DNA from: Candidatus Nanohaloarchaea archaeon
Lineage (GTDB): Archaea > Nanohalarchaeota > Nanosalinia > Nanosalinales > Nanosalinaceae
Length of the DNA stretch: 19,281 bases
Reading direction: 5' to 3'
Assembly: GCA_042218325.1 (NCBI GenBank)
Contig: JBDGRE010000015.1
Span: 6,110 to 25,390 of the forward strand
Shown here: piece by piece, positions 1 through 19,281 of the stretch
Layout: the number at the start of each line of letters is the position of its first letter
Numbering within the stretch: position 1 is the first letter of the stretch
Program-made: the position numbers and the translations under genes
Notes under the pieces: generated by a model
Database searches by the model: none
Told to the model about the DNA's origin: nothing
The model's input: the letters and a program-made list of their open reading frames with translations, nothing else

Positions 1-38
1 GACCCTTCCGTGTACCCGAAGCGGTGGAAACAGAACGG

Positions 39-46
39 TTAAAAAG
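39..46 (+). promoter_or_regulatory. TATA box (TTAAAAAG) of the tRNA locus
   Basis: AT-rich box preceded by purine-rich BRE-like sequence. Spacing predicts a start at ~68-71, i.e. at the duplicated tRNA 5' fragment rather than at the intact tRNA (127). Confidence 0.65.
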
Positions 47-70
47 AGTTGCGAGCGATTCCCCGATTGC

Positions 71-118
71 GGGCCGGTAGCTCAGTGCGAAGCTGACGCT
101 TCCTATCTGACCGACCGG
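71..118 (+). repeat. Duplicated tRNA-Lys 5' end followed by a hairpin and an imperfect inverted copy
   Basis: 71-86 GGGCCGGTAGCTCAGT is identical to 127-142. Hairpin GAAGC-TGAC-GCTTC at 89-102. 107-118 CTGACCGACCGG is a 10/12 reverse complement of 74-85. Confidence 0.9.
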
Positions 119-126
119 TAGAACAT

Positions 127-281
127 GGGCCGGTAGCTCAGTCTGGCAGAGCGCTTGGCTCTTAAGCGAACTTTCACGCGAAGTCTCGATCACGCGGGAA
201 CGCCCTCCACTTCGTTCCAGCGTCCTTCAAAAGTTCGTCGGAGTTACCAAGTGGTCGCGGGTTCAAATCCCGTCTGGCCCA
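127..281 (+). tRNA. tRNA-Lys(CTT) with an 81-nt intron at canonical position 37/38
   Basis: Acceptor GGGCCGG/CTGGCCC, D-stem GCTC/GAGC, anticodon stem CTTGG(154-158)/CCAAG(247-251), anticodon CTT at 161-163, T-arm GCGGG-TTCAAAT-CCCGT, discriminator A281. CCA is not encoded. Confidence 0.95.
165..245 (+). other. Archaeal tRNA intron with bulge-helix-bulge motif
   Basis: Central helix CTCT(159-162)/GGAG(240-243), 3-nt bulges TAA(163-165) and TTA(244-246), intron stem GCGAACTTT(166-174)/AAAGTTCGT(230-238). Confidence 0.9.
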
Positions 282-343
282 TCTCTTCGAAGATTCAGTG
301 AATCTTCTGCAAGAAGCTCAAGTCTTGAGCTTCTTCGAGATGG
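279..343 (+). repeat. Compound palindromic element (three-way junction) overlapping the tRNA 3' end
   Basis: CCATCTC(279-285)/GAGATGG(337-343) encloses the perfect hairpins GAAGATTC-AGT-GAATCTTC (289-307) and AAGAAGCTCAA-GTC-TTGAGCTTCTT (311-335). Confidence 0.9.
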
Positions 344-345
344 TT

Positions 346-407
346 GAGCCGGTATTTGGTCGCAGAAGATTTTTACATCTTCGAGTTCAAATCCCGTATG
401 GCCCATC
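346..407 (+). pseudogene. Degenerate tRNA-Lys-derived fragment (acceptor and T-arm, no D or anticodon arm, hairpin insert in the T-stem)
   Basis: GAGCCGGTA (346-354) is an 8/9 match to the tRNA 5' end. TGGTCGC (357-363) equals 252-258. A 19-nt insert (364-382) holds a GAAGAT/ATCTTC stem. 383-407 is 23/25 identical to 259-283. Confidence 0.75.
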
Positions 408-410
408 CCG

Positions 411-893
411 ATGGTAGAGCTTTTCACTGCTGCAGCGATTCTACTGCTGGTGCTGGCGATCGCGGGCAGCTTCACTCCGATGGTTCCCGGCGCGCTGCTG
501 TCGATAATCGGGCTCGGGGTCTACTGGTACGGCACCGGGTTCACAAGACCCGATGCCTGGTTCCTGGTCGCTTTCACGTTGACCGGGCTTCTCGCGGTCG
601 CGACCGACTACCTCTCCGGTATCATCGCGGCAAAGATGGGCGGCGCGACCACACGGAACTCCGCGATAGCTGGCGTTGTCGGCTTCCTGCTGTTCCTTGT
701 CCTCGGACCGCTGGGGATACTTCTCGGAGTCGCGGGGACAGTTCTGGCGCTGGAGTACCGCAGGACCGCTGACTCCATGGGAAGCATAAAGGCCGCGGGC
801 TACGCCTCGATAGGTGTTCTCGGCTCAACCGCAGTACAGTTCGTGATAACTGTCTCTCTTCTGCTGGCATTCATGATCGCGCTGCTGGTGTAG
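411..893 (+). CDS. DUF456-like integral membrane protein (160 aa)
   Basis: Multiple hydrophobic helices with motifs P(M)VPG, 'DYLSGIIAAKMGG' and 'LGPLGILLG', as recalled for DUF456/YqgC proteins. Confidence 0.75.
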   Translation: MVELFTAAAILLLVLAIAGSFTPMVPGALLSIIGLGVYWYGTGFTRPDAWFLVAFTLTGLLAVATDYLSGIIAAKMGGATTRNSAIAGVVGFLLFLVLGPLGILLGVAGTVLALEYRRTADSMGSIKAAGYASIGVLGSTAVQFVITVSLLLAFMIALLV

Positions 894-906
894 ATGCCGT
901 ATACGA

Positions 907-940
907 TTTAAATGTAGGTTCTATTTCCGAACTGAGGTGA
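907..940 (+). promoter_or_regulatory. TATA box (TTTAAA) and Shine-Dalgarno (GAGGTGA) for the TIP49 gene
   Basis: TTTAAA at 907-912; GAGGTGA at 934-940, 6 nt before ATG 947. Confidence 0.7.
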
Positions 941-946
941 ACTGGA

Positions 947-2284
947 ATGGTAGAGATAGAGGAGATATCGGAAGAGGTCGACTTTGAACGCGTGGGAGCA
1001 CACTCACACATAACAGGTCTTGGACTTGACGAAAACGGTAAAGCACCGGAAAAAGACGACGGGCTCGTCGGCCAGCAAAAAGCCAGAGAATCCGCGGGCC
1101 ACGTGGTAAACCTTGCGAAGAAAGGTAAGCTCGCCGGTAGAGCCGTACTGTTCGCGGGTCCGCCCGGAACTGGCAAGACGGCACTCGCGGTCGGCATGGC
1201 GAACGAACTCGGGAACGACATACCTTTCGTCCAGCTGACCGGCTCGGAGATCTTCTCCGCGGACAAGGACAAGACCGAGGTGCTCCGCGAGAAGCTCCGG
1301 AGAGCTCTCGGTGTCAAGCTGGAGGAAACGCGCGAGGTCTACGAGGGCAAGGTAAACGATATCGACATCGAGCAGGGCCAGGGCATGAACCCAATGGCAC
1401 AGGGCGCCATGGAGGCCAGCGTGACCCTGGAGACCGAGGGCGACCAGCGTAACCTCCGGCTCGGCAGGAAAGTGGCGAGCCAGCTCCAGCAGGAGAATAT
1501 CACGCGAGGCGACGTCATCCGCATCGACTCCGAGTCCGACCAGGTACAGCGGTTAGGAAAAGCGAGGAAAGACTGGGAGGATACCGCGGATGAAAGCGTG
1601 GCGGATCTCGTGCCGACGCCCTCGGGTAAAGTCCAGCAGGAGCGCGACTTCACCCATACACTTACTCTCCACCACCTCGACAAGGTGAACGCCCGGCGCT
1701 CAGGTGGAGGCCTCGCCGCCATGCTCGGGGACTCGGGAGGAATCGACGAGGACGTCCGGGACGCGGTGAACGACCATGTGAAGCAGTGGATCGAGGAAGG
1801 CAAGGGCGAGCTGATGCCTGGTGTCATGTTCATCGACGAGGTCCACATGCTGGACATAGAGGCCATCTCGTTCCTGAACCGTGCGATGGAGCGCGAGTTC
1901 TCACCCATTATCGTCATGGCCTCCAACCGCGGCAAGACCAAGATCCGGGGCACCGACCTCGAATCCCCGCACGGACTGCCGCTCGACCTTCTCGACCGGT
2001 TGCTCATCATCGAGACGAAACCTTATAGCGAGGACGAAATCCAAGAAATCGTCCGCATCCGGGCGGGCAACGAAGACATGAAGATCAGCGATGCAGCGGT
2101 CGAAAAGCTGGCAAAAATCGGCGAGGACACCTCGCTCCGGTACGCCTCACAGCTGATAGCGCCGGCAGACGACATAGCCGGCGAGGACAGTATAGCCGAG
2201 GAGCACGTCGAGGAGGCCAGCGAGCTGTTCATCGACGTCGAACGGTCGACGGAGCGGCTGGAAAACGAGGACCGGATGCTTTAG
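947..2284 (+). CDS. tip49: TIP49/RuvB-like (RUVBL1/2 family) AAA+ ATPase
   Basis: HSHITGLGL N-terminal motif, Walker A GPPGTGKT, Walker B FIDEVHMLD, MASNRG sensor, SPHGLPLDLLDR arginine finger, TSLRYA. Confidence 0.95.
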   Translation: MVEIEEISEEVDFERVGAHSHITGLGLDENGKAPEKDDGLVGQQKARESAGHVVNLAKKGKLAGRAVLFAGPPGTGKTALAVGMANELGNDIPFVQLTGSEIFSADKDKTEVLREKLRRALGVKLEETREVYEGKVNDIDIEQGQGMNPMAQGAMEASVTLETEGDQRNLRLGRKVASQLQQENITRGDVIRIDSESDQVQRLGKARKDWEDTADESVADLVPTPSGKVQQERDFTHTLTLHHLDKVNARRSGGGLAAMLGDSGGIDEDVRDAVNDHVKQWIEEGKGELMPGVMFIDEVHMLDIEAISFLNRAMEREFSPIIVMASNRGKTKIRGTDLESPHGLPLDLLDRLLIIETKPYSEDEIQEIVRIRAGNEDMKISDAAVEKLAKIGEDTSLRYASQLIAPADDIAGEDSIAEEHVEEASELFIDVERSTERLENEDRML

Positions 2285-2378
2285 CCGGTCCTCCGTAATC
2301 CTCGTCCAGAAAAACCTGATGAAATAGTCTTACCATTAGTTGGTTTCTCCAACATTTAAGTTTTCGGACAGCTTGATA

Positions 2379-2694
2379 ATGCCGCAGCGCCAAACATTTC
2401 TCCCAGGGGATACCTCTGGGAGCACAGGCTCAAACCAAGACGAGGAATGAAGAAAACTTCTCAAAACCTGAGATACCCTCCGATGTAGAAGATGCCGGAT
2501 GGGAGCAAGAAAAGGCGTACCTCGCCATACAGGCCTTTCGGTGGTACTCGGACGAAGGCTTTCTCTATGTCGAGCACCGGCCGGATAACGAGACTGAATA
2601 CGAGCTGAAGTACCTCGAAGGCCGGTTCAATCCTGAAACACTGGCGGAAGGCCAGGAAGATGTTGCAAAAGCAGTCAACAGGATCCTCGGTTAG
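2379..2694 (+). pseudogene. Small acidic hypothetical protein split by an apparent 1-nt insertion (or a sequencing error)
   Basis: TATA-like TTTAAG at 2355-2360. ATG 2379 reads MPQRQTFLPGDTSGSTGSNQDEE then TGA 2448-2450. The +1 frame is open to TAG 2692-2694 and encodes EENFSKPEIPSDVEDAGWEQEKAYLAIQAFRWYSDEGFLYVEH...VNRILG, matching the acidic host proteome. Confidence 0.6.
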
Positions 2695-4610
2695 CCCGGG
2701 AAACCGGTTACTACAGTCTCGTACTCTCCGCCCTCGCCCGCGGCGTTAAAGCCGTACTCCCGGGATAGCTCTATCAGCTCCTCGACGGATTCGTCATCGA
2801 GGGTCCGTCCTGTCCAGCTATCGTCCAGGCCGCGGGCCGCCACCTCCGTTATCTCTACCTCGAAGCCCTCGCGGACGAGCCATCGCAGGTAGCTCTCCTG
2901 GTCCGTCATCCACAGCGGCGCGAACGCCTTCAATCCGAGCTTCTCAGCAACTTTCTCGACGCGGTCACGCTGGTAGGTCGAGGCGATGGCACCCGCCACT
3001 ACGCCCTCTACACCGTACTTCTCTTTTGCCACCCGCAGCCCTTCTTCCAGGTCTTCCAGCTCGGCCTCTTTCTTACCCTGCGTTTCACGGACCACAAGAG
3101 GGATCCCGAGTTCTCCTGCCTGCTCTTCGACTACAGTTCTCTGCTTCGAGTCGAACATGTAGCTATCAGGATTTTCCGACTGCAGGTTTACCAGGCACTC
3201 TATGTGCGAGTTCCGGCGCTGCATCCTGTAGAGCGCGGCGTTCGAATCCTTGCCGCCGGATGTCAGCGCCGCCAGGCAGTGGTTCGGCTCGTCGCGGAAC
3301 GAGTTCAGGTATCCCTGTTTGGAGTCGAAGCCGCTGTCTTTCGCGAGCCTGGAAAGCGCCTTGTCGAAGTTGCTACCGTACTGGGCCGCGGTCTTCTTCC
3401 GCCACGCCACCTTTTCCGGGACACCTATCTTCTCGGCGGCCTTCCTCAGCACGAGCTTCCGGTGCTGGTCCGACACCTTGAACTCTCCGGGAACAGTGAG
3501 TGCGTGCTCAACCAGTTCGTGGTCGAGGAACGGCAGCCTGAGTTCGTAGCCGTTCCTCATCGCTACCACGTCGTCGCGGTACAGGTCCCGGTGGAACAGG
3601 GAGCGGAGGCCGGAGAGACACTCCTGATTGAGCGCGCCCTGCTTCTGGCGGGAGTACCCGGCGTAGAGCTGCTCCGAGCCGAGGCCCGAGAAAACTACCT
3701 GCTCGCTGCCGTTCAGTGCCAGGTGGAAGGGTAGCGCCACTCCTATCTTGACCGGGCTGGGCGACGATACCCAGTCCACCAGTTCAGGGATGGTTCCCTC
3801 GACCTCATCCAACGTCGCCGTGTAGGACTCGAGTTCGAGCCCCATCTCCTCCGCGACTTCCTCCGCCCATTCAACATCCCGTGGCGCGTCGACGTTGCCG
3901 TGCTGGATACCGGCAGTGTAGCATGTGAATTCGACATCGAGCCCCTGTAAGGCGGCGGCGACCATCGTGGAGTCGACGCCACCAGAGAACAGCAGCGCGA
4001 CCTCGCCCTCCGGCACCCGCTTCTCAACAGCGTCCAGGAACCGGTCCTTGATCTTTTCCACCGCCTCTCCTATATCTTTTTCGCTTTCGTCGATATCAAA
4101 GAATTCACGCTGCTCGAACTCGAGCTCGTTCTCTTCGATATCATACCTCAGTACCTGTCGGGGATGCAGCTCCTGGGCCTCGAGACCTTCTTTTTCCAGC
4201 GCCTGTTTCTCGGAGGCGAACGCGAAGGGCTCACGGGAGTAGTATACCGGCTTGACACCGAGCAGGTCCCGGGCCAGTATGACCTCGTTTCCATGGACGT
4301 ATGCGAACGCGTAGACGCCGTCGAGATCCTGAAGCGCATCGACTCCTTTCCTGTCCAGTAGCTCAAGCAGCAGCTCGGCGTCGTTCTCCGCCTCTATCTC
4401 GTATCTGGCGGCGAGCTCCTGCCAGGTGTATATCTCGCAGTTCGCGACCAGCTTACCCTCTCCTTCCAGCGGCTGCTCGACGTGGCCCACGACCGGGTGG
4501 AGCACATGGCCGAGCGGCATATCTCCGTCAGCTGATGCAAAGGATTCGCCGCGGTGTCTTAGATGCTCGATGAGCACCTCAGCTTTTTCTCCGCCTGCTA
4601 TGCCGCACAT
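2691..4610 (-). CDS. Fusion of glutamine-hydrolysing asparagine synthetase-like (Ntn + PP-loop) domains with a C-terminal diphthine--ammonia ligase (Dph6) domain
   Basis: N-terminal MCGIAG (Ntn Cys), ARDLLGVKPVYY, SGGVDS, SGLGSEQLYAGY, RLPFLD, RKKTAAQYGS; then a second PP-loop SGGKDS, SYMF, GAIASTYQRDR, PLW and GEGGEYET. Confidence 0.9.
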   Translation of the reverse strand: MCGIAGGEKAEVLIEHLRHRGESFASADGDMPLGHVLHPVVGHVEQPLEGEGKLVANCEIYTWQELAARYEIEAENDAELLLELLDRKGVDALQDLDGVYAFAYVHGNEVILARDLLGVKPVYYSREPFAFASEKQALEKEGLEAQELHPRQVLRYDIEENELEFEQREFFDIDESEKDIGEAVEKIKDRFLDAVEKRVPEGEVALLFSGGVDSTMVAAALQGLDVEFTCYTAGIQHGNVDAPRDVEWAEEVAEEMGLELESYTATLDEVEGTIPELVDWVSSPSPVKIGVALPFHLALNGSEQVVFSGLGSEQLYAGYSRQKQGALNQECLSGLRSLFHRDLYRDDVVAMRNGYELRLPFLDHELVEHALTVPGEFKVSDQHRKLVLRKAAEKIGVPEKVAWRKKTAAQYGSNFDKALSRLAKDSGFDSKQGYLNSFRDEPNHCLAALTSGGKDSNAALYRMQRRNSHIECLVNLQSENPDSYMFDSKQRTVVEEQAGELGIPLVVRETQGKKEAELEDLEEGLRVAKEKYGVEGVVAGAIASTYQRDRVEKVAEKLGLKAFAPLWMTDQESYLRWLVREGFEVEITEVAARGLDDSWTGRTLDDESVEELIELSREYGFNAAGEGGEYETVVTGFPG

Positions 4611-4643
4611 GCGGGAAGAACCTCATCCAAGCTTTTTATCGGG

Positions 4644-5432
4644 CTACTCTACACTGTAGTCGGCGCCGAAGTCGCTTATCTCCTTCTGGCCGCGGTCTAT
4701 CGACTCGTAGCTGGCGATGACGTCCTCCATCTCGACCTCGACGAACTCCAGGCCCCGGTCCTGTAGATATTCAAGGACTTTCTCCGTCATCTTCGGCGCC
4801 ACGAGGATGCCGCGGACGTTCCCGGAGAACTCGTCCTCTATCTCCTTTACGTAGCGTTGCAGCTGGAGCACCGTGTTATAGTCAGGGTTGCGCTTGACTT
4901 CGATGACGACGTAGTCATCGTCCTCGTCCCGGGCGAAGACATCTATGAAGCCCGCGGGCGTCTCTCGCTCCCGCTCGATGACCTTCAGCCCTTCTTCCAC
5001 TATCTCCGGTTCATCCTCGATCGATTCGTGGATGTCGACCTCGTGGCCGCGTATCTTCAACTCCGACTTGTCCACCATCTTGGAAACAGTTACAAGGTCG
5101 AGCGACTCGAAACGTATCTCCACAAGCTCCTCGGGGTTCGTCCTTCTGGCGGCCAGCACCAGTTCCTCGTTCTCCCCGTCCACCTCGACGTCGTAGCTGT
5201 CGACCTCGGGCTGCCAGTTCTTGGGCTGGTAGTTCTCCGGGCCGTGGACCAGTAAAGCTGAGTCCTGCTTCTTGATGACGATGCGCTCACCCCTGTCCAG
5301 CTTCGACTTCGCGCGGCCCTGGTAGTTGACCGAACAGAGCCCGTTTAACTGGAGAGTGTAGGCCCGGGAAACGTACTCCTCGATGATGTCTTTCGCGCGG
5401 GAGAAATCCGGGTTTTCGACCAGTTCTTCCAT
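4644..5432 (-). CDS. nucS: Endonuclease NucS/EndoMS
   Basis: CSVNYQGRAKSKL, IKKQDSALLVH, PKNWQP, GFIDV...IEVKR, QLQRY, VRGILVAP, and a C-terminal PIP-box-like QKEISDF. Confidence 0.95.
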   Translation of the reverse strand: MEELVENPDFSRAKDIIEEYVSRAYTLQLNGLCSVNYQGRAKSKLDRGERIVIKKQDSALLVHGPENYQPKNWQPEVDSYDVEVDGENEELVLAARRTNPEELVEIRFESLDLVTVSKMVDKSELKIRGHEVDIHESIEDEPEIVEEGLKVIERERETPAGFIDVFARDEDDDYVVIEVKRNPDYNTVLQLQRYVKEIEDEFSGNVRGILVAPKMTEKVLEYLQDRGLEFVEVEMEDVIASYESIDRGQKEISDFGADYSVE

Positions 5433-5500
5433 AATCCTGGGACGAAGCTGAAGTTTTTAGCTGTAACCTTTAATTTACCGCAGGTCTTAAACAACAAAAC
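5433..5500. promoter_or_regulatory. Divergent promoter region for nucS and radC
   Basis: 68-bp AT-rich gap. TTTAATTT at 5469-5476 lies ~25 nt before radC; minus-strand CTAAAAAC at ~5453-5460 lies before nucS. Confidence 0.55.
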
Positions 5501-6172
5501 ATGGATTACACGATAAAAGAACTACCAGAACAGGAGCGGCCGCGGGAAAAGCTCGAGCAGCGCGGCGCTTCTTCTCTCACAGAGGTCGAGCTGCTTTCGC
5601 TGGTCCTGAGAACTGGTATACCCGGGAAAAACGTGAAGGAGCTGTCGGGCGAGATACTGTCCGAGCACTCGCTGGCAGACCTCGGCAACCGCGAACCTGG
5701 TGAGCTGGAGGATTTCGACGGTATCTCGTCGGTGAAGGCAGGCCAGCTCGTCGCTGTCGGCGAGCTTGCCAGGAGGATGCAGGTGGAGGAGCGAGGCCGC
5801 ATCGAGAGTTTTTCAGACGTTAGGGGGCAGGTGGAGGACATGAAGTATCTTGACCGGGAAAGATTGCGGGTGTTCTACCTTTCCTCCGGAAACGAGGTGC
5901 TCGGGAAGAAGGAGTTCAACGGCGGCGTGGACTCGGTGAAGGTCGGGCCCCGGGAGATCCTGGGGCAGGCAGTGAAGGATGACGCCTCGGCAGTAGTACT
6001 GGCGCACAATCACCCCTCGAAAAAGCCGGAGGCCACACCCGCGGATATCAAGTTCACCGAGCAGCTAATCGGGGCCGCGGAAAGCCTCGGTATAGATGTG
6101 CTCGACCACGTCATAGTAGGCGAAACTACATCCAGTATGAGAGGCTCTGGCGCCGTAGATTTCCTGTCATAG
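5501..6172 (+). CDS. radC: RadC-family protein (HhH + JAB/MPN domain)
   Basis: ERPREKL, ELLSLVLRTG, HhH-like GISSVKA, and the JAB motif LAHNHPS...D...VLDHVIVG. Confidence 0.93.
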   Translation: MDYTIKELPEQERPREKLEQRGASSLTEVELLSLVLRTGIPGKNVKELSGEILSEHSLADLGNREPGELEDFDGISSVKAGQLVAVGELARRMQVEERGRIESFSDVRGQVEDMKYLDRERLRVFYLSSGNEVLGKKEFNGGVDSVKVGPREILGQAVKDDASAVVLAHNHPSKKPEATPADIKFTEQLIGAAESLGIDVLDHVIVGETTSSMRGSGAVDFLS

Positions 6173-6211
6173 ATACTCCTTTAATATCTTTCGGACATAC
6201 CGCACCACCTA

Positions 6212-6218
6212 TTTAAAG
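6212..6218 (+). promoter_or_regulatory. TATA box of the RNAP operon
   Basis: TTTAAAG ~45 nt upstream of the rpoH ATG. Confidence 0.55.
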
Positions 6219-6263
6219 GTTACGAGAGTTTGGATAGGTGTAGCTTCTCTGACAAGGGATATC

Positions 6264-6503
6264 ATGGCCATCGACATCACCGACCACGAAGCAGTTCCGG
6301 ATCACAGGATACTTGACGAAGACGAGGCCAGCGAGGTTCTCGAGAAGTACGGAGCGGAGAAGGACGATTTACCGAAGATAGAGCGCACCGACGCGGCGCT
6401 GAAGCAGGACGACCCGGAGGTCGGCGACGTCGTGGAGATTCACAGAGATTCCCCGACCGCGGGCAAAACCACATATTACAGAGTTGTGATAGAGCCCCAG
6501 TAA
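6264..6503 (+). CDS. rpoH: DNA-directed RNA polymerase subunit Rpo5 (H)
   Basis: HEAVPDHRIL, LPKIERTD, GDVVEIHRDSPTAG..YYRVV; first gene of the operon. Confidence 0.97.
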   Translation: MAIDITDHEAVPDHRILDEDEASEVLEKYGAEKDDLPKIERTDAALKQDDPEVGDVVEIHRDSPTAGKTTYYRVVIEPQ

Positions 6504-6513
6504 GTGATAACAA

Positions 6514-7971
6514 GTGCAAGAAGAATTCCTCTCCCAGCTGATAGAGCAGAACCTTGTAAAGCACCAGGTAGACTCCTACAACCGGTTCGTCGAGGACCGG
6601 ATACAGGCCATCCTCAACGAGGTCGGCGAGATAAAGCCGGATCTTCCCGAGGGCGAAGAACTTGTGATAAAGATAGTAGATGTGGACGTCAAGCGGCCGC
6701 ACATCAACGAGGCCGACGGCTCCGTACGAAAGATAACACCGAAGGAAGCGCGGATGCGCGACCTTACCTACTCCTCTGAAATCAGGGTCACGATGACCCC
6801 AATCTTCGAGGGAGTCCAGCAGGAGAGTGAGGAAGTGACCATCGGCCAGATACCGGTCATGATCGGCAGTGACCTGTGCTGGACCTCCGACATGGACGAA
6901 GAAGAACTCAGGGAAGCGGGAGAAGATCCCGAGGACCCTGGCGGATACTTCATAATCAACGGCTCGGAGAAGACCCTTATCTGCATGGAGGAGATGGCGA
7001 ACAACAAGCCGGTATACCAGGACGATGATGACGAGCAGGTCTGCCGCATCAACTCCGAGCAGGCAGGCTACGTCCAGAGACACGTCCTGAGACGTGACGA
7101 CGACATCGTCAACATCTCCTTCGCCAACGTCAAGAAGACTCCCGCCGTATCGCTTATCCGGGCTCTCGGCTACGAGACCGACAAGGAAATCGTCGAGGCC
7201 ATCGGCGAGGAGTACGCCAGCGACGTCTACCTGAACATGTACGAGACGGACGCGTCGAACCAGGAGGAGGCCTACGAGTACGTCGCGAACCAGGCAGGCA
7301 TCACCTCCGACGTGGAGGAGCGCGTCGAGAAGATACTTGACGAGTACCTGCTGCCCCACCTCGGGCAGGAACCGGACGTGCGTGACGAGAAGGCCGAGTT
7401 CCTGGCGAACCTGATAAGAAATACTATAGCGCTCGGGAAGGGCGACATCGAGGAGGACGACATGGACCACTATGCCAACAAGAGACTCAACCTTGCCGGC
7501 GAGCTGCTTGAGATGCAGTTCCGGTCCGTGTTCCTCGGCAAGTGGGGTCTACTGGCCCGCATGAAGTACAACTTCAGGAAGAGCGCGAAGCGTGGAAGAC
7601 TTCCATCCCTGCAGTCGACAATCGTCGCCGACACCCTGACAAAGCAGATAATGGGAGCGATGGCGACAGGTAACTGGGTAGGAGGCCGCACAGGTGTATG
7701 CCAGAGACTGGACCGCGGGAACCGCATCAAGACGCTTTCGCACCTCCGCAACGTCGTATCCCCACTATCGAGCGACAGGCAGCACTTCGAGGCCCGCGAC
7801 CTGCATCCTACGCAGTGGGGCCGTATCTGCCCCATCAAGACGCCAGAGGGTATGAACATCGGCCTGAGGACGTACCTGGCGATGTCCGCGAACGTCTCGA
7901 CCGGTATGAACGACATGGAGAAGAACGCTTTCCGGGCAAAACTCGAAGAAGAAGGCCTGGAGGCAAGGTGA
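6514..7971 (+). CDS. rpoB2: RNA polymerase subunit Rpo2N (B'')
   Basis: HQVDSYNRF, PKEARMRDLTYS, DPGGYFIINGSEK, DHYANKRL, LSHLR, ARDLHPTQWGRICP. GTG start. Confidence 0.96.
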   Translation: MQEEFLSQLIEQNLVKHQVDSYNRFVEDRIQAILNEVGEIKPDLPEGEELVIKIVDVDVKRPHINEADGSVRKITPKEARMRDLTYSSEIRVTMTPIFEGVQQESEEVTIGQIPVMIGSDLCWTSDMDEEELREAGEDPEDPGGYFIINGSEKTLICMEEMANNKPVYQDDDDEQVCRINSEQAGYVQRHVLRRDDDIVNISFANVKKTPAVSLIRALGYETDKEIVEAIGEEYASDVYLNMYETDASNQEEAYEYVANQAGITSDVEERVEKILDEYLLPHLGQEPDVRDEKAEFLANLIRNTIALGKGDIEEDDMDHYANKRLNLAGELLEMQFRSVFLGKWGLLARMKYNFRKSAKRGRLPSLQSTIVADTLTKQIMGAMATGNWVGGRTGVCQRLDRGNRIKTLSHLRNVVSPLSSDRQHFEARDLHPTQWGRICPIKTPEGMNIGLRTYLAMSANVSTGMNDMEKNAFRAKLEEEGLEAR

Positions 7972-7980
7972 TTAATCGAT

Positions 7981-9783
7981 ATGACAACTAAGGTATTCCT
8001 GGACGGCGAGATAATCGACGAAGTGGAAGACCCACAGGAAATCCGTGAATCTCTCATAGAGAGGAGGCGCAGCGGAGAACTTGAAAACGAGATATCTATA
8101 TACTACGCGGAGGACAGGGATGAGCTCCGCATCAACACGGATTCCGGGCGTGTTCTACGACCGGTTATAATAGTAGAAGACGGCGAACCGCAGCTAACAG
8201 ACGAGCAGCGGGAAAAGCTAGAGAAGGGCGAGATAACGCTCCGGGACCTGGAAGAGGAAGACATCATCGAGTACGTCGACGCGGAGGAAGAGGAGAACCT
8301 GTACGTCGCGATGAACGGCGAAGAGGTAACCGAGGAGCATACCCACATGGAGATCGACCCGGCCATCACCCACGGCCTCTCCGCCTCGCTTGTGGTCTAC
8401 CCGGAGAACAACCGTGGTGACCGTGTCAACTTCGGCGCTAAGATGAGCGGGCAGGGGATCGGCATGTACTCCCGGGACTTCCACCAGCGCTTTGATACGA
8501 ACTCGAACGTTATGACGTACGGACAGAAACCGATAGTCGAGACACAGACGAACGATACGCTCGTCGGCCAGCATCCTATCGGCCAGAACATGATAATCGC
8601 ACTTGCCTCCTTCGAGGGCTACAACATCGAGGACGCCGTCATCATGAACCAGGGCTCCATCGACCGTGGCCTCGCACGCTCCACCTACATGCGCACCTAC
8701 AAGACGGAGGCGCAGCGTTTCTGGGGCGGCCAGAAGGACGAGATAGAGATACCTGACAAGGACGTAAGAGGATACCGCAGCGAGGAGGCATACGCACATC
8801 TCGACGAGGACGGAATCATCAACCCGGAGACGGAAGTCGAGAGCGACGATGTGCTCGTGGGTAAAACGAGCCCGCCGAAGTTCCTGGGGAGCGGCGGCGA
8901 GGAAGTCAAGATGGGGCTTGCCGAGAGAAGAGAGACCTCGCTATCAGTAAGACACGGAGAACAGGGCAAGGTCGACAAGATAATGGTATCGGAGACCGGT
9001 GACGGAGACAAGCTGCTGAAGCTGAAGCTCCGTAACTACAGGATTCCCGAGCTGGGAGACAAGTTCGCGACCCGGCACGGACAGAAGGGAGTCATCGGAA
9101 TGACCGTCCCGGAGGCCAACATGCCTTTCACAAGACAGGGGATAACACCAGACTTGATACTATCCACACACGCCATCCCGAGCCGTATGACAGTGTCGCA
9201 GATAATAGAAGTCCTCGCCGGCAAGGTCGGCGCCCTGCGCGGAGAGGCCGTGGACGGCACCGCGTTCCACAACGAGGACAAGGACGACCTCAAGGAGCAG
9301 CTCGAGGAACTCGGCTTCGAGTCGACCGGCAAGGAAACCATGTACGACGGGGTAACAGGCAAGGAGCTGGAAGCCGAGATACTGATGGGTCCTGGCTTCT
9401 ACATGAAGCTGGACCACCAGGTCGGCGACAAGATCCACGCACGGGCCCGCGGACCGGTAACGCTGCTGACGAAGCAGCCGACCGAAGGAAGAAGTCAAGA
9501 GGGAGGCCTCCGGCTCGGAGAGATGGAAAAAGACGTCTTCGTGGGCCACGGGGCCTCGCTGCTGCTGAAGGAGCGTTTCGGCGCGGACTCGTCCGAGATA
9601 AAAGTCTGCGAGAACTGCGGAGAAATCGGGGTTCTCGACCGCGAGACCAACGAGCAGTACTGCCCTAACTGTGACTCGGGCGACCTTGAGGATGCAGAAG
9701 TACCGCACGCCTTCCTGCTGCTGCTGAACGAGCTGAAATCCATGATGATGGACACCGAGCTCACGCTCGAGGAGGAAGAATAG
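7981..9783 (+). CDS. rpoB1: RNA polymerase subunit Rpo2C (B')
   Basis: GYNIEDA, GDKFATRHGQKG, HAIPSRMT, QPTEGRSQEGGLRLGEME, C-terminal Zn ribbon. SD AGGTGA overlaps the upstream stop. Confidence 0.97.
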   Translation: MTTKVFLDGEIIDEVEDPQEIRESLIERRRSGELENEISIYYAEDRDELRINTDSGRVLRPVIIVEDGEPQLTDEQREKLEKGEITLRDLEEEDIIEYVDAEEEENLYVAMNGEEVTEEHTHMEIDPAITHGLSASLVVYPENNRGDRVNFGAKMSGQGIGMYSRDFHQRFDTNSNVMTYGQKPIVETQTNDTLVGQHPIGQNMIIALASFEGYNIEDAVIMNQGSIDRGLARSTYMRTYKTEAQRFWGGQKDEIEIPDKDVRGYRSEEAYAHLDEDGIINPETEVESDDVLVGKTSPPKFLGSGGEEVKMGLAERRETSLSVRHGEQGKVDKIMVSETGDGDKLLKLKLRNYRIPELGDKFATRHGQKGVIGMTVPEANMPFTRQGITPDLILSTHAIPSRMTVSQIIEVLAGKVGALRGEAVDGTAFHNEDKDDLKEQLEELGFESTGKETMYDGVTGKELEAEILMGPGFYMKLDHQVGDKIHARARGPVTLLTKQPTEGRSQEGGLRLGEMEKDVFVGHGASLLLKERFGADSSEIKVCENCGEIGVLDRETNEQYCPNCDSGDLEDAEVPHAFLLLLNELKSMMMDTELTLEEEE

Positions 9784-9788
9784 ATACT

Positions 9789-12263
9789 ATGACAAGAAAA
9801 ATCGAGAAGCTGGACTTCGGAATACTGAGCGCGGAAAAACTGCAGAACATCGCCGTCAAGGAGATAAACAAGGCAGAGGTTTACGACGCCGACGGTTTCC
9901 CGGTAGAGGACGGTGTCATGGACCCGGCGCTCGGGGTTATCGACCCGGGCATGACCTGCCAGACATGCGGCGGCCGCATCCGGGAATGCAAGGGCCACTT
10001 CGGCCTCATCGAGCTATCCCGCCCGGTAGTACACGTGCTTTACACCAAGAAGGTGCGCAACCTTCTCAGGTTCACATGCACCGAATGCCAGTCGCTGCTC
10101 ATCAAGGACGAGGACAAGTCTCTCAGGAAGTCCAACCTCAAGACAGAATGCGAGGAATGCGGCGAGGAGCAGGAAGAAATCGACCTCGACAAGCCTTACA
10201 GCTTCTACGAGGGCGGCGACGAGCTAAAGCCCGACGAGATACGTGAACGTCTCGCAAGGATACCTGAAGAGAACGCTGCTGTCCTCGGAGTAGAGGGGAG
10301 CGACCCGAAGAACCTGGTGCTGACACACGTACCGGTTCCGCCGGTAACTTTGAGGCCCTCGATAACGCTCGAGACCGGTGAGCGCTCGGAGGACGACATA
10401 ACACACAAACTGGTCGACGTCATAAGGATAAACAAGCGGCTGCAGAACAACATCGAAATCGAGGCTCCCGACTTCATCATCGACGACCTCTGGGAGCTGC
10501 TGCAGTACCACGTCTCGACACTGTTCTACAACGACATGTCCGGCGTACCTCCCGCACGTCACAGAAGCGGGCGGTCGCTCAAGTCGCTCATAGAGCGCGT
10601 CCAGGGCAAAGAAGGCCGGTTCAGGCAGAACCTTATCGGCAAGCGTGTCAACTTCTCCGCGAGAACCGTAATCTCGCCCGACCCGAACATCGGTATCAAC
10701 GAGGTCGGCATCCCGCAGATGGTGGCGAAGAAGCTATCCATCGCGCGGAAAGTAAACGAGCGGAACTACGAAAAGATGGTAGAGGCCGTCGACAACGGCC
10801 CTGAAGAGTACCCCGGCGCGAACTATGTCTTCCACCCTGACGGTAGAAGAAGAAAGATTACGGAGGAGAACGTCGAGGAACTCAAAGAACTGATAGAGCC
10901 AGAGGAAGGATGGAAGGTCGAGAGACATCTCAGGGACGAGGACGTCGTGCTGTTCAACAGGCAGCCCTCCCTCCACCGCATGTCGATAATGGCCCACCGT
11001 GTCCGCGTGCTACCGCACCGCACCTTCCGTATCAACCCGAACGTCTGCGCACCTTACAACGCCGACTTCGACGGTGACGAGATGAACGTGCACGTGCCGC
11101 AGACAGAGGAGGCGCGAGCCGAGGCCGAGGAACTGCTCAAGGTCCAAGAGCACGCTAAGTCGCCGAAGACGGGCGCACCAATCCTCGGCATGCTACAGGA
11201 CTACGTGTCGGGGCTTTACCTGCTGACACGTGGCGAAACAGAGCTCACGCGGGAGGAGGCTTTCAACCTGCTCGCGGAGGCCGGCGAACACGAAAAGAGC
11301 CTGCCGGATAAGGAAACCATAACAGGAGAGGACCTCGTATCGCTATTCATCCCTGAAGACATATCCCTGACCATCAACGAGGGAGAGGACGACGAGGTCG
11401 TTATAGAGGAAGGACAATTGGTGGAGGGTGTTCTCGACGAGGACGCGCTCGGAGACTACGGCGGAGAGATAATCCAGCAGCTCGATATCGAGTACGGAAG
11501 CGACAAGGTCGCAGAATTCCTGAACCGGGTCTCACGCATCGGCTCGGTCTACCTGACCCGGCGTGGCTTCTCAATCAGCCTGGACGACCTTGAGATCCCC
11601 GACGAGGCGACCGAGAAGATACATGACCTTATAGAGGACACCATCGGGGACGCGAACGAGGTCATAGAGGAGTACCGCGCAGGAGAGATGGAGGCCATCA
11701 CCGGCAAGACCCTTGAGGAGACGCGCGAGATCAATATAACAAAAACACTCAACGAGATATTCACAGAGATCGGTGACATCATCGAAGACAAGGTCGACGA
11801 GGACTCCTCGGCGCTGGTCATGGCGGACTCCGGAGCGCGTGGTTCGATGCAGAACGTTACCACGATGGCCGGCCTTCTCGGCCAGAACAGCGTCCGGGAC
11901 CAGAGGATCAACCGCGGCTACAAGGGCCGCACCACCTCCCACTTCAAGAAGGGAGAGCTCACCCCGAAGGCGCGCGGCTTCGTATCTTCCAGCATCCTGG
12001 AGGGAATGGACGCGCAGGAGATATTCTTCCACCAGATGTCACAGAGAAAGGCACTCATGGACAAATCGCTGAGGACCAAGACATCGGGATACATGTACCG
12101 CCGCGTCTCGAACTCGCTGCAGGACCTCCGCGTCGACTACGACCAGACTGTCAGGAACACGCAAGACGAGATAATCCAGTTCCGCGCAGGAGAAGACGGA
12201 GTCGACCCACAGAAATCCGACCGAGGAAAGCTCTCGACAAGCATCAGCACAGGTGAAGAATAG
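9789..12263 (+). CDS. rpoA1: RNA polymerase subunit Rpo1N (A')
   Basis: Catalytic NADFDGD, CKGHFG, GKEGRFRQNLIGKRV, FNRQPSLH. Confidence 0.98.
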   Translation: MTRKIEKLDFGILSAEKLQNIAVKEINKAEVYDADGFPVEDGVMDPALGVIDPGMTCQTCGGRIRECKGHFGLIELSRPVVHVLYTKKVRNLLRFTCTECQSLLIKDEDKSLRKSNLKTECEECGEEQEEIDLDKPYSFYEGGDELKPDEIRERLARIPEENAAVLGVEGSDPKNLVLTHVPVPPVTLRPSITLETGERSEDDITHKLVDVIRINKRLQNNIEIEAPDFIIDDLWELLQYHVSTLFYNDMSGVPPARHRSGRSLKSLIERVQGKEGRFRQNLIGKRVNFSARTVISPDPNIGINEVGIPQMVAKKLSIARKVNERNYEKMVEAVDNGPEEYPGANYVFHPDGRRRKITEENVEELKELIEPEEGWKVERHLRDEDVVLFNRQPSLHRMSIMAHRVRVLPHRTFRINPNVCAPYNADFDGDEMNVHVPQTEEARAEAEELLKVQEHAKSPKTGAPILGMLQDYVSGLYLLTRGETELTREEAFNLLAEAGEHEKSLPDKETITGEDLVSLFIPEDISLTINEGEDDEVVIEEGQLVEGVLDEDALGDYGGEIIQQLDIEYGSDKVAEFLNRVSRIGSVYLTRRGFSISLDDLEIPDEATEKIHDLIEDTIGDANEVIEEYRAGEMEAITGKTLEETREINITKTLNEIFTEIGDIIEDKVDEDSSALVMADSGARGSMQNVTTMAGLLGQNSVRDQRINRGYKGRTTSHFKKGELTPKARGFVSSSILEGMDAQEIFFHQMSQRKALMDKSLRTKTSGYMYRRVSNSLQDLRVDYDQTVRNTQDEIIQFRAGEDGVDPQKSDRGKLSTSISTGEE

Positions 12264-12264
12264 G

Positions 12265-13374
12265 ATGGCAGGAGAACTTGACTGGAAAGAAAGAGCACAG
12301 GAACTCCCCGAGAAGTACAGGGAGATGGGAGTGGATGAGGAAACAGAGGAAAAACTCCGGGAACGCTACGAGAGCATGCAGTACGAGCCCGGTGAAGCGA
12401 TAGGTCTCGTCGCAGCGCAGTCACTCTCCGAGCCAGCTACACAGCTGACGATGGAGACATACCACGCCGCAGGAGCAGCACAGGTATCCCTTACAGCGGG
12501 ACTTCCACGGCTCATCGAGATCGTGGACGCCCGCCGCAATCCTGACACACCTTCGATGGATGTCTACCTGAAGGACGAATACGACAACGAGGAGGACGCG
12601 AAAAAGGTCGCGAGGAAGCTGCGGGAGGTAACTTTCGGCGACCTCGTAAGGAAAGATACTACGGATATCATGCAGCTCGAGGTGACCTACGAGCTGAACC
12701 AGGACCTTCTCGACGACTACGACGTCGACATGACTGACGTAAGCTCCAGAATCAAGGAAAAAGCGAAGAAGGCCAAGATAGAAACAGGAGAAGGAGAGAT
12801 AGTCCTGACATCCTCGGAGGAAGACTACGACCTCCGGGACCTGCAGGACCTGAAGGACAAGGCGGAGGACGCCCGCATCAAAGGAATCAAAGGCATAGAA
12901 CAGGTAGTGATAACAGAGGAAGAAGACACCTGGAGACTCCAGACCGCAGGGACCTCCCTGAGAAAGACCCTGAAGATTGAGGAGGTCGACGAGAACAGGA
13001 CGATCTCCAACGACCTGTTCGAGGTCAAGAAAGTTCTCGGCGTCGAGGCTCTCCGCTACCGTATCGTCGAGGAGATCAACGAGACACTCGCTGCCCAGGG
13101 TATCGGCGTCGACGACCGGCACATCATGCTCCTGGCGGACATGATGACCAAGGAAGGCGAGCTGAACGGCACCACTCGTTACGGGATCGTCGGCAACAAG
13201 GACTCCATCCTCGCCCGTTCCGCGTTCGAGGAGACCAAGAAACATCTCCGCGAGGGAACGCTCGGGGGAGAGACCGACAAGCTCGAAGGTGTTGTAGAGA
13301 ACATCATCGTAGGGCAGTCGGTGCCTATAGGAACAGGCATGGTAGACCTGAAAGCAGGATTCAGCGAAGAGTGA
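12265..13374 (+). CDS. rpoA2: RNA polymerase subunit Rpo1C (A'')
   Basis: PGEAIGLVAAQSLSEPATQ, GLPRLIEI, RHIMLLADMMT, SAFE, ENIIVGQ..PIGTG. Start moved to ATG 12265, after SD AGGTGA at 12251-12256. Confidence 0.97.
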   Translation: MAGELDWKERAQELPEKYREMGVDEETEEKLRERYESMQYEPGEAIGLVAAQSLSEPATQLTMETYHAAGAAQVSLTAGLPRLIEIVDARRNPDTPSMDVYLKDEYDNEEDAKKVARKLREVTFGDLVRKDTTDIMQLEVTYELNQDLLDDYDVDMTDVSSRIKEKAKKAKIETGEGEIVLTSSEEDYDLRDLQDLKDKAEDARIKGIKGIEQVVITEEEDTWRLQTAGTSLRKTLKIEEVDENRTISNDLFEVKKVLGVEALRYRIVEEINETLAAQGIGVDDRHIMLLADMMTKEGELNGTTRYGIVGNKDSILARSAFEETKKHLREGTLGGETDKLEGVVENIIVGQSVPIGTGMVDLKAGFSEE

Positions 13375-13394
13375 TACAGTGTACAGACAAACCC

Positions 13395-13402
13395 TTTATA
13401 AA
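13395..13402 (+). promoter_or_regulatory. TATA box upstream of nusA
   Basis: TTTATAAA ~30 nt before ATG 13432. Confidence 0.6.
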
Positions 13403-13431
13403 AACAGCGATAACAGGTTTTGATACGTTCG

Positions 13432-13854
13432 ATGGCTAACGTTACATACGACACAGACATGCTCCGGGCTATCAAAATGTTCGAGAGCATCACCGGGGTC
13501 GATGCCAGGGAATGCATAATCAAGGAGGACGAGGCCTACTTTGTAGTGCCCGAGGGCAAGGCCGGCATGGCCATAGGCAAGGGCGGTAAGGTCATCCAGA
13601 AGGTGCAGAGGAAGCTGGACAAGGACGTCAAGGTATACGAGTACAGCGACAACATCGGCAAGTTCCTTAACAACCTTCTTCCGGCAGATATCCGCGGGGT
13701 CGACATAGAGGAGAAGGATGGCAGGAAGACTGTCGAGATAAACGTGTCCCGGGAGAACAAGGGCCGCGTAGTCGGAAAGAACGGCAGCAAGATAGAATCC
13801 ATCCGGGAGATACTCGCAAGGACTCACAACGTCGACGAAGTAACTGTAGCATAG
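13432..13854 (+). CDS. nusA: Archaeal NusA (two KH domains)
   Basis: FESITGV..RECI, AIGKGG and VVGKNG KH motifs; conserved position after rpoA''. Confidence 0.95.
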   Translation: MANVTYDTDMLRAIKMFESITGVDARECIIKEDEAYFVVPEGKAGMAIGKGGKVIQKVQRKLDKDVKVYEYSDNIGKFLNNLLPADIRGVDIEEKDGRKTVEINVSRENKGRVVGKNGSKIESIREILARTHNVDEVTVA

Positions 13855-13896
13855 ACCGGCAGTTCGTTCTTCTTTGCGGGTAACCTCAAGTTGTAC

Positions 13897-15462
13897 ATGA
13901 GGAACCCGAAAAGGGATATACAGGACATCGAAAGGTTCGAGGAGATCCTCTCGGTGCTTGTAAGAGAGGAAGCGGGATATATCCTTGACAGGCTCGACCT
14001 TGAAGACCGCCTGCCGGTCGCCAAACGTTTGACGGCGAAGAGGCAGGCCCAGCCGGGACCTGAACGCCTGAGGCAGACCATCGAAGAGCTCGGCACTACG
14101 TTCATCAAGTTCGGACAGATAATGGCGTAGCGGCCTGATATCATCCCGGAAAGATACGCTCAGGAGCTGCAGAAGCTGCAGGACTCCGCACCTCCTTTCC
14201 CTGCGGAAAAAGCGAAGGAGATAGTTGAGGCAGAAGTAGGTCTTGAGGAGTTCGATAGCTTCGAGGAAGAGCCGATCGCAGCCGCTTCCATCGCACAGGT
14301 CCACCGCGCAGAACTCGATGGCGAGGAGGTGGTGGTCAAGATACGGCGACCAGGTATGAAGAAACAGGTAGAGAAGGACCTAGACATACTGGTATTCCTT
14401 GCCAGGAGAGCGGAGAAACACTCCGACAACCTGGAAAAGATGGGCCTGGTGGAGCTTGTGGAGGAGTTCTCCCGGTGGACGCGGAACGAGCTGGACCTGG
14501 GACGGGAGCTGAAGAACGCGCAGATATTCCGCGAGAACCTGAAAGAAGAGGACAAGCTGTATGTTCCCGAGGTCTACCCTGAATATTCCACCTCGGAAGT
14601 CCTCGTGATGGAGTACGTCGACGGAGTGAAGTGCACAGACAGGCAGGAGATAGAGGAACTCGATATCGACGCAGAGGAACTCGCGAACACCGCAGTAAGG
14701 GCAGGTATGAAGCAGGTAGTAAAGGACGGTTTCTTCCACGCGGATCCACACCCCTCCAACTTCCTGTTGCGCGAGGACGGTACCATGGTTTACCTTAATT
14801 TCGGCATAATGGGGGAGGTACCGAAACACCTCAGGGACAGCATCGACCTGCTTCTCATACATGCGATGAAGGAAGACTCGCGGAAGGTGCTCGACGTACT
14901 AAAGGAGATGGGAACCCTGAGCGAAGACACTGACCTCGAGACCATCAAGCACGAGATAGAACGGAAGATACTGGAGATGAGGAACAGCAGCATAGGGGAT
15001 ACAAGCATCTCCCGGAAACTGCTGGAGCTGATGTGGACCTGCGGCAGGAACGGCCTGTACCTCCCTACCTCGATAGCGCTGATGGGCAAGAACCTCGTCA
15101 CGATGGAAGGCATAGGGATGACCGTCTGCCCGGGCTTCGAGCCATCCGACGAGTACAAGGTCTACGGAAAGAAGCTGTTGATGGAGAAGAACAATCCGGA
15201 GGAGATGGCGGAAGACGTGATGCTGGACGTAGCCGAGAACCGCGACATCGTCACGCGGCCCGCCACCTTCCTGAGAGAAAAGATGAGAGGTGGCACGAGG
15301 GACCAAAAAGTGGTAAAGAAGGTGAAGAAGCGCGACCCGTTACCCACGGCACTGGTTGCCTCCTCGACGCTGCTGATGGCGGGCGGACTGCTTGACCCGC
15401 TGCTTTTCTACGCAGGGATAGGCGAACTCGGACTTGGCATATACCTTCACAGGAAAGACTGA
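13897..15462 (+). pseudogene. AarF/ABC1/UbiB-family atypical kinase interrupted by an in-frame TAG (14128-14130)
   Basis: One continuous frame: FIKFGQIMA*RPD, LQKLQD, AAASIAQVH, VKIRRPG, FFHADPHPSN. The DFG motif is altered to NFG (AAT at 14797-14799). C-terminal hydrophobic tail. Confidence 0.85.
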
Positions 15463-15476
15463 CCACCTGCTTGGCA

Positions 15477-15484
15477 TATAAAAA
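15477..15484 (+). promoter_or_regulatory. TATA box for a leaderless rps12-rps7 transcript
   Basis: TATAAAAA begins 30 nt upstream of ATG 15507. Confidence 0.65.
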
Positions 15485-15506
15485 GCTTAACTTCCCCCAG
15501 TTGGGT

Positions 15507-15929
15507 ATGGGATTGTACAACGCACGCAAGCTCCGAAAGAAGAGGCAGGAACAGCGCTGGAGCGATATAGACTACAAGCGCAGGATGAAGAAACTCAAGG
15601 AGAAGGCCGACCCGCTCGAGGGTTCGCCCCAGGGACGCGGCATCGTACTCGAGAAACGTGTCATCGAGGCGAAGCAGCCTAACTCCGCTCTCCGTAAATG
15701 TGTACGCGTACAGCTCATCAAAAACGGTAAACAGCTCACAGCATTCGTCCCCGGCGACGGCGCGATCGACTACATCGACGAGCACGACGAAGTGCTTATC
15801 GAGGGAATCGGCGGCGCAAAGGCCGGACCGAAAGGAGACATCCCGACAGTTAGGTACAAGGTCGTCAAGGTAAACGGCGTATCGCTTGAGGAACTTGTCG
15901 CTGGACGGGCAGAGAAGCCGACGAGGTAA
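15507..15929 (+). CDS. rps12: 30S ribosomal protein uS12
   Basis: [38 protein letters not shown]. Start refined to ATG 15507. Confidence 0.98.
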
Positions 15930-15933
15930 CACT

Positions 15934-16563
15934 ATGAGCGATAACCCGGCGGCTATAGAGATAGAAGACGAACTCCTCACGATGGGGCGATGGGACGCCT
16001 CGGAAGTCGAAATCGAGGACGACGGACTTGTACGTGTCATCAACCTCGAGAACATCCTCGCACCGCGCTCACGCGGAAAGCACGCCGAGAAACAGTTCTA
16101 CAAGGCGGAGGTCCCGGTAGTCGAGAGGTTCCTGAACAGGATGTATGTAGCAGGTCACCGCGGCAACAAGCATCTCGTCGACTCGGGCCAGAACACCGGC
16201 AAGAGCGACAAGCTGTGGAACATGCTGGAAGACATATTCGAAACTATAGAAGAGGAGACCGGCGAGAACCCTATCCAGGTCCTAATCGATGCGATAGAGA
16301 ACTCCGCGCCCACCGAGGAAGTCGTCACCTACCAGCGCGGAGGAGTCCGGGCCCGGAAGGCAGTGCTGGTCTCACCGCAGAGACGTGTAGACCTCGCCCT
16401 CAGACTTCTTGTACAGGGAGCCTACAACGAGAGGCTCGCAAGCAGCGAGGACGCGGTCGAGACACTCGCGAACGAACTCATGGCCGCGGCCAACGGCAGC
16501 TCCGATGTTAGAGCTGTCCGTGAAAAGGAGCGGCGCGAGCGCGAAGCAGAGGGCGCACGTTAA
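15934..16563 (+). CDS. rps7: 30S ribosomal protein uS7
   Basis: NPIQVLIDAIENSAP.EE, VSPQRRVDLALR, ERER.A. ATG 15934 follows SD GAGGT. Confidence 0.97.
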   Translation: MSDNPAAIEIEDELLTMGRWDASEVEIEDDGLVRVINLENILAPRSRGKHAEKQFYKAEVPVVERFLNRMYVAGHRGNKHLVDSGQNTGKSDKLWNMLEDIFETIEEETGENPIQVLIDAIENSAPTEEVVTYQRGGVRARKAVLVSPQRRVDLALRLLVQGAYNERLASSEDAVETLANELMAAANGSSDVRAVREKERREREAEGAR

Positions 16564-16568
16564 CACCC

Positions 16569-16600
16569 GCCTGTATTCCATTCTTTCTCCATTCACAGGC
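16569..16600 (+). terminator. Possible terminator after rps7
   Basis: GCCTGT/ACAGGC stem around a pyrimidine-rich tract (ATTCCATTCTTTCTCCATTC). Confidence 0.35.
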
Positions 16601-16610
16601 CGCGATGCCC

Positions 16611-16618
16611 TTTTAAAA
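16611..16618 (+). promoter_or_regulatory. TATA box for the EF-2 gene
   Basis: TTTTAAAA ~40 nt upstream of ATG 16660; SD-like GAGGT at 16647-16651. Confidence 0.6.
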
Positions 16619-16659
16619 CTTAGAACTGCTTTCATCCACATAATCAGAGGTATCAACAA

Positions 16660-18846
16660 ATGTCTGACAAAGAACTCGAGGCCATAGAGCAGGTCTTCAA
16701 AGACCCCGAACACATACGAAACATCGCTATCGCCGCCCATATCGACCACGGCAAGACAACGCTTACAGACAACCTTCTCGCCCGTGCAGGCATGATATCC
16801 GACAAACTCGCCGGCGACCAGCGGTTCATGGACTTCGACGAGCAGGAAGCAGAGCGCGGGATTACGATCTATTCCGCAAACATCTCTATGGTTCACGACT
16901 ACGAGGGCGAGGACCACCTCATCAACCTTATCGACACACCAGGCCACGTCGACTTCGGAGGAGACGTCACGCGGGCGATGCGTGCTGTCGACGGCGTAGT
17001 AGTGCTGGTTGACGCTGTCGACGGCGTCATGCCACAGACCGAGACCGTCATGAAGCAGGCGCTGAACGAGGGAGTCAAACCTGTTCTGTTCATCAACAAG
17101 GTCGACCGGCTCATCGAGGAGATGCAGCTGACACCCGAAGAGATGCAGGAGCGCTTCAAAAACATAATAAGAGAGGTCAACACCGCGCTGAGGAAGTACG
17201 CGGACGAAGAAACCGCGGAGGAATGGAAGATGAAGGTCGACGACGGAACCGTCGCGTTCGGCTCCGCCCTGAAGAACTGGGCCATCTCCGTACCCTATAT
17301 GCAGGAGACAGGTATCACGTTCGGCGACATAATCGACCGGGTCAACGAAGGAGACCACGAGGGCCTCCGAGAAGAGGCCCCTATCGAGGAAGTCGTACTG
17401 GACATGGTAGTCCAGCACCTCATCAACCCGAGAGAGGCAGCGAAGAACCGCATCGAGCACGTATGGCCGGGTGAAGTCGAGTCGGAGATAGGCCAGTCGA
17501 TGCAGAAGCAGGACCCGGACGGCCCCCTCGTGGGAGTCGTCACGAACGTAGAGGACGACGAGCACGCGGGAACCATCGTTACCGCCCGGCTGTTCTCGGG
17601 AACAGTACACGAGGGCGACGAGCTGTACGGCCTCGGCTCCCAGAAAACGGAGCGGGCGCAGCAGGTAGGTATCTACTCCGGGCCCAGGAAGCTTACAGTA
17701 GACGAGGTCCCGGCGGGCAACATCGCCGCCATCACGGGTCCCGACTTCTCCACCGGAGAGACGTTCATACTGAGGGGAGAGGACGAGATACAGGCATTCG
17801 AGCAGATCGAGCACGTCTTCGAGCCGGTGGTCACGAAGTCCATCGAGCCCAAGAGGACGAGCGACCTGCCGAAGCTCATCGAGGCGCTTAGAAAGCGCGC
17901 AAAAGAGGATAACACTATCAAGGTCGATATCGACGAGGAGACCGGGGAAACACTTGTCTCTGGACTCGGAGAGCTCCACATCGAGGCCAAGGTCGAGCGC
18001 TACCTCGAGGAACAGGGTATCGACATCCAGGTCTCCGAGCCTATCGTCGTGTTCCGGGAAGGAATCGACGACGCGTCCCCGGAAGTCATCGGGAAATCCC
18101 CGAACCGGCACAACCAGCTGGAGATCTCCGTCGAGCCTATAGACGAGGACGTGCGCAAGTTCATCAAGGAAGAGTACGAGGAAGTCGCGAGGAACGCAGA
18201 CGAGCAGCACGAGATACGGGACGCACTCATCGAGGCAGGAATGGACAAGGAAGAGGCCGACAACATCATGGAGGTCTACGAGGAGAACGTCTTCATCAAC
18301 GCCTCAAGAGGCATCAAGAACCTCCGGGAGATCAAGGAGTACCTGGTGGACGCGTTCCACGAGTTCTGCGACGAGGGGCCGATGGCGAACGAACCGGTTA
18401 TCGGGCTCAAGGTAAAGCTGCACGACGCCAGCCTCCACGAGGACGCAATCCACCGTGGCCCGGCACAGATGATACCCGCCACAAAGGGCGCTATCAAAAA
18501 CGGCTTCCTGCAGGCCCAGCCACAGCTCATCGAGCCAAAGCAGATCCTCCGCATCGACACCCCGTCCGACACGATGGGCGACGCGATGACAGTGGTCAAC
18601 AACCGTAGAGGTGACGTCGTAGACATGGATGAGGAAGGAGACTCCGCCATCATCCGGTGCAAGCTGCCGGTGGAGGAGCTTTTCGGCTTCGAGGCCGCAC
18701 TGAAGTCCGCGACCAACGGCAAGGGCTTCTACTCGCTCATCGATCTGGTCTTCAAGCCGCTGCCGATGAACCTCCAAGAGCAGAAGATCATGGAGATCCG
18801 GGAGCGCAAGGGCATGAAGCAGGAGATGCCGAGCCTCGAGGAGTAG
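16660..18846 (+). CDS. fusA: Translation elongation factor 2 (aEF-2)
   Basis: AHIDHGKTT, ERGITI, DTPGHVDF, NKVD, GLGELH, and the diphthamide loop HEDAIHRGPAQ. Confidence 0.98.
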   Translation: MSDKELEAIEQVFKDPEHIRNIAIAAHIDHGKTTLTDNLLARAGMISDKLAGDQRFMDFDEQEAERGITIYSANISMVHDYEGEDHLINLIDTPGHVDFGGDVTRAMRAVDGVVVLVDAVDGVMPQTETVMKQALNEGVKPVLFINKVDRLIEEMQLTPEEMQERFKNIIREVNTALRKYADEETAEEWKMKVDDGTVAFGSALKNWAISVPYMQETGITFGDIIDRVNEGDHEGLREEAPIEEVVLDMVVQHLINPREAAKNRIEHVWPGEVESEIGQSMQKQDPDGPLVGVVTNVEDDEHAGTIVTARLFSGTVHEGDELYGLGSQKTERAQQVGIYSGPRKLTVDEVPAGNIAAITGPDFSTGETFILRGEDEIQAFEQIEHVFEPVVTKSIEPKRTSDLPKLIEALRKRAKEDNTIKVDIDEETGETLVSGLGELHIEAKVERYLEEQGIDIQVSEPIVVFREGIDDASPEVIGKSPNRHNQLEISVEPIDEDVRKFIKEEYEEVARNADEQHEIRDALIEAGMDKEEADNIMEVYEENVFINASRGIKNLREIKEYLVDAFHEFCDEGPMANEPVIGLKVKLHDASLHEDAIHRGPAQMIPATKGAIKNGFLQAQPQLIEPKQILRIDTPSDTMGDAMTVVNNRRGDVVDMDEEGDSAIIRCKLPVEELFGFEAALKSATNGKGFYSLIDLVFKPLPMNLQEQKIMEIRERKGMKQEMPSLEE

Positions 18847-18881
18847 AAACTCCTTTACATTTTTCCCCCTATTATTTCTAC

Positions 18882-19181
18882 ATGCAGGGGCAGCTATCAG
18901 AAGTGCAGAAGGACGTTTACTGGTTCGACAACATACCAGATAGAAATATAGAGAAGGTCTATAGGCTGAAAGGCAGTTCCGACCTGGACTACGACACTAT
19001 CTTTACTGTCCTTGAGTACGCGGATAGGCTCTGGGACGACGGAGAAAGGTTCTCGAACGACACGCAGGAAGAGTATAGGCAGGAGCTTCTGGACAGCCTC
19101 ACAGAGGAATCCGTAAGCGACCTGGTGGAGGCGGCCTGGCGCGACGCGACCTTCGGAATCCGCGGCAGAAAAATGCAGTAG
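18882..19181 (+). CDS. Small acidic hypothetical protein (99 aa)
   Basis: ATG 18882 follows a pyrimidine-rich gap with TATA-like TTTACA at 18854-18859. The product is D/E-rich (MQGQLSEVQKDVYWFD...RGRKMQ) and fills the EF-2/EF-1a gap. Confidence 0.7.
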   Translation: MQGQLSEVQKDVYWFDNIPDRNIEKVYRLKGSSDLDYDTIFTVLEYADRLWDDGERFSNDTQEEYRQELLDSLTEESVSDLVEAAWRDATFGIRGRKMQ

Positions 19182-19199
19182 CCTTCAAGTACGACACCC

Positions 19200-19242
19200 T
19201 TTTTAAAGTTTTAAGGAGCAATCGCTGTATATACGCAGGTGA
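19200..19242 (+). promoter_or_regulatory. TATA box and SD for EF-1alpha
   Basis: TTTTTAAAG at 19200-19208; AGGTGA at 19237-19242. Confidence 0.7.
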
Positions 19243-19248
19243 CAAAAT

Positions 19249-19281
19249 ATGGCAGATAAACCGCACATGAACCTAGTATTC
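19249..19281 (+). CDS. tuf: Elongation factor 1-alpha, N-terminus (truncated by the window end)
   Basis: MADKPHMNLVF matches the aEF-1alpha N-terminus (KPHxNLxxIGH); expected position after EF-2. Confidence 0.85.
   Translation, partial: MADKPHMNLVF

Follow-up and report, generated by a model that had tools for sequence, protein, structure and literature searches.

A nanohaloarchaeal tRNA-Lys gene bracketed by copies of its own ends belongs to a recurrent class of short, hairpin-bearing units at tRNA genes

The window (i.e. the whole stretch of 19,281 nucleotides analyzed) comes from the genome of a Candidatus Nanohaloarchaea archaeon assembled in 35 contigs and 96% complete (G000), and it holds a single tRNA, at 127–281 (Rfam RF00005, 53.6 bits, E = 3.2e-09, cut-off 29, model positions 1–71). 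Its cloverleaf matches the tRNA model at full length, and the anticodon loop, CTCTTAA, gives CUU and hence Lys; ARAGORN returns nothing in the window without its intron option and tRNA-Lys(ctt) with it. The motif of the intron has a complete 4-bp central helix (4/4), a complete anticodon stem (5/5), and two 3-nt bulges (UAA/UUA), and relatives carry either no intron or a different one at this site. One splicing endonuclease gene is present in the genome (PF01974, 98.8 bits, 194-aa open frame; G000:C1:109260–109541). With the model match, the bulge–helix–bulge at 37/38, and a genome-encoded endonuclease all in place, this is an archaeal tRNA gene with a canonical intron. The neighbors of the locus in the window are housekeeping genes only; the parts of the locus itself are listed in Table 1.

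Table 1. Features in and around the tRNA-Lys(CUU) gene, numbered from the first nucleotide of the window
Positions	Strand	Feature	Basis or remark
39–46	+	Archaeal TATA-like box, TTAAAAAG	Read from the sequence; 32 nt upstream of the outer 5′ copy; promoter role inferred
71–86	+	Outer 5′ copy of tRNA nt 1–16	16/16 vs 127–142; read as displaced ancestral 5′ end and predicted start of the pre-tRNA leader
89–102	+	Leader hairpin, GAAGC-TGAC-GCTTC	Stem 89–93/98–102, loop 94–97
106–118	+	Imperfect inverted copy of tRNA nt 4–15, TCTGACCGACCGG	Able to pair with either 5′ copy
127–164	+	tRNA-Lys(CUU) exon 1	Rfam match and splice sites
165–245	+	Canonical 37/38 intron, 81 nt, standard bulge–helix–bulge	Splice sites after 164 and 245
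246–281	+	tRNA-Lys(CUU) exon 2	Rfam match and splice sites
282–345	+	3′-insert spacer containing a pair of hairpins (289–307, 313–333) of the genome-wide GAAR...YTTC family	Hairpin scan
346–363	+	Left part of the 3′ unit	349–358, CCGGTATTTG, resembles the T-loop reverse complement; 357–363, TGGTCGC, equals tRNA 252–258
364–382	+	19-nt hairpin, stem 365–370/377–382	Splits the T-stem of the outer 3′ copy
383–407	+	Outer 3′ copy: T-stem remainder, T-loop, acceptor 3′ strand, A73, TC	23/25 vs 259–283; differs at A384 and A398; directly before the DUF456 gene
411–893	+	DUF456 membrane protein gene	Pfam DUF456, E = 7.8e-24; conserved downstream neighbor marking the ancestral 3′ boundary

A preliminary description of this DNA, made from the sequence alone, had proposed that the intact gene is bracketed by its own ends, each interrupted by a hairpin, and this anatomy is borne out. 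The upstream copy of nt 1–16 is perfect and is followed by the hairpin described, while the downstream copy is split by its 19-nt T-stem hairpin; with that hairpin removed, 357–363 and 383–407 join into a 32-nt copy identical at 30 positions (382–407 vs 258–283 gives 24/26). The matched 252–258 comprises the variable loop and the 5′ strand of the T-stem, and the 7-mer TGGTCGC falls this near the hairpin in only 12 of 20,000 shuffles. The 5′ and the 3′ motif each occur exactly twice in the window, and two matches were obtained in none of 200 shuffles for either. As previously proposed, the outer pair alone is no working tRNA, because nt 17–43 are missing from it; with a contiguous gene also present, a split or permuted tRNA gene is ruled out. 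Two further resemblances are less secure. The D-loop-like stretch claimed at 115–124 (CCGGTAGAAC) does match tRNA nt 4–13 at 8 of 10 positions, but it is absent from the relative G008 and may be a chance likeness, a third 5′ copy being a reading of an 8/10 match at one locus; 346–354 (GAGCCGGTA) matches tRNA nt 1–9 at 8 of 9 positions, likewise at this single locus.

A collapsed or chimerically joined repeat in a metagenome-assembled genome could yield such a layout: tRNA repeats are assembly-prone, the assembly is in 35 pieces, and contig C7 has Ns immediately upstream of window position 1. However, independently built contigs of the possible source run cover 1–156, 136–275, and 246–1200 with zero differences, thereby bridging every junction, although some assembly errors could still escape contigs. 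The same build also recurs in single-contig genomes (G001 and G007) and in contigs of another study, one of which spans, for a relative, the stretch from the outer copy across the hairpin into the inner start (72–142, 9 differences). We consider an artifact extremely unlikely.

The outer copies, rather than the ends of the inner gene, sit where relatives have their tRNA ends. The only clear TATA box is spaced for the outer 5′ copy, as had been pointed out, and no A/T box occurs in 87–126, i.e. between that copy and the inner gene. In four relatives without an outer copy, the same TTAAAAAG box lies 35–43 nt upstream of the tRNA itself, and the distance from the box to the first tRNA-like 5′ end is 33–43 nt in relatives with or without a 5′ unit. 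At the other end, the outer 3′ copy stops 3 nt before the DUF456 start codon (411), and in the unit-free relatives G009 and G015 only 2–5 nt separate the tRNA end from the start of the homologous ORF. Because both spacings are close to those of relatives (32 vs 35–43 nt and 3 vs 2–5 nt), we place the outer copies at the ancestral ends of the gene.

Both units share a mirror-image build which reads, outward, gene end, short spacer, imperfect inverted D- or T-loop motif, hairpin, and displaced end, and their hairpins belong to one family (GAAR...YTTC, often with GA after). The outer 5′ copy is also found at the tRNA-Lys locus of G008, G004, and G007, with a hairpin at the same place (GAAGC/GCTTC, GAAAACCG/CGGTTTTC, and GAAGCA/TGCTTC, respectively). 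Folded alone, the leader pairs 73–86 with the 106–118 stretch at −26 kcal/mol. Hairpin and inverted stretch are conserved in G008 (26/31, manual count) while the adjacent spacers differ, and a helix in the tRNA-Leu leader covaries between congeners (GCTCAC/GTGAGC vs GCTTGCC/GGCAAGC); together, this conservation between genera and the covariation hint at a function rather than a scar. On the 3′ side, the spacer at 282–345 has 16–27-nt matches elsewhere in the genome (contigs C5, C32, and C12), and the two readings of 346–363, an inverted T-loop and a direct copy, overlap and are inseparable here. For 346–363, a 65-nt local alignment identifies a homologous module downstream of tRNA-Lys(UUU) in G000, and units at other tRNAs and in other genera have hairpins near-identical to the one at 364–382 (GCAGAAGAACTTGCTTCTTCGA) in the corresponding position.

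The inverted motif shows no tRNA-specific complementarity beyond the T-loop: across 39 units the mean is 5.64 of 12 matches, compared with 5.45 for mismatched pairs, and since the two barely differ, the inverted part is essentially a generic T-loop complement. Run at a permissive threshold over 11 loci, Rfam reports nothing beyond tRNAs and noise below threshold, a 22-bit mascRNA-like match on one unit being part of that noise, and no C/D-box or H/ACA box motifs were seen on reading the units by eye.

The arrangement is not unique to this assembly, as it recurs at other tRNAs and in other genomes. Of the 35 tRNA genes in G000, 5 are preceded by a 5′ copy at no more than 200 nt, 7 are followed by a 3′ copy at no more than 260 nt, and 3 are flanked on both sides, with wrong-side controls of 0 (5′) and 1 (3′). 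The congener G001 yields 5′ copies at 3 and 3′ copies at 7 of its 35 tRNA genes (controls 0 and 0), and the units of the two congeners are mostly at different tRNAs. A proxy for the 3′ unit, GATTYG-N12-45-GTTCRAATC, has 228 matches in 58 of 70 Nanohaloarchaeota genomes, compared with 4 for the reversed pattern, and when a related pattern was scanned over 185,579 species, 14 of the 80 loci listed bore nanohaloarchaeal names. On the 3′ side, units occupy this tRNA-Lys locus in G012 (two) and G006, and in G001 two follow tRNA-Lys(UUU); tandem arrays of units occur in G012, G001, and G040. Turnover is visible where units are common to both congeners, e.g. at tRNA-Tyr, where G001 has lost the outer copy, and at tRNA-Phe, where a further hairpin interrupts the G000 version. 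Sequence is also shared between places, as a 28-nt core is 96% identical between two G001 units at different tRNAs and a 47-nt module is nearly identical across families f1, f3, and f4. On comparison of these genomes, the tRNA-Lys locus is one member of a phylum-wide class whose units are frequent at tRNA genes and labile in evolution. A literature search confined to the papers themselves returned no published description of these units.

Comparison of sequences establishes how the locus is built, that such units recur and turn over, and that the outer copies lie at the ancestral ends; the explanation that we prefer, with a probability of roughly 0.6 for the whole of it, is as follows. The locus would have one functional gene, the intron-containing tRNA-Lys(CUU); two short inserts (56 and 124 bp), each with a replacement end, would have displaced the original tRNA ends; and the outer 3′ copy would be a decaying relic of the ancestral 3′ end, as its A384 and A398 suggest. 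The 56-bp hairpin-bearing DNA would have entered the D-loop and the separate 124-bp hairpin-bearing DNA the T-arm, each supplying a fresh copy of the neighboring tRNA end and so restoring the gene, while the original ends were pushed outward, 71–86 staying by the old promoter and 383–407 by the old downstream gene. Since many tRNA genes carry a unit on one side only, we favor two separate insertions over one gene dropped into another. The preliminary idea of an ancestral tRNA-Lys disabled by insertions and rescued by an intact copy within it is thus consistent with the outer-copy positions, but two small inserts take the place of its nested gene. The inner gene would yield the tRNA, and transcription, presumably from the upstream box, would probably make the outer 5′ copy the opening 16 nt of a 56-nt leader that RNase P removes; a candidate for the RNase P RNA in this genome, full-length but at 48.6 bits under the 84-bit cut-off, makes such removal plausible.

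The inserts may arrive through some site-directed recombination or mobile-module insertion. Units are only 40–125 bp long, and to our knowledge every known integrative element is far larger. The end that each unit bears is specific to its tRNA and could not be supplied by one generic mobile module, and this counts against simple module insertion. No recombinase, transposase, or nuclease was found linked to the units. A Y1 (HUH) transposase of the IS200/IS605 or REP/RAYT type is rejected, as PF01797 has no match in G000 (96% complete). A GIY-YIG nuclease cassette finds no support here: the candidates in G000 are one DUF123 gene, in single copy and the only GIY-YIG-type gene with a clear family, and two weak ORFs in tandem, none abutting a unit. 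The tRNA gene about 0.9 kb from the DUF123 gene, tRNA-Ser(CGA), is unit-free. Across the phylum, 53 of 70 genomes have DUF123, some of them without units, while several incomplete genomes rich in units lack it, so that its distribution does not follow unit counts.

Integration into tRNA genes is described as leaving displaced 5′ or 3′ fragments beside a reconstituted gene (PMC3293823). The direct repeats of the tRNA termini (16/16 and 30/32) which flank the inserts here, with the inner gene intact, agree with this, so that the units could be attL/attR scars of large virus or plasmid elements that once lay between inner and outer copies and were later almost wholly deleted. Integration is indeed rife in the genome, which encodes seven tyrosine recombinases, all on other contigs and three of them adjoining tRNA genes by coordinate comparison. 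Moreover, downstream of tRNA-Pro(TGG) come an AT-rich insert of 840 bp, containing an ORF with a HNHPAGNPNPSEAD motif that we take to be RadC/JAB-like, and then three displaced 3′ copies; the 3′ end of tRNA C23:15160 is repeated exactly 2.3 kb further downstream, without mismatch; and the same source has 5′ as well as 3′ tRNA fragments arising from integration (PMC3293823). However, at least 20 independent near-total deletions would be needed, all stopping within 40–125 bp and leaving the same inverted-motif-plus-hairpin build, and the 56- and 124-bp inserts hold no ORF and have only housekeeping neighbors in the window. A candidate 22.5-kb element, with an integrase directly downstream of tRNA-Arg(GCG) and a partial 3′ repeat ∼22.5 kb away, has neither the inverted T-loop motif nor the hairpin at its far repeat (one element examined). 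We regard scars of this kind as an unlikely origin. A viral origin of the units is rejected: the scan of viral contigs for the hairpin–T-loop pattern gave one match, in the coding region of an unrelated low-GC contig, which we judge to be chance.

Duplication could also be purely local, by tandem duplication or template switching at hairpins beside highly transcribed tRNA genes and without mobile DNA. The units are long imperfect palindromes around a hairpin, many f3 and f4 members matching on both strands, and there is microhomology between the T-loop and the hairpin 3′ ends (TTCGA); the 17 nt that follow tRNA-Lys(UUU) in G001 are found again past the last outer copy, so duplication can take in the flank. 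Yet slippage predicts a repeat of the spacer past the outer copy, which is absent at the window and in most units, and replication errors would leave unexplained the near-identical 28–47-nt modules at different tRNAs and families. Some outer copies even derive from a tRNA other than their neighbor (Arg-CCT in G000 and Pro-CGG in G050), and we find this origin quite improbable.

The insertion model that we prefer overlaps with the view, less likely in our judgment, that the 5′ unit is, or becomes, a noncanonical intron, and the two differ only in the fate of the RNA. The outer copy would then be the true 5′ end of the transcript, the endonuclease would cut after outer nt 9 (79) and inner nt 9 (135), and a ligase would join the exons, the bulge–helix–bulge arising from the pairing of the two 5′ copies. 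As the spliced product would equal the RNase P product, both routes could coexist, and whichever copy decays would decide between a scar and an obligatory intron. The motif at 80–135, with two 3-nt bulges and a 4-bp helix, is in the register that restores the tRNA, and a strict in-register motif occurs at all four tRNA-Lys loci with a 5′ unit, always with the helix CCGG/CCGG and with bulges UAG/UAG. Its outer helices have 2–5 and 3–4 contiguous pairs across the four loci (3 and 4 at the window), and off-register positions at the tRNA-Lys locus gave such motifs in only 4 of 1,026 trials. Forcing the inner or the outer acceptor fold changes the energy by just 1 kcal/mol (−82.7 vs −83.7), and free-energy folds of 71–281 and 71–407 favor neither conformation; the single splicing-endonuclease gene also fits this view.

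The motif is, however, automatic once GGGCCGGUAGCUC is duplicated, which makes selection unnecessary, and the leader hairpin (−26 kcal/mol) would compete with it. Just 4 of 13 G000 units have an in-register motif, with a rough expectation of ∼1 from off-register rates; one of the four, Tyr 3′, is trivial, as the motif lies at its very end, and the Cys, Pro, and Leu 5′ units lack it. With 4 of 13, a general splicing model for all units is rejected. For tRNA-Lys at the window splicing is also dispensable, since the inner copy alone gives a complete gene.

At tRNA-Gly(GCC), the outer 5′ piece is a real exon 1, which speaks for splicing. It is the only such gene found in G000 (1 match), and as annotated (G000:C16:5918–6048) it scores only 33.6 bits. 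Exon 1 is contiguous with the body in G007, G003, G023, G009, G020, and G015, and in G000, G001, G012, G050, and G005 a 51–59-nt D-loop insert ends in a decayed exon-1 copy. The motif forms in 76 of 77 cells, compared with 26–48% when slid, and two pairs have compensatory changes; against this, the alignment is of 5 sequences and the motif helices are invariant. The D-loop intron thus appears obligatory in these five genomes.

The units may mark a birth stage of noncanonical archaeal tRNA introns, a view that we consider less likely than not. A hairpin module would land in the D- or T-loop along with a duplicate of the adjacent exon end, and the exon copies would pair through a self-complementary tetranucleotide into a bulge–helix–bulge, so that the insert could be spliced from the outset. 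If the inner copy then decayed, the insert would be fixed as an obligatory intron, as at tRNA-Gly(GCC); if the outer copy decayed, a scar would be left. tRNA-Lys would be undecided between the two, its 56-nt segment being spliced, possibly, at least sometimes. The nested precursor with alternative pairing put forward in the preliminary description gains from the motif at 4/4 tRNA-Lys loci and from the outer exon of tRNA-Gly(GCC), and for the window it is a possible reading.

A 2026 preprint on Asgard tRNA genes says of introns that "how they arrive remains open" (10.64898/2026.10.13.758758). The phylum offers many young, datable insertions at both loops that host noncanonical introns, with tRNA-Lys as the redundant state and tRNA-Gly(GCC) as the apparently fixed state. 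Nanohaloarchaeal genomes are ∼1 Mb, some of them from cultivable co-cultures, and this pair of states would make a route of intron arrival testable. tRNA annotation is affected too, outer fragments and split genes being missed or mis-scored in these genomes, and if the units are plain scars, they still make up a catalogue of a previously undescribed repeat class in a reduced genome.

The units resemble the attL/attR borders left by archaeal integrases of the SSV and pNOB8 types, where a tRNA gene has been reconstituted and its terminus is directly repeated nearby, the original flank adjoins the outer copy, and several copies can stack per tRNA (PMC3293823). Unlike at such borders, the DNA between the repeats is here 40–125 bp long and gene-free, both ends of one gene are affected, and no integrase is linked to the units; every unit also has the inverted D- or T-loop motif and a hairpin of a conserved family. 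With noncanonical archaeal introns of the D- and T-arms they share a D-loop insert flanked by a 3-nt bulge, 4-bp helix, and 3-nt bulge (for background on endonuclease types and DPANN, see PMC5829648). Unlike those introns, the window "intron" holds a full working copy of exon 1, which makes splicing optional, and its central helix comes from two repeat copies and not from exon–intron complementarity. Our literature search found no report of bulge–helix–bulge motifs built from repeat copies; short direct repeats near the splice sites of many introns, a few archaeal ones among them, are described, but not as a repeat-built motif (PMC11782384).

Many-copy, conserved short hairpins in intergenic spacers and RNA-gene flanks of a reduced genome also recall other short repeats. 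Bacterial REP/BIME and Rickettsia palindromic elements are miniature palindromic repeats of small genomes, and we know of no association with tRNA ends, with duplication of the end, in these or in the NTS/SRM families. Hairpins of the latter kind, those of Ssn nucleases, are comparable short repeats (PMC11893778). Unlike REP/BIME, the present units have no Y1 transposase.

A further parallel, as an analogy only, is with folded single-strand attachment sites, at which single-strand hairpin integration (integron attC, CTX phage attP) leaves, in this order, a hybrid site, cargo, an inverted site, a loop, and a hybrid site. The core sequences of the units presumably do not fit the attC consensus, and, unlike in integrons, their cargo is 2–65 nt. 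That order would correspond to gene end, spacer, inverted motif, hairpin, and displaced end, and the tandem arrays of G012, G001, and G040 would correspond to arrays of integron cassettes.

The tRNA-Lys(CUU) locus at the start of the window (G000:C7:6110-25390, i.e. contig C7 of the source genome, G000) carries a gene recognized by Rfam and a displaced repeat of each of its ends. The preliminary description had drawn this anatomy correctly, and its coordinates hold; the copies match at 16/16 and 30/32 positions. Two matches of the tRNA-end motifs arise in 0/200 shuffles, for the 5' and for the 3' repeat, and the 7-mer at 357-363 falls as near the hairpin as observed in 12/20000; chance is not the expected source of either repeat. 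The canonical intron has a central helix of 4/4, an anticodon stem of 5/5, and bulges UAA and UUA. Independent contigs from the probable source run, spanning 1-156, 136-275, and 246-1200, match the arrangement with zero differences, and a relative's version of 72-142 is present in a contig of another study. An N run (G000:C7:6106-6109) lies directly upstream of window position 1, so the stretch upstream of the promoter box is unreadable. Neighbors at 947-5432 are housekeeping genes.

Features of the tRNA-Lys locus and of related loci (positions without a prefix are those of the window; G001 is a congener of G000)
Feature	Position	Strand	Remark
tRNA-Lys(CUU) gene	127-281		Rfam, 53.6 bits
Canonical intron, 81 nt, position 37/38	165-245		bulge-helix-bulge
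Outer 5' copy of tRNA nt 1-16	71-86		exact repeat
Outer 3' copy	357-363 + 383-407		30/32 vs tRNA 252-283 after removal of 19-nt hairpin 364-382
TIP49/RuvB-like ATPase	947-2284
639-aa fusion, asparagine-synthase-like and diphthamide-synthase domains	2691-4610	minus
NucS	4644-5432	minus
tRNA-Gly(GCC)	G000:C16:5918-6048	minus	also loci L248, L249, L250, L255
5' units of tRNA-Leu(GAG), tRNA-Leu(TAG)	G000:C23:24777-24838, C31:64858-64919		G001: upstream of 248467, 931276
GAAAAY...RTTTTC hairpin pairs, examples	G000:C1:96905-96952, C1:98718-98765, C2:3031-3078, C23:6791-6838, C16:18329-18374
Intergenic match of tRNA-Lys intron start	G005:C3:58636-58695		locus L024; adjoins start codon
Recombinase/tRNA loci	G000:C30:2398-25122; C5:16396-17436; C25:6849-8006
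DUF123 (GIY-YIG superfamily) gene, single-copy; two small ORFs in tandem whose GIY-YIG-like motifs are weak	G000:C1:193617-193982 and C1:207670-208473

The outer 5' copy is preceded, at a distance of 32 nt, by the TTAAAAAG box (39-46); no A/T box occurs in 87-126, and in unit-free relatives the same box precedes the tRNA itself by 35-43 nt. Downstream, a DUF456 gene (Pfam) starts at 411, 3 nt past the end of the outer 3' copy, and the homologous ORF of two relatives lacking units (G009 and G015) begins 2-5 nt past the tRNA end. From both spacings, the outer copies therefore occupy the ancestral positions. Compared with a plain locus, the window has gained 56 bp behind nt 16 and 124 bp ahead of the T-loop. 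Each of these two insertions is bounded on one side by a fresh copy of the gene end, and the outer 3' copy has already changed at two positions, A384 and A398. We favor, at a probability of roughly 0.6, a reading in which two small hairpin-bearing inserts displaced the two ancestral ends, so that a working tRNA-Lys gene would sit between ends that were pushed out. An ancestral tRNA-Lys disabled and then rescued by an intact copy, as proposed earlier, comes near this: the ancestral position of the outer copies stands, and two small inserts take the place of the rescue.

It is also possible that the locus encodes a nested precursor with alternative pairing. The two 5' copies can pair into a strict in-register bulge-helix-bulge (CCGG/CCGG, bulges UAG/UAG; predicted cuts after 79 and after 135) that is present in 4/4 tRNA-Lys loci with a 5' unit (i.e. 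a short hairpin-bearing insert plus duplicated tRNA end), and in 4/1026 positions of an off-register control at the window locus. G000 encodes a splicing endonuclease, and an RNase P RNA candidate (G000:C24:14570-14927) aligns with the entire archaeal model at 48.6 bits, against an Rfam cut-off of 84. Because the duplicated end's own sequence gives rise to the tRNA-Lys motif, the motif is no evidence of selection, and since only 4/13 G000 units have an in-register motif, splicing is no general property of units.

A single tRNA-Gly(GCC) gene was found in G000, of which standard tools score only a defective inner version (33.6 bits; no D-stem by reading). This gene has, in G000, G001, and three other relatives (G012, G050, and G005), a 51-59-nt D-loop insert that terminates, on its 3' side, in a decayed exon 1 copy, and its outer 5' piece is joined directly to the body in six relatives. 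The motif from GGCU/GGCU forms in 76/77 cells, compared with 26-48% when slid, and a helix inside the intron shows two compensatory pairs. The G005 gene has a canonical intron as well. Judged from these sequences, one kind of unit in this family seems to serve as an obligatory intron in tRNA-Gly(GCC) and as a redundant leader in tRNA-Lys, and tRNA-Gly(GCC) can illustrate where a tRNA-Lys-like state may lead. Within each of G000 and G001, tRNA-Leu(GAG) and tRNA-Leu(TAG) have almost the same 5' unit. A helix in it covaries between the congeners (GCTCAC/GTGAGC vs GCTTGCC/GGCAAGC), and an A-rich box ~21-28 nt upstream of the inner gene is a possible new promoter.

From the gene body outward, 5' and 3' units both consist of the gene end, a spacer of 2-65 nt, an imperfect, inverted copy of the conserved D-loop or T-loop motif, a hairpin, and the outer copy. 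An inverted motif specific to each tRNA was ruled out (5.64 vs 5.45 of 12 matches, 39 units); in essence, the inverted part is complementary to the universal T-loop. The hairpins form a family of GAAR...YTTC stems, often followed by GA, also found in canonical introns of unit-bearing tRNAs and in intercistronic spacers, and a 47-nt version, GATTTGATAGCCTCCAGAAAATCTCCGATTTTCGTCGGGGTTCAAATC, is nearly invariant next to different tRNAs in three families. A perfect-stem scan of G000 (stems ≥6) gives 210 strand-wise matches, i.e. ~105 hairpins because each is counted on both strands. GAAAAY...RTTTTC hairpin pairs, with a Shine-Dalgarno-like GAGGTG in the loop of the second hairpin, fill G000 intercistronic spacers directly upstream of GTG/ATG start codons of what we take, by eye from N-terminal translations, to be ribosomal-protein genes. 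An intergenic stretch in another genus shares 97% identity with the opening 37 nt of the tRNA-Lys intron (167-203), and tRNA introns and spacers therefore share one pool of small modules. The motif CTGGTTACGCTCRG...ACACGCAA begins tRNA-Lys introns of several genera (loci L011, L013, L014, L017, and L027) and recurs in tRNA flanks (upstream of tRNA-Ala(GGC) on G000:C31; G000:C1:68900-68990) and within a 3' unit spacer (L218:185-210). Some outer 3' copies belong to another tRNA than the preceding gene (after Arg-CCT, G000:C16:8819-8878; after Pro-CGG in relative G050, L227:246-307), which suggests module transfer or rearrangement at repeats.

Our census of all tRNA genes scored as 5' copies 16-mers with ≤2 mismatches ≤200 nt upstream, and as 3' copies 22-mers with ≤4 mismatches ≤260 nt downstream. 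Among the 35 tRNA genes of G000 (1.07 Mb, 35 contigs, 96% complete; DNA of the window is found in salt-lake metagenomes), five have a 5' copy, seven a 3' copy, and three both (Lys-CUU, Leu-GAG, and Leu-TAG), with wrong-side controls of 0 (5') and 1 (3'). The whole genome of G001, from the same genus, also has 35 tRNA genes, with 3, 7, and 0, respectively (controls 0 and 0). At tRNA-Lys, G008, G004, and G007 carry a 5' unit, and that of G003 is truncated by a contig end; 3' units occur in G006 and, as a tandem pair, in G012, while G001 has two at tRNA-Lys-UUU. The remaining relatives have a plain gene, often without an intron. A proxy pattern for 3' units (GATTYG, 12-45 nt, GTTCRAATC) yields 228 matches in 58/70 genomes of the phylum, including a few within tRNA-Ser genes and with palindromic units scored on both strands, and its reversed control 4. 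For a unit-derived pattern, 14 of the 80 loci listed are in genomes that bear the names Nanohaloarchaea, Nanosalina, Nanohalobium, and Asbonarchaeaceae, and G000 is accordingly taken to be a nanohaloarchaeon.

Units of G000 and G001 are mostly at different tRNAs, and the outer copy of a shared unit is gone in G001 (tRNA-Tyr) or split by an additional hairpin in G000 (tRNA-Phe). Because of these unshared units and decayed copies, together with A384 and A398, the evidence suggests that at least the 3' copies are gained often and lost neutrally. The tRNA-Lys locus is one case of a labile, phylum-wide, apparently undescribed class; a literature search, with supplementary files outside its reach, found no published description of such units.

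As candidate movers, G000 has seven tyrosine-recombinase genes, three of them directly beside tRNAs by coordinate comparison (Arg-GCG, Ala-TGC, and Asn). A partial 3' repeat ~22.5 kb downstream of tRNA-Arg(GCG) marks a candidate integrated element, the sole large one examined, from which the inverted-motif-plus-hairpin build is absent. At tRNA-Pro(TGG) (G000:C2:58851-59960), an AT-rich insert of 840 bp contains a 227-aa ORF whose HNHPAGNPNPSEAD motif is presumably RadC/JAB-like. Beyond the insert lie three displaced tRNA-Pro 3' ends, and family hairpins stand in front of two of these. More orphan tRNA-Pro 3' ends occur on C5, C16, C20, and C26. G000 contains no Y1 transposase and no GIY-YIG genes beside its tRNA units, and viral contigs scanned for the unit pattern gave a chance match only.

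Folded single-strand att sites, such as integron attC and that of the CTX phage, leave a particular segment order, and the units match them in that order, as an analogy only. Archaeal elements integrating in tRNA genes display a displaced-end logic at both 5' and 3' termini (PMC3293823), and the window shares this logic at its tRNA gene.
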